This document shows, piece by piece, positions 1 through 64,000 of a DNA stretch of 64,000 bases. This stretch comes from an uncultured delta proteobacterium (lineage in GTDB: Bacteria > Myxococcota_A > Polyangia > Palsa-1104). Under the pieces are notes generated by a model. The model did not search any database. It saw nothing but the letters and a program-made list of their open reading frames with translations, and had not been told where the DNA came from. Where the stretch lies: contig CAWAWS010000007.1 in the NCBI GenBank assembly GCA_963785725.1, positions 288,001 to 352,000 of the forward strand, given 5' to 3'. Each line of letters starts with the position of its first letter. The stretch's first letter is position 1. The position numbers were made by a program, and so were the translations under genes.

Positions 1-454
1 GTGTCAGGCGAGCGGCGGCTGCAGCGGCGCGTTCACGCCCTTTTGGGGTGCGTCGAGCTGCCCCGATTACGACGACTATCCGTACGGGCTCGACGCGCGC
101 AGCGGCTACGTCGCGCAACCCGCGGCGCCGCAAGCCCTCGCGCAATACCTCGCGCGCGACGTGCGCTACTTCGTCGGCAGCGAGGACACGCTGGCCAACG
201 CCGCCGGCACCAACCTCGACACGTCGTGCTCGGCGAACGCGCAAGGCGTCGATCGCGTGGCGCGGGCGATCGAGTATTGGAACGAGCTGCGCATGCAGTA
301 TCAGTCGCAGCAGCCGCTCGTCGTCGTGCCGGGATGCGAGCACAGCCGCCCGTGCATGTACGAGTCGCTGGAAGTGCGCGCCGCGGTGTTTCCGGCCGCT
401 CCGGCCGGCGTGTCGTCGGATCTGTCGCCGGCCGATCTGTCGCCGACCGAATGA
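1..454 (+). CDS. Alpha/beta-hydrolase-like secreted protein, 5'-truncated (C-terminal part)
   Basis: Frame is open from position 2: ...CPDYDDYPYGL...YLARDVRYFVGSED...LDTSCSANAQG...VPGCEH. The pattern, including a probable catalytic His, recalls a family of secreted alpha/beta hydrolases. Stop at 452-454. Confidence 0.6.
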   Translation, partial: CQASGGCSGAFTPFWGASSCPDYDDYPYGLDARSGYVAQPAAPQALAQYLARDVRYFVGSEDTLANAAGTNLDTSCSANAQGVDRVARAIEYWNELRMQYQSQQPLVVVPGCEHSRPCMYESLEVRAAVFPAAPAGVSSDLSPADLSPTE

Positions 455-515
455 CCGCGGCGGCCTGATTCGGCTCGCGGGCACAATTTTCGGCGAGTGA
501 TATTCTTCGTCGGCG

Positions 516-1379
516 ATGAAGCCAGGCCAGAGCAGCCAGACAGCGGTGATCGTCTGCATGGGTCGCGCGGCCGCGCACGGCGCGACGTCGGTCGCGAAGT
601 TCTCGGATCCGACGGCGCTCGCGCTGCTGCCGGCCGAGGCGCGCGCGCAGGTCGAGCGCTTTCGCGCCGGCGTCCTGGAAGGCGGCGTGCGTGCGCGGGT
701 GGCGCGGTCCGTCCTCGATCGGCGGGCCAAGATGATGATCGCGCGCACCGTCGCCATCGACGAGTCCGTGCGCGCGGCGGCGTCGCCGCAGGTCGTCATC
801 CTCGGCGCCGGCCTCGACGGGCGCGCGTGGCGCATGCCGGAGCTGCGCGACGCGGTCGTCTTCGAGGTCGACCACCCGGATTCGCAGCGCGACAAGCGAG
901 CGCGCATCGCGACCTTGACGCAGGCGGCGCGCGACGTTCGCTTCGTGCCGGTCGACTTCGCGCGCGACAAGCTCGACGTCGCGCTCAGCGCCGCCGGTCA
1001 CGATCCGACGCGCGCGACCACTTGGATCTGGGAAGGCGTGGTCATGTACCTGACGGTGGCCGAGGTCGAGGCCACGCTCGCCGTCATCCAGCGGCGATCG
1101 GCGGCCGCGAGCCGCTTGATCATCACCTACCACCGCCCGGCAATCCTACTGCATCTCCTCGGTTTTCTCGTGCGTCGCATCGGCGAGCCGCTGCGTTCGA
1201 CGTTCACCGCTCAGTCGATGCGCGCGCTCTTGGCCAAGCACGGCTTCTTGGTCATCCGCGACGAGGACCTGCCGGCGATCGGCGCCGCGCTAGGGGCCGA
1301 TGTCGGCCACGCGACCCAGGTCATGAAGCACACGCGGATCGTGACGGCCGAACGCTCGACCCCGCCCGATCGGCCGTAG
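516..1379 (+). CDS. Class I SAM-dependent methyltransferase, LCM/TIGR00027-like
   Basis: Motifs RTVAID, QVVILGAGLDGRAWR, FEVDHP and WEGVVMYL. Confidence 0.9.
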   Translation: MKPGQSSQTAVIVCMGRAAAHGATSVAKFSDPTALALLPAEARAQVERFRAGVLEGGVRARVARSVLDRRAKMMIARTVAIDESVRAAASPQVVILGAGLDGRAWRMPELRDAVVFEVDHPDSQRDKRARIATLTQAARDVRFVPVDFARDKLDVALSAAGHDPTRATTWIWEGVVMYLTVAEVEATLAVIQRRSAAASRLIITYHRPAILLHLLGFLVRRIGEPLRSTFTAQSMRALLAKHGFLVIRDEDLPAIGAALGADVGHATQVMKHTRIVTAERSTPPDRP

Positions 1380-1394
1380 CCGCGCCGCCGTCGG

Positions 1395-1634
1395 CTACAG
1401 CGCGTCGAGGAACTGCAGGACCGCGGCTTCGCCTTCGATGAGCCGCGTGCCGTCCCAGATCGCCGGCGCCGCCGTGCCGCCGCGCGCCTGCAGATCGCGC
1501 GTGACCTCGGCGTAGAACACGTTGCGGAAGCGAATGCGTGACTCGAGGCCGCGATCGACGACCCGCTTGCGCGCCGCGGCCGAGCCGGAATCGACGGTCG
1601 AATGAAAGAGCTCGATGGTCGCGTCGTCGCTCAT
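1395..1634 (-). CDS. Small glutaredoxin/thioredoxin-fold-like protein lacking CxxC (79 aa)
   Basis: MSDDATIELFHSTVDSGSAAARK...GGTAAPAIWDGTRLIEGEAAVLQFL. The ATG overlaps the MFS stop (ATGA). The C-terminus resembles the Grx/GST-N 'vP.l..dg..i.es..I..yL' segment. Confidence 0.6.
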   Translation of the reverse strand: MSDDATIELFHSTVDSGSAAARKRVVDRGLESRIRFRNVFYAEVTRDLQARGGTAAPAIWDGTRLIEGEAAVLQFLDAL

Positions 1635-3538
1635 GCGGCGCCTTTCGTCGTCGTCGCTGTCGTCGCGGCCGGCGGCAGCGCGCGTAACGTCGCGCGCGCC
1701 ACGCTCGTCGCCAACAGCGCCGTTGCGACCAGCCCGTCGAGCCACAAGCCGCGCTTGATGATGGCCAGGTCGTTCCAGCTGCAGCCGCCGGTGATGGCCG
1801 AGAACAGCGTGCCGGCGAGCATGGCGATGAGCGCGACCAACACGGCGCGCACGAGCGCCCGCGGCGGCCGCGCCATCCAGGCCGCCGTCATCGCCACCAG
1901 CGCCAGACCGATCTGCGCGCCCGCGTGCAGCTGATTCTGCAGCAGCGCCGCCGGCACCAGCCGTACGCCGTTGAGCTCGTGCGCCACTTGCTGCGGCAGG
2001 ATGATCGACAAGAGCGACGCGGCGCCGGCCAGGAGCGCGTACACGCCCAGCGTCACCCGCTGCGTCAGATGCACGAGCGCCAACGAGCGTTCGCGTTGCA
2101 TGAGCTGCTCCTCCGTCGGCGCCAGCGGCACGCGACCGGGCACGACGTACCACAGCCGCGCGATGACGAGGGCGCCGATGATCGCGAACGGCAGCGGCGC
2201 CAACGGCCACACGTCGTATTCCGAGCCCGGCGTGCGCGAATCTTTGAACGCGTCCAGCAGGCTGCCCATGCCGAAGCCGACCAGCGCGCCGGCTAGATAT
2301 TGCGCGCCGTCGAAGAGGCCGGCCGCGGTCGCCACTGCCTTCTTGCCGCCGAAGTCCATCGACGCTGCGCCGCCGACGAGCGAATGCGCGCTTTGGATGA
2401 AGAACGCCATCAAGATCAAGAGCGCCGCGCCCGCCCACGCCGAGTGCAGATTTTGCGAGAGCGCCGCCAGCGTCAGCGCCTGGCCGATGAAGGCGAAGAA
2501 GATCACCGGCGCGCGCCGCGAGCCGAACACCTTGTCCGACGCGTTGCCGGCGACGATACCGCCGAGCACGGCCGCGATCGGCGTTCCCCAGGTCACGATG
2601 ATGTACGGCCAGAACGTCGAGCGCTGGGCCGCCGACATGTGGAAGACGGCGCCGATGTAGCGCGTCCACCAGTGGTCGATCGAGTTGCGCACCATGCCGA
2701 TGCACATCGAGGAGGCGGCGATCAGCCACGCCGCGCGCGACGCGAACACCTTGCGCAGGACGAAGCCGAGCGACGGCTTTTGCGCGGCTTCGGCGGCGGT
2801 CTCGTCGGCGGTGTTGAACGTGAAGCCCGCTTTTTCCGGCGAATCCTCGACGAAACGGCGGTTCAAGAAGAACATCGCGATCAAGATCGCGGCCGGGATC
2901 CAGAAGCAATATTGCCACGGCAAAAAGCGCAGGAGGAGCGGCGACAGCGACAGCGCCAGCGAGCGCCCGCCCTGAATCATGATGCCGAAGATGCCGGCGA
3001 AGGAGCCGCGCTCGCGCACGTGGAACCAGGCGGCGTTGATCTTGACGATCGAGAGCGCGCCGAACGATTGGAAATAGTGGTTCGCGCCCCACAGTGACGC
3101 GAAGGTGGCGAGCATCGTCGTCGTCGTCATGCCGTGCGCGAGGAAGGCGGGCGTGACGACTTTGCCGTTCTTCCACACGGCGTCGTGGCCGAGGAAGATG
3201 AAGCACAAGCCGAACAAGAAGTTGAAGACCGCGGCGCCGAGGGAGCCGATCAGGATCGCGCGCTTGCCGCCGATGCGATCGGCGAGCGGGCCGTTGAGAA
3301 AGACGGACAGGCCGTAGACCAGCGTTCCGGTGGTGATGATCCAGCCGAACTGCGTGTTGCTCCAGCCGAATTTCTCGCCGATGGTGTCGGAGATCGCGCT
3401 GAAGTTGTAGCGCGACATGTAGAAGAAGCCGTACATGAGGCCGAGAAAGACCCAGTTTTGCGCGCGGCGGGCGCGGAAACCGGGCGGATGCTCGACCGGC
3501 GGCGCCGAGGCCGCGCTGCGCGTGTCGACGGTGCTCAT
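1631..3538 (-). CDS. MFS transporter, organophosphate:Pi antiporter (GlpT/UhpC-like), with an extra C-terminal membrane domain
   Basis: YGFFYMSRYNFS, GPLADRIGGK, WFHVRERG and GNASDKVFGSRRAP match the OPA family. About 4 further hydrophobic helices follow the MFS core. Confidence 0.85.
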   Translation of the reverse strand: MSTVDTRSAASAPPVEHPPGFRARRAQNWVFLGLMYGFFYMSRYNFSAISDTIGEKFGWSNTQFGWIITTGTLVYGLSVFLNGPLADRIGGKRAILIGSLGAAVFNFLFGLCFIFLGHDAVWKNGKVVTPAFLAHGMTTTTMLATFASLWGANHYFQSFGALSIVKINAAWFHVRERGSFAGIFGIMIQGGRSLALSLSPLLLRFLPWQYCFWIPAAILIAMFFLNRRFVEDSPEKAGFTFNTADETAAEAAQKPSLGFVLRKVFASRAAWLIAASSMCIGMVRNSIDHWWTRYIGAVFHMSAAQRSTFWPYIIVTWGTPIAAVLGGIVAGNASDKVFGSRRAPVIFFAFIGQALTLAALSQNLHSAWAGAALLILMAFFIQSAHSLVGGAASMDFGGKKAVATAAGLFDGAQYLAGALVGFGMGSLLDAFKDSRTPGSEYDVWPLAPLPFAIIGALVIARLWYVVPGRVPLAPTEEQLMQRERSLALVHLTQRVTLGVYALLAGAASLLSIILPQQVAHELNGVRLVPAALLQNQLHAGAQIGLALVAMTAAWMARPPRALVRAVLVALIAMLAGTLFSAITGGCSWNDLAIIKRGLWLDGLVATALLATSVARATLRALPPAATTATTTKGAA

Positions 3539-3584
3539 GTAAGGCCGCGTTGATAACACGGCCCGGTCGTGCTGTCATCGCCGC

Positions 3585-4931
3585 GTGCAAGAGCTAGGCG
3601 ACGACGCCGTCAGACATCTGCAAGCGCTCATTCGTATCGACACGACCAACCCGCCCGGCAACGAGACGCCGGCCGCCGAATACCTGGCCGATCTGCTGAC
3701 GCAAAGCGGGCTTTCGCCGCAGCTGATCGGCGAGACGCCCAAGCGGCAGAACGTCATCGCGCGCATCAAAGGCAACGGCAAGAAGGCGCCGCTGCTCTTG
3801 GCCGCGCATCTCGACGTCGTCGAGGCCGAGCCCGAGAGCTGGAAGCATCCGCCGTTCTCGGGCGAGATCCACGACGGCTACATTTGGGGTCGCGGCGCCA
3901 TCGACATGAAGCACATGGCGGTCATGTGCGCGCTCGTCATCGCGCGGCTGAAGCGGGAGGGCCTCGCGCTCGAGCGCGATCTCATCTTCGCCGGTGTCGC
4001 CGACGAGGAGGCCGGCTGCGATCACGGCTCGCGCTGGCTCGTCGACAACCATCCCGACCTCGTGCGCGCCGAGTTCTCGCTCGGCGAAGCGGGCGGCTTC
4101 TCGGTGCGCATGAACGGCCGCGTCATCTACCCCATCCAAGTCGCCGAGAAGGGCACGGTGTGGATGAAGCTGCGCGCCACCGGTCGTCCCGGTCACGGCT
4201 CGATGCCGCGCGAGAACAACGCCGTCGCCAAGATCGGCGCGGCCATCGCCAAGATCGCGGCCACCAAGCTGCCGCCGCATAAAACCGCCGTAGTCGAGCG
4301 TTATCTGCGCGCGATCGCGGCCACGCAGAAGTTTCCGGCGTCGATGCTGCTGCCGAAGCTGCACAACCGCGCGGTGGCCAACTTCCTGCTCAGCAAAGTG
4401 CCCGATCGCGGCGTGGCCGCGGCGCTGGCGGCGACGCTGTCGAACACCGCGGTGCCGACGGTGTTGCGCGCCGGCGCCAAGACCAACGTCATCCCCGGCT
4501 TCGCCGAAGCGTGGGTCGACGGGCGTTCGCTGCCGGGGCAGTCGGCGCAGGATCTGGTGCGCGAGATCAAGGACGTCATCGGCCACGACATCGAGATCGA
4601 CGTCGAGCGCGACATGCCGCCGGTCGAGATCGATCCGCAATCGCCGCTGTGGGACTTGATGGTCGCGGCCTTGAAGAAGCACGATCCCGAAGGCGTGCCC
4701 GTGCCCTATTTGGCGCCCGGCTTCTCCGACGCCAAGAGTTGGTCGCGTCTCGGCACGCGCTGCTACGGCTTCATGCCCGTGCGCTTCCCCGACGACGGCA
4801 CGCGCTTCGCCGACCTCTTTCACGGCCACGACGAGCGCATCCCCGTCGAAGGCTTACGCTGGGGCGTGCACGTGCTCTACGACGTCGTGCGCGCCTTCGT
4901 CACCGGCGCCACGGCGATCCCTACTTCTTGA
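3585..4931 (+). CDS. M20/M25/M40 family metallopeptidase/deacylase
   Basis: HLDVV, GRGAIDMK, DEEAG, GHGS and HGHDERI metal-binding motifs. Confidence 0.9.
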   Translation: MQELGDDAVRHLQALIRIDTTNPPGNETPAAEYLADLLTQSGLSPQLIGETPKRQNVIARIKGNGKKAPLLLAAHLDVVEAEPESWKHPPFSGEIHDGYIWGRGAIDMKHMAVMCALVIARLKREGLALERDLIFAGVADEEAGCDHGSRWLVDNHPDLVRAEFSLGEAGGFSVRMNGRVIYPIQVAEKGTVWMKLRATGRPGHGSMPRENNAVAKIGAAIAKIAATKLPPHKTAVVERYLRAIAATQKFPASMLLPKLHNRAVANFLLSKVPDRGVAAALAATLSNTAVPTVLRAGAKTNVIPGFAEAWVDGRSLPGQSAQDLVREIKDVIGHDIEIDVERDMPPVEIDPQSPLWDLMVAALKKHDPEGVPVPYLAPGFSDAKSWSRLGTRCYGFMPVRFPDDGTRFADLFHGHDERIPVEGLRWGVHVLYDVVRAFVTGATAIPTS

Positions 4932-5436
4932 TCGTCGTCGCCTGCGCGGTCGCTTCGAACAGCTTGACGTTCTCCGCGAAGTGCTCCGCCGGCGCCGTGA
5001 ACGTCAGCACCGCGTGTTCCTGCCCGCTGGCCACGTAAAACTGCAGCTGTCGAATCGCTCCGCCGCCGCCGGGCGGAATCATCTCGAACACGAAGCGCGC
5101 CGCCTGCACCTCGTCGATGGTCACGATCGCACGCTCGAGCGCCTTGAACTTCGAGTCGGGCAGCCGCTTCGTCACCGACTTGCGCGCGTCTTCGGCGTAG
5201 CGGTCGAGCATCTCCTCGTTGGCCGGCGCGCCGCCGAGCTGCACCTTGGCTTGGTAGACGAGGTTGTGCGGCTCGTCGACGGCCATCGTGTACAGCTTCG
5301 GGTCGCCGGTGGTCTTGTCGGTCCAGCCGGCGGGGATCTTGAAGCGAAAGTGGGAGTCGGAGATCGGCGGCGTGACGTCCGCGAGCGCGGCGTGGCCGAG
5401 GCCGACGACGAGCGCGGCAACGACGAAGGCTTTCAT
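4921..5436 (-). CDS. Secreted hypothetical protein, possibly PsbP/DcrB-like fold
   Basis: Signal peptide ending AALA, F.F..P.GW N-terminal motif, C-terminal LTFTAP...F......T pattern. Confidence 0.6.
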   Translation of the reverse strand: MKAFVVAALVVGLGHAALADVTPPISDSHFRFKIPAGWTDKTTGDPKLYTMAVDEPHNLVYQAKVQLGGAPANEEMLDRYAEDARKSVTKRLPDSKFKALERAIVTIDEVQAARFVFEMIPPGGGGAIRQLQFYVASGQEHAVLTFTAPAEHFAENVKLFEATAQATTIKK

Positions 5437-5471
5437 GCGCGGAAGATACTACAAGATGCGGCGCGGTCGAA

Positions 5472-6512
5472 TCAGTAGCCGCGAGCGACGAGCCAGTTGG
5501 TGAGCGTGCGGTAGAAGTCGACGCAGTTGAAGCCGCTCGTCGTCGGCGTGCCGGCCAGCTGACAGACCTCTTCCATGTGGTCGGCGGGCACGCAGCCCAA
5601 GAACGTGCCCCATTTGGCCGACTCGACGGGCACGAGCGCGTCGTTGGTGGGCGCGATCGGCGACGAGCCGTTGATGAGCGCGCCCGTCGCTGCCAAGAGC
5701 GCCTGCGTGTCGTCGACGACGCCGTCCCACTGTCCGATCATGCCCGGCTCGATGTCGGTGCCACAGTCGATGTCGCCGTTCTGATCGTTGGCGCGGCCCG
5801 CGATCGAATAATAGTCGACGTCGGGGCTGTCGGGATATTGCGCCGTGAACGCCGCCGCGCCCGCCGTCGTCAGCTGCTTGATCGACGCCTGCGCGTTCGA
5901 GTTCGGCGACTGCCCCGGGTCGAGCACGGTCTCGCCGAACAGCTGCAAGAGCGCGGCGAGCGCGTCGGTGACCGAGCCCGGCAGGTCGCCTTCGGCGATG
6001 TCGGCGACGGGCGTGCCGCGGTTGACGCCGGCCACGAGGACGGCGGCGCCGACCTTCTTGCCCAGCTTGTTGGCGACGTAACGACAGTCGAGCGCGCCCT
6101 GCGAGTGACAGATCATGATGACGTGATCGGCGCCGGTCTCGTCGAGGATCGCCTGCGTCTGCGTCAGCAGCTCGGCGCCGCGCACGGTCGAGTCGTTGTA
6201 CGGATCGACCTGCGTGACGTAAATCGGATGGCCGTCCTTGCGTAACGCGTCGGCAACGCCGTAGAAATAGTCGATCGGTCCGATGTTCTGGAAGCCGGAG
6301 AAGCCATGCGCGAGGATGATCGGCGTCGGGTTCGCAGGCGGCCCGGTGTTGACGACGCCGACGGGCCAGTTGGTCGGCGGTGGCGGCGCGGCGTTGCCGC
6401 CGGTGCCGGTGGAGGTCGTGGTCGTCGTCGCGGGCGCGCCCATCGAGGAGCTACAGCCGGCGGCGAACAACCCCAATGTAACCAACGAGGCGACGGCTGG
6501 AACACGTTTCAT
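5472..6512 (-). CDS. Lipoprotein triacylglycerol lipase (family I-like alpha/beta hydrolase)
   Basis: Lipobox FAAGC, oxyanion PIILAHGFSG, nucleophile elbow CHSQG, NDALV acid and DH histidine. SD GGGAGG upstream of the ATG at 6512. Confidence 0.85.
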   Translation of the reverse strand: MKRVPAVASLVTLGLFAAGCSSSMGAPATTTTTSTGTGGNAAPPPPTNWPVGVVNTGPPANPTPIILAHGFSGFQNIGPIDYFYGVADALRKDGHPIYVTQVDPYNDSTVRGAELLTQTQAILDETGADHVIMICHSQGALDCRYVANKLGKKVGAAVLVAGVNRGTPVADIAEGDLPGSVTDALAALLQLFGETVLDPGQSPNSNAQASIKQLTTAGAAAFTAQYPDSPDVDYYSIAGRANDQNGDIDCGTDIEPGMIGQWDGVVDDTQALLAATGALINGSSPIAPTNDALVPVESAKWGTFLGCVPADHMEEVCQLAGTPTTSGFNCVDFYRTLTNWLVARGY

Positions 6513-6625
6513 GCGGTCCGACCTCCCGCGCGAAACTCTCGTCCTCGTGACTACACGTGTCAAGTGTTTGAATTCCAAGTGTATTTTACGCAACGCGTCA
6601 CGTACATGTCGTCGTGGGTGAGTTA

Positions 6626-7600
6626 ATGGCGCGTTTCGCCAAGATTGATCGGATGTTGCGCGATGCTGTCGGTCCCGTTTTCCCGGCGGCACAATTGATC
6701 GTCTGCGATCGCTTTTCGCCGCTCTTCGATCAAGCGGTCGGCGACTGCACGGGCGAGACGCTGTTCGACGTCGCGTCGCTGACGAAGGCGCTGGCGACGA
6801 CGACGCTGACGATGCACGCGATCGACGACGGCACGCTGACGCTGGAGACGCGGCCGCGGCCGGAGATGACGGTGGCGCAGCTGTTGGCGCACGCGTCCGG
6901 CCTGCCGGCGTGGAAGCGGCTCGGCGACAGCCGCGATGAGGTGCTGCGCACGATCGCCGATGAGCCGCTCGAGGCGCCACCGGGCACGCGCTCCGTCTAC
7001 AGCGACTTGGGGTTCATCTTGCTCGGCGCCACCGTCGAGCGCGCGCTCGGCGTCGGCCTGGATGCGGCCTTCGCCGCGCGCATCGCCGCGCCGCTCGGCC
7101 TCGGCATGACGTATCTGCCGCGCGATCCGGCCGCGTGCGCGCCCACCGAAGGCGACGTGCGCGGCGTCGTGCACGACGAGAACGCGCGCGCCCTCGGTGG
7201 CGTCGCCGGCCACGCCGGGCTGTTCGCGACCGCGCGTGACGTCTCGCGCGTCGCGCATTCGCTCGTCGCCGCCTGGCACGGCGCGCGCTCGGCGTCGGTG
7301 CCGCGCATCTTGCCGCCGGCGCGCGTGCAGCAGCTGTGGACGCCGTCGGGCGTGCCCGGCTCGACGTGGTGCCTCGGCTGGGATCGCCCGGCGCCCGCCC
7401 ATTCTTCGGCGGGCACGCGCTGGCCGCGCGACGGCGTCGGCCATCTCGGCTTCACCGGCTGCTCGCTGTGGATCGATCCGCCGCGCGCCCGCTGGGTCGT
7501 GCTGCTCTCGAACCGCGTGCATCCGACGCGCGCCAACGAGCGGATCAAGCAGCTTCGGCCGGCGCTGCACGATGCGATCGTCTCCGCGCTCGACGACTGA
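6626..7600 (+). CDS. Serine hydrolase, beta-lactamase class C/esterase family VIII-like
   Basis: FDVASLTK (SxxK), LLAHASGLP, YSDLGF, GVVHDENA, GHAGLF and GHLGFTG. Confidence 0.9.
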   Translation: MARFAKIDRMLRDAVGPVFPAAQLIVCDRFSPLFDQAVGDCTGETLFDVASLTKALATTTLTMHAIDDGTLTLETRPRPEMTVAQLLAHASGLPAWKRLGDSRDEVLRTIADEPLEAPPGTRSVYSDLGFILLGATVERALGVGLDAAFAARIAAPLGLGMTYLPRDPAACAPTEGDVRGVVHDENARALGGVAGHAGLFATARDVSRVAHSLVAAWHGARSASVPRILPPARVQQLWTPSGVPGSTWCLGWDRPAPAHSSAGTRWPRDGVGHLGFTGCSLWIDPPRARWVVLLSNRVHPTRANERIKQLRPALHDAIVSALDD

Positions 7601-7691
7601 CCGGCGGACACGACGCGCGTGTCCAATCGGCCACGCGACTACGAGTTACGAGCGCTTGCGCGCGGTCCGCGGCCTGCTTTGCAGGGCCCGC

Positions 7692-8927
7692 ATGCGAAAA
7701 CTAACTGCCATCGGCTTCATTTGGGTCGGCTGCACCATCGCTTGGATGATCTTGGGCTCGACGCTCCTCATCCGCACCGACGAGAGCTCGGCCACGCTCA
7801 CGTCCGACCTCGGCGGCTTGTGGGGACCGCCGCTGCAGCAGGCGCCGCCGCACGCCGGCTACACCATCACGCGGCCGCACAAAGAGACGGTCTCCGTCAG
7901 CGACGGCATCAACGGCGTCGTTCAGCGCGAGACCGTGCGCGACGAGGAGGTGCAGATGTCGCTGCCGCTCGAGCGCACCGACGGCGCCGTCAGCATGCAC
8001 CTCGAGCACCGCCGCAAAGGGCTCGTCTGGTTCGCGACCTACGCCGTCGACTTCCGCGCCGAATACGACTTCGTCAACGACTCGGGCGTCGATCGCACCA
8101 TCGACTTGCGCTTTCCGCTCGCCGCCGACCAGGCCATCTTCGACGGCTTCATCGTGCGCGACGACGCCGGCGCCGAGGTGCAATCCACGATCGATCACGG
8201 TGCCGCCAACTGGCGCGCCATCTTCCGCGCCGGCGAGCGCCGCCGCTTCTCGGTGCACTACGCGTCGCGCGGCAGCAATCGCTGGGTCTACCAGTGCGCC
8301 GCCGCCGGCCAAGTGCGCGACTTCCACCTCGCCGCCGACACCGACTTCGGCGCCGTCGATTTCCCGCCCGCGTCGCTGGCGCCGACTGCGCACGCGCGCA
8401 CGGCCGGCGGCTGGCACGGCGAGTGGAAGTTCGCCACGCTCATCGCGACGCAGCCGCTCGGCATCGTGGTGCCGCAGAAGCTGAACCCGGGACCGCTGGC
8501 GTCGAAGATCACGTTCTTCGCGCCGCTGAGCCTGCTGTTCTTCTTCTTCGTCGTGGCCGTGCTGGCGGCGGCGCAGCGCCGGCGCATCCATCCGCTCAAC
8601 TATTTTTTCTTCGGCTGCGCGTTCTTCGCCTTCCACCTGCTGTTCGCCTATCTCGTCGATCACGTCGCGGTGGCGCCGGCGTTCACGCTGGCGTCGGTGG
8701 TGTCGTTGGCGCTCGTCGTGTCCTACGCGCGGCTGTTCGTCGGCTGGCGCTTCGCGCTGCGTGAGATGGCGTTGGCGCAGCTGATCTACTTGGTGCTCTT
8801 CTCGTTCACGTTCTTTTGGGCGGGATTTACGGGCCTGGCGATCACGCTCGGCGCCATCGTGACGCTGTTCGTGATGATGCAGGTGACGGGACGAGTCGAG
8901 TGGGACGAGGAAGAAACGCCGGTGTAG
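7692..8927 (+). CDS. CreD-like inner membrane protein
   Basis: One N-terminal TM, a large periplasmic domain and about 6 C-terminal TMs with IHPLNYFFFGCAFFAFHLLFAYL, resembling CreD 'IHPxQY'. Confidence 0.7.
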   Translation: MRKLTAIGFIWVGCTIAWMILGSTLLIRTDESSATLTSDLGGLWGPPLQQAPPHAGYTITRPHKETVSVSDGINGVVQRETVRDEEVQMSLPLERTDGAVSMHLEHRRKGLVWFATYAVDFRAEYDFVNDSGVDRTIDLRFPLAADQAIFDGFIVRDDAGAEVQSTIDHGAANWRAIFRAGERRRFSVHYASRGSNRWVYQCAAAGQVRDFHLAADTDFGAVDFPPASLAPTAHARTAGGWHGEWKFATLIATQPLGIVVPQKLNPGPLASKITFFAPLSLLFFFFVVAVLAAAQRRRIHPLNYFFFGCAFFAFHLLFAYLVDHVAVAPAFTLASVVSLALVVSYARLFVGWRFALREMALAQLIYLVLFSFTFFWAGFTGLAITLGAIVTLFVMMQVTGRVEWDEEETPV

Positions 8928-8937
8928 AGCCGGCCGC

Positions 8938-8977
8938 GCGGTCCAATCGCTGCGTTGTCGTCTTGCGCTTGGACCGC
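8938..8977. terminator. Hairpin between convergent genes
   Basis: 9-bp inverted repeat gcggtccaa (8938-8946) / ttggaccgc (8969-8977). No U-tract. Confidence 0.35.
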
Positions 8978-8988
8978 TCGCGACGGCG

Positions 8989-10455
8989 CTAGGAAATCGG
9001 GATGGTCGTGTCGGACTGAACGCACGACGACAGGTCGAAGAGCATGAACGCCAGCGCCTTCTCCTGATCGCTCAGCGTGTACGGCGTCACGCAGGCGCCG
9101 GGGAACGTCTTGCCGGCGGCGCCGGTCACCAACGCGGACGTCGTGACGTGGAAGTCGCTGAACACGGCGCGGCCGCAGTATTGCGGGTTGCCCATGTCGT
9201 CCGGCGGCGCGTCGAGCGGCGTGTTGAACGTCATGTGCATGACGCCGGGCGAGACGACGTTGGGCGGCGTCTCTTGCGCGCTGTTGGCCGGGAACGTGTT
9301 GAAGTTGATCCAGCTCTGCGTCGCGCCGAGGACCGCCGAGACGTCGTGACGGCCTTGCACGATGTTGAGCTGACCCATCGGCGACGCCGCGCTGACGCCG
9401 GCCGCGATCAGCCACTGCGCGAACGCCATGCCCTTCGGGAACGTCGTGTTCAGCACGCCTTGGATGCCGGCGGCGTTGCCGTAATCGTCGGCTTGTCCCG
9501 GCTGCCACGTGGCGACGGCCTCGAACGGGCTGTTCGCGTAGTGCCACCAATCGTAGCTGTAGTGGGTCGTGAAGACGCGGCCGCCGGCGTTGACGTAGCT
9601 GGCGACATTGCCGACGTTGGTCGCGCCTTGATCGAACTCTCCGCCTTCGCACGGCAGCATGATGAGGTCGTAGGTCATGAGCGTCGTCTCGTCGCCGTAG
9701 AGCGCGGTGCCGGAGGGCGTGGCGGCGCTCATCGTCGTGCCCGGCTTGTTGGCGCCCTTGAAGAACGAGATGCGCGTGTTCGCCGCCGGCTCCTGAATCT
9801 CCGCCGGATCCATGCCGATCTTGAGCAGCAGGCACTCCATCGGATCGGCCGAGCCGGTGACGATGGCGATCTTGGGAATGTCGCCTTCGGTCGAGTTCTT
9901 CGGCAGGCGCGTGTTGTCGGCGATGACCGGCGTCGTCACGCACGCGGGAATGTTCGCCAGCGTCACCGAGCGCCGCCACTTGCCGAGCTGCACGACGAGC
10001 GGCACGTTGTCACCGACGGGAACGTTAGGCAGCGAGAAGGTGCCGTCCGGTCCCGTCAACGTCTGCACGATCGGGTTGCCGGAGACGCTGCCGTCGCAGC
10101 GATCGCAGCTCGCGCCTTGCGGGAACGGGTCCGGCGTCGTCGATGGAATGTAGACGATGGCGTTGTAGAGCGGCAGCGTGCCGTTGGGCGCGTAGACGGT
10201 GCCGGTGAGCGTCGTCGTGCCGCCGCCGGCGCAGCTCATTTGGCAGGCCGTGCCGACGCAGGTGTTGCCGGTGCCGCCGCCGTTGCCGGTGCCGCCGCCG
10301 TTGCCGGTGCCGCCGCCGTTGCCGGTGCCGCCGCCGTTGCCGGTGCCGCCACCGTTGCCGGTGCCGCCACCGTGACCGGACGTGCCGTTGTGATTGCAGC
10401 CGGCGATCAACAGCGCAGCAGAGAGTGAAATGACGACGCTAGCAGCCCTACGCAT
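8989..10455 (-). CDS. Myxobacterial-type secreted lipoprotein with Gly-rich linker and carboxypeptidase-regulatory-like domain
   Basis: SD GAGGAGG, lipobox LIAGC, (GGGTGN)6, GTVYAPNG...PLYNA, GKWRR, CGRAVFSDFH and QEKALAFMLFDLSSC. Confidence 0.75.
   Translation of the reverse strand: MRRAASVVISLSAALLIAGCNHNGTSGHGGGTGNGGGTGNGGGTGNGGGTGNGGGTGNGGGTGNTCVGTACQMSCAGGGTTTLTGTVYAPNGTLPLYNAIVYIPSTTPDPFPQGASCDRCDGSVSGNPIVQTLTGPDGTFSLPNVPVGDNVPLVVQLGKWRRSVTLANIPACVTTPVIADNTRLPKNSTEGDIPKIAIVTGSADPMECLLLKIGMDPAEIQEPAANTRISFFKGANKPGTTMSAATPSGTALYGDETTLMTYDLIMLPCEGGEFDQGATNVGNVASYVNAGGRVFTTHYSYDWWHYANSPFEAVATWQPGQADDYGNAAGIQGVLNTTFPKGMAFAQWLIAAGVSAASPMGQLNIVQGRHDVSAVLGATQSWINFNTFPANSAQETPPNVVSPGVMHMTFNTPLDAPPDDMGNPQYCGRAVFSDFHVTTSALVTGAAGKTFPGACVTPYTLSDQEKALAFMLFDLSSCVQSDTTIPIS
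10264..10371. repeat. 18-bp tandem repeat x6 encoding GGGTGN
   Basis: gttgccggtgccgcc(g/a)cc occurs six times in tandem. Confidence 0.95.
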
Positions 10456-10532
10456 GGCAAACCTCCTCAACTCGGCTCGGTCTAATCTTATCATTGAAAC
10501 AAGCGCTTCTTGCGTTTAACGTCCGCTCTCGC

Positions 10533-10858
10533 ATGTCCTACCGCGCACCACTTTGCGTCCCAGTGGAGCTGCGTCGAGACGGACGCAGCCGGTGGTTTCG
10601 ACTCACCACGAGCATCAACCAAGAGTTGGTGGTACTGGCGCAAATCTGTCCGGAAGAGATCGATGGTGTCGTAAACGTTGCATTTCACCTGCCAGGCGAC
10701 GCGGTCCCGATTCGTTGTCGCGGGCGCATCGCCGAAGAAGTTGTAGGCGAAGGTGAGGAGCAGCACGCCGAGCGCCGGCTCGTTCGCTTCGAAGCCATGG
10801 AGCCCGAGGCGAGTGACCGAATTTCCAATTACGTTACAGAGAGGCTAGGCCTGTTCGC

Positions 10859-10862
<4 letters not shown>
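10533..10862 (+). CDS. PilZ-like domain protein with degenerate c-di-GMP motifs
   Basis: [10 protein letters not shown]...FHLPG...IRCRGRI...[18 protein letters not shown] has the PilZ C-terminal pattern. RxxxR and DxSxxG are not intact. Confidence 0.6.
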
Positions 10863-12427
<1,565 letters not shown>

Positions 12428-12524
12428 GGGCTCTGTAGGCGTACTGATGCGTCAATTGTAACGGCAATTGCCGCGTAAACTCGCGTTGCCGCTCCAGACG
12501 ATCGTGATATTCTGGAGCGGCCAG

Positions 12525-14285
12525 ATGAAGAAGCTCTGCTGGTTTGTCGTGGGTGCGGTCGCCGTCTCGGGCTGCGCGGGTAGAATGCCGGAGCCGCGTC
12601 CACCGACGATGGTGCGCAGCTTCCACGGCACGATCGTCCCCGGCTATTACGTCTCGCCGCTGTCTTACGAGCATTATCTGCGGGCGCAGCTGCTGTCGAA
12701 CGACGGACGCGCCGAAGAGGCGGCCGATCAGCTGCGCCAGGCGATCGCGTCCGACGGGGCGTCGGCCTACTTGCGGACCCGACTGGCCGAGGAGCTGTTG
12801 ACGCTCGGCCGCGTCGACGAAGCGCGCGACGAGATCGAAGCGGCGCTGCACTTGGACACGCAGTTCGCCGAAGCGTACGTCGACATGGCGCGCGTCAAGC
12901 TGCGGCTCGGCGATTCGCCGGGCGCGGAGGCGTCGCTCAAGCGCGCCATCGACGTCGACCGCACGTGCGAGGACGCCTATACGCTGCTCGTGAATCTCTA
13001 TCATGACCGCGGTCAAGAAGGCCGCGTGCTCGAGACCTGGCGCGAGCTAGCACACAATGTTCCGACGTCGGCGCCGGCGCATCAGGCGATGGCGCAAGCG
13101 GCGATGGCGCGCAGCGACTGGAAGACGGCCGAGGCGGAGCTGTTGCGCGCGCTCGAGCTCGACGGCAACTTGGGCGACGCGCGCGAGCAGCTGGCCGAGC
13201 TGTATCAGTGCGAAGGGCGCTTCGCCGAAGCCGTGACGACGCTGCAGGACGCCTACGATCGCAGCGGCGATGGTCGCACGCTCGAGCGGCTGGTGAAGCT
13301 GGAGGCGGCCATCGGTCGCCTCGAAGACGCCCGCGCCACCGTCGAGAAGTTGGAAGACGAAGGCGGCGGGCTCGATCGCAAAGTGTGGATCGGCTGGCGC
13401 TGGCTCGACGCGCAGAAGCCGGAGCGCGCGCGCCAGCTGGCGGAGTCGGTGCTCAAGGTCAGCGACACGCCGGGCGCGCACTTGCTGCTCGGCCGCGCGC
13501 TCGACGACCTCGGGCAGACCGACGAAGCGATGGCGCAGCTGACGAAGGTGCCGTCGCGGGCGGCGCAGTTCGTGTCGGCGCAGTCGTTGATGGGACGGCT
13601 CTTGCGCGATCGCGGCCGTTATCGCGAGGCCGTCGACATGCTGGGCAAGGCGATCAAGTCGGTGGCCGCGGCCGAAGACGGCGCCGGCGCCAGCGACACG
13701 CTGCAAGACCTGTTGGCGCAGGTGCACGAGCGCGCCGGCGATCGCGGCCAGTCGATCTCGCTGCTCGAAGGCGCGTTCGCGCGGCGCCCGCATTCGCAGG
13801 AGCTGGCGCTGGCGCTGGGCGCGGCCTACGAGCGCAACGGGCAGTGGGAGCGCGGCGTCGACATCGTGCGCGGCCTTTTGAAGCGCGATCCCGACAGCGT
13901 CTCGGCGCTCAATTTCATCGGCTATGCGTTGGCGAAGCAGAACTTGCGGCTCGACGAAGCGCGCAAGCTGCTCGAGCATGCGCTGGTGCTGCAGCCGATG
14001 TCGGGCGAGGTCGCCGACAGCCTGGGCTGGCTCTACGTCAAGCTCGGCCGGCTCGACGACGGCGAGCGCATGCTCGTGCGCGCCGATCGCCTGTCGCCGG
14101 AGACGCCGGAAGTGCTGACGCATCTCGGTGAGCTGTACGTGCATCGCAGCGATCGCGCCCGCGCCGTCGAGGCCTACAAGCGCGCGCTGGCGCACAAGCC
14201 GGACGAGACGATGCGCCACGCGATCGAAGAGCAGCTCCTGCTGCTCGAGAGCGGGAAGCTCGCGGCCGGGCCGACTTCGCGCTAA
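12525..14285 (+). CDS. TPR-repeat lipoprotein
   Basis: Lipobox VSGC, multiple TPRs, ALNFIGY...DSLGWLY...HLGELY. Confidence 0.85.
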   Translation: MKKLCWFVVGAVAVSGCAGRMPEPRPPTMVRSFHGTIVPGYYVSPLSYEHYLRAQLLSNDGRAEEAADQLRQAIASDGASAYLRTRLAEELLTLGRVDEARDEIEAALHLDTQFAEAYVDMARVKLRLGDSPGAEASLKRAIDVDRTCEDAYTLLVNLYHDRGQEGRVLETWRELAHNVPTSAPAHQAMAQAAMARSDWKTAEAELLRALELDGNLGDAREQLAELYQCEGRFAEAVTTLQDAYDRSGDGRTLERLVKLEAAIGRLEDARATVEKLEDEGGGLDRKVWIGWRWLDAQKPERARQLAESVLKVSDTPGAHLLLGRALDDLGQTDEAMAQLTKVPSRAAQFVSAQSLMGRLLRDRGRYREAVDMLGKAIKSVAAAEDGAGASDTLQDLLAQVHERAGDRGQSISLLEGAFARRPHSQELALALGAAYERNGQWERGVDIVRGLLKRDPDSVSALNFIGYALAKQNLRLDEARKLLEHALVLQPMSGEVADSLGWLYVKLGRLDDGERMLVRADRLSPETPEVLTHLGELYVHRSDRARAVEAYKRALAHKPDETMRHAIEEQLLLLESGKLAAGPTSR

Positions 14286-14294
14286 GTTCCCCGG

Positions 14295-15095
14295 ATGATC
14301 GCCTCGCGCGGCGTCGTCCTTCTCGCGTTCTGCCTTTCACTTTCAGCGTGCATCAAGCCGGCGGTGCGGCCCTACGCGCCACCTTCGGCCGAGCAGCTGC
14401 TGGCGTCGCTGCGCGAGCGCGCCGAGAAGGTGCGCACGCTGCGCGCAACGGCCAAGATCGACGACGTGGCCAAGGGCGGCCAGCGCGTGCGGGTGAAGGT
14501 CGCGCTCTTGGTCGCGCGCGGTGGCAAGCTGCGCTTCGAGGCCGACAGCCCGCTCGGCGGCTCGCTGGCGACGCTGACGTCGGACGGCGCGCAGTTCTCG
14601 CTGCTCGACGTGCGCGCCAACCGCTTCCTGACCGGGCCGGCCAAAGCGTGCAACGTGGCGCGGCTCATTCGCCTCAATATTTCGCCCGAGGACGTGGGCG
14701 CGGTGCTGATGGGCTCGGCGCCGCTGCCGCCCGACGCGCGCATCAAGAGCGCGGGCTGGGACGCCGACCACGGCGGCCGCGAAGTGTTGACGCTGGCCTT
14801 GTCCGACGGCGGCGAAGAGATCATCCAAATGGACGCGCTCAACAAGACGTGGGACGTGCGCCGCGCCGAGCGTCGCGACAGTGCCGGCAAGGTCTTGTGG
14901 CGCGTGACCAACGACGGCTTCAAAGATCGCGACGGCGGCGTGCGCTCGCCCGAGACATCGGACGTCGAAGAGCCGCCGCACGGCGCTGACGCCGAGATCA
15001 AGTTCCGCAACGTCGAGGTCAACGTCGAGCTGCCCGACGAGCTGTTCCGCTTGCCGCCGCCGTCGAACCTGACGCCGGAGCCGGCGGACTGCTAG
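14295..15095 (+). CDS. LolA/LolB-fold (DUF4292-like) lipoprotein
   Basis: Lipobox LSAC, beta-rich sequence, C-terminal N..LPDELFRLPPP typical of the LolA-like fold. Follows a TPR gene, as lolB often does. Confidence 0.6.
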   Translation: MIASRGVVLLAFCLSLSACIKPAVRPYAPPSAEQLLASLRERAEKVRTLRATAKIDDVAKGGQRVRVKVALLVARGGKLRFEADSPLGGSLATLTSDGAQFSLLDVRANRFLTGPAKACNVARLIRLNISPEDVGAVLMGSAPLPPDARIKSAGWDADHGGREVLTLALSDGGEEIIQMDALNKTWDVRRAERRDSAGKVLWRVTNDGFKDRDGGVRSPETSDVEEPPHGADAEIKFRNVEVNVELPDELFRLPPPSNLTPEPADC

Positions 15096-15153
15096 CGTCG
15101 CGAGCCGTCCGATCGCAGCGACGGCGACCACTCGGGCGCACCCGGCCGTCGTC

Positions 15154-15684
15154 TTAGATCACGACGTCATCATTGCGCGGCAGGCGTTCGCGCGCCCGAC
15201 GTGACGAGCGGCGCGTCCGCCAGATCATGAGCGCCAAGCCGACGCCCAAGACGAGGACGATCGGTATCGAGCCCAGCCGATCGTCGATGCTCGCGATGGG
15301 CTTCGGCTTCAGCACGTCGACGCCGTAAGTCTGCGCGAACCAGGCGAGCACGTGGTCATGCGCCGACTGCTGCGCGCTCGCGTTCGACAGATCGACGCCG
15401 GCCAGGTGCTGCTTGACCTCCGCGCGCATCTTCGCCGCCAGGTCGCACTTGCACGTGCGGATCGGCTCACGGTTGCAGGTGCCGCAGATGCAAGCCAGGT
15501 CCTTCATGATCGCGTCTTCGCTGTCGTTCGTCGGCGGATTGACGAGCTGGCCATCCGGGTTGCCGGGCGGCCGCCGAGGCCGCTGCGTCAGCTCTTGCGC
15601 CAGATTCTTCGGCAGCTCTTGCGCGCCGGCGCCAGCGATGAGCGATACGAGGGACAGCCACGCCAGCGCGGCCACGAGGCGCAT
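15154..15684 (-). CDS. CcmH/NrfF-like cytochrome c biogenesis protein
   Basis: Signal peptide, LACICGTC...CKCDLAAKMRAEV, F..TYG.DVL.P and a C-terminal TM. Confidence 0.65.
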   Translation of the reverse strand: MRLVAALAWLSLVSLIAGAGAQELPKNLAQELTQRPRRPPGNPDGQLVNPPTNDSEDAIMKDLACICGTCNREPIRTCKCDLAAKMRAEVKQHLAGVDLSNASAQQSAHDHVLAWFAQTYGVDVLKPKPIASIDDRLGSIPIVLVLGVGLALMIWRTRRSSRRARERLPRNDDVVI

Positions 15685-15686
15685 GT

Positions 15687-16337
15687 CTACAACAGCACGT
15701 CGTCGGCGAGGCGGCCTTCGAGATAGTCGGACTCGAGCCGCGTCACGAACGCCGCCCAGCGCGCGCGATCGGGCTCGTCGCGGAAGTCGAAGCGCACGCC
15801 GACGCCGCGATCGCTGCCTTCGCCGTGCTGCCGCGTCACCGTCGCCTGCACCTCGAGCGGCCGATATTCGCCGCCCGGCGGCGACACCAGCAAGAGCGTG
15901 GTCGCGCCCAGCTCGAGCAGCTCGGCCGTGCGCACGAACGCGCCCTCTTCGTTCAGATCGCGCGTGAAGTTGACGCGTCGCCCTTTGGCGGCCGTATAGG
16001 CGACGCGCAGTCGCACGGGCAGCCGCCGCTTTTCGCGCACGTCGATCAAACCGCCGCGCACGTAGCCGTTCAGATAGCGCAGCTTGGCCTGCTCCGACGC
16101 GTCGAGGCCGACGCCGGTGCCGGCGCGAGCGCGCGCATCGCCGGTCGTGCGTCGCCACATGACGAAGCCGTGCAACAAGACGCGCGGGCCCGCCTGAAAC
16201 ACGATCTCGACGGTGACGCGCTCGCCGACGTTGGGCGGATCGGCGCCGGGCACGAACAGCGCCGTCCCCGCCGTACCATCATGATACTTGTGGAAATCGG
16301 CGCGATCGACGAGATGGAGCTTGAGTCGCGTGACCAC
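15687..16337 (-). CDS. Tandem PilZ domain protein
   Basis: The second domain has REKRR and DLNEEGAFV, and ends GVGVRF. The first domain is degenerate. Confidence 0.8.
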   Translation of the reverse strand: MVTRLKLHLVDRADFHKYHDGTAGTALFVPGADPPNVGERVTVEIVFQAGPRVLLHGFVMWRRTTGDARARAGTGVGLDASEQAKLRYLNGYVRGGLIDVREKRRLPVRLRVAYTAAKGRRVNFTRDLNEEGAFVRTAELLELGATTLLLVSPPGGEYRPLEVQATVTRQHGEGSDRGVGVRFDFRDEPDRARWAAFVTRLESDYLEGRLADDVLL

Positions 16338-16352
16338 TACTGCGTGCTCCGC

Positions 16353-16472
16353 TCAGCGCCGCCGCGGCTGCTGACGATTGGGCGTGATCGGCACCGGCAT
16401 CATGGGCGGGGCCACGAGCTCACGCACTTTGTCGACCAATTGGCCGACCAGCTTTCTAATGCGTTCGCCCAT
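16353..16472 (-). CDS. 39-aa small protein MGERIRKLVGQLVDKVRELVAPPMMPVPITPNRQQPRRR
   Basis: SD GGAGG about 7 nt before an ATG that overlaps the upstream stop (TGATG). Amphipathic helix followed by a Pro-rich basic tail. Confidence 0.6.
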   Translation of the reverse strand: MGERIRKLVGQLVDKVRELVAPPMMPVPITPNRQQPRRR

Positions 16473-16840
16473 CAATTGCCTCCGCCATATCCAGATCCTT
16501 GGCCTTGTCGCGAAGTATAGCAGTCGTTGCAGTAAACGGGACGACCCGCCGCCGGGCGAAACGGCACGCGCGCCGGCGCGCCGCACGAGGCGCAGGTCGC
16601 GTCATGCTGCTCGCGGGCGGCGCGCTGGGCGCGATTGCCGTCGCCGCCGCCGCCGTGACCGTTGCCGGCGTAGCCGTTGCCGCCGTCGCTGCGCTTCTGT
16701 CTGCGCGTGTCGCGGCAGGGCTTGCAGCGCTTGGGGATCTCGCGGAAGCCCTTTTTGTCGAAGAATTCCTGCTCGCCGGCCGTGAAGACGAACTCGTTCT
16801 TGCAGTCCTGGCATTGCAGCGGGCGGTCTTGAAAGTCCAT
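16472..16840 (-). CDS. Zinc-ribbon protein (zf-trcl-like plus CxxC-x17-CxxC domain)
   Basis: CQDCKNEFVFTAGEQEFF..KGF...PKRCKPCR, then CASCG...VPFRP..GRPVYCNDCY. Confidence 0.9.
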   Translation of the reverse strand: MDFQDRPLQCQDCKNEFVFTAGEQEFFDKKGFREIPKRCKPCRDTRRQKRSDGGNGYAGNGHGGGGDGNRAQRAAREQHDATCASCGAPARVPFRPAAGRPVYCNDCYTSRQGQGSGYGGGN

Positions 16841-16934
16841 CGCCATCCTCGAAAGCAGCCGTCGCACAGCCGACGTCTCGGCTAACTTTATCGCGTCCGA
16901 GAATCGACGGTCAAGCGTGTTAGGATGCGCGGCC

Positions 16935-17387
16935 ATGTCCAAGCCCCGCGCCGCTGTGATCTTTGTGAGCTTATGTCTGTCGCTGTCTGCGTCGCTGATG
17001 CTGTCCGGTTGCCGCGAGGAGCCGACCATCGTCATCAAGTTCGAGCCGAACGACATGACGGGCACGAAGAAGCCGGCCGACATGGTCAGCGTCGCCGATT
17101 TGGCGAGCGCGCCCGACTTGGCGCCGGCGACGAAGGGCAAGCCGGCGACCGCCGAGTGCAAGACCGCCGCTGATTGCACCGTCGAGCCCAACGACTGCTG
17201 CAGCTGCAACAGCGGCGGCGCTCAGCACGCGATCGCGAAGAAGAAGTTTGCCGAATCCGAGGGCAAGCGCATCAAGGGCTGCGGCCACAAGATGTGCCCG
17301 ATGTTCATCTCGCACGATCCGAGCTGCGCCGAGACTGCGGACTGCGTCGCCGGCGTCTGCCAGCTCGTCGCGCCGAAGACGAAGTAA
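16935..17387 (+). CDS. Cysteine-rich lipoprotein
   Basis: Lipobox LSGC. The C-terminal domain has 10 Cys (CKTAADC...CCSC...CGHKMC...C...CVAGVC). Confidence 0.7.
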   Translation: MSKPRAAVIFVSLCLSLSASLMLSGCREEPTIVIKFEPNDMTGTKKPADMVSVADLASAPDLAPATKGKPATAECKTAADCTVEPNDCCSCNSGGAQHAIAKKKFAESEGKRIKGCGHKMCPMFISHDPSCAETADCVAGVCQLVAPKTK

Positions 17388-17395
17388 CCGTCGCG

Positions 17396-18541
17396 CTAGC
17401 TGATGACGTAGCGCAAGGTCAGCGGCCGACCGTCGCGCACGACGTCGACGGTGAAGGTGTTGGCGACGCGCAGCCAGGCGTAGGCGGCCGCGGCATCGTC
17501 GACGCCGTTGATGGCGCGCCCGTCGACGCGCATGACGACGTCGTTGCTGCGCAGGCCGATGCGCTCGAAGAAGCAGCCGCCGCGCACCTGCGACAGCCGG
17601 AAACCGCCTTCGGGCTGCGCCGTCACTTGCAGCTGCTGGCTCAGCGAGCCGAAGTCGCCGAGCTCGCGGTCGAGCTCCGCGCGCTGCAGCACGAGCGGCC
17701 CCGTCGCCGCGCTAACCGGTGTGACAGCAGGCGTTGCGACCGGCGCGGCGACGGCAGGCGTTGCGACGGGTGCGGGCGTTGCGACCGGCGCGGCGACGGC
17801 GGCAGGCGTCGCGACAGTCGCGGGCGCAGCGGGCGCAGGAGCTGGGACCGCAACGGCCGCCGGCGCCTCGACGGGCGCAGCCATCGCCGGAGCGGCGACG
17901 GCAGCGGGCGCGGCAAGGGCTACTGGCGCGGCGACGGCCACGGCGGCGGGCGCGTGCGTCACGACGGCAACCGGCGCGGCGACTGCGCCCGGCGTCGCGA
18001 TGACCGCCGGCGCGACGGCTGCCGGCGCTGCGGCCGTCGCATCAGGCACGATCGCCGCCGGCGCCACCGGCGCGACCAGCGCGGGCGCGCTTACGACGGG
18101 CGCCGCCTGCGCCGCGACGACGCGATCGACCGCCGCCTGCGCCGCCGCGACGACTGTCGGCACGTCGGGCGCCGCCGTCACGATCATCGCCGGCATGCGC
18201 CGCGGCTTGTGCCCGACGACGCGCGTCTCGGGCGGCGCCGCGATCTCGACCACTTCGCGCGACTCGCCGCGATCGATGACCAAATGATCGGCCTCCAGCT
18301 CGACGATGCGCCCGCCGCTGAGCTCTTCGCCGACCCGGTGCAGCACGTATTCGGCGCGATCTTCGTCCCAAATCAGCGCCTGCGCGCTCGACAAGATGAC
18401 GCCCACGAGCCGCGCGTGCTCGACGGTGACGGCGGCCGCGGCCGGCGGCGGCGTGTCGGCGGCCGGCGCGCCTTCGGAGGCGTGCGTCGTCACGGCCGGG
18501 AGAGCAAACGCGAACAGCGAAGCCAAGAGCGTACGCTTCAT
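17396..18541 (-). CDS. GspC-like protein: N-terminal HR-like domain, Ala/Pro linker, C-terminal PDZ
   Basis: RLVGVI...ALI...GEELSGGRIVELEADHLVI and GFRLSQVRGGCFFERIGLRSNDVVMRVDG resemble T2SS protein C. Confidence 0.65.
   Translation of the reverse strand: MKRTLLASLFAFALPAVTTHASEGAPAADTPPPAAAAVTVEHARLVGVILSSAQALIWDEDRAEYVLHRVGEELSGGRIVELEADHLVIDRGESREVVEIAAPPETRVVGHKPRRMPAMIVTAAPDVPTVVAAAQAAVDRVVAAQAAPVVSAPALVAPVAPAAIVPDATAAAPAAVAPAVIATPGAVAAPVAVVTHAPAAVAVAAPVALAAPAAVAAPAMAAPVEAPAAVAVPAPAPAAPATVATPAAVAAPVATPAPVATPAVAAPVATPAVTPVSAATGPLVLQRAELDRELGDFGSLSQQLQVTAQPEGGFRLSQVRGGCFFERIGLRSNDVVMRVDGRAINGVDDAAAAYAWLRVANTFTVDVVRDGRPLTLRYVIS
17710..18150. repeat. Low-complexity Ala/Pro/Val/Thr coding repeats (AAPVATPA-like)
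   Basis: Recurrent ggcgttgcgac(c/g)gg units and the translated repeat. Confidence 0.7.
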
Positions 18542-18655
18542 GACGGCGTCACAAAGCAGCCCGCATGCCACTGCCGTTTCCCTGTATTCGGAGGATCTTA
18601 CGAACGTCGTCGGGTGACAACGTGAACCGCGCTTCACACGCGCGGCTGTGAACCG

Positions 18656-19441
18656 CTACTCCTCGTCGCCGCGCGAATGACCCTTGGCCGACAGCGCGTC
18701 CTTCGACTTGGCGGCCGCGTCATCGGCGTCTTTGGCCGGCAGCTCCTTGCGACCCGCGGCGGTCGCCGGTCCGAGCCCCATCTTCGCCTTCAGCTCCTGC
18801 AGCGCCATATCCGCGCCGCCGTGGTTCTCGAGCTGCTTGAAGCGCGACGCCAGCGTATCGCCCGTCATCTCGCCGGCCAGCTCGACGCCCGCTTCCGCCT
18901 CGGCTTCGATCTGCTCGACCTTCTCGGCCATGCGATCGAACGTATCGAACGCCGACGTATCCGACAGACCGGCCATCGTCTGCTGAATCGTCTTCTGCGC
19001 CTCGGCTCGCTTGGCGCGCGCGACGAGGATGTTCTTCTTGCGCTTCGCCTCTTCGATCTTGTTGTTCAGCGTGCGCAGCTGATCTTTGAGCTTCTCGACG
19101 GCGTCCTTCTGCAGATGCCACTGCTGCTCGAACTGCGCCGACAGATCCTCGTGCTCCTTTTGCCGCACGAGCGCTTCCTTCGCGAGCGCATCATCGCCGG
19201 CGTGCACGGCCATCATGGCCTTGCGCTCCCACTCTTTGGCCGCCGTGATCTGATCGTCCCACTGCTTCTTGAGCCGCTTCTCGTCGCCGATCGCCACCGC
19301 GACCTGCTTCTTGGCCTCGACGAGCTGATTCTTCATGTCGGTCAGGACCTGGGAGAGCATCTTCTCCGGATCCTCGGCCTTGCTGATCAAGTCGTTGATG
19401 TTGGACTTGATGAGCGTACCCAAACGCTGAAACAGACCCAT
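18656..19441 (-). CDS. pspA: PspA/IM30 family protein
   Basis: MGLFQRL...SNIN...AEDPEKML, coiled coil, AFDTFDRMAEKV. Confidence 0.93.
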   Translation of the reverse strand: MGLFQRLGTLIKSNINDLISKAEDPEKMLSQVLTDMKNQLVEAKKQVAVAIGDEKRLKKQWDDQITAAKEWERKAMMAVHAGDDALAKEALVRQKEHEDLSAQFEQQWHLQKDAVEKLKDQLRTLNNKIEEAKRKKNILVARAKRAEAQKTIQQTMAGLSDTSAFDTFDRMAEKVEQIEAEAEAGVELAGEMTGDTLASRFKQLENHGGADMALQELKAKMGLGPATAAGRKELPAKDADDAAAKSKDALSAKGHSRGDEE

Positions 19442-19827
19442 CAGGCAGCCTCCCGAAACTTCGCCAGCCGTCCATGGTGAGATGCGACCGCGAGCGAGAT
19501 GTCGTCGATGGTCGCGGCAAATTCGTTGTAGTCGAGGTTCTCGAGCTGCAAGGCGTCCATGATCACGATCGACTCGCCCTCGATTCCGTAGGCGCCGTGC
19601 ATCATCTCCGTCGCGTTCAGCTCGAGCAGCGTGCGAAACAGCTCCTCACGCTGACCACGCGGGATGTCCATCATCTTGACGCGGAACACGAGCACCGGAC
19701 CGGCCAGCGTCACGACGAGGTTGTCGACCCCATCCATGCCGCTGACGATCCACGTGCCTTCGCGCGGCTCCTCGTAGGGAAGCTCCATTCGTTCCAGATA
19801 CGCCTGTACGTCTGCAGCCGTTTTCAT
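19441..19827 (-). CDS. CesT/YbjN-like (type III chaperone fold) protein
   Basis: LFRTLLELNAT...HGAYGIEG...LENLDYNEF. Translationally coupled to pspA. Confidence 0.75.
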   Translation of the reverse strand: MKTAADVQAYLERMELPYEEPREGTWIVSGMDGVDNLVVTLAGPVLVFRVKMMDIPRGQREELFRTLLELNATEMMHGAYGIEGESIVIMDALQLENLDYNEFAATIDDISLAVASHHGRLAKFREAA

Positions 19828-19851
19828 CGCGCGCCTCCCGAGAGTCCAACG

Positions 19852-19880
19852 AGCCTAGGCGAGGACCCACACCGTTGCAA
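19852..19880 (-). promoter_or_regulatory. Candidate sigma70-type promoter for the cesT-like/pspA operon
   Basis: Minus strand TTGCAA-N17-TAGGCT, followed by SD GGGAGG. Confidence 0.5.
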
Positions 19881-19894
19881 TGTGCCGTGACATC

Positions 19895-20086
19895 TTACGG
19901 ATGGTCGGCGCCGATTCCCCCAAGTGCAGGGGCGACAAGGCGCGCCGAGCCGCTCGCGCCGCCATCGGAATCCTGACCGGAATCGGCGGCCGCGCTGGCG
20001 TCGCTCGTGAGCAGCGGCGGAGCGGCGCCGTCCGTGCAGCCGCTCGCCAAGGTAAGCAGCAGGAGCGCGAGCGCACGAACCATCAT
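19895..20086 (-). CDS. Small putative lipoprotein (63 aa)
   Basis: Signal peptide with lipobox LASGC, then a low-complexity D/S/G/A linker only. Confidence 0.5.
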   Translation of the reverse strand: MMVRALALLLLTLASGCTDGAAPPLLTSDASAAADSGQDSDGGASGSARLVAPALGGIGADHP

Positions 20087-20103
20087 TCGATTGTAAACGA
20101 AAG

Positions 20104-20913
20104 CTACGGGATCTGCATTCCGCCCGAGACGTTGATCTCTTGTCCCGTGACGAAATCGGACAGCGGCGACGAGAAGAACAGGACGGCGTTGGCGATGTCC
20201 TCGGGCTCACCGAAGCGGCCGAGCGGAATCCGCGTCAGCATCGCCTGGCGCTGCTCTTCGGGCACGCCCAGCTCGTCGCCCTTTTGCTTGGCGGCGGTCA
20301 GGCGCGTGTTCGTGAAGCCGGGCGCGACGGCGTTGACGTTGATCCAGAAGCGGCCCCACTCCTGCGCGACCGTGCGCGTGATGCCGACGTTGCCCATCTT
20401 GGCGGCCGTGTAATTGACCTGCCCGGGATTGCCGCGGATGGCGGCCGTCGAGAAGAAGTTTACGATTTTACGGTGATATTTCGGGCTGCCCGTCTCTTCC
20501 AGCTCGCGCTTGGCGACGTCGCGCATAAAAGGAGCGGCAGAGCGAATGCAGTTGAAGGTGCCCTTCAAGTTGACGTCGATCACCAAATCCCACCAGTCGT
20601 CGGACAGCAGGTGGGTCATGCGATCGCGTGTGATTCCGGCGTTGTTGACGAGAATGTCGAGCTTGCCGAAGGAGTCGACCGCCAGCTTCATGAGCGCGTC
20701 GGTGTGGTTGCGCTCGGCGACCGAACCGAGGTGCACGACGGCCGAGCCCTTGGCGATTTCCTCACACGCGGCGCGGGCTTCCGCGGCCGGCTCGGCATCG
20801 ACGTCGTTGATGACGACCTTGGCGCCTTCGCGGACCAAAGTGAGGGCGCACGCGCGGCCGATGCCGCGACCCGCGCCGGTGACCACAGCCACGCGATCTT
20901 CGAGCAAACCCAT
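20104..20913 (-). CDS. SDR oxidoreductase, FabG-like 3-oxoacyl reductase
   Basis: TGAGRGIG, NNAG, YTAAK and NAVAPG. Confidence 0.9.
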   Translation of the reverse strand: MGLLEDRVAVVTGAGRGIGRACALTLVREGAKVVINDVDAEPAAEARAACEEIAKGSAVVHLGSVAERNHTDALMKLAVDSFGKLDILVNNAGITRDRMTHLLSDDWWDLVIDVNLKGTFNCIRSAAPFMRDVAKRELEETGSPKYHRKIVNFFSTAAIRGNPGQVNYTAAKMGNVGITRTVAQEWGRFWINVNAVAPGFTNTRLTAAKQKGDELGVPEEQRQAMLTRIPLGRFGEPEDIANAVLFFSSPLSDFVTGQEINVSGGMQIP

Positions 20914-20937
20914 GAATCCTCCGGTCGGAAAGGCTAC

Positions 20938-20966
20938 CTCATACGAATCTGATCGTATAACGTCAA
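20938..20966 (-). promoter_or_regulatory. Promoter of the SDR gene with an overlapping palindromic operator
   Basis: Minus strand TTGACG-N17-TATGAG. Inverted repeat ATACGA-N6-TCGTAT at 20941-20958. Confidence 0.6.
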
Positions 20967-21034
20967 GACCACATCATTAAGCAGGCTTACGGAACGTTGC
21001 CTAACGGGAGTTTTTCATGGTAGTTGGGTCCGGC

Positions 21035-21784
21035 ATGCAGGCGCCTGAGGAAGCGCTACCGCGCCATATCGCGATCATCATGGACGGCAACGGCCGTTGG
21101 GCGAAGCGCCGCGGCGCGCCGCGCATCGAAGGGCATCGCAAAGGCGCCGACTCGGTCCGCGAAGTGACGAAAGCGGCGCGCGAGCTCGGGATTGGCGCGC
21201 TGACGTTGTACGCGTTCTCGTCGCAGAATTGGGATCGGCCGATCGAGGAAGTGCGCATGTTGATGGCGCTTCTGCGTGACTACTTGGTCGACGAGCGCGC
21301 CGAAATCCTCGACAACGACATCCGGCTGACGACGATCGGCAACTTGGAGCGGCTGCCCGACTTCGTGCGCGAGCCGCTGCTCGAGCTTACGGCGGCGTCG
21401 GCGGGCAACAAGGGCATGACGTTGTGCCTGGCGCTGTCGTACGGCGGTCGCGAGGCGATTGTCGACGCGGCGCGCGCGCTCGTCGAAGGCGTGCTCGCCG
21501 GCGAGCTGCGCCCGCAAGACGTCAACGAGCTGAGCCTGGCCGAAGCCTTGTGCACGCGCTCCTTGCCGCCGCTCGATCTCGTCATTCGCACGTCGGGCGA
21601 GCAGCGGCTGTCGAATTTCCTTTTGTGGGAAGCGGCTTATGCCGAGCTCTACTTCACCGACACCTTGTGGCCGGACTTCAAGCGCGCCGATCTGATGGAC
21701 GCCATCGCCACCTTTCAAGGCCGCGAGCGGCGCTTCGGTCTGACCTCCGAGCAGGTCAAGCTGCGAGCCATCGCGCCCAAGTGA
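21035..21784 (+). CDS. uppS: Undecaprenyl diphosphate synthase
   Basis: PRHIAIIMDGNGRWA, YAFSSQNW, SYGGR and RTSGEQRLSNF. Alternative start at 21017. Confidence 0.95.
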   Translation: MQAPEEALPRHIAIIMDGNGRWAKRRGAPRIEGHRKGADSVREVTKAARELGIGALTLYAFSSQNWDRPIEEVRMLMALLRDYLVDERAEILDNDIRLTTIGNLERLPDFVREPLLELTAASAGNKGMTLCLALSYGGREAIVDAARALVEGVLAGELRPQDVNELSLAEALCTRSLPPLDLVIRTSGEQRLSNFLLWEAAYAELYFTDTLWPDFKRADLMDAIATFQGRERRFGLTSEQVKLRAIAPK

Positions 21785-21797
21785 TAGTGTTCGCCAC

Positions 21798-22628
21798 GTG
21801 AGCAATCTTCTCGCGCGGGTTCTGACCGCGGTCCTCCTCGTCCCGTTTCTCGTCGTCGCCATCCTCTGGTCGAATCCGATCGCCGTGTGGGCCATCGTGT
21901 TCGCCGCGACGTTCCTCGGCCTGCGCGAGTACTACAACATGACGCTGGCCAAGGAGCCGATGGTCGAGCGCGGCTTCGGCATCGGACTCGGCCTCGCGTT
22001 CGGCGCCGTCGTTTACTGGACCGACGGCACGTCGTTCGCCATCACGGCCACGCTCGCCGGCATCACCATCGCCGCGTTCTTGTTCTACCTGTTCCGCTAC
22101 GGCGACATGCAGACCGTCGCCGGCCGCGTGGCGCAGATGATCGTCGGCACGCTCTACGTCGCGCTCTTGTTGACGTTCGTCGCGCTCCTGAAAAAGCGGG
22201 GCAGCGACGGCGCACAATGGGTCTTCATCGCGCTCACGTGCACCTGGTTCTCGGACACGGGCGCCTACTTCGCCGGCCGCTTCATCGGTCCCGCCTGGCC
22301 GGTCAAGCTCTACGCCGCCGTCAGCCCGAAGAAGACGCTCATCGGCGGCATCGGCGGGCTCGTCGCCTCGTTCGGCGCGCTCGTCATCGCCAAGCTGTGG
22401 TATCTGCCGTCGCTGACGTGGATCGACTGCGTCGCCGTCGCCATCCCCGCGAACCTGCTCGGCCAGACGGGCGACCTGTGCGAGTCGATGCTCAAGCGCT
22501 CGGTCGGCGTCAAAGACTCGGGCGCGCTCTTGCCCGGCCACGGCGGCATGCTCGATCGCGTCGACGCGCTGCTCTTCATCGCGCCCTACGTCTACATCTA
22601 CGCGCACTACTGTTACGGCCGAATTTAG
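21798..22628 (+). CDS. cdsA: Phosphatidate cytidylyltransferase
   Basis: DTGAYFAG, SPKKT and GDLCESMLKRSVGVKDSG..LPGHGGMLDRVD. Confidence 0.95.
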   Translation: MSNLLARVLTAVLLVPFLVVAILWSNPIAVWAIVFAATFLGLREYYNMTLAKEPMVERGFGIGLGLAFGAVVYWTDGTSFAITATLAGITIAAFLFYLFRYGDMQTVAGRVAQMIVGTLYVALLLTFVALLKKRGSDGAQWVFIALTCTWFSDTGAYFAGRFIGPAWPVKLYAAVSPKKTLIGGIGGLVASFGALVIAKLWYLPSLTWIDCVAVAIPANLLGQTGDLCESMLKRSVGVKDSGALLPGHGGMLDRVDALLFIAPYVYIYAHYCYGRI

Positions 22629-22649
22629 CGCGCGTAGTATAGTTGGCGC

Positions 22650-23678
22650 ATGTCGCGCTCCGATCGCTTCCTGAAGGCCATCCGCGGTGAGGCGGTCGAT
22701 ACGACGCCGATTTGGATCATGCGTCAGGCGGGCCGTTACCTGCCGGAGTATCGCGCCACGCGCGCCAAAGCCGGCGACTTCCTCACGCTGTGCAAAACGC
22801 CGGAGCTGGCCTGCGAAGTGACGCTGCAGCCGATCGACAAGATCGGCGTCGACGCGGCGATTCTCTTCTCCGACATCCTGATTCCGCTCGAGCCGATGGG
22901 CGTGCCGCTGGCGTTTCCCGACGAAGGCCCGCGGCTGTCGCCGGTGCGCGACGAAGCCGGCATCGACAAGCTGCGCGTGCCCGATCCCGAGGCCGAATTT
23001 CCCTTCGTGATGGACGCGATCCGCCTGATTCGCCGCGCGCTCGACGGTCGCGTGCCGCTCATCGGCTTCGCGGGCGCGCCTTTTACGATGCTGACCTATG
23101 TCGTCGAAGGGCAGACGGGCAAGCAGTTTGCCGAGACCAAGAAGCTCCTGTTCGGCAATCCGACGGCGGCGCACAAGCTCTTGCAGAAGCTCGCGGATAC
23201 CGTCGCGATTTATTTGGCGGCGCAGGTCGAAGCGGGCGCGCAGACGGTGCAGATCTTCGACTCGTGGGTCGGTCAGCTCGGGCCCGACGACTTCCGCACG
23301 TTCGCCGCGCCCTACGTTCAGCAGATCGTCGACAAGCTGAAGCCCCTCGGCGCGCCCATCATCTACTTCGCCAACGACGGCGGCTCGCTGCTCGGCGACG
23401 CGGCCAAGCTCGGTGCCGACGCGCTCGGCGTCGATTGGCGCACGCCGCTCGACGAAGCGCGCCTGAAGACGGGAGACCACGTCACGCTGCAAGGCAACCT
23501 CGATCCCTGCCTCTTGTTCGCGCCCATCGCGGAGATCGAGCGGCGGACGACGGATGTCATGCGGCGCGCGGCCGGAAAGCGGCACATCTTCAACCTCGGC
23601 CACGGCATTTTGCCGGGCACGCCGCCCGAGCACGCGCAGGCGCTCGTCGAGATCGTGCATCGCTTGGGACAACGCTAG
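22650..23678 (+). CDS. hemE: Uroporphyrinogen decarboxylase
   Basis: PIWIMRQAGRYLPEY, DAAILFSDIL, QGNLDP and FNLGHG. Confidence 0.96.
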   Translation: MSRSDRFLKAIRGEAVDTTPIWIMRQAGRYLPEYRATRAKAGDFLTLCKTPELACEVTLQPIDKIGVDAAILFSDILIPLEPMGVPLAFPDEGPRLSPVRDEAGIDKLRVPDPEAEFPFVMDAIRLIRRALDGRVPLIGFAGAPFTMLTYVVEGQTGKQFAETKKLLFGNPTAAHKLLQKLADTVAIYLAAQVEAGAQTVQIFDSWVGQLGPDDFRTFAAPYVQQIVDKLKPLGAPIIYFANDGGSLLGDAAKLGADALGVDWRTPLDEARLKTGDHVTLQGNLDPCLLFAPIAEIERRTTDVMRRAAGKRHIFNLGHGILPGTPPEHAQALVEIVHRLGQR

Positions 23679-23741
23679 CGAAAGCCCGCGCGTCGTTTGG
23701 CGGAACTTGGGTCGCCGAACAAACGCGCTTATAGTCCGCAG

Positions 23742-24068
23742 ATGACGTCCGAACGGCGACTGGCTCCGCGGGTGGGCGTGCAAATCTGGGTCGAAGAGGC
23801 CACCGAGCACGAGCTCTATTTCCAACGCTCGGCCGATATCTCGACCGGCGGGATCTATCTCGAAAATACGATCCCGCATCCGCTCGGCACCATCGTCAAT
23901 CTGCGCTTTGCTTTGCCGGGCTCGAAGGACAAATTCGAGACGAAGGCGGAGGTCGTCGGCGCCATCGCCGGCGAAAAAGAGATGGGCATGAGCTTGAAGT
24001 TCATCGATCTCGCGCCGGCGCACATCGAGCAGATCCGGCAGTTCATCGAAACCCACGCCGGCGGCTGA
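23742..24068 (+). CDS. PilZ domain protein (myxobacterial TIGR02266-like)
   Basis: RRLAPR (RxxxR) and DISTGG (DxSxxG) are intact. Confidence 0.85.
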   Translation: MTSERRLAPRVGVQIWVEEATEHELYFQRSADISTGGIYLENTIPHPLGTIVNLRFALPGSKDKFETKAEVVGAIAGEKEMGMSLKFIDLAPAHIEQIRQFIETHAGG

Positions 24069-24721
24069 TGCGGCGGACGATCGAGGACGTCCTCGTCGAG
24101 GCCGGGCTCATCGACGAGGCGCGGCTCCGTCACGTGCGCCGCTACGCGCGGCACAACGGCGTCTGCTTGGCGCGCGCGCTCGTCGAGAACGCCAGCGTCG
24201 ACGAGGAGCTGCTGGCGGCGACGATGGCGCAGACGTTGTCGCTGCCGCGCGTGGATTTGGCGCGCGAGCCGGTCGACGAGGACGCCGTCCGCGAAGTGCC
24301 GTACGACCTGGCCGACGGTCGCCGCCTCTTGCCCATCGGCATCGAGCGCAGCGACAAGCGGCGCGTCATTCGCGTGGCCATGGCCGATCCGCTCGACTTC
24401 GACGCCACCGAAGAGATCGAGATGTCGACCGGCTGCACCATCGAGCCGCTCGTCGGTCGCGTCGGCGAGATCGGCGACGCCGTGATGCGCTATTACCGCG
24501 GCGTCATCACCAAGATGATCCCGCGGAAGCCTTACTTCGGCGCGACTTTGGCCGCCAACGCGCAGCCGACGACGCAGCCGCATCGCAACATCACCGACGA
24601 AGCGACGCCCGAAATCGGCTTGCAGGCGCTGATCGAGCTGCTCGTCGAGCGTGGCCTCGTCGATCGCGACGCGTGGACGGAGGCCGTGCGCCAGCTCATG
24701 AAAGAGCGGGCCGGCGAATAA
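24068..24721 (+). CDS. Stand-alone MshEN/T2SSE_N domain protein without ATPase
   Basis: RRTIEDVLVEAGLID...LARALVE, LPRVDL, VAMADPLD and a C-terminal LIELLVERGLV helix. Confidence 0.75.
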   Translation: MRRTIEDVLVEAGLIDEARLRHVRRYARHNGVCLARALVENASVDEELLAATMAQTLSLPRVDLAREPVDEDAVREVPYDLADGRRLLPIGIERSDKRRVIRVAMADPLDFDATEEIEMSTGCTIEPLVGRVGEIGDAVMRYYRGVITKMIPRKPYFGATLAANAQPTTQPHRNITDEATPEIGLQALIELLVERGLVDRDAWTEAVRQLMKERAGE

Positions 24722-24799
24722 AAGGCGCGTCGGTCGCGTACAAACGCGAATGACGCTGTTTTGATTGCGCCGCGTGGCGTCGTGCTATGCTCCGCGACC

Positions 24800-25759
24800 A
24801 TGCGAAGGCTGCGGAACTGCGCGGCGCTGTTGGGCTTGAGCGCTCTCGTCTTCGTCGCCATCGGCAGCGCCGCATCGGCCGCCGAACGGGTGGCGGCGCT
24901 CGTGCCCCAAACGCGACCGGCAGCGGCGACGGAAGTGCGCGACCGTTTTCACGAGGCGGTGACGCGCGGTCTGCAAACCGGCGGCGACGAGGTCGTGCCC
25001 GCGGCCGAGGTGCGGCTTCGGCTCGGCGCCGTGACCGAGATGCTCGAGTGCGACGGCGCGGTCGCGTGCGTCGCCAGCGTCGTGCAGGCGCTGCATGTCG
25101 CGCACGTCGTCGCCAGCGACATCGAGATCTCGGGCAAGGACTACGCGATCAAGCTCCGGCTCTTGGATCAGAGCGGTCGCGAGCTGGCCAAGGTCGACGA
25201 GCCTTGCGACATTTGCACCGTCAAAGAGGCGGACGAAGCGGTGTTGCGCGCGGCGACGAAGCTGGCGACGGCGGCGAAGGCGTTGCCGGCCGAGATCAAG
25301 CCGGTCGAGCCGGTGCCGCCGCCGAAGCCGGAAGCGATCGTCAAGCCCGAGCAGCCGCCGCCGCACGTCGAAGAGGCGCCGCCGCAGGCGACGCCGACGC
25401 CGGCGCCGCTGAGTGATCCGCTGGCGCTGCAGCCGCAGCCGGAGAAGAGGGGGTTTCCGTGGCGGCCGGTCGCGATCGCGTCGCTGGCGGCGGGGGTCGT
25501 CGGCTTGGCGGTCGGCATTCCGCTGCTCGCCATCGACGGCGATCCGACGTGCAACAAGCCCAACCCGCGCACCAGCTGCCCCAACGTCTACAACACGGTC
25601 GGCGGCGGCGCGACGCTGCTGACGCTCGGCATCGCCGGCGTCGCGGCTTCGGGCGTGCTGTTCTATTTCGACCATCGCGCGCGGAACAAAGCGCACCCGA
25701 ATGTCGTCGTGATTCCAACGGCTGGCGGCGCTTTCGTGAGCACGGGCGGCCACTTCTGA
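24800..25759 (+). CDS. Secreted/membrane protein of myxobacterial type (signal peptide, Pro-rich linker, C-terminal hydrophobic hairpin)
   Basis: Signal ending ASA, Cys pairs, two C-terminal hydrophobic segments, terminal Phe. Confidence 0.65.
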   Translation: MRRLRNCAALLGLSALVFVAIGSAASAAERVAALVPQTRPAAATEVRDRFHEAVTRGLQTGGDEVVPAAEVRLRLGAVTEMLECDGAVACVASVVQALHVAHVVASDIEISGKDYAIKLRLLDQSGRELAKVDEPCDICTVKEADEAVLRAATKLATAAKALPAEIKPVEPVPPPKPEAIVKPEQPPPHVEEAPPQATPTPAPLSDPLALQPQPEKRGFPWRPVAIASLAAGVVGLAVGIPLLAIDGDPTCNKPNPRTSCPNVYNTVGGGATLLTLGIAGVAASGVLFYFDHRARNKAHPNVVVIPTAGGAFVSTGGHF

Positions 25760-25781
25760 TGTTTGCTAGGATTTGCCCAGC

Positions 25782-28530
25782 ATGAGGCATTGCACCCAAT
25801 GCGGCGCGTCGACGCCGGACGATGCGCGCTTCTGCCCACGCTGCGGCGCGGCCGTGGCAGCGGCGGCGACGAGTGACGCTTCGTTGGGCAAGGTCATCGC
25901 CGATCGCTACTTGCTCGTCGAGAAGATCGGGCAAGGCGGATCGGGAACGATCTATCGCGGCGAGCACACGACGCTGCGCAAACGCGTGGCCGTCAAGGTG
26001 TTGCACGCGCAGCTCTCGGCCGACGATCGCGCCATCGAACGCTTTCGCCGCGAAGCGACGACGGTGGCCGAGCTCGACAACGAGCACATCCTGCAGGTGC
26101 TCGACTTCGGTCGCACCGACGACAATCGGCTCTTCTTCGCCATGGAGTTCTTGGAAGGCGAGCCGCTGACGAAGCTGATCGAGCGCGACAAGTGGCTGAC
26201 GGTGCCGCGCACGACCGACATCCTCGGGCAGATCGCCGAAGCGCTGATGGAGGCGCACAACCTCGGCTACATCCATCGCGACTTGCGGCCGCGCAACGTG
26301 TTCCTGACGACGAAACGAGGGCGCGCCGACTTCGTCAAGCTGCTCGACTTCGGTCTGTCGAAGCTGATCGTGCCCAACTCCGAAGCCAAGCAGACGGCGA
26401 TGGGCATGACGTTCGGCGATCCGCGCTACATGTCGCCCGAGCAGGCGCGCGGCGAGACGCTCGATCGTCGCTCCGACATCTATTCGTTGGGCGCCATCGC
26501 GTTCGAGATGCTGGTCGGGACGCCGCCGTATACGGGCTCCGGCACGTTCGAGATCCTGCAGCAGCACTTGGATGCGCCGGTGCCGAGCGTGCGCGAGCGG
26601 CGCGCCGATTGTCCCGAGTGGCTCGATGCGGTCGTGCGGCGCGCGCTGGCGAAGAAGCCCGCCGGCCGCTTCTTGACGGTGGCGCAGGTCATCGACTGCT
26701 TGCGGACGCAGACGGCGCCGCCGGCGTTGGATGCCGCGCAGCAGGCCGAGCACGCGAAGCTGACGTCGGAAGCGGCGCGCAGCAGCGACGTGACGATGGG
26801 CAAGGTAACGCCGGCGCCGCTGCCGCCGGCCGCGAAGCCGGCGCCGGTGGCAGTCGCGCCGGTGGCAGCCGGTCCGGCGGTGCCGAATGCGCCGGCCGTC
26901 AAAGCCGCGGCGACGAGCGGGCCGTCGAAGACGGTGCCGATGCCGACGGCGCTGGCGGCGGCGTTGGCGGCGCCGGCCGCACAACCGGCGCCGGCGGTGA
27001 GCACGCTGGCGGCGGCGATGGGCCCGCCGACGAATGGCGCGTCCGAGCCAGCCGCGCGGTCGCCGCGCGAGACCCAGTCGATGATGGCGGCGCCGAAGCA
27101 GGCGCCGGCCGCGCCGACGCCGGCCGCGCCCGTCGCTGCGCCGGTTGCCGCTGCGCCGCCCGCGCCGAAGCTGCCGGAAAAGGTCGACAAGCCGGAGAAC
27201 AAGAAGCCGAAGCCCGATGCGCGGCGCGCGCCGGCCGATGTGCCGTCGGCGGCGCAGTCGGGCAGCGTCGACATGACGCCGGCGTCGACGCCGCAGCTCG
27301 ATCCGCAGAACGTGCCGTCGGTGGTCGTCGAGTCGGCGTCGGGCGAGCGGACGGTGCCGGTCAAGCTGAGCCATTTCGTGGCGGCCGCCGCTGCGCCGTC
27401 GGTCGACGAGTCGCGCGCTGTCGCACCGCCGCCGCCGCCACCGCAAGTCGTCGAGCCGGTGCGCAAGCATGACCGGCCGCCGACGGGCGAGTGGTTCGCC
27501 AACGAGTCGGAGCCGCTGCGTGGCTCATCGACGTCGGCTTACGACGATCTGGACGAGCTGCCCAAGAACAACAAAGGGCCGGTCATCATCGGGATCGTCG
27601 CGGGCGGCTTGTTGCTCGCGGTCGGTGTCGTCATTCTGTTGTTGCCGAAGCCGGTGCACAAGCCGTTGCGCGGCGAAGAGGCGCTGGCGACGAACGCGGC
27701 GCCGCCGAGCGGTGTCGCGAGCGCGCCGACGCCCGCTGCGCCGACGCCGCAGCCGGTCGCGGCTGCGCCGACGCCCGCTGTCGAGCCGGCGACGACGCCG
27801 CCGCCGGCCGTTGCCGCCGCGCCAGTTTCACCGCCGCCCGTCGCCAAGCCGATCGTCGCAGCGACACCGCCGGTGACGAAGCCGACGCCGGCGCCGGAAA
27901 AGCCGGCCGTCGTGGTCGCGCCGCCGCCGAAGTCGGAGCCGGTCGTCGCGGCGCATCCGGTCGCCAAGGAGCCGCCGGCGCACGTCGAGAAGGTGGAGCC
28001 CAAGGCCAAGCCGGTGACGCGCGTGGCGTCGACGACCCGACCGGCCGCGCCGCCGCCGCCGAGCGATCGGCCGACGTCGAGCGCCAAGCACGACAAGTCG
28101 ATGCCCGAAGGCTTCAAGGATCCCTTTGCCAGCGAGCCGGCGTCGGCCAAGAACGAAGCGGCGCAAGCCGACTTCTTCATCAAGCTGGGCCGGCAAAAGC
28201 TGGGCGCCAGCGATTCTGAGCGGCGCGGCCACGAACTTCAACAAGGCGCGCGAGTTCGATCCGCGCAGCGCCGACGCCGTCGCCGGGCTCGGCGAAGTGG
28301 CGTTCGAGCAGGGCGACTACTCGGGCGCGGCCGTGCACTTGAAGCAGGCGCTACGGCTGTCGCCCAATCGTCCGCGTTATCTCGTGCTGCTCGGGCAGGC
28401 CTACTACAAGCTCGGCAAGCCCAAGGACGCCGTCGGCGAATACAAGAAAGCGCTGCGCGCCGATCCCAGCAACCAAGAGGCGCAACACTCGCTCGACGTC
28501 GCCGAACGCAAGCTTCAATCGGGCGGCTGA
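25782..28530 (+). CDS. Hanks-type protein kinase: zinc ribbon, kinase, Pro/Ala linker, TM, TPR (one +1 frameshift near 28215)
   Basis: CTQC...CPRC, GQGGSG, VAVK, HRDLRPRN, DFG, YMSPE, SDIYSLG, then a TM. The TPR continues in another frame to TGA at 28530. Confidence 0.85.
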
Positions 28531-28590
28531 ACCGCCCAGGCGCGCTCGTCGGCGCCCGAAGCTTCGGCGTCCTCAGACTCCGAGCACGCG

Positions 28591-28743
28591 CTATCTGCGG
28601 CGCTTCGGCGGTGCGATGTACTTATCGCGCTCCGTCGAAGCGACCGTCGGACTACCGTCTCGACGATGCGATACCTTGAGTGTTACGCGGCGGTGAGAAG
28701 CCTTCAGGGTGAAGCGGGGTCGGCCGGGCAGCGGATCACGCAT
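28591..28743 (-). CDS. 50-aa basic microprotein with tandem TLKxSHRR motif (not in the ORF track)
   Basis: MRDPLPGRPRFTLKASHRRVTLKVSHRRDGSPTVASTERDKYIAPPKRRR. SD AGGGAGG upstream. The repeat is conserved in amino acids with different codons. Confidence 0.6.
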   Translation of the reverse strand: MRDPLPGRPRFTLKASHRRVTLKVSHRRDGSPTVASTERDKYIAPPKRRR

Positions 28744-28881
28744 GCAGTGGGGACCTCCCTACCCATGAGTGTTAAGTACGCGGATCTTTCAGGTCAAGTT
28801 TCGTCTTGGTGACTTCGTCGCCGTTACGAGAATCACGTGTAATTCCTCGGCAGTGACTGGCTAGCGACGGCCCCGTGACTA

Positions 28882-28890
28882 TGTTATAGT
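28882..28890 (+). promoter_or_regulatory. Candidate extended -10 element
   Basis: TGTTATAGT (TGnTATAgT) about 38 nt upstream of the ATG at 28928. Confidence 0.4.
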
Positions 28891-28927
28891 CCATCAGGAG
28901 CCGTGGGCTGGCTCTTCGGAGAATGAG

Positions 28928-29104
28928 ATGCAGCTCTCGTTCTTGCAAGATCGCGAGTCGGGGGCGGACGAGTGGGAGCCGGAGGAGCTTCAGCTCCCGC
29001 TGGTTGCCCCGTGGCCGCGTCCGCTATCGCCAGTGGCGATCGAGATCGACGCTCCGGAGACCGATTCGGGACGGCGTGGCGTAATCATCATCGACCTCAC
29101 CTGA
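28928..29104 (+). CDS. 58-aa acidic microprotein (not in the ORF track)
   Basis: MQLSFLQDRESGADEWEPEELQLPLVAPWPRPLSPVAIEIDAPETDSGRRGVIIIDLT. SD GGAG upstream. Confidence 0.65.
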   Translation: MQLSFLQDRESGADEWEPEELQLPLVAPWPRPLSPVAIEIDAPETDSGRRGVIIIDLT

Positions 29105-29114
29105 GGAACGATCC

Positions 29115-30266
29115 CTGCCGGCCGGCGCGAGCCTCTTCTTCGACGTTTGGGTCAATGGTCCCGCGTCCGCGCCGGACCATCCGCAGCGCCGTGCCGAGCT
29201 TCTGCGGCGCATCGAAGCCGTTCATCCCGTAGCCCAAGCTGATGGCAAGGCGTTCGTCGGTGGCGCGCGGCTGAAGTTGCGGCGCGGCATCGTCGAGGCG
29301 GCGGCGTTGCGCGCGCTCGCCGAGCTGCAGGAGATTGGCGTGCTGGCCGAGGTCGAGGCCAATCGGCCGCCCGACGAAGCGATCTTGTCGCTGGGCTCGC
29401 TCGATCAATTTCACGACTTGGAGTCGGAGCCTTCGCGGCCGTCGGCGGGCATCAAAGTCGACGCCAACAAGCTGACCATGCTCGACGACGATGAGGAGAG
29501 CGTCGTGCGTCCGTTTCAGTCGCGCCAGATGTCGGTCGCTGGGCTGGGCGAAGAGGGCGAGACCCATCGTGAAGCGCGCGCGTCGTCGCTGGGCGAGGAG
29601 GGCGTCACCCATCGCGATGGGCGCGCGCCGTCGCTGGGCGAGGAGGGGGAGACGCGCAAGCTGACCGCGCGCGCGCTCGACGTGCCGACGACGCCGATGC
29701 AGGTCAAGGGCGAGCCGCGGCCGCCGGCGCGCAATCCGTTCCTGCCGCCCGAGCAGACGACGGCGCCGATGCAGCTCGATCGCAAGCCGCTGCCGTCGAC
29801 GCGGGCGCCGATTCCGTCGGCGCGTCTGCCGGTGCCGCCGAGCCCGAAGCCGAACGATGAAGACGCGCTCGGCGTCGAAGGCACGACGTCGAAGTACGTG
29901 CCGCCGCCCGAACGCAGCGAGCGTCACGAGCGCGCCGAGCCCGAGGACGTGGGCGCGCAGCCGGTCGTCGACGGCAACGTCTTGCGGCAAAAGCCGGGGC
30001 TGCGCATCGGCATCGGCGTCGTCGTCGGGCTGGCGCTGGGCTGGATGGTGTCGCAGCCGTACGCCGGGCGCGCCGAGCGGCACGTGGCCGAGCTGCGCAA
30101 CGAAGCCAACAAAGAGCGCTATCGACCGGTCGACGAGGCGCGCGCTCGCGTGGCCGCGCTCGACGAACGCGCCGACGACGAGGCCACGCGTGGCGCGCTC
30201 GGCTCGGCTGCGATCTGGATGCTGGTGGGCGGCGCGACGTTCGCCGCGTGGTGGCGCTTCTCGTAA
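29115..30266 (+). CDS. Membrane protein with possible L7/L12-CTD-like N-terminal domain, disordered linker and 2 C-terminal TMs; start uncertain (CTG 29115 or TTG 29277)
   Basis: The frame is open upstream of 29277 (FDVWVNG...LKLRRGIVEAAALRALAELQEIGVLAEVE). GAGG precedes the CTG at 29115. Confidence 0.6.
   Translation: MPAGASLFFDVWVNGPASAPDHPQRRAELLRRIEAVHPVAQADGKAFVGGARLKLRRGIVEAAALRALAELQEIGVLAEVEANRPPDEAILSLGSLDQFHDLESEPSRPSAGIKVDANKLTMLDDDEESVVRPFQSRQMSVAGLGEEGETHREARASSLGEEGVTHRDGRAPSLGEEGETRKLTARALDVPTTPMQVKGEPRPPARNPFLPPEQTTAPMQLDRKPLPSTRAPIPSARLPVPPSPKPNDEDALGVEGTTSKYVPPPERSERHERAEPEDVGAQPVVDGNVLRQKPGLRIGIGVVVGLALGWMVSQPYAGRAERHVAELRNEANKERYRPVDEARARVAALDERADDEATRGALGSAAIWMLVGGATFAAWWRFS
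29544..29654. repeat. 45-bp coding tandem repeat (about 2.5 copies, LGEEG[EV]THR...)
   Basis: ctgggcga(a/g)gaggg starts at 29544, 29589 and 29634. Confidence 0.85.
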
Positions 30267-30284
30267 CCGACGACTGCGGGCTGC

Positions 30285-31190
30285 TTATTCGCTCTGCACG
30301 AGCGCGCGCTCTTCGGCGTCAGCGCGCTCTTGCCGCTTCTTCCCGACGACCCACGCGACCAAGATGCTCAAGTTGTAGAGCACCGTCAGCGTGCCCGTCA
30401 TCGCCAGCTGGCCGACGACCATGTCGCCCGGCGTCAACACGGCGCCCAAGATGGCGAAGATCACGACGGCGTAGCGATTGAACTTCCACAGCTGCTTGGC
30501 CGACACGATGCCGAAGATGGCCAAGATCGCCAGCAGCAAGGGCAGCTCGAACACGGCGCCGAAGACGAGCAGCAGCATCGACGTCAGGTCGAAATACTCG
30601 TCCATCTTCAGCATCGGCTTGATGTCGAAGGGCAGCGACAGCTTGACGTCGACCGCCTTGCCCATGACGTCTTTGATGATGCCCATGCTCTCGGCCGCGT
30701 AGCTCAAGAAGTATTGATAGGAGGCAGGCAGCACGTAGATGTAAGCGAAGGCCGCGCCGCCGACGAACAGCACCACCGACGCCAGGATGAAGCCGACGCC
30801 CCACTTGCGCTCGCGATCGTAGAGGCCGGGCGAAATGAAGCGCCAGATCTCGCGGAACACGAACGGCGACGCCAGAAAGATGCCGGCGAACAGCGCCAGC
30901 TTGAAGAGCACCATGAAGGCTTCGTGCGGCGACGTGAAGATCAGCTGCGGCCGGCCGATGCCGACCTCTTGCTCCGCCTGCTGCCAGGCGCTGATGAGCG
31001 GCCGCGCCATGAGCGCGAACAGATCTTTACGGAAGCAGTAAGCCACGACCGTGCCGCAGAGGACGGCGATCGTCGAGTTGCGCAGGCAGGTGCGCAGCTC
31101 GGCGAGGTGAGCCAGAAACGGCATGCGCCGATCGTTACCGTCTCCTTCGACGGCAGCGGTGTCGGGTGTCGCTGGCTCAGGAGCGGCCAT
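30285..31190 (-). CDS. tatC: Twin-arginine translocase TatC
   Basis: MPFLAHLAELR, WRFISPGLY..E, FGAVFELP and LTPGD. Confidence 0.95.
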   Translation of the reverse strand: MAAPEPATPDTAAVEGDGNDRRMPFLAHLAELRTCLRNSTIAVLCGTVVAYCFRKDLFALMARPLISAWQQAEQEVGIGRPQLIFTSPHEAFMVLFKLALFAGIFLASPFVFREIWRFISPGLYDRERKWGVGFILASVVLFVGGAAFAYIYVLPASYQYFLSYAAESMGIIKDVMGKAVDVKLSLPFDIKPMLKMDEYFDLTSMLLLVFGAVFELPLLLAILAIFGIVSAKQLWKFNRYAVVIFAILGAVLTPGDMVVGQLAMTGTLTVLYNLSILVAWVVGKKRQERADAEERALVQSE

Positions 31191-31582
31191 CAGCTCTTCT
31201 TTTCGTTCGTAGCCGTGGCGGCCGGCGTTTCGACGGGCGGCGTGACCGCGACCATCGGCGGCACGGCGGTGCCCGACGGCAGCGTGTCGGCCGCGGCGGC
31301 GACCGGCGTCGGCGCGATGCCGGCGGCAGGCGCGGGCGGCATCTTCATGACCGACAGCTGATGCTGCGCCGGCTCGTCACGCAGCGCCGACTGCAGCTCG
31401 CGCAGCGGCTTCTTCACCTCTTCGTCGATCTCCAGCTGATCGGTGAGATCGCGCGTGGCTTTGCGGAAGGAGCGAATCGCCTTGCCGAGACTGGTTGCGA
31501 CGTCGGGGAGCCGATTGGGTCCCAGCACGAGTAACGCGATGGCGAGGATGATGATCAGCTCGCCTGGACCGAGACCAAACAT
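31190..31582 (-). CDS. tatB: Twin-arginine translocase TatA/TatB
   Basis: MFGLGPGELIIILAIALLVLGPNRLP...LGKAIRSFRKA. Position upstream of tatC and the LGP..LP motif favour TatB. Confidence 0.8.
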   Translation of the reverse strand: MFGLGPGELIIILAIALLVLGPNRLPDVATSLGKAIRSFRKATRDLTDQLEIDEEVKKPLRELQSALRDEPAQHQLSVMKMPPAPAAGIAPTPVAAAADTLPSGTAVPPMVAVTPPVETPAATATNEKKS

Positions 31583-31637
31583 GCAAACGAGTGTACGCGA
31601 GGGTCGAGCGCGGCGCTACTGGGGGTATCGCTGGGAA

Positions 31638-33149
31638 CTAAGCTCCCACTGCCCGCGCCGCATTGGTCCGGCGACGCGCGAACGCCAACATCTCCATGGC
31701 TTTCGCCAGCTGACCGAAGCGCTCTTCCTGTTTCCGCGTCAGCTCGCGCAGCTGCTCGACGGCCTGGAGAATCTGTTCGCCCCCACGCGTTTGCTCGCGC
31801 TGCGCCGTGTTGAGCTGCGAGACCATCTCGTTGATCGACTCGATCGACTTGGTGATCTGCTTGCCGCCGCGCGTCTGCTCTTGCGACGACCGCTCCACGT
31901 GCTTCGTAATCGCCTTCATCTTCTCGGCCGAGCGAATGATCTGCTCCGAGCCCTTGGCCTGCTCGCTCGTCGCCGACGCGATCTGCTGCACGGTCTCGGC
32001 GATCGAATGGATGGCGTCGGTGACCTGCTTCGAGCCGCGCGCCTGCTCGACGGTGGCGCGGGCGATCTCGCGCACCATCTGCGTCGACCGATCGGCCGAC
32101 TCGAGAATGCGGCGCAGCGCGTCCTCGGCTTGATGCGAGACCTTGACGCCTTCGTCGACGCTGCGCGCGCCGCGCTCGACGGCGCCGATGGCGTGCTCGG
32201 ACTCTTTTTGCACGCCTTTGATGAGGTCGGCGATCTCCTTGGTCGACGTGGCCGAGCGCTCTGCCAGATCCTTGATCTCGTCGGCGACGACGGCGAAGCC
32301 TTTGCCGTGCTCGCCGGCCTGCGCGGCGATGATGGCGGCGTTGAGCGCGAGCAAGTTGGTCTGCTCGGCGACGTCGTCGATGACCTCGAGGATCTTGCCG
32401 ATCTCGCCGATCTTGCCGCCCAGCGACGAGATGATGCGCACCGTCTCCTCGGACGAGCCCTTGATCTTGTTGATGCCGTCGATGGTGTGGCCGATGGCTT
32501 GCGCGCCCGATTGCGCCGCGCGCGACACCTCTTCGGACAGGCGCGCCGTCTCGTTGGCGTTGTTCTCGACCTGGCGAATGGAGATATCCATCTCGTTCAT
32601 CGAGGACGACGTCTCTTCCGCCGTCGACGAGAGCGCCTCGACGTTCTTGGCCACTTCCTTGATCGAGAAGGTCATCTCCTCGATCGACGTCGCCGACTCC
32701 TGCACGCTGCCGGCGAGGTTGACCATGTTCTCGGCCACTTCGTCGTTCGCCGCCGCCATCTCCAGGATCGACGACGACGACTCCTCGGCCGCCGCCGCCA
32801 AGGTCTCGACCGAGTGCGCGATCTGCTTCAGCGACGCGGTCATCTGATGCAGCGACGCCGCCGTCTCCTCGATCGCGCCCAGCTGCGACTCGGTCACCGC
32901 GCGCAATTCGCCGAGCCCGGTCTCGGTCGTGCGCAAGACCTCGGCGCGCTCGTTCATCTCGGCTTCGACGCTCTCGACCTTCTGCTGCGTCGTGTAGAGC
33001 ATGAACAGGGCCGGCGCACCGCCGAGCAGCGCCACCAAGAGCAGCGGCGCGACGAACGGCGTTTGCGCGCCGGCGAGGAAGTAGCCGGCCACTGCGATTA
33101 CGACCAGCCAGGCCGCGGACAGCGCCGGCCAGCGCACACTCGGAGTCAT
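31638..33149 (-). CDS. Methyl-accepting chemotaxis protein with two adjacent TMs and no periplasmic sensor
   Basis: IDDVAEQTNLLALNAAIIAAQAGEHGKGFAVVADEIKDLAERS signalling tip. ATG at 33149. Confidence 0.9.
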   Translation of the reverse strand: MTPSVRWPALSAAWLVVIAVAGYFLAGAQTPFVAPLLLVALLGGAPALFMLYTTQQKVESVEAEMNERAEVLRTTETGLGELRAVTESQLGAIEETAASLHQMTASLKQIAHSVETLAAAAEESSSSILEMAAANDEVAENMVNLAGSVQESATSIEEMTFSIKEVAKNVEALSSTAEETSSSMNEMDISIRQVENNANETARLSEEVSRAAQSGAQAIGHTIDGINKIKGSSEETVRIISSLGGKIGEIGKILEVIDDVAEQTNLLALNAAIIAAQAGEHGKGFAVVADEIKDLAERSATSTKEIADLIKGVQKESEHAIGAVERGARSVDEGVKVSHQAEDALRRILESADRSTQMVREIARATVEQARGSKQVTDAIHSIAETVQQIASATSEQAKGSEQIIRSAEKMKAITKHVERSSQEQTRGGKQITKSIESINEMVSQLNTAQREQTRGGEQILQAVEQLRELTRKQEERFGQLAKAMEMLAFARRRTNAARAVGA

Positions 33150-33333
33150 GGCGGCAAATTGTATCTGGCTTCCACGACAAGCGAAAGAACCGCGCGTGAA
33201 AAGCGCACAGGCCGTGACGAGAAATGACCAAGGACGACCAGCGTCGGCGGCGCCAAGCGCTGACGTGGCTGGGTGCGCGTCGCCGCGGGTTGGCTGCCGT
33301 TCGTGGTCTCGTTCACCGTCGCTGGAGGCGAGC

Positions 33334-34380
33334 TCAGTCGGCGAAGAGCGGCATCTGCTGCATGGCGCGGTGTGGCTGTAACGCGTGGGCGCGAATGCCG
33401 GCGGCGGCAAACGCGCGCAAGGCCTCGTCGCCGTAGCCGCTCGTGAGCCACACGTCGCGCGCCTCGGCGGCGGCGGCATGCGCGACCAGCGACGGCAGAT
33501 CGCCGGTGTCGGCGAGCGCGAAGGCGGCGTCGACGCGCAGCTTGGCCGGCCCGTCGGGATCGAGCGCTGCGCCGGTCGCGGCCAAGAGGCGCGCCGAGCG
33601 TAAACGGCCGATCGCCGGCGCGTTGCGCGCGTCCAGCGGCCAGACGACGACTTCGCCGCGCGCCGGCGAGCCGCGAAAGGGGCGCACGGCGCCTTCGGGC
33701 GCGCGCACCGGTAGGCCGCAGCGGGCGTAGCCGTCGAGCCAAGCGCCCAGTCGCGCATGCAGTCGCAGCGGCAGGCCGGCGGCGACGAGCTGGGCCACGA
33801 TCTCGACGGCGCCCGGCGGGCTGGCCAGCACGACCGGTGTCGCGCCGTCGTCGAGCGCGCGGGTGACGGCGGCGGCGAGCGCGGCTTCGGCCTCGGCGCG
33901 CGGCGGCAGCTTGCGCCCGTAAACCGCCAGCGGCGCGTCCAAACACAAGGCGTCGGCGGCGCGCACCTGCGCCGGCTCGGCAAAGCGGCTCGGCTGCGGA
34001 TTGAGCGGCCCGCAGTAGCCGACGCGCCGCCCATCGAGCTCGACGTACAGCTGCGCGGCGCCCGGCGCGTGACCCGACGGCAACAGCTCGAGGCGCAGGC
34101 GGCCGAGCGCGAACGGCCGGCCGAACGGCGTCACCAGCGTCGCCGCCGCCTGACCGCGCGGCGCGACCTCGACGGCGCGCAGGAGCCGCGTGCGCTCGGT
34201 CGTCACCAGCCGCACGTCGGCGCCGCCACGCAGCCGCGGTGCCCGCGCGTGCGAGACGAACGCCGTGGCTTCGGCCGGGCAGCGGCGCGCGTCGCAGTGG
34301 ATGTCGGTGCCGGCCACACGCACGCCGTCGGCCCAGGTGAAGGCATCGGCGGAAGGTGCGGGCGGCAGCCTCGGCGGCAC
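33334..34380 (-). CDS. MBL-fold/beta-CASP-like protein with degenerate metal site
   Basis: FVSHARA in place of HxHxDH, followed by SGHAPGAAQL and YCGPLN. Resembles the ligase-associated exonuclease family. Confidence 0.65.
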   Translation of the reverse strand: MPPRLPPAPSADAFTWADGVRVAGTDIHCDARRCPAEATAFVSHARAPRLRGGADVRLVTTERTRLLRAVEVAPRGQAAATLVTPFGRPFALGRLRLELLPSGHAPGAAQLYVELDGRRVGYCGPLNPQPSRFAEPAQVRAADALCLDAPLAVYGRKLPPRAEAEAALAAAVTRALDDGATPVVLASPPGAVEIVAQLVAAGLPLRLHARLGAWLDGYARCGLPVRAPEGAVRPFRGSPARGEVVVWPLDARNAPAIGRLRSARLLAATGAALDPDGPAKLRVDAAFALADTGDLPSLVAHAAAAEARDVWLTSGYGDEALRAFAAAGIRAHALQPHRAMQQMPLFAD

Positions 34381-34594
34381 GACGACCCTTTAGCGGGCGG
34401 CGCCCGACAAAGCAAGAATCGTTACAAACGACGCGACAAATTGGCGGGTCGCCGCTTTGCCTACCGCGCCAAAACGCGCGTCCGACGCAGCAGGCTGGGC
34501 GTGGCGTCTATCGTGGCGCCGGGCCGTCCGATCCCCTAAGCTCGCCCGGCATGAAGCGCTCGTACCCTCACTGTCGCGGGAGCCAACCTTGGCG

Positions 34595-35803
34595 ATGACC
34601 GCGGAGACCCGGCGGCGCTCGTCGCTGGGCATCATCTTCCTGACCGTGCTGCTCGATCTTCTCGGCTTCGGAATCGTCATTCCGATCTTGCCGCTCTACG
34701 CCGAGAAGCTGCACGCGACCGACATCGAGACCGGCATCTTGCTCGCGGTCTACTCGGTCATGCAGCTCATCTTCTCGCCGATTTGGGGCCGCCTGTCCGA
34801 TCGCGCCGGGCGCCGTCCGGTGCTCTTGATCTCGATCCTCGGCAGCTGCGGCTCGCAGCTCGGCTACGCGCTGGCGCCGTCGTTTTGGTGGCTCGTCGTC
34901 GCGCGCGGCTTCGCCGGCGTGTGCGGCGCCAACATCACCGCCGCGCAGGCTTACATCGCCGACGTCACCGACGAGAAGAACCGCGCCGCCGGCATGGGCA
35001 TGCTGGGCGCCGCGATGGGCCTCGGCTTCGTGTTCGGCCCCGCGGTCGGCGGCTTTCTGTCGACGCGCTCGGCGACGCTGCCGTTCTTCGTCGCCGCCGG
35101 CTTGGCGGCGGTGAACTTCGTCTCGGCCTTGACGATCTTGAAGGAGCCGCGCTCGCGGCAAGAGCGCACCAAAGCCCGCACGCTGAGCTGGGGCGGCCTC
35201 GTGCGCACGGCCTCGACGCCGCGCCTCCTGACGCTGATGCTGCTCTTCTTCGTCGTCACCTTCGGCTTCGCCAATCTGGAGGCGACGTTCTCGCTCTATC
35301 TCGAGCGTCAGTTTCACTATGGTCGTCGCGAAGCCTCGTATCTGTTCACCTATATCGGCGTGCTCATGGTGCTCGTGCAGGGCGGGCTGGTGCGCTGGCT
35401 GGCGCCGAAGGTGGGCGAGCGATCGCTCATCATCGCCGGCACGCTGCTGATGTCGTGCGGCTTCTTGCTGCAGTGGCAGGCGACGACGGTGGCGATGCTG
35501 CTCGTCGCGATCGCGATCACGGCCATCGGCAACGGCTTCAATACGCCGTCGCTGTCGTCGCTGATTTCGCGCGCGGCGGCGGGCGAGCATCAGGGCGGCG
35601 TGCTCGGCGTGTCGCAGGCGATGGGCGCGTTGGCGCGCGTCGTCGGACCGCTCGTGGGCACGGCGACGCTGGCGTTCGGCGTGCGCGTCCCCTATTTGAC
35701 CGGCGGTCTGACGCTGCTGTTGGCCTGCCTGTTCGCGACGGCGTTCGTGCGTCAGCCGTCGCTGCCGCCGGCGAGCGCGTCGCCGCCGCCGTCGGTCGGC
35801 TAA
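34595..35803 (+). CDS. MFS efflux transporter, TetA/DHA1-like
   Basis: DLLGFGIVIPILP, GRLSDRAGRRPVL, AYIADVT and GFVFGPAVGG. Confidence 0.9.
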   Translation: MTAETRRRSSLGIIFLTVLLDLLGFGIVIPILPLYAEKLHATDIETGILLAVYSVMQLIFSPIWGRLSDRAGRRPVLLISILGSCGSQLGYALAPSFWWLVVARGFAGVCGANITAAQAYIADVTDEKNRAAGMGMLGAAMGLGFVFGPAVGGFLSTRSATLPFFVAAGLAAVNFVSALTILKEPRSRQERTKARTLSWGGLVRTASTPRLLTLMLLFFVVTFGFANLEATFSLYLERQFHYGRREASYLFTYIGVLMVLVQGGLVRWLAPKVGERSLIIAGTLLMSCGFLLQWQATTVAMLLVAIAITAIGNGFNTPSLSSLISRAAAGEHQGGVLGVSQAMGALARVVGPLVGTATLAFGVRVPYLTGGLTLLLACLFATAFVRQPSLPPASASPPPSVG

Positions 35804-37217
35804 GCGGGCTTCTGGCGGCGCTGTAAGCGGCCGAGGCCGTCGTACGCGGCGTACTTGAACATCTCGCTCAGCGTCGGAAAGTTGAAGACCTGCTCGATGA
35901 AGTCGTCGATGCGACCGCCGAAGTGCATGACGGCGGCGCCGATGTGCACGAGCTCGGTCGCGCGCTCGCCGATGACGTGGACGCCGAGCAGCTTCTTGTC
36001 CTTGGCGTCGAACACCAGCTTCACCATGCCGCCCAAGTCGCCGACGATCTGGCCGCGCGCGTTGTCGCGATAGAAGGCGCGGCCGATCTCGAAGTCGAGC
36101 CCCTTCTTTTTGGCCGACTCCTCGGTCTCGCCGATCATCGAGACCTCGGGGATCGTGTACAGCCCGTAAGGGAACTGCGAGGCGACGCGCAGCTTGTACT
36201 CGAAGCCGAAGGCGTGACAGGCGGCGACGCGCGCCTGCTCCATCGCCACCGACGCCAGCGCCGGGAAGCCGATGACGTCGCCGGCGGCGTAGACGCGCTG
36301 GCCGGGAACGCCGGCGATGCGGAAGTGCTCGTCGGTGCGCAGAAGGCCGCGCGCGTCGGGCGCGGCGCCGATGCGCTCGAGGCCCATGCCGCGCGTGTTG
36401 CCGGCGCGACCGCCGGCGAAGAGCAGCCGCTCGCATTCGAGGTCGGTGCCGTCGCTCAAGCGGCAGTGCAGCTTGCCGCCGCTGCGGCCGACCTCGACGA
36501 CCTCGCGCTTGAAGAGCAGCTCGATGCCCAGCTTCTTCAGCTGCTCGGTCAACACCAGGTTGATCTCGTGATCGAGGAAGCCCAAGATCGAGTCGCGGCC
36601 TTCGACGATGGTGCACTTGGTGCCGAGCGCGGCGAAGATCGACGCGTATTCGCAGCCGATGACGCCGCCGCCGAGCACCACCATCTGCTCCGGGATCTTG
36701 TCGAGCCGCAAGATCGAGTCGGAGTCGTCGACCTCGGGATCTTCGAAGGGCACGAACTGCGGGCGAAATGGCGATGAGCCGGTGGCGATGAGGATGGCGT
36801 CGGCCGTCACGCGCTGCGGCGTGCCGTCGATGGGCGTCAGCTCGAGCGTGTGCTCGTCGACGAAGCGCGCGGCGCCGTCGAGGAGCTCGACGCCGTGGCG
36901 GGTGAGGTTGCCGCTGATGCGCCGCTGCTCCGAGCCGAGCACCGGATCTTGCCGGCACATCAGCTCCGGCACAGACGGCGCGCCGGTCAGCGCCACCGAC
37001 AGGCCGTACAGCTCGCGCTGGCGATAGCCGGAGAGGAAGAGCGCGGTCTCGCGCAGCGTCTTCGAGGGCAGCGTGCCGGTGTTGACGCAGGCGCCGCCGA
37101 GCGCGTCCTGCTTCTCGATGATGGCGACGCGCTTGCCGAAGTAGGCCGCCTGCGCGGCCCCTTTTCGCCGGCCGGTCCCGAGCCGATCACCAGCCAGTCG
37201 TAGTCGAAGGAGGCCAT
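35800..37217 (-). CDS. sthA: Soluble pyridine nucleotide transhydrogenase (one frameshift near 37160)
   Basis: IGSGPAGEKG, GGACVNTGTLPSKTLRE (single Cys), GGGVIGCEYASIF and FNFPTLSEMFKYAAYDG. Confidence 0.88.
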
Positions 37218-37375
37218 GGGCCGCTATCGTACCAGGCTCATGCGCGACGGCTACTGACGAACGGGTGACGCGCGCTACAACAGGAAGTGGGCGCGGGATT
37301 CAGCGGGATTCAGCAGTCGCACGGCCGGTGCCGGCGCGTGCCTGCGCCGAGCGAGCGGTGTCGGCGCCGAACGCG

Positions 37376-37738
37376 TTACTTCGACGAGCGCGCGGACTGC
37401 GCGGCGAGATCGGCGCGGCGCCAGCGCGGCGGCTGGAACGTGACCTTGCCGCCCTCTTCGCGGTACGACGCCGGAACCAGCGTGTAGCCTTCCTTCGCGT
37501 CGCGGCGTTCGCCCTGGTGCCAGACCCACGTGCCCGCGACCGGCTGATAATAACCGGGCACCCACACCTCGCGCTCGGACAGCTTGGGCATGTCCTCTTT
37601 GCGCGGCTCGGGCGGCGTCGACGACATCGTGTCGTAGTGCGAGGCGCTCGCCGACGAGGACGACGCGGGCGCGCCGGTCATGGTGGCGCAACCAACGGCG
37701 GCGAAGCAGAGCAGCGAGGTCAGGAGCGAACGAATCAT
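37376..37738 (-). CDS. YXWGXW-repeat lipoprotein
   Basis: Lipobox AVGC, PPEPRKE...VWVPGYY...WVWHQGE...YTLVPASY...PRW. Confidence 0.75.
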   Translation of the reverse strand: MIRSLLTSLLCFAAVGCATMTGAPASSSSASASHYDTMSSTPPEPRKEDMPKLSEREVWVPGYYQPVAGTWVWHQGERRDAKEGYTLVPASYREEGGKVTFQPPRWRRADLAAQSARSSK

Positions 37739-37922
37739 TCGAATTACCCTCCGCTGCTTAATTTAGCGAAATACCCAATAGAATCAACTAGTAAGAAATG
37801 ATATGCTGCTTACACTCCTTTCGCGCGATGGTGATATTTGGCCATTTGGCGTACGTCGCGTGCAGCGGTGCTCGCGTTTTCGCGGGAGCCGTGTCGCCGT
37901 AGGTTGGACGACGTAGGTGCGA

Positions 37923-38231
37923 TCACTTCTTACGCAGCGACTCCGGCATGTCGGGGATGCGCACGGTCAGATCTCCCGTCGGTGCGAGCTGACACGAGAG
38001 GCGCAGCTTGGTGATGAAGTAGGTGTTGCCGAGGTGCTTCTTCTCGGCGGCGTTGATGGGCCCGACGTTGGCTTCGCCCGCCAAAATCTTGACGCGACAG
38101 AGGCCGCACGTCGCCTTGCCGGCGCACGCCGTGGGGACGGGAATGCCGCTGCGGCGCGCGCAGGCGAACACGGATTCGCCGGGATTGCAGTCGACGGTGA
38201 TGCCGAGAGGCTCGAACAGGACGCGAGGCAC
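37923..38231 (-). CDS. 2Fe-2S ferredoxin
   Basis: CAGKATCGLC...RLSCQ. Start is GTG 38231 or TTG 38240. Confidence 0.9.
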   Translation of the reverse strand: MPRVLFEPLGITVDCNPGESVFACARRSGIPVPTACAGKATCGLCRVKILAGEANVGPINAAEKKHLGNTYFITKLRLSCQLAPTGDLTVRIPDMPESLRKK

Positions 38232-38347
38232 GCCGCACAATTTAGCCCGAGATCTCCCATCGTGAGAATTTCCCTTCCGCGCCTAGGGAAACGGCGGTGT
38301 CGAACGACGCAGGAAGCGCCGGCATCAGGTTTGCGATGGGTGGCGCC

Positions 38348-39859
38348 ATGTCATTTCGTTCGGCGCGCGCGTTGGCTTTGGCTTGCTCGTTGTCGGTTCC
38401 GCTCGTCGGCTGCGGCGGCAATTCTCACGACGGCGGCGCCGGCGGCGGAATCGCCGGCGGCGGCGGAACGGCTGGCGGCGGCGGCGGTGGCGTCGTCGGA
38501 CACGATATGTCCGTCGCGCAGGATCAAGGCGTCGGGCCTGGTAGCACCGATATGTCGCGCACGGCGCCGCCGGGCGCCGACTTGGCCCTCCCGCCGGCCG
38601 GCGACGACACCGGCGACGGCGGACCGCCGGGCACGTTGGCCGACGGTGGCGTCTTCACGCCGCCGGCGCCGCCCGCGCCGCCGGGCGCCGACATGGGTCC
38701 GATCGCGCACGCACCGCCGGCGACGCTGGCCGGCCTCGTCGTCCTGTCGAGCGGGCTCGATTTTCAGGACGTGTCGACCGATCAAGGTGGCGGCATTTGG
38801 GCGGTCACGCAGCAGTCGGTCTATTACTGGCCGGCCGGCGCCACGACGCCGTACACGTACAATCAGGCGAATGGCCTCGCGCAAGGCAAGACGAGCTGGC
38901 TCGACGACTACTGGTGCGCGGGCGACGGCTTGACCTGCCCGTACACGTGGCCGGTGTACTTCAACTCCGTCGCCGGCGGTCAGTCGGGCCAGGCCGTCGT
39001 CGGTAACCAAGGGCTCATCGCCGACCGCATCGACGTCGTGCCCGCGACCGGCGCCGTGCAAGACATCGTCGGCCTACAGGTGACGTCGACGCAGCAGGGC
39101 GATCCGACCGAGCTCGTCGATCAGCAGCAGCGCGTGGTCTCGTCGTGGAAAGTGGCGCTCGATCTCAACGGCCCGCTCGGCGGCACGGCTTATCTCGGCG
39201 GCTGGCACGGCCTCTCGGCGTTTCACGGCTTCATGAATTCGGCGACGACCGGCATCTGCGGCCTGAATTGCCCCAACTTCGAGGAGCACGCGCATCCCAT
39301 CACCGAGACCAACATCGAAGGGCGCGACATCAAGGGCATCGCCGTGACGCCCGAGGGCGACTTGTGGGTGGGCGACGCCGATTCGTTGTGGTTCATCCCC
39401 GAAGGCTCGAAGGGCGCCGACGCCGACTTCTTCCAGAACCCGGTGATTCCCGGCCAGACCGCGGCCTATCTCGATGTGTTCCCGGGCCAGACCGACAACA
39501 TCACGAGCGTCGACTTGGACGCGGCGGGCGGCATCTATATCGCGTCGGAGACGAACGGGCTCGCCTATTTGGCGCCGGGAACCTACGCGCCGACCTATTG
39601 GTCGACGGCGGACGTGCTGCCGAAGAACGCGCTGCGCTCGGTCGCCGTCGATCAGCTGGGCGACGTGTGGATCGGCACCGAGCAGGCCGGCGTCGTGCGC
39701 TACACGCCGTCGAGCGGGACGTGGACGTATTACACGCAGGCCAGCGCCGGCTTGCCGTCGAACGATATCCGCGCCGTGCACGTCGACAAATACGCGGCCA
39801 GCGGCCGCACCGTCTACTTCGCGACCGACTACGGCATCGGCGTCTACACCGGCCCCTAA
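38348..39859 (+). CDS. Lipoprotein with beta-propeller (two-component regulator propeller-like repeats)
   Basis: Lipobox LVGC, Gly/Pro linker, repeats D..G.IW.., GLPSNDI and G.VWIGT. Confidence 0.75.
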   Translation: MSFRSARALALACSLSVPLVGCGGNSHDGGAGGGIAGGGGTAGGGGGGVVGHDMSVAQDQGVGPGSTDMSRTAPPGADLALPPAGDDTGDGGPPGTLADGGVFTPPAPPAPPGADMGPIAHAPPATLAGLVVLSSGLDFQDVSTDQGGGIWAVTQQSVYYWPAGATTPYTYNQANGLAQGKTSWLDDYWCAGDGLTCPYTWPVYFNSVAGGQSGQAVVGNQGLIADRIDVVPATGAVQDIVGLQVTSTQQGDPTELVDQQQRVVSSWKVALDLNGPLGGTAYLGGWHGLSAFHGFMNSATTGICGLNCPNFEEHAHPITETNIEGRDIKGIAVTPEGDLWVGDADSLWFIPEGSKGADADFFQNPVIPGQTAAYLDVFPGQTDNITSVDLDAAGGIYIASETNGLAYLAPGTYAPTYWSTADVLPKNALRSVAVDQLGDVWIGTEQAGVVRYTPSSGTWTYYTQASAGLPSNDIRAVHVDKYAASGRTVYFATDYGIGVYTGP

Positions 39860-39874
39860 GGTCTAACGCACGTT

Positions 39875-40489
39875 CTATGTCTTCTTCTTATCGACGGTTG
39901 TCTTAGTCGCTTTAGCAGCTGCTTTAGCCGGTCGGCGTTTGGAGACATACTTGGAGTCGGCGTCGATGAAGCGCCACGGCTTGTGCGCCCACTCGCCGGC
40001 GTAGTCGATGCCGATGCGCGGCGTGGCCTCGATGCGCGGTTTGGGTCGCGATTTCTCGCGCGGCTCGAGCCAGAGCACGTCGCTGGTGACGAGGTCGATG
40101 CCGTTGTGGGCGCGCGTGATGCCGAGCGCGCGACACAGCTTGCCCGGGCCGTTGGTCCCGCCGTCGAGCGGCGCCTCCGGCTCGAGCGCGCGAATGAGGA
40201 CGGCGGCCGGCGAACCGGCGGGCTCGCACACGACATTGAATTGATCGTACATGCCATAGATCAAGAAGACATAAGCATGGCCGGGCGCACCATAGAGCAA
40301 GCGCGAGCGCGGCGTCTCACCGAAGCGCGCATGACACGCCTGATCTTCTTCGTGCACATAGGCTTCGACCTCGACGATGCGACCGCGCAAGATACCGCGC
40401 GACGTGCGATGGACGAGGTGGCAGCCGACGAGCTCGGGCGCGACGACGAGGCAGTCGCGCGCGTAAAAGCGGCGCGGCAGCGGCTTCAT
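39875..40489 (-). CDS. mpg: DNA-3-methyladenine glycosylase (AAG/MPG family)
   Basis: GRIVEVEAY, PGHAYVFLIYGMY, AVLIRALEP, NGPGKLC, PRIGI and PWRF. Confidence 0.93.
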   Translation of the reverse strand: MKPLPRRFYARDCLVVAPELVGCHLVHRTSRGILRGRIVEVEAYVHEEDQACHARFGETPRSRLLYGAPGHAYVFLIYGMYDQFNVVCEPAGSPAAVLIRALEPEAPLDGGTNGPGKLCRALGITRAHNGIDLVTSDVLWLEPREKSRPKPRIEATPRIGIDYAGEWAHKPWRFIDADSKYVSKRRPAKAAAKATKTTVDKKKT

Positions 40490-41211
40490 TCGGCGGCGGC
40501 GAAGAGCAGGCGCTGCTTGTCGATGCGCTCGAGCACCGGCTGCACGCGGCCATCGGCGGTGAGCGACTCGAAGAGCGCGTTGGCCAAGCGGATATAGGAA
40601 TCGCGGTCTATGAATCCTTGCAACAGTCGATAGCGCAACAGCACAAAGGCCGTCTGGGTCACGTCCATCAAGCAGTAGTTCTTGATCGACTGGATTTGAC
40701 CGGCGTTGTACAGGCCTTCGACTTGGCTGCCGTCGACGCCGACTTTGCCGGGCAGGCCGACGACGCGCGCGATCGAGTCGAGCGAGCCGACGCGCGCCGC
40801 GCCGTGCTCGGACAAGAAGTCATAGAGATCGATGTGTCCCGAGTCGGTGTAGCGATAACGATAGTCTTTGTCGTCGAAGAAGAAGCGCAGCGGCACGCCA
40901 TGACGCAGGCAGCGCAGCATGATGACCGGCAAGTCGAAGCTGCGGCCGTTGTAGGTCACCAAATGCGGGCGCCACTGCTCGACGAACTGCGAGAAGTCGC
41001 GCAGCATGCCCACTTCGTCGTCGTGCTCGCCGATGACGCCGATGCGCTTGAACTGATAAAGCTCGTCGAGCCAGAGCACGCCGATGACGATGGGGCGATG
41101 CGCGTGCAGCGGCGGAAACGGCTTCTCGGTGCCGGCCGGCAAATCGGGCGCTTTGTACAGCTCGCTATCGGGAACGGTCTCGATATCGAGGACGAGATAA
41201 CCGCGGCTCAT
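40486..41211 (-). CDS. 3'-5' exonuclease, PolB-exo-like (DEDDy)
   Basis: DIETVPD, YNGRSFDLP, HIDL, GLPGK and YCLMDV. Confidence 0.88.
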   Translation of the reverse strand: MSRGYLVLDIETVPDSELYKAPDLPAGTEKPFPPLHAHRPIVIGVLWLDELYQFKRIGVIGEHDDEVGMLRDFSQFVEQWRPHLVTYNGRSFDLPVIMLRCLRHGVPLRFFFDDKDYRYRYTDSGHIDLYDFLSEHGAARVGSLDSIARVVGLPGKVGVDGSQVEGLYNAGQIQSIKNYCLMDVTQTAFVLLRYRLLQGFIDRDSYIRLANALFESLTADGRVQPVLERIDKQRLLFAAAE

Positions 41212-41218
41212 GTGGCGC

Positions 41219-42403
41219 TCATAAGGGGAAGCTCAAGGTGAGGCCGGCGACGTCGGCGTCACCGAAGGCGGTGTGCGCGTAGCCGCCGTTGAAGTAGTGG
41301 CCGTACGAGAGCTCGAGGAAGCCGTCGGCGAGCCAGGCGGCGCCGGGCAATCCCTTCCACGCGCGCAGGCCGGCCAGCTTGACGAGCACGCGCAGCTCGA
41401 GGAATTCGGCGGCGAAGCGGCTGAGCTTGGGATCGGACGTGTAAAAGAGGTTGTTGCGCGATTGCGTGAGGAAGCACGTCGTGCAGCGCAAGCCGACGCC
41501 GTTGGGATAGAACGGCACCGAGCCGTTGTCGCTCCAAAACACGGCCTGCGTCTGCCAGTAATAGCGGCCGGTGACGCGGAACTCGACGGGCCCGACGGGA
41601 ATGTACGTGCGCAGCTCGGGCGTGTGCGAGAGAACGCCCCAATCGTCCCAATAGAAGCGATAGGACGGGCGAAACGCGAGATAGGGCATGCGGCGAAACG
41701 GCAGCGGAATGATGTAATGCGCCGACGCCGACAGCGACTGGCGAATGCGCTGATAAGGCACGAGCTCGCGCGCCGGCGCGCCGCCCAAGTTGACCGTGCG
41801 GTAGGGATTCGCGAGCCAGCCGTTGTTGCGATCGCCGAAGCCGAGGACGCCGATCTCGTACGACAAGACGCCGACGAGCTTGGGCGTGATGACCTGCGTC
41901 GCCGTCAAGATGCCGCGCACCGACTGCAGGCCGCCGACGGGATTGTAGAGCGTCGGACCCATGCGCTGCGCCACGCGATCGTTGCCGTAGCTGAGCGTGG
42001 CGTAGAGCGTCGTGTTCTTTTGGAACAGCTCGACGAGCGCGCCCAAGCTGGCGGTGTGCGCCCAATAATCGGACTCGCTCGAATATGAATAGGCGCCGGT
42101 GATGAGCGTGGGACCGATGCGTTGGCCGAGCGTGAAGCCGGCTTCGTTGCGCAGCTCGGTGAACGGCTGATCGCTGGTGACGCCGGCGGCGATCGAGGCC
42201 GACGTGATGGCGTCGAGCAGGTAGTGCGCGCCGACGAGCGTGCCGTTGGGCAGCTCCTTTTGCAGCTCGACTTCGGGCTGCACGACGCGCGTGTTGCGAT
42301 CGCGCCAATAGTTGCCGCGCAAGGTGACGAAGTCGTCGGCGAACGCGCGCGCGCTCGTCAACGACGTCGCCAAAAGTACGAGCGCAGCGACGAGGCGGCT
42401 CAC
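41219..42403 (-). CDS. DUF3570-like outer membrane beta-barrel protein
   Basis: Signal peptide, DAITSAS, SSESDY, L.NPYR, YRFYWDDWGVLSHT, RYYWQTQA.F and YTSDPKLS.F. Confidence 0.8.
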   Translation of the reverse strand: MSRLVAALVLLATSLTSARAFADDFVTLRGNYWRDRNTRVVQPEVELQKELPNGTLVGAHYLLDAITSASIAAGVTSDQPFTELRNEAGFTLGQRIGPTLITGAYSYSSESDYWAHTASLGALVELFQKNTTLYATLSYGNDRVAQRMGPTLYNPVGGLQSVRGILTATQVITPKLVGVLSYEIGVLGFGDRNNGWLANPYRTVNLGGAPARELVPYQRIRQSLSASAHYIIPLPFRRMPYLAFRPSYRFYWDDWGVLSHTPELRTYIPVGPVEFRVTGRYYWQTQAVFWSDNGSVPFYPNGVGLRCTTCFLTQSRNNLFYTSDPKLSRFAAEFLELRVLVKLAGLRAWKGLPGAAWLADGFLELSYGHYFNGGYAHTAFGDADVAGLTLSFPL

Positions 42404-42425
42404 GTGCGCGAGGCGGACCGAACCA

Positions 42426-42641
42426 TCAGTTGCACCCGCAGCCGCCGCCGGCGGCGCCGAAGCCGCCTTCGGAGCCTTCGCGCGAGCTTTGATAGTGGGC
42501 GCGGAACTGGCTCTCGGCGCTTTCGGCGCCCGGCTGCATGGCGCGCACGCTCAGGTACTCGCGCTGATACGGCTTGACGCCGCCGCATCCGCTGGCGCCG
42601 GCGGCGACAGCGACGGTGAACAGAAATGCGGCCAGTTTCAT
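42426..42641 (-). CDS. DUF4266-like small lipoprotein ending GGGCGCN
   Basis: Lipobox ASGC, VKPYQREYL...M, H...SREGSEGG...GGGCGCN. Confidence 0.85.
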   Translation of the reverse strand: MKLAAFLFTVAVAAGASGCGGVKPYQREYLSVRAMQPGAESAESQFRAHYQSSREGSEGGFGAAGGGCGCN

Positions 42642-44239
42642 CGCGCGGGATGTTTGTACAAAAGCCAACCGCGCGCAAGGGCGACGGCGGGCTCGAGCGC
42701 ATGCCGCGCCGCTTCCCGCAGCCGATCGTCGCTGGAGATGGCGTGCGCCAACGGCGGTGACATGGCGTAATAGGTCGCTACCATCAGCTTGCCGAGCGGA
42801 TTGTCGAGCAGCGCGCCGTCGCGGAAGTGACGCAAGAGCGCGACGTCCGGCTGCATCTGCGAGCCGTACGCCGCCGTGGCGATGAAGCAGCCGTGCAGCG
42901 TCGCGAACTTCTGCACGTTGGTGGTCGCGCTCACGAACGCCGCCGGCCCGGCGCCGCCGCAGGCGTTGACCGCGCGAATTCCCGCGTAATACAGCGTCTG
43001 CGCCTTGAGGCCCGTCAGCGACGCGGTCTGCGAGATGCCGGCCGCGCCCGGCGGCGGCGGATTGTCGGCAGGAATGCCGTTGTCGAAGTTGTCGTCGGTC
43101 AGCGGCGTCGTCGCCTGATAGCGGATCTCGTAGCGGCGCGGCTGATCGAACGCGTCGGTGTACGACGGCGCTTCGAAATTGACCGCCAACGACGTGTCGG
43201 CCGGCGTCGCCGTCATCGCCGTCGGCGCCGCCGGCGGGCGGCAGCCTTGGCAGCCGGCGGCGAACACTTTGACGAGCCACGTGCCGTCGGCGTCGGTGAT
43301 GTGCGCCAAGCGGCCCGCGCCCGTGCCCGGCGAGTCGCTGATCGTGTTGTCGGGCGGATGCAGCGTGCCGGTGGCGCCGTCCCAATCGCCGTAGCCTTCC
43401 CACGTGTTGGTGATCCCGGTCTGCGCCGTGCCGTCGATGGTCACGGGCACGGCGTAGACGATCGAAGGCTGCCCGAACTCCTGGCGACCGAAGCTGTTGA
43501 GCTCGCTGTTGCGATCGTCGACGGCGGGGTGATTGTTGGAGCTGTTGAAGTCGCCTTCGAGGCTGACCTCGACCTTGATGATGTACTTGCCGCTCGGCAG
43601 CGTCGACGGCACCGGCCAGCTGATCTCGGGATCGAGCAGCGCGCCTCCGATCGGCGTCGCCGCCGAGATCGCCGCCAGGTCGTTGAGCGACGCGTAGGTG
43701 CGCGCGTCATTGGAGTCGAAGGTGCCGAACGTCGTCAGGTCGGCGCGCGGCGGATAATACGAGAACGAGCCGGGCTGGAACACGCCTTTGCTGCTGTTGA
43801 ACTGCGACGCGCAAGACACCGCGTCCAGCGTCAGATCCGACGGCGGGCAGTAGAACGGCTCCGTCGACGAATAGGCCTCGTGATAGCCGATCGAATCGTC
43901 GTCGGGGTCGACGCCTTTGGAGCCGCCCATGACGATGTACGGATATTGATGGTTACGCTCGTGCGCCCACACCGGCAGCACCATGTCGCGGCGACCGTAC
44001 GGCCAGCGATAGCTCGACTTGAAGAGCGCGTTGCCCGGCCGATTGCCGAGGCCGAGCGCGCCCGTCGAGCGCGTCACGTAAGCGGTGTCGATGTACGTGC
44101 CGTTCGGATCCTCGACCCAGACGGCGATCTGCAGATGCGCGACCGGCTGAAACTCCACTTCGACGACGCGACAGGTGGCCTGCGCGTGCACCGACGTCGC
44201 CGCCAAGAGGATGCCCAAGGAGAAAATAGTCTGCTTCAT
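42638..44239 (-). CDS. Secreted protein: DUF2271-like N-terminal domain, FN3 domain, CFI-box-CTERM
   Basis: QIAVWVED.NG.Y.DT.YVT, LPVW, SAATP, LPSGKY...EV and GQPSIVY; FN3 segment LTGLKAQTLYYAGIRAVN; C-terminal CFIATAAYGS...LRHFRD..L. Confidence 0.75.
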   Translation of the reverse strand: MKQTIFSLGILLAATSVHAQATCRVVEVEFQPVAHLQIAVWVEDPNGTYIDTAYVTRSTGALGLGNRPGNALFKSSYRWPYGRRDMVLPVWAHERNHQYPYIVMGGSKGVDPDDDSIGYHEAYSSTEPFYCPPSDLTLDAVSCASQFNSSKGVFQPGSFSYYPPRADLTTFGTFDSNDARTYASLNDLAAISAATPIGGALLDPEISWPVPSTLPSGKYIIKVEVSLEGDFNSSNNHPAVDDRNSELNSFGRQEFGQPSIVYAVPVTIDGTAQTGITNTWEGYGDWDGATGTLHPPDNTISDSPGTGAGRLAHITDADGTWLVKVFAAGCQGCRPPAAPTAMTATPADTSLAVNFEAPSYTDAFDQPRRYEIRYQATTPLTDDNFDNGIPADNPPPPGAAGISQTASLTGLKAQTLYYAGIRAVNACGGAGPAAFVSATTNVQKFATLHGCFIATAAYGSQMQPDVALLRHFRDGALLDNPLGKLMVATYYAMSPPLAHAISSDDRLREAARHALEPAVALARGWLLYKHPAR

Positions 44240-44338
44240 AGGTGGTTCATTCCGGCCAAGCGAAGGAGGGTGAAACGCACGAAAGGGAAGCGTTCACCGT
44301 CGGAGCGCGGCTGTCAAGGAGACAACCGTTTGCAGTTG

Positions 44339-45628
44339 TTACGGGCCGGTGAGCAGCAATTCGAGGTTGTGCCGGGCGACGGTGTACTCGGGGTTGAGCT
44401 CGAGGGCGCGCTCTAGGCAACGTCGCGCTTCTTGTACTCTTTCGAGCGCGAGATAGGCCGCGCCCAGATTTCCCCACGAGGGATAATGGCGCGGCACGAG
44501 CGCGAGCACCTCTTCGAAGCCGTTGGCGGCCTCGGCGTGGCGGCCTTCGGACAGCGCGGCGAACGCGCGCGCGAACAGCTCCTCACCGCGCAAGACGTCG
44601 CTCAACGGCACGCCCGGATGCGAGCCGCGCAGCATGCGCTCGTACGCCCGCACGAAGTTGCGCGCCTCGTCGCGGCGCTCGGACGCGCCTTCGGAGTCGT
44701 CGGGCAGCGACAGGTAATCGCGCAGCGCCAAGTAGCAGCCGCCCATGCGCTCGGCCTGCTTCGCCGCCGACGCCAAGTTCCAGCGATGCAGCGCCTGCCG
44801 CGGCTCGAGCGCGATCGCCTCCGACAGCTGTGTGACGGCGCCTTCCAGCTCTCCGAGCTCCAGCAGACACACGCCGAGCGCGCTGCGACCTTCGGGGCTG
44901 CGCGGCTGGCGCGCGACGAAGCGCTCGAGCCGGCGACGCGCGGCCCGCGGCCGACCGGCTTCGAGGTAGGCGAGGCCGCGATCGAGCGCGTCCTGCGTGG
45001 CGCGATCGGGCGGCGCCGTGCCGGCCTCGCGCTGCAGCTCGACCAACGCCCGCGCGCTCTCGTCGCTGAGCCCGCCGCGCTGCAACAGCGCGCTCACGAT
45101 CGGCGCCGCTTTGTGCCCACCGTGACGAATGAGCTCGCTGATGAACGACGGCACTTCCGGATCGGGCACGTGATCGATGATGAGCGCCACCGCTTGGTCG
45201 AGCTCGTCGCCGTGATCGATTCCCGCCAGCAGCTCGCGCACGCTTTGGCTCAGCAGCGCCTCGGGATCGCGCAGCTTGACCGTCGCCGGCATCGGCGCCG
45301 ACAGCTCCGACAGGAGGCCGAGCGCGCGCGCCTTGACGGCATCGGGTGCGTCGCTCGTGCACACCAGATCGAGCGCCTTGAGGACTCGGTCACCGCCCAA
45401 ATAGGCCAACAAATCATAGGCCCACGACGCTTCTTCCTCGGACGACGACGCCAGCGAGGAGATCAGCCGCGGGACCGCCGCTGCGCCGGCTGCGCGCACC
45501 TTGCGGGCGAGTCGCTGGCGCTCGCTGCCGCTCGGAGACGCACCTCGACGCGCCGCGTCCAGGCTCTGGACGACGTCACGTAAAGGACCAAAATTCTTGA
45601 AGAGCTCGCCTGAGCGGGGAGCATCCAT
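44339..45628 (-). CDS. HEAT/TPR repeat protein
   Basis: N-terminal HEAT-like helices and several TPRs (WGNLGAAY...ERALELNPEY). Confidence 0.75.
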   Translation of the reverse strand: MDAPRSGELFKNFGPLRDVVQSLDAARRGASPSGSERQRLARKVRAAGAAAVPRLISSLASSSEEEASWAYDLLAYLGGDRVLKALDLVCTSDAPDAVKARALGLLSELSAPMPATVKLRDPEALLSQSVRELLAGIDHGDELDQAVALIIDHVPDPEVPSFISELIRHGGHKAAPIVSALLQRGGLSDESARALVELQREAGTAPPDRATQDALDRGLAYLEAGRPRAARRRLERFVARQPRSPEGRSALGVCLLELGELEGAVTQLSEAIALEPRQALHRWNLASAAKQAERMGGCYLALRDYLSLPDDSEGASERRDEARNFVRAYERMLRGSHPGVPLSDVLRGEELFARAFAALSEGRHAEAANGFEEVLALVPRHYPSWGNLGAAYLALERVQEARRCLERALELNPEYTVARHNLELLLTGP

Positions 45629-45821
45629 GGAACCCCCGGGCGGTCGGCCGCTGCCCTATACACTACGTTATACGTATCGTCACGAGAGTCAATAGGCAGT
45701 TCCATAAGGGAGGGCCGTCGCAAGCGCTCGGCCGACCCGTGCGCGAGCCCTCGTCCGAAGGGTCGTCGAGCCGTTGGACGAAGATGAATCGGCGCGTCTC
45801 TTGCGTATCTGTCTCCACACG

Positions 45822-46880
45822 ATGCGCGTGGCGATGGTCTCGACTCCGTACGTTCCCGTCCCGCCGCCGCGCTATGGCGGCACCGAGCTGATCGTGGCCG
45901 AGCTCGTGACCGGGCTGCGCGACGCCGGGCATGAGGTGACGCTGTTCGCGACCAACGACTCGCAGCCGCCCGATGGCGTGACGTTGCGCGCGCGACAAGC
46001 GTCGATTTGGCCGCCCGAGCCCTACGCCGAGCTCGATCATGCGGCTTGGGCGATCGAGCAGATCTTGGGCGACGCGCGCCGCTTCGACGTCGTGCACGCG
46101 CACGTGCCGGCGGCGTTGGCGTTCGCGGCGATGCTCGACGCGCCGATGGTCTACACCGTGCACCACGACGACGGGCCCGAGCACGCGCGGTTGCAGGCGC
46201 TGTATCGTCGCAGCCGCGCGCAGTTCGTCGCCATCAGCGCGCGTCAGCAGTCGCTCATTCCCGAGCTGGCCGACGCGCGCGTCATTCACCACGGCCTCGA
46301 CGCCGGCCGCTACATCTTCGGGCGCGGCGACGGCGGCTACTGCGCGTTCCTCGGCCGCTTGGCGCCGGAAAAAGGCGTGCACCACGCGCTCGACGCCGCC
46401 CACGCCGCCGGCCTGCACATTCGCGTCGGCGGCGCGCCGCATTGGAACGATCACGACTACTTCGCGAGCCAAATCGCGCCTCGCCTCGCGCGGCCGGGAG
46501 TGACGCGGCTGGGCGAAGTCGGCGGCGTGGCCAAACAGGCGCTGCTGGCGGACGCGCGGGCGCTTTTGTTTCCCATCGAATGGGAAGAGCCGTTCGGTCT
46601 CGTCATGATCGAGGCGATGTTGTCGGGAACGCCGGTGCTGGCGTTCGCGCGCGGCTCGGTGCCCGAGGTCATCGACGAAGGCGTGACCGGCTTCGTCTGC
46701 CGCGACGTCGCCGAGATGGCCCGTCGCCTGCGCACGCTCGATGCGTTCGATCGTGCCGCCTGTCGCCGGCGCGCGCTCGAGCGTTGGACGACGGCGCGCA
46801 TGGTGCGCGACCACCTCGTCGTTTACGAGCAGCTACAAACGTGGGTGGGTCATGTTGGAGCAGCCGAAACCGTTGCCTGA
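45822..46880 (+). CDS. Glycosyltransferase family 4
   Basis: VPPPRYGGTE, GHEVTLFA, LGRLAPEKG and WEEPFGLVMIEAM. Confidence 0.92.
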   Translation: MRVAMVSTPYVPVPPPRYGGTELIVAELVTGLRDAGHEVTLFATNDSQPPDGVTLRARQASIWPPEPYAELDHAAWAIEQILGDARRFDVVHAHVPAALAFAAMLDAPMVYTVHHDDGPEHARLQALYRRSRAQFVAISARQQSLIPELADARVIHHGLDAGRYIFGRGDGGYCAFLGRLAPEKGVHHALDAAHAAGLHIRVGGAPHWNDHDYFASQIAPRLARPGVTRLGEVGGVAKQALLADARALLFPIEWEEPFGLVMIEAMLSGTPVLAFARGSVPEVIDEGVTGFVCRDVAEMARRLRTLDAFDRAACRRRALERWTTARMVRDHLVVYEQLQTWVGHVGAAETVA

Positions 46881-49011
46881 CCTCGCGCTGGATCTGCCGA
46901 CGTCGGGCGCGACCGAGAAGCTGACGCTGGCGCGCGGCAACAGCTTCTGCGTGCTCGACTCGCGCGGCAACATCGCGCCGTCGGGGGCGCGCGATCTGGG
47001 CCTGTTCCACGAAGACACGCGGCATCTGTCGTACTTCGAGCTCTTCGTGTCCGGTGGCCCGCCGATCGTGCTGTCGTCGGAGACGGCGGGCTCGGCGGCG
47101 ACGCAGATCGACCTGACGCTGACCGATCGCGAGTTCGGCGGCTTCTTGGAGGATCCGCAGAACTTCCTGCATATTCGCCGCAAGCAGATCCTCGACGGCG
47201 CGCTGGTCGAGCAGCTGGTGGTGACGAATCACCTGCAGCAGCCGGTCGATCTGTGGCTCGAGCTGCGCGTCGGCGCCGATTTTGCCGACGTGTTCGAGAC
47301 GCGCGGCGCGCGGCGGGCGCGACGCGGGCGGATTCGGCCGCCGCGCATCGACGGCGATCGGCTGGAGCTGGCCTACGAAGGGCTCGACGACACCATCTAC
47401 CGCACGATCGTGCGCGGCACGCCCGAGCCGACGCGCGTCGACGCGCACGGGCCGCGCTGGGAGCTGCGGCTCGAGCCCGGCGAGGCGACGATCTTGGAGC
47501 TGGTGATTCAGCCGCGCCGCGGCAACGGCGACGACGCTGTGATCGTGCCCTTCGGTCAGCGCCGCCAGCAGCTGGCCGCCGAGCACGCCGAGTTCCGCGC
47601 GGGGACGACGGCGCTGCGCTGCGACAATCGTGAATTTCGCGCGCTGCTCGTCTCGGCGCTCGACGACATCGACGCGCTGCGCCTGACGCTCGACGGCCAT
47701 CGCCACATCCTCGGCGCCGGTATTCCCTGGTTCGCGGCGCCGTTCGGTCGCGACTCGATCATCACGTCGCTGCAGTTGTTGGCGGTGGCGCCCTCGCTGG
47801 CGGCGGAGACGCTGCGCACGCTGGCGCATTACCAAGGGCGCGTCGACGATCCGTGGCGCGAAGAGGAGCCGGGCAAGATCATGCACGAGCTCCGTCGCGG
47901 CGAGATGGCGCGCGCCGGCGAAGTGCCGCACGCGCCCTATTACGGATCGATCGACGCGACGCCGCTGTGGCTCGTGCTGCTCGGCGAGACCTGGCGTTGG
48001 CTCGGCGATCGTGCGCTCGTGCGCGAGCTGATGCCGCCGGCGGAGCGGGCGCTCGAGTGGATCGAGCGGCGGCTCGTGCAAGGTCGCGGCTGGGTTCGCT
48101 ATCAGCGGACGCACGACAAGGGGCTGGAAAACCAGGGCTGGAAAGACTCGCGCGACGGTGTGTCGTTTCCCGACGGGACCCTCGCGCCGGCGCCGATCGC
48201 GCTGGTCGAGGTGCAGGGCTATGTCGTCGGCGCGCTGGCGGCGATGGCGGCGGTGACGCGCGCGCTCGGCGACACGCGGCGGGCCGAGCAGCTCGACGTG
48301 CAGGCGGACGCGCTCAGGCGGCGCATTCAGGAAGAATTCTTCGTGCGCGAGACCGGCTATTACGCGCTGGCCATCGACGGGCAGAACCGGCCGGTGCCGA
48401 CAATCACGTCGAATCCGGGGCATCTCTTGTTCGTCGATGCCGTGCGCGGCGACAAGGCGTCGCGGCTCGTCGACGTGCTGCTCGGCGAGGGGCTGTTCAG
48501 CGGCTGGGGCGTGCGCACGTTGGCGCGCGGCCAGGCCGTCTTCAATCCGCTCTCGTATCACAACGGGTCGGTGTGGCCGCACGACAACTCGCTGTGCGCG
48601 CTCGGCGCGGCGCGCCACGGTCGCGGCGACGCGGCGGTGACGCTGCTCGAGTCGCTGTACGAGGCGTCGTCGCACTTCGGGCGCGGTCGCTTGCCGGAGC
48701 TGTTCTGCGGCTTGTCGCGCGGTGAAGGCGATTTCCTCGTGCGTTACCCGGTGTCGTGCTCGCCGCAGGCGTGGGGATCGGGCGCGTTCTTCCTGCTGCT
48801 GCAAGCCGGGCTCGGGCTCGAGCCGGACGCGCCCAATCAGCGGCTCGCCATTCGCGCGCCCAAGCTGCCGCGCTTCGTCGACCACTTGGAGCTGAACGGC
48901 TTACGCGTCGGCTCGGCGCGCGTGTCGCTGCGCTTCGGGCGTCACGAGCACGGCACGCATGTCGACGTCGTCGCCGTCACCGGACGGCTGCGGGTCACGA
49001 TCGAAGTCTGA
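46852..49011 (+). CDS. Amylo-alpha-1,6-glucosidase/glycogen debranching-like hydrolase
   Basis: AGIPWF.APFGRDS, EEPGKIMHE, YYGSIDATPL, NQGWKDS, YHNGSVWPHD, LPELF and CSPQAW. Confidence 0.9.
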   Translation: MLEQPKPLPDLALDLPTSGATEKLTLARGNSFCVLDSRGNIAPSGARDLGLFHEDTRHLSYFELFVSGGPPIVLSSETAGSAATQIDLTLTDREFGGFLEDPQNFLHIRRKQILDGALVEQLVVTNHLQQPVDLWLELRVGADFADVFETRGARRARRGRIRPPRIDGDRLELAYEGLDDTIYRTIVRGTPEPTRVDAHGPRWELRLEPGEATILELVIQPRRGNGDDAVIVPFGQRRQQLAAEHAEFRAGTTALRCDNREFRALLVSALDDIDALRLTLDGHRHILGAGIPWFAAPFGRDSIITSLQLLAVAPSLAAETLRTLAHYQGRVDDPWREEEPGKIMHELRRGEMARAGEVPHAPYYGSIDATPLWLVLLGETWRWLGDRALVRELMPPAERALEWIERRLVQGRGWVRYQRTHDKGLENQGWKDSRDGVSFPDGTLAPAPIALVEVQGYVVGALAAMAAVTRALGDTRRAEQLDVQADALRRRIQEEFFVRETGYYALAIDGQNRPVPTITSNPGHLLFVDAVRGDKASRLVDVLLGEGLFSGWGVRTLARGQAVFNPLSYHNGSVWPHDNSLCALGAARHGRGDAAVTLLESLYEASSHFGRGRLPELFCGLSRGEGDFLVRYPVSCSPQAWGSGAFFLLLQAGLGLEPDAPNQRLAIRAPKLPRFVDHLELNGLRVGSARVSLRFGRHEHGTHVDVVAVTGRLRVTIEV

Positions 49012-49041
49012 ATCGACCGCCGGCGGCTGATCGCCGCGCGC

Positions 49042-49854
49042 TCAGCGCGCGACCTTGAGCGCCAGGTCGGCCACGATCGGCGCCGCCAGCGCCGCGGGCG
49101 AGAAGGCCTCGTCGATGAGCGCCGCCTCTTTGAACTTATCGGCCATTCGCTGATCGAAGAGGCGCATGACGATACGAATTTTGGGATTCAAGCGGCGCGC
49201 ATCCAACGCCACCTCCAGATTCGCCATATCGTCATTCGTGGCGATGATGACGACGCGCGCATATTGGATCCCCGCGTCCAATAACGCCTGATCTTCTTTC
49301 ATGTCGCGCACGAGAACGGGGACTCCCGTCGCCTTGGCGTCGCCCAAGAAGCGCGCGGCCGCGTCCTTTTCCAGCGCGACGATCTCCTGTTTGGCGGCCA
49401 AGAGCTGCGTCAAAATGCGATATCCCAAATGGCCTAAACCGCACAATACGATATGGTCGCGATATGTGGATGCGGACACGGTCATCCATTCCTTTTCGCC
49501 GCGTTCGCGGGAGACGATGAGCATACCGATACGCACGACGCCTTCGCCGATGAGGATGAAGCCGAAGAGCGGATAAACGGCGCCCATCAGCGCGAGATAC
49601 CAGTTTTGCGGCGGCGATAATATCGGCTGCGCGAATAACGCCATCCACGCGCAAAAGAGTGATTCCCAGATCGACGGTCGCGCGCCGCCCAGCTGGTCGT
49701 GCGGCGTCACGGCGTAGAGCGTGCCCAAGAACAGCACGGCGCCAATGAGCAGCCCCAGCGTCCAACGAAACTCGCTGGCGAGACGGCGGGCGAATAGAAA
49801 GGTCGTGCGCAGATCGCGACGGCGTTGCGCGCGTGGTCTGCTCATTGTCGCCAT
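49042..49854 (-). CDS. TrkA-N/RCK domain membrane protein (potassium channel-like)
   Basis: Two TMs, then HIVLCGLGHLGYR and ATNDDMANLEVALDAR..NP.IRIV.R. No canonical TVGYG filter seen. Confidence 0.8.
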   Translation of the reverse strand: MATMSRPRAQRRRDLRTTFLFARRLASEFRWTLGLLIGAVLFLGTLYAVTPHDQLGGARPSIWESLFCAWMALFAQPILSPPQNWYLALMGAVYPLFGFILIGEGVVRIGMLIVSRERGEKEWMTVSASTYRDHIVLCGLGHLGYRILTQLLAAKQEIVALEKDAAARFLGDAKATGVPVLVRDMKEDQALLDAGIQYARVVIIATNDDMANLEVALDARRLNPKIRIVMRLFDQRMADKFKEAALIDEAFSPAALAAPIVADLALKVAR

Positions 49855-50003
49855 CGTACACGTTCACGGCGCTGTCGCAAATTCAGTCAGCTCGTCGCAA
49901 ACAATTAGCATTGCTGTCAAATGGTGTATTCTAAGAGCGCGACTGGCTGCGTCGTGTCTCAGATTTGTACGGTGGTGAGTGGCGCCGGTCGCGACGATCC
50001 GAC

Positions 50004-50019
50004 TGGCACGATAGGTGCG
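50004..50019 (+). promoter_or_regulatory. Sigma54 (-24/-12) promoter of the pyrimidine catabolic operon
   Basis: TGGCACG-ATAG-GTGCG with GG-N10-GC spacing, about 34 nt before the TTG start. SD GAGGAG. Confidence 0.7.
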
Positions 50020-50052
50020 ATAGCCGTCCCCTTTTCACATCGAGGAGCTTCT

Positions 50053-51399
50053 TTGGAGCCGCCCGATCTGTTCGCCGAGCATAAGCCGCCGTTGACCGCC
50101 GATGCGGCGCTCGCCGAGGCCAATCGCTGCCTCTATTGTTGGGACGCGCCCTGTACGCGCGCCTGTCCGACGCATATCGACGTGCCGGCGTTCATCAAGA
50201 AGATCGCCAGCGGCAACTTACGCGGCTCGGCGCGCACGATATTGGACGCCAATGTGCTCGGCGCCTCGTGTGCGCGCGTCTGTCCGACCGAGGTGCTGTG
50301 CGAAGGCGCCTGCGTGATGGATGACGTCTCCAAGAAGCCGATCGATATCGGGCGTTTGCAGCGCCATTCGATGGACTGGGCGATGGCCAAAGGCATGCGC
50401 CCTTTCGAGCCCGGGCCGCGTCGCTCGGGCCGCGTCGCCATCGTCGGCGCCGGTCCCGCGGGATTGGCGTGCGCCGCCGAATTATCGAAGCTCGGATATC
50501 AGGCGCAGATATTCGACGCCGCGGAAAAGCCGGGCGGATTGAATACCAGCGGCGTCGCCGAATATAAGATGACGGCCGAATTCGCGCAGCGCGAGGTCGG
50601 CTGGCTCGTCGAGGCCGGCGTGCAGATCGAGAGCGGCGTGAGAATCGGCCGCGACCGGCAATGGGCCGAGTTGGAGCGGCAGTTCGACGCCATCTTCATC
50701 GGCGTCGGGCTCGGGAAAGTCGGCAAATTGGAGATCGAAGGCGAGCATTTGCCCGGTGTCGTCGAGGCCATCGGCTTCATCGAGACTTTGAAGCTGCGGC
50801 GCCAGGAAGCGCGCGTCGGCCGGCGCGTCGCGGTCATTGGCGGCGGCAACACGTCTATCGATTGTGTGACTCAAGCGCTGGCGCTCGGTGCGGAAGAGGT
50901 GACGTTGATGTATCGCCGCTCGCAGGCGGAGATGCCGGCGTACAAGCACGAGATCGAATTGGCGCGCGAGATGGGGACGCGCTTCATGTTCCAGGTCGCG
51001 CCGCTGCGTATCGTTGGGGATACTGAAGTAACTGCTTTAGTGTTGCAGCCGATGCGGCTCGGTCCCGCGGACGCGTCGGGGCGGCGGCGGCCGGAAGCGG
51101 CGCCGGGCGAGCCGATTACGTTTGCCTGCGAGATGGTGATCGCAGCGACGGGACAAGAGACGCACGATGAGCTCTTGGCGCAGCTGCCCAATGTGCGCTT
51201 GGAGCGCGGGCGCGTGCTCGTCGACGAGCGCACGATGCAGACGTCGAATCCGCGTTATTTCGCCGGCGGCGATTGTGTTTCCGGCGGGCAGGAAGTGGTC
51301 AATGCCGTGGCCGAGGGCAAGCGCGCCGCCGCCGGTATCGCCGCTTTTATCGAGCGTAGTGGGCGTGTCATAGCCGCAGACGAGGTGGCGCGTGGCTGA
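50053..51399 (+). CDS. preT: Dihydropyrimidine dehydrogenase subunit PreT (GltD-like)
   Basis: EANRCLYCWDAPC..ACPT, CARVCP...CEGAC, GAGPAG and GGGNT. TTG start behind GAGGAG, directly upstream of preA. Confidence 0.88.
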   Translation: MEPPDLFAEHKPPLTADAALAEANRCLYCWDAPCTRACPTHIDVPAFIKKIASGNLRGSARTILDANVLGASCARVCPTEVLCEGACVMDDVSKKPIDIGRLQRHSMDWAMAKGMRPFEPGPRRSGRVAIVGAGPAGLACAAELSKLGYQAQIFDAAEKPGGLNTSGVAEYKMTAEFAQREVGWLVEAGVQIESGVRIGRDRQWAELERQFDAIFIGVGLGKVGKLEIEGEHLPGVVEAIGFIETLKLRRQEARVGRRVAVIGGGNTSIDCVTQALALGAEEVTLMYRRSQAEMPAYKHEIELAREMGTRFMFQVAPLRIVGDTEVTALVLQPMRLGPADASGRRRPEAAPGEPITFACEMVIAATGQETHDELLAQLPNVRLERGRVLVDERTMQTSNPRYFAGGDCVSGGQEVVNAVAEGKRAAAGIAAFIERSGRVIAADEVARG

Positions 51400-52676
51400 T
51401 CTGAAGGTGAATCTGGCCGGCATCGAGTCGCCCAATCCGTTCTGGCTGGCCTCGGCGCCGCCGACGAATACCGGCGATCAGGTGATGCGCGCGTTCGACG
51501 CCGGTTGGGGCGGCGCGGTGTGGAAGACGCTGGGCGAGCCCATCGTCAATGTCTCTTCGCGCTATTCGACCGTCGATATGAATGGTCAGAAGGTCATGGG
51601 GCTCAACAACATCGAGCTCATTACCGATCGGCCGTTGGCGGTCAATTTGCGGGAGATTACCGAGGTCAAGAAGCGTTATCCCAAGCATGCGCTCGTGGTC
51701 TCGCTGATGGTGGAATCGAAGCGCGAGAAGTGGCACGAGATCGTCAAAGCGGCCGAAGGCGCGGGCGCGGACGGGCTGGAGTTGAACTTCGGCTGCCCGC
51801 ACGGCATGAGCGAGCGCGGCATGGGCTCGGCCGTCGGACAGGTGCCCGATTACGCCTGTCAGATTACCGAGTGGGTCAAAGAAGCGGCGAAAACGCCGGT
51901 GATCGTGAAGCTGACGCCCAATGTCACCGACGTCGATCTATCCGGCGCGCGCGGCGAAGAAGGGCGGCGCCGACGCGGTGTCGTTGATCAATACGATCAA
52001 TTCGATTACCGGCGTCGATCTGGATACGTTTACGCCGCGGCCGGATGTCGGCGGACGTTCGGCGCACGGCGGATATTGCGGACCGGCCGTGAAACCGATC
52101 GCGTTGAATATGGTTTCGTCGATCGCCAAAGACGCGCAGGTGCGTTTGCCGATATCGGGAATCGGCGGCATCTCCAATTGGCGCGACGCCGCCGAGTTCA
52201 TGCTGCTGGGCGCGACGACGGTGCAAGTGTGCACGGCCGTGATGCACTACGGCTTCCGCGTCGTCGAGGATATGATCGACGGGTTATCGAATTACTGCGA
52301 TGAAAAGGGTTTTCGCAGCGTAAACGATCTGATCGGCCGCTCTTTGCCGGCGGTTTCGCGCTGGGAAGAATTGGACCTCAATTACAAGATCGTGGCCCGC
52401 GTCGATCAGGACAAATGCATCGGCTGCGGCATCTGTTACGCCGCTTGCACCGACGGCGCGCATCAATCGATCGCGGCGCGGCCGGAGCACGGGCGCACGC
52501 ACGTCGAGATCATCGAGTCTACGTGTGTCGGCTGTAATTTGTGCTCGTTGGTTTGTCCGGTCGACGGCTGCATCAGCATGGTGCGCGTCGACGGTGGACG
52601 GCCGCCGCTGACGTGGAAAGAATATCAAGCTGACCCGAGCGCGCATAAGCATCTCGGTCCGCATAACGCTCACTAA
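51392..52676 (+). CDS. preA: Dihydropyrimidine dehydrogenase subunit PreA (one +1 frameshift near 51935)
   Basis: NPFWLASAPPT, GLNNIELITDR, ELNFGCPHGM, KLTPN, GGYCGPAVKPIAL and two C-terminal 4Fe-4S motifs. Confidence 0.92.
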
Positions 52677-52685
52677 GAGGTTCCC

Positions 52686-54149
52686 ATGCACGATTTGATT
52701 CAAAACTTCATCAATGGTGAGTTCGTCGCGTCGAAGTCGAACAAGACGCTCAAGAATTTGAACCCGGCGACGGGCGAAGCGCTGGGCGAGGTCGTCGTCA
52801 GCGGGCGCGAAGAGGCCGAAGCCGCGATCGCGGCGGCCAAGGCGGCGCTGCCGGCGTGGAAGCGGACGCCGGCGCCGAAGCGCGGTGAAATCCTCGCCAA
52901 AGCGGCGATTGAAATGGCGCGGCGTAAAGAGGAATTGGCGCGCGCGCTGACGCTCGAAGAGGGCAAGACGATCGGCGAGTCGCTCGGCGAAGTGCAAAAG
53001 GCGATCAATACGCTCGAGTTTCAAGCGGGCGAAGGGCGGCGCCTGAACGGCGAGACGGTGCCGTCTGATTTCCCGTCGACGTTTTGCTGGACGCAGCGTG
53101 AGGCGCTCGGCGTCGTCGCGCTGGTGACGCCGTGGAATTTCCCGGTGGCGATTCCGATTTGGAAATTGGGGCCGGCGTTGGTGACGGGAAATACAGTCGT
53201 GTTGAAGCCGGCGTCGATTACGCCGTGGACCGCGAAAATAATCGCGGAGATATTCGCGACGGCGGGGATTCCGAAGGGCGTGTTCAACGTCGTGTTCGGG
53301 CCGGGCTCGACGGTGGGCGATACGCTGGTGACCCACAAGGATATCGCGGCAATTTCCTTTACCGGGTCGAATGAAATCGGGATCAAGCTGTACGCGGACG
53401 CGGCGGCGCGACATAAGAAAGTGCAGTGCGAGATGGGCGGCAAGAATCCCGTCATCGTGCTCGAAGACGCCGATTTGGAGCTGGCGGCGACGGCGACGGT
53501 GCAAGGCGCGTTCGGCTCGACCGGGCAGCGCTGCACGGCGACGGCGCGCGCCATCGTGTCCAAGGAGGTCATCGAGGCGTTTACGCGTCGCGTGATCGAG
53601 AAGGCGCGCGAGCTGCGTGTCGGCGACGGCAGCGATACGTCGGTGCACGTCGGGCCGCTCGTCGACGAGCATCAGTTCCGCTCGGTGCTCAATTACGTCG
53701 AGATCGGCAAGAAAGAGGCGAAGCTGGCGCTCGGCGGCGAGCGCGTCGGCGACAAAGGATTCTTCGTCGCGCCGACGGTGTTCGTCGGCGTGAAGCGCGA
53801 CATGCGCTTGGCGCAAGAGGAAGTCTTTGGGCCCGTGTTGGCGATCATCGAGGCCAAAGACTTCGAGGACGCGATCGATATCGCCAATGACGTGAAGTAT
53901 GGCCTTACCTCTTCGATCTTCAGTAAAGACGTCAATCGCGTGTTCCAATATCTCGAGCGTATCGAGACCGGGATCACGCACGTCAACTCGGGCACCGTCG
54001 GTGGCGAGGCGCAGCTGCCGTTCGGCGGCATGAAGGCGACCGGCGTCGGCGCGCGCGAGATGGGGCGCACGGCGATCGAGTTTTATAGCGAGTGGAAGAC
54101 GGTCTATGTCGACTACACGGGCGCCAAGCGCACGACGAACGTCTACTAA
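52686..54149 (+). CDS. NAD(P)-dependent aldehyde dehydrogenase
   Basis: TPWNFP, FTGS, EMGGKNP, GQRCTA, EEVFGP and PFGG. Confidence 0.92.
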   Translation: MHDLIQNFINGEFVASKSNKTLKNLNPATGEALGEVVVSGREEAEAAIAAAKAALPAWKRTPAPKRGEILAKAAIEMARRKEELARALTLEEGKTIGESLGEVQKAINTLEFQAGEGRRLNGETVPSDFPSTFCWTQREALGVVALVTPWNFPVAIPIWKLGPALVTGNTVVLKPASITPWTAKIIAEIFATAGIPKGVFNVVFGPGSTVGDTLVTHKDIAAISFTGSNEIGIKLYADAAARHKKVQCEMGGKNPVIVLEDADLELAATATVQGAFGSTGQRCTATARAIVSKEVIEAFTRRVIEKARELRVGDGSDTSVHVGPLVDEHQFRSVLNYVEIGKKEAKLALGGERVGDKGFFVAPTVFVGVKRDMRLAQEEVFGPVLAIIEAKDFEDAIDIANDVKYGLTSSIFSKDVNRVFQYLERIETGITHVNSGTVGGEAQLPFGGMKATGVGAREMGRTAIEFYSEWKTVYVDYTGAKRTTNVY

Positions 54150-54186
54150 CAGACAGACATAGAACGGCTATCAACAGACAGACATA
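54148..54186. repeat. 14-bp direct repeat x2 (aacagacagacata), 25-bp period
   Basis: Copies at 54148-54161 and 54173-54186 in the ALDH-VOC spacer. Confidence 0.85.
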
Positions 54187-54189
54187 AAC

Positions 54190-54534
54190 ATGCAGCTCGA
54201 AGCACTGACATTGACGGCGCGGGATTTGAAGCGAGCGCGCCAGTTCTACGCCGGCAAGCTGGGATTCGCGGTGCTGGTGGAGAGCGAACGCTCGATCGTG
54301 CTCGACGCCGGCGGCGTTTTTCTGCAGCTCGCCGCCGACGGCGTGCGCGCGCCGCTCGACGCGTCCGAGCCGCGCCTGGCGTTTCGTACGACCGACTTGT
54401 GGCAGCGCTGCGCGGCGCTGCGCGATCTCGGCGTCAGTGTGGACGGGCCGCTGCAAAACGAGGGCGGCGACGGGCGGCACGCGGAATTGCGCGATCCGGA
54501 CGGACACCCGATTACGTTGTGGGAGAAACGATGA
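54190..54534 (+). CDS. VOC/glyoxalase family protein
   Basis: DLKRARQFY..KLGF and LRDPDGHPITL. Confidence 0.85.
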   Translation: MQLEALTLTARDLKRARQFYAGKLGFAVLVESERSIVLDAGGVFLQLAADGVRAPLDASEPRLAFRTTDLWQRCAALRDLGVSVDGPLQNEGGDGRHAELRDPDGHPITLWEKR

Positions 54535-55409
54535 CGAAGCGGACTGTGAAGTGCGGCTTGATTCAGGCGTCGAACCCGATCAACGACGAGAAGCGTCCGG
54601 TCGCCGAGATCCAAGCGGCGATGTACGAGAAGCATTTGCCGCTGATTGAAAAGGCGGGAAATGAGGGCGTGAAGATCTTGTGTCTGCAAGAGATCTTCAA
54701 TGGACCTTACTTCTGTCCGTCGCAGGATTCGCGCTGGTACGACGCGGCGGAGGCGGTGCCGGGGCCGACGGTGAACAAGCTGGCGGCGATCGCCAAGAAG
54801 TTCGGAATGGCGATGGTCGTGCCGGTCTATGAGCGGGAAATGGCCGGCGTTTATTACAATACCGCGGCGGTTCTCGATCACGACGGCAGTTATCTCGGGA
54901 AATATCGCAAGAATCATATTCCGCAGGTCAATCCCGGGTTTTACGAGAAGTATTATTTCAAGCCGGGAAATCTCGGTTATCCGGTGTTCAAGCTGTCGTC
55001 GGGCGTCACGATCGGCGTCTATATTTGTTACGACCGCCATTTCCCGGAAGGCGCGCGCCTGTTGGGTTTGCATGGCGCCGAGATCGTCTTCAATCCGTCG
55101 GCGACGGTCGCCGGTTTGTCGCAATATCTTTGGAAGCTCGAGCAGCCGGCGCACGCAGTGGCCAACGGTTATTTCATGGGCTGCATCAATCGCGTCGGCA
55201 CCGAAGCGCCGTGGAATATCGGTAAATTCTATGGCTCGTCCTATTTCGTCGACCCGCGCGGCAACTTCTTGGCGACGGCGTCGGAAGATCAGGACGAATT
55301 GGTCGTCGCCGAGCTCGATTTGAGCGCGATCGAAGAGACGCGGCGGACCTGGCAGTTCTTCCGCGATCGCCGACCGGACAGCTATGGCGACATGGTAAAG
55401 GACGTTTGA
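54531..55409 (+). CDS. Nitrilase-family beta-ureidopropionase (N-carbamoyl-beta-alanine amidohydrolase)
   Basis: E-K-C triad in LQEIF, YRKNHIP and ICYDRHFPE; FFRDRRP; operon context. Confidence 0.85.
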   Translation: MTKRTVKCGLIQASNPINDEKRPVAEIQAAMYEKHLPLIEKAGNEGVKILCLQEIFNGPYFCPSQDSRWYDAAEAVPGPTVNKLAAIAKKFGMAMVVPVYEREMAGVYYNTAAVLDHDGSYLGKYRKNHIPQVNPGFYEKYYFKPGNLGYPVFKLSSGVTIGVYICYDRHFPEGARLLGLHGAEIVFNPSATVAGLSQYLWKLEQPAHAVANGYFMGCINRVGTEAPWNIGKFYGSSYFVDPRGNFLATASEDQDELVVAELDLSAIEETRRTWQFFRDRRPDSYGDMVKDV

Positions 55410-55416
55410 TAGCGCC

Positions 55417-56808
55417 ATGCGCACATTGATTCAGAATGGAACGTGCGTAACCGCGAGCGATATGTTCGCCGCCGATGTATGGATCGAGAACGGCAAGATC
55501 ACGGCGCTGACACAACCGGGAACCAAGCTCGGTAACGCCGATAAGATCATCGATGCGACGGGGAAATATGTGATTCCCGGCGGAATCGACGCGCATACGC
55601 ACCTCGATATGCCGTTTGGCGGCACCAGCTCGATCGATGACTTCGAGTCGGGAACGCTGGCGGCGGCGCACGGCGGCACCACGACGATCGTCGATTTCGC
55701 AATTCAGAAGAAGGGCGGATCGCTGCGCGAGGCGCTCGATACCTGGCACGCCAAAGCCGAAGGTAAAGCCTTGGTGGACTATGCGTTTCATATGATCGCG
55801 ACCGATATGCCGCCCAGTGTGCTGTCGGAGATGGGCGCGATCGTCAATGAAGGCGTCACCAGCTTCAAGATGTTCATGGCCTATCCGGGCGTGCTCATGC
55901 TCGACGACCAGTCGATCTTTCGCGCCATGCTGCGCGCGGGAGAGCTGGGCGCGCTCATTTGCATGCACGCGGAGACGGGACTGCCGATAGACGTGCTCGT
56001 CGAACGTGCGATAGCAGCCGGACATACGGCGCCGATCTATCACGCGCTGACGCGGCCGGAAGTGGCGGAGGCGACGGGGACCGATCGCGCCATCGCGCTC
56101 GCGGAGATGGCGAAAGTGCCGGTCTATATCGTGCATTTGTCGGCGCAGCGCGCGCTCGAACGCGTCATGGAAGCGCGCGATCGCGGGCTGCCGGCGTATG
56201 CCGAGACCTGTCCTCAGTATCTGTTCTTGAGCGAAGATGACTTACGCGGCACGCCCAATGACGAGTTCGAAGGCGCCAAGTATGTCTGCACGCCGCCGTT
56301 GCGTCCCAAGCATCACCACGAGCATTTATGGCGCGGGCTGCGCAATCACGACCTGCAAGTCGTCTCGACCGACCATTGCCCGTTCTGCATGAAGGGGCAA
56401 AAAGAGCTGGGCAGAGGCGACTTTTCGAAGATCCCCAATGGCATGCCGGGGATCGAGACGCGTTTGCATTTGTTGTACGAAGGCGTGCGCGAGAAGCGCA
56501 TTTCGCTCAATCGCTTCGTCGAGATTACGGCGACGGCGCCGGCGAAGATCTTCGGGCTCTATCCGCGCAAAGGCACGATCGCCATCGGCGCCGATGCCGA
56601 CGTCGTGGTGTGGGATCCCGAGAAGCGCTTCGAGCTGTCGCATAAGAATCTGCATATGCGCGCGGACTATGCGGCGTATGAAGGCAAGACGGTCATCGGC
56701 GCGCCGGCGCAAGTGTTGTCGCGCGGCGAAATCATCGTCGATAATGATAAAACGATCGGCAAAAAAGGGCGCGGGCAGTTCGTGCGCCGGGGGACTTTCT
56801 CTTTATGA
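55417..56808 (+). CDS. hydA: Dihydropyrimidinase
   Basis: PGGIDAHTH, GGTTTIVDF, SFKMFMAY, HAE, ETCPQYL, TDHCPF and IPNGMPG. Confidence 0.95.
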   Translation: MRTLIQNGTCVTASDMFAADVWIENGKITALTQPGTKLGNADKIIDATGKYVIPGGIDAHTHLDMPFGGTSSIDDFESGTLAAAHGGTTTIVDFAIQKKGGSLREALDTWHAKAEGKALVDYAFHMIATDMPPSVLSEMGAIVNEGVTSFKMFMAYPGVLMLDDQSIFRAMLRAGELGALICMHAETGLPIDVLVERAIAAGHTAPIYHALTRPEVAEATGTDRAIALAEMAKVPVYIVHLSAQRALERVMEARDRGLPAYAETCPQYLFLSEDDLRGTPNDEFEGAKYVCTPPLRPKHHHEHLWRGLRNHDLQVVSTDHCPFCMKGQKELGRGDFSKIPNGMPGIETRLHLLYEGVREKRISLNRFVEITATAPAKIFGLYPRKGTIAIGADADVVVWDPEKRFELSHKNLHMRADYAAYEGKTVIGAPAQVLSRGEIIVDNDKTIGKKGRGQFVRRGTFSL

Positions 56809-58154
56809 GCACGGACGACGTTCGCGAAATCTCAGGTAAGCACACCTATGGCACTTGGCGGCGGCAAAAGGGGTTCAACCCGCTCAACATCGTCGACGCC
56901 GAAGGCTCGTACTTCACCGACTCGAGCGGCAAGCGCTACCTCGATCTGTCGAGCCAGCTCATGTGCTCGAACCTTGGGCCACAAGAATCGCGCCGTCATC
57001 GACGCCATCAAGCGGCAAGCCGAGGAATTGGCGTTCATCGCGCCCGGCTACACGACCAAGGCGCGCTCGGAGCTATGTAACGAGCTATTGACGGTACTGC
57101 CCACAGGACTGACGAAATACTTCTTTACGACCTCGGGCACGGAAGCGAACGAGGCGGCGATCAAGATCGCGCGGCTTTACACCGGTAAGCACAAGATCAT
57201 CTCGCGCTACGCCAGCTATCACGGCTCGACGGCGGGATCGATCTCGCTGACCGGCGATTTCCGTCGCTGGCCGTCCGAGCCGTTCGACACCGTGCCGGGC
57301 ACGGCGTTCGCGCCCGACGTCAACTGCTATCGCTGCCCGCTCAAGAAGTCGCACCCCGAGTGCGGCATCGCCTGCGCCGATTACACCGAGTACATGATCG
57401 AGCGCGAAGGCAATGTCGCGGCGATGATCATCGAGCCCATCGTCGGTACCAATGGCATCTTGGTGCCGCCGAAGGAATATCTCGTCAAGCTACGCGCGAT
57501 AACGAAGCGACATAACGTGCTGCTCATCGCCGACGAGGTCATGACCGGCTGGGGTCGCACCGGCGATTGGTTCGCGGTCAATCAGGGCGGCGACGGCCAC
57601 GCCATCGTCCCCGAATTTTGTGCACCGCCAAAGGCATCACCGGCGCCTATGTGCCGCTCGGTCTGTGTGCGACGACGGAAGAGATCGCCGACTTCTTCAA
57701 TGAACGCTACTTCGCGCACGGACATACCTATGAGGCGCATCCGCTGACGCTTGGCGCCGGCGACGGCGGCGATCCGCGAGTACAAGCGACTTGAACCTCA
57801 TCGAGCGTTCGCGGACGATGGGCGAGCTGCTCGGCCAGAAGCTGGCGGCGATCAAAGAGAAGCATCCGTCGCGTCGGTGACGTGCGCGGCCGCGGGCTCT
57901 TCTATGCCGTCGAGCTGGTCAAAGATCGCGCCAAGAAGACGCCGTTCAATACGCCGGCGGAGAAGCTGGAAGGCAAGCCGCTCGTCATCGATCAAGTGAC
58001 GGCGAAGATGATGGGCGCGGGCGTCGCCTGTCTCGGCTGGATCAGCCACCTCGTCATCGCGCCGCCGCTCATCGTCACCGAGGCCGAGCTCGACGAAGGC
58101 TTGCGCGTGCTCGACGACGCGCTCACCGTCGCCGACGCGCACGTGGCGGCGTGA
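56805..58154 (+). CDS. Class III aminotransferase (beta-alanine/omega-amino acid), with about 5 frameshifts
   Basis: YLDLSSQL, SGTEANE, SYHGST, IEPIVG, LIADEVMTGWGRTG, AKGITGAY, HGHTY, RGRGLF and IAPPL across frames. Confidence 0.85.
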
Positions 58155-59687
58155 TGCCGCGCGGCGCCGATGATCCACGCGACATCGGCGCCGGCACCGT
58201 CGTCGGCGGCGAGATCCGCCACGCCGACGGGCGCGTCGAGCTCGACGCGGCGACGACGCGCGAAATCGAGTCCAGCCCGCTCTTCAATCACGATCTGGCG
58301 CCCGTGCGCGTCGCCGAGCGCACGTGGACCACGTACAACTACGCCGCGCTCTGGATCTCGATGGCGCACTGCATTCCCACGTACATGCTGGCGTCGGGAC
58401 TCATCGGCGCCGGCATGTCGTGGTGGCAGGCGCTCGTCACCATCTTGCTCGGCAACATGATCGTGCTCGTGCCCATCCTCGCCAACTCGCACCCCGGCAC
58501 GAAGTACGGCATCCCGTTTCCCGTCTTCGCGCGCGCCGCTTACGGCACCTCCGGCGCGAACCTGCCGGCGCTGATGCGCGCGATCGTCGCGTGCGGCTGG
58601 TTCGGCATTCAGTGCTGGATCGGCGGCGAGGCGTTGCACACGTTCTTTAGCGCCGCGTTCCCGTGGTGGCGACATACGCTGGCTATCGCACCTGCGAATG
58701 GCGGCCACGCGCTCGGCGAATGGATCGGCTTCGCGCTCTTCTGGCGCATCAACATCGCCGTCGTCTTCCGCGGCATGGAGCTACTGCGCAAAGTGGAGAA
58801 CTGGGCCGCGCCGTTCGTCCTCGTGATGACGACGTTCTTCGTCGTTTGGGCCTTGAAGCGCGCGCACGGCTTGGGCGCGATCATGGCGCAGCCCGGTAAG
58901 ATTCCGCGATTTTCCGTCGTTCTTCAAAGTGTTCGTCCCGTCGCTGACCGCGATGATCGGCTTCTGGGCCACGCTGTCGCTCAACATGCCCGACTTCACG
59001 CGCTTCGGTCGCTCGCAGCGCGAGCAGATGCTCGGCCAGGTCGTCGCGCTGCCGACGACGATGACGGTCTTCGCCGCGATGGGCGTCATCATCACGTCCG
59101 CCAGCGTCCTCATCTACGGCCAAGCCATCTGGGATCCGGTGAGCTTGGTCGGCAAGTTCACGCAGCCGTGGCTCGTCGCCATCGCGATGTTCACCGTCGT
59201 CGTCGCCACGCTCAGCGTCAACATCGCCGCCAACGTCGTCTCGCCCGCCAACGATTTCGCCAACGCCTTCCCGCGCCACATCGGCTTTCGCATGGGCGGT
59301 CTCATCACCGGCGTCGTCGGCGTCGTCATGCTGCCGTGGAAGCTCATCGCCGATCCCTCGGGCTACATCTTCAAGTGGCTGCTCGGCTATTCCGGCGGCC
59401 TCGGCTCGATCGCGGGCGTGCTCATCGCCGATTATTTCATCGTGCGCAATAAACGCCTCAACCTCGCCGACCTCTATCGCGCGGGCGGCGAATATCATTA
59501 TCGCGGCGGCTGGAACCTCCCGGCCGTCGCCGCGACGCTGCTCGGCTGCGGCTTGGCCTGGGCCGGCGCCGTCGTCCCGGCGCTGGCCGCGCTCTACGAT
59601 TACGCCTGGTTCGTCGGGTTCATCGTCGCCGCCGTCGCTTACTTGGCGCTGGCACGAGCATCTGGCCCGCGTTCGGTTCAAGCTTAA
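58154..59687 (+). CDS. NCS1 nucleobase:cation symporter (one +1 frameshift near 58901)
   Basis: N.DLAP, GTKYGIPFPV..R, ACGWFGIQ, WATLSLNMPDFTRF, NIAANVVSPAND and PWKL. Confidence 0.9.
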
Positions 59688-59693
59688 GCGCGG

Positions 59694-60455
59694 ATGACGC
59701 TGCTCGATTCGACGATGCGCTTTTCGGCGACCGCCGACGTGTACGATCGCTATCGCCCCGACTATCCCGCCGCCATTTTCGACTGGATCGTCGCCGCCGC
59801 GCAGCTCGAGCCGGCCGCGCCCGTCGTCGATCTCGGCTGCGGCACGGGGATCTCCGCGCGCCAGCTGGCCGCGCGCGGCTATCGCGTCACCGGCGTCGAT
59901 CCCAACGCGCGCATGCTCGGCTACGCGCGCGGCTATCGCCCCGGCGCGCACGGCCCGTTCTATGTCCGCGCGCGCGCCGAGGCGCTGCCGCTCGCCGATT
60001 CCGCGGCCGCGCTGGTGACGATGGCGCAGAGCGCGCATTGGTTCGTCGTCGATCCGGCACGCCGCACGCCGGTCTTGGCCGAGCTGGCGCGCGTGGCGCC
60101 GTTCGCCGTCGCGCTCTGGAACCGCCGCGCCAAGAGCCCGTTCATGAGCGACTATGACGCTTTGATACGTGCTTATGCCGCCGACTATTCGCACGTTCCC
60201 ACCGTCGAGCAAGCGCTGCATGCGCTGCGCGCGGCGGTGCCCAACGCGTGCGAGACCAAGCTGCCGCATCGACAGATGCTCGATCGCGCCGGCCTCGTTG
60301 GTCGCGCCTGGTCGTCGAGCTACGTCGCGCACGGCGTACGCGAGCGCGCCCAATTCGACGCCGCGCTCGACGCGCTGTTCTCGAAGCACATGCAAGCCGA
60401 CCGCGTCGAGTTCCTGTTCGAGACGGTCGCTATCGCTTGGTCCACACGCGACTGA
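59694..60455 (+). CDS. Class I SAM-dependent methyltransferase
   Basis: YDRYRPDYP, DLGCGTG, GVDPN..M and AQSAHWF. Confidence 0.9.
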   Translation: MTLLDSTMRFSATADVYDRYRPDYPAAIFDWIVAAAQLEPAAPVVDLGCGTGISARQLAARGYRVTGVDPNARMLGYARGYRPGAHGPFYVRARAEALPLADSAAALVTMAQSAHWFVVDPARRTPVLAELARVAPFAVALWNRRAKSPFMSDYDALIRAYAADYSHVPTVEQALHALRAAVPNACETKLPHRQMLDRAGLVGRAWSSSYVAHGVRERAQFDAALDALFSKHMQADRVEFLFETVAIAWSTRD

Positions 60456-60459
60456 GCGG

Positions 60460-60507
60460 CTATCGCACGTAACTGTCGATGGCCCTATCGCACGTGACAG
60501 TCGATAG
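60460..60507. repeat. 21-bp near-identical direct repeat x2 with self-complementary ends, 25-bp period
   Basis: ctatcgcacgtaactgtcgat (60460) and ctatcgcacgtgacagtcgat(ag) (60485), between convergent genes. Confidence 0.8.
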
Positions 60508-60538
60508 AACGCGGCTCATGTAACCGGCGATAAAAGCG

Positions 60539-61144
60539 TTACAGCAGGTTGAGCGGCGGCGCGGTTACGAGATCGAGGAACTCTTGGCGAGTCGCGGGGT
60601 TCTCGCGGAAGATGCCGCGCACGGCCGACGTCACGACGCGCGCCTCGTGCGCGCGAATGCCGCGCGCCGCCATGCACAAGTGCAGCCCTTCGACGTAGGC
60701 CGCCGAGCCGCGCGTCTCCATGCGCTCATGCAGGAGCGCCGCCAATTCCTGCGTCAAATCCTCCTGCAGCACCGGCCGATGGGCGAGCAGGTTGACGATG
60801 CGCGACAGCTTGGAGATGCCGAGCACTTTGGCGCCCGGCAAATAGGCGACGCTGATGCGATAGATGACCGGCAACAAATGATGCGGACACATGCCGAAGC
60901 TGATGTTGTGCTTCGAGATGACCATCTCGTCGTAATGCGCCGGGAAGACGCGGCTCAACATCGTGTCGATCTGCGTCTTGACGTCCTCGGTCGCGCCCAC
61001 GAGCTCGGTCATGGCCCGCGCCGCGCGCGCCGCCGTCTCGTCGAAGTTGGCGTCGGTCTTCACCGGATAGCCGAGCTCTTCGAACGCTTCCAAGATCTGC
61101 TGGTAGGCGCCTTCCAACTTCGCGTACGCCGCTTCCTTGCTCAT
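60539..61144 (-). CDS. folE: GTP cyclohydrolase I
   Basis: CPHHLLP, GISKLSR, LQEDLT and HLCMAARG. The ATG overlaps the mutY stop. Confidence 0.9.
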   Translation of the reverse strand: MSKEAAYAKLEGAYQQILEAFEELGYPVKTDANFDETAARAARAMTELVGATEDVKTQIDTMLSRVFPAHYDEMVISKHNISFGMCPHHLLPVIYRISVAYLPGAKVLGISKLSRIVNLLAHRPVLQEDLTQELAALLHERMETRGSAAYVEGLHLCMAARGIRAHEARVVTSAVRGIFRENPATRQEFLDLVTAPPLNLL

Positions 61145-62250
61145 GGATTGGCTTTCCTTTTCCCTGTAGATGCCGGCAGCGGCAGCGTCGTTTGCTCCCA
61201 AATGCGCCGCGTCCACGCGGCGACGCCGAGCTCGAGTGCGCCCGCGCGCGGCTGCCAATGGTGCGCGTCGTAGCCGTCGAGCCGCAGCTTGCCGCGGGCG
61301 CGCGCGGCGAAGACGTGGAACTGCATGCGCCGATGGGTCAGCACGTGCTCGAAGCTGCCGTGCGGGCGCAGCTCGGTCAACGTCAGGCCGACGCCGGCGG
61401 CCGTCGCGTGCGCCGCGTCTTCGTCCGGCAGTTCGCCGCGGCCGAGCTGGCGGAGCGGCGGCTCCCACAAGCCGCCCCACAATCCCGACGGCGGGCGGCG
61501 CACGAACAGGAGCTTGCCGTCGCGCTCGGCCAAGAGCGCCACGGCGGCGACGGCGCGCGGCGGCTTCTTCGTCTTCGCCGCCGGCGTCGCCTCGACGGTA
61601 TCGGCGGCGCGAGCGCGACACTGCGCGACGAGCGGGCAGCGCGAGCAGCCGGGCGCGCGCGGCGTGCACACCGTCGCGCCCAGCTCCATCATCGCCTGAT
61701 TGAACGCGCTCGCGTCCACACCGCCGTCGCTGCGCACCAATTCTTCGGCGCGCCGCCACACGTCCTTCTTGAGCGCGGCGGAGTCGGCGGCGCCGGGCAG
61801 GCCGTCGACGCGCGCCAAGACGCGCACGACATTGCCGTCGACGATCGGCTCCGGCCGGCCGTAGGCGATGCTGACGATGGCGCCCGACGTGTACGCGCCG
61901 ATGCCGGGCAGCGCGCGGACGTCGGCGGTCTCCGTCGGGAATTGCCCGCCGTAGGTCGTCGCCACTTCGCGCGCGGCGGCGTGCAGATTGCGGGCGCGCG
62001 CGTAATAGCCGAGCCCGGCCCAATGCGACAGGACGTCGTCGAGCGGCGCCTCGGCCAGGGCGCGCACCGTCGGAAAGCGGTCCATCCAGCGCGTGAAGTA
62101 GGGCGTCACCGTGGCGACTTGCGTCTGCTGCAGCATGATCTCGGACACCCACACGGCGTAGGGATCGCGCGTGCGCCGCCAAGGCAGGTCGCGGTGGCCG
62201 CGCGCAAACCAGCTGACGAGCGCGCGCCGAATCTGCAGATCGCGATTCAA
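61141..62250 (-). CDS. mutY: A/G-specific adenine glycosylase
   Basis: RDLPWR, VSEIMLQQT, WAGLGYY.RARNL, LPGIGAYT, VDGNV.RV and the C-x6-C-x2-C-x5-C Fe-S motif. Start TTG 62250 inferred. Confidence 0.95.
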   Translation of the reverse strand: MNRDLQIRRALVSWFARGHRDLPWRRTRDPYAVWVSEIMLQQTQVATVTPYFTRWMDRFPTVRALAEAPLDDVLSHWAGLGYYARARNLHAAAREVATTYGGQFPTETADVRALPGIGAYTSGAIVSIAYGRPEPIVDGNVVRVLARVDGLPGAADSAALKKDVWRRAEELVRSDGGVDASAFNQAMMELGATVCTPRAPGCSRCPLVAQCRARAADTVEATPAAKTKKPPRAVAAVALLAERDGKLLFVRRPPSGLWGGLWEPPLRQLGRGELPDEDAAHATAAGVGLTLTELRPHGSFEHVLTHRRMQFHVFAARARGKLRLDGYDAHHWQPRAGALELGVAAWTRRIWEQTTLPLPASTGKRKANP

Positions 62251-62310
62251 CGCGAGCGGTATAGCACGCAAACGCCGTGAAAACGCGCGCCAGCGACGAC
62301 GGCCGCGCGC

Positions 62311-62344
62311 AAAAAAAGAGGGCGACCCTCGCGGATCGCCCTCT
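62311..62344 (-). terminator. Rho-independent terminator after groEL
   Basis: Stem agagggcga/tcgccctct followed on the minus strand by a T7 run. Confidence 0.85.
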
Positions 62345-62374
62345 CGCAAACGATTACCTAACTACCGCGTCGGC

Positions 62375-64000
<1,626 letters not shown>

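Follow-up and report, generated by a model that had tools for sequence, protein, structure and literature searches.

Arginine-rich peptides that bind RNA and fold on binding are known from the BIV Tat β-hairpin and from lambda N. Basophilic Ser/Thr kinases recognize a serine in basic surroundings, with the consensus RRxS/T for PKA and [RK]xSx[RK] for PKC. In Tat signal peptides, the Phe of the consensus SRRxFLK is placed in a pocket of TatC and the h-region is clamped by TatB (PMC13323110). Furthermore, bS22 and bL38 are highly basic small ribosomal proteins, which had remained unannotated and were found only in cryo-EM density; bL38 contacts the 23S rRNA via β-strands and a basic spine (PMC10618245).

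The window, i.e. the whole analysed stretch of 64,000 nucleotides, harbors on its minus strand an ORF for a microprotein of 50 amino acids plus stop codon (28591..28743), which has a strongly positive net charge and possesses no hydrophobic stretch. A Shine-Dalgarno (SD) sequence, AGGGAGG (28760-28754, minus strand), is located 10 nt 5' of the ATG. Residues 10-27 (28663..28716, minus strand) consist of two tandem copies of the nonapeptide R-φ-x-L-K-x-S-H-R, and residues 38-50 (28594..28632, minus strand) form a conserved C-terminal block that holds the motif aromatic-x-A-P-x-K along with a basic tail. The ORF, the AGGGAGG site, both repeat copies and their codons had already been described in a sequence-only reading of this DNA, and all of them were found as given there. 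The unit proposed in that reading, an octapeptide plus spacer, has to be replaced by the tandem 9-mer R10-R18 and R19-R27.

Seven of the eight residues compared between the copies are identical, six of these seven are encoded by different codons, and 16 of 24 nucleotides agree. A chance test drew on the 12,602 ORFs of 40-70 aa with an ATG start that the same genome contains in its six frames; 25 of these ORFs showed a 7-of-8 repeat at a spacing of 8-15, and the microprotein was the only one of these 25 with at least six synonymous codon differences between the copies. No paralogue was found in its own genome; the gene is single-copy, with one per genome.

The proteins bS22, bL37 and bL38 share with the microprotein that they are short, very basic, easily left unannotated and lineage-restricted (PMC10618245). 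In contrast to them, the microprotein has a twin 9-mer, a low codon adaptation and a patchy loss within a family of genomes, and shows no sequence similarity to these proteins (no PDB, Pfam or NCBIfam match). With BIV Tat and lambda N it has in common the richness in arginine, the likely disorder when alone and a predicted folding induced by RNA, whereas it differs from both in that its gene stands alone on the chromosome, and in its hydrophobic face, its invariant Ser-His pairs and the absence of detectable homology.

A single-protein search (E ≤ 5e-7) detected orthologues in 15 of 40 relatives, all with an open frame; these belong to family f1 (12/14 genomes) and family f2 (3/4), and none was obtained from family f3 (0/22). 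Among 16 orthologues, pN was lower than pS in 120 of 120 pairs (medians 0.31 vs 0.68), which share ancestry and hence are not independent. The dN/dS ratio, which the sequence-only reading had proposed as a check on homologues, was 0.05-0.25 in nine of ten same-genus pairs, the remaining pair being saturated. In the core of the 16 orthologues, the differences at codon positions 1, 2 and 3 amounted to 0.24, 0.14 and 0.58, respectively. In-frame stops occurred in 0/16 orthologues in the frame of the microprotein, whereas each of the remaining five frames is interrupted in 6-16 of 16, and the invariant Ser25 is encoded by TCN as well as by AGY codons. Because of the orthologues, the selection at the codon level, the conservation of promoter and start site, and the RNA contigs described below, the microprotein ORF is a real gene under protein-level selection in several myxobacterial families, and there is strong support for the earlier proposal that purifying selection maintains a real peptide. 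The existence of the gene is certain.

The gene is preceded by a conserved sigma70-type promoter (28769..28800, minus strand) with the -35 element TTGACC (28797-28792), a GATC in the spacer and the -10 element TAACAC (28774-28769), which was not called by a consensus scanner. According to the alignment, transcription is predicted to start at about position 28761. The promoter-like pattern TTGAC..GATC..TAnnnT recurs 5' of the orthologues, and a GGAG site is present in all 16 orthologues of f1 and f2. Outside of these two families, TAnnnT is located exactly 6 nt 5' of the ATG in 24 of 33 genomes vs 48 of 5,739 ATGs of the same loci; the remaining genomes are three of the SD type, five unclassified ones and one skipped by the script. 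Such a spacing would be that of a leaderless transcript. Distant members (L041, L042, L043, L102-L130) appear to be leaderless, and the family of the window is SD-led behind the same promoter pattern; judging from these alignments, the mode of initiation appears to have been switched within one gene family. The sequence AACTTGAC..GATC of the microprotein promoter recurs in a promoter region at G000:C18:38069 (plus strand), which also has a GTTCAG element that is absent from the microprotein promoter. The gene at that position has an N-terminus which we take to be LexA-like, and GTTCAG resembles a myxobacterial LexA box.

RNA contigs covered the ORF in five of six soil metatranscriptomes, the exception being X11. 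All of them ended at 28747-28752, leaving a gap of 9-15 nt to the predicted start, and DNA contigs from runs X1 and X2 continue through this position. In X20, the five listed differences inside the ORF are all synonymous and at third positions. No RNA contig covered 28767-28868 in any of the six runs, although absent cover alone proves nothing. Since the runs were chosen for sharing words with the stretch and the contigs give neither strand nor level, the RNA contigs are a weak hint of transcription of the microprotein gene. Beyond the ORF they reach to 28441-28499. In three runs, they continue past the microprotein and enter the final 30 codons of a convergent kinase gene (28441-28530), and an antisense 3' overlap of the microprotein transcript with the kinase gene is possible. 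A terminator-like site (28461-28449) coincides with the position at which contigs of three runs end (28441-28443). It was rejected, as its folding was no more favorable than that of shuffled sequences (z +0.34) and further contigs, coming from the opposite side, stop at the same place; these ends could equally well be due to a break in the assembly graph.

Altogether, the family comprises more than 140 sequences in Polyangia-type myxobacteria. Profile searches yielded 17 representatives at 50% clustering and 102 proteins (E ≤ 1) at 90% clustering, for which 'hypothetical protein' is the only name on record; the record titles refer to Polyangia and Myxococcales bins, and the distant member P0091 is labelled Kofleriaceae. 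In the family of P0091 (f10), matches at E < 1e-5 were obtained in 34 of 81 genomes (33 without the unpublished G662, on which nothing else here depends), and synteny guided us to eight more diverged members among 16 further f10 loci. Families f9, f77 and f90 hold single members. In a possible non-syntenic member in G442 (L075:2754-2912), which is included in the count of 50 genomes used below for neighboring genes, the order of the two repeat types is reversed. The microprotein was not found in the 23 genomes of f3 or at any of 23 synteny-guided loci from other families, some of which are short. For f4 (0/33), f5, f12 and f78, no or only weak profile matches were obtained, and those inspected were dropped. 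Weak matches in G173, G219, G649, G670, G682, G467, G487, G651, G239 and G020 were rejected, since none of them showed a short ORF with the twin motif intact.

Within f1, locus G014 holds a decayed remnant of the microprotein. In G013, the locus is intact with a different gene in the place of the microprotein, and in G016 the microprotein is absent from the locus; the microprotein is therefore dispensable in some lineages. The gene at the position of the microprotein in G013 (L088:3255-3604) encodes about 115 amino acids with a signal-peptide-like start.

None of 105 tested members matched a Pfam, NCBIfam or PHROG family over the cut-off, and no match to PDB sequences was obtained at E ≤ 10. 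A search of the ESM Atlas with two members gave no match and is uninformative due to low recognition. No fused longer form was present among 8,000 candidates, which is weak evidence, and no relatives were detected in viral contigs and phages; plasmids yielded one non-significant match (E 0.6). Searches of the open-access literature turned up no description of the family. Small basic microproteins are a known kind of bacterial protein, and the microprotein represents a new, uncatalogued family among them.

In the alignment of 105 members, S16, S25 and H26 are invariant, H17 is conserved in 103 and L22 in 102. The net charge ranges from +7 to +16 (median +10), and the highest hydropathy over 12 residues is 0.93 (median 0.03), so that a signal-type hydrophobic stretch is lacking. 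Seven residues separate the S-H pairs in 86 members and 8-11 in 18 members, a spacer that would vary as a loop would. In a set of 143 sequences, anchored by a pattern demanding [SA][HYN], the second Ser is replaced by Ala in seven. The first S-H pair decays in genus g36, and the distant member L150 has kept the second repeat alone. Behind the repeats, 110 of the 143 sequences (shuffles: mean 3.4, maximum 9) carry a motif of the form aromatic-x-[APG]-[PAG]-x-[KR]; in this number a Trp-type motif 4-6 residues past the His (38 sequences) and a Tyr-type motif at least 15 residues past the His (72 sequences) are counted together, homology between the types not being assumed. The mean hydropathy alternates strictly in both 9-mer repeats, for which two amphipathic β-strands are predicted. 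AlphaFold monomer models from 22 and 105 sequences showed no fold and no strands (pTM 0.17 and 0.14), and covariation between the repeats (Neff 22) revealed no clean register and is too shallow to test a hairpin.

Binding of nucleic acids by the microprotein, which the sequence-only reading had considered possible, is plausible in view of its net charge and the lack of a fold when alone. We tentatively favor the possibility that it is a disordered polycation which folds into an amphipathic β-hairpin on a structured RNA, most plausibly on the ribosome. The protein would be disordered when alone and would fold on its target only. On the RNA, the two 9-residue repeats might form the hairpin. Its hydrophobic face (F11, L13, A15, V20, L22 and V24) would pack against the partner and its Arg/Lys face would touch the phosphate backbone, as would the Ser-His pairs; the basic tail could act as a second anchor. 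The likeliest target would be a structured RNA such as the ribosome, as for lineage-specific accessory ribosomal proteins; because the gene is dispensable in some lineages, an accessory role would be expected for the microprotein rather than that of a core subunit. The charge, the lack of a fold in the AlphaFold models, the strict alternation of hydropathy and the single-copy conservation are in favor of this reading, for which the formerly unannotated bS22 and bL38 set a precedent (PMC10618245). The codon adaptation index of 0.31, in comparison to 0.46-0.66 for bL34, bS21, bL35 and bL36 of the same genome, counts against a ribosomal protein, as does the location of the gene outside ribosomal operons. 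The four proteins mentioned are all present in G000, and the microprotein replaces none of them. A likeness to uL6, uL30 and uL22 was not significant (ranks 215-523 of 5,804 ORFs) and was rejected. L150 with its single repeat counts against a hairpin, and the identical S-H pairs, which would occupy non-equivalent positions of a hairpin, fit two separate docking motifs equally well.

It is conceivable, though doubtful, that the microprotein is a peptide ligand whose repeats add β-strands to a partner, most plausibly to a bL12-like domain or to an acidic small protein, which are both encoded divergently. The bL12-like domain belongs to a membrane protein (29133..30266, plus strand) with a Pro-rich linker and two hydrophobic segments; the resemblance of its N-terminal domain (29133-29372) to the bL12 C-terminal domain is weak (PDB E 0.001; Pfam in 5/20 members, best E 0.007). 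The gene of this protein is the steadiest neighbor, as it is adjacent in 45 of 50 genomes, stays when the kinase and tat genes move and is still adjacent where the microprotein is inverted (L139, L140). On the other hand, the membrane protein is more widespread than the microprotein (137/401 genomes of the class, including two unpublished ones) and occurs without it in G013 and at 23/23 loci of other families (some of them short). In addition, gene order can be preserved by shared promoters without any binding. In the assembly, no in-frame ATG, GTG or TTG precedes the first domain of the membrane protein (window 29085-30266, plus strand), and related strains show indels at 29104-29120.

The conserved acidic protein of 58 amino acids (28928..29104, plus strand) belongs to no Pfam, NCBIfam or PHROG family. 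It is characterized by W-E-P-E-x-L-x-L-P-L and a C-terminal V-I-V-I-D-L-A-like motif, and RNA contigs of it were present in 6/6 runs. Its charge, which is opposite to that of the microprotein, and its terminal hydrophobic strand would suit a partner, but it adjoins the microprotein in just 21 of 50 genomes and stands alone in G016. A combination with the preferred RNA-binding reading, in which the microprotein is a ribosome-binding factor of Polyangia-type myxobacteria that tethers or parks ribosomes at the membrane with the bL12-like membrane protein as partner and is switched off by phosphorylation of the twin Ser-His pairs, appears very unlikely.

The convergent neighbor is a zinc-ribbon Ser/Thr kinase with a membrane segment and a C-terminal TPR domain (25773..28530, plus strand). 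An apparent kinase ORF of 968 aa, antisense to the microprotein, is caused by one extra base near 28214, which separates the kinase from the TPR domain. The extra base is likely an assembly error, because it is missing from contigs of the DNA runs X1 and X2; the true kinase stop is then at 28530. Of 14 relatives, 13 show no break in the frame of the kinase up to a TPR-type end; the exception is L034, an assembly with several split genes.

The sequence-only reading had correctly recognized the convergence of both genes and had proposed that the S-H-R-R sites of the microprotein could be targets of the kinase, an idea that has gained weak support. As a substrate or inhibitor of the kinase, the microprotein would be phosphorylated at Ser16 and Ser25, both flanked by basic residues in positions -2 and +2, and we regard this as unlikely. 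The kinase-TPR gene is convergent in 30 of 50 genomes, and both serines are invariant in 105/105 aligned members. With substrates of basophilic kinases, the microprotein shares the basic-flanked serines and the kinase gene next door; it differs from them in the unconserved PKA-type position, where S or T of RRx[S/T] (position 21) occurs in just 67/105 members, in the members with Ser-to-Ala exchange and in a linkage that is not obligatory. In genus g41, all 15 genomes examined have lost the kinase from this locus, probably by one rearrangement, and have retained the motif, although an orthologue of the kinase is still present elsewhere in 5/5 genomes tested. Conversely, the kinase is intact at the G013 and G016 loci, from which the microprotein is missing. 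The seven Ala-for-Ser25 sequences and the decay of the first S-H pair in g36 are further arguments against phosphorylation. Ser-to-Thr exchange is common at phosphosites, and at the Ser sites of the microprotein it is nearly absent. The repeat is loosely like the kinase's own β-3 strand (5/10 identical residues), and the top profile match in the proteome is a kinase-like strand, but this likeness is not significant (probability 0.1%, E 0.66).

It is likewise unlikely that the microprotein binds DNA or other polyanions as a structural protein, i.e. as a nucleoid or condensate former, possibly with cross-β fibrils from stacked repeats. The net charge of +7 to +16 and the disorder would be consistent with this, and the equivalent invariant S-H pairs in both repeats would suit stacked rungs. 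However, there are two repeats only, the AT-hook core RGRP occurs in 0/105 members, and invariant specific residues are needless for a simple neutralization of charge.

A much smaller chance is given to a twin-arginine signal decoy, which would dock on TatC and tune Tat export. Co-directional genes for TatC and a TatA/B-family protein (30285..31582, minus strand) are located about 1.5 kb upstream of the microprotein, and at least 20 of 50 genomes have tatC and tatB in this arrangement within the examined DNA, whose flank is only 1.5 kb at many loci and there too short to reach them. The sequence RRxxLK is present in 43/105 members, and this RR-x-x-LK look-alike adjoining tatBC is what the microprotein shares with Tat signal peptides. 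In contrast to these, it has no consensus Phe, h-region or passenger protein and the twin Arg is unconserved: RRxF[LI] occurs in 0/105 members, the first Arg is His in 30/105, and distant members are without RRxxLK.

It is hardly credible that the transcript is a non-coding or cis-antisense RNA over the 3' end of the kinase gene and that the peptide is irrelevant. The stop-to-stop gap of 4-71 nt in 10 of 11 f1 genomes with the kinase downstream (744 nt in G008) implies a 3' overlap, in agreement with the RNA contigs that extend to 28441-28499, but selection operates at the amino-acid and not at the nucleotide level, no Rfam family reached the gathering score, the folding z-scores were +1.24, +0.34 and -1.54, and the gene persists without a downstream kinase. 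A leader or arrest peptide was rejected, as no co-directional downstream gene is conserved (convergent kinase in 30/50, otherwise variable).

With these results, a microprotein family absent from the catalogues is described for a large group of soil myxobacteria, most of them uncultured. It offers a sharp twin motif, a conserved promoter with a switch between SD-led and apparently leaderless initiation, and a fixed partner gene, and a synthetic 50-mer makes direct tests feasible. If the microprotein is a target of the kinase, it would provide one of the rare cases of a defined substrate for the numerous orphan Ser/Thr kinases found in these bacteria; if it is bound to the ribosome, a new translation factor specific to the lineage would have been identified.
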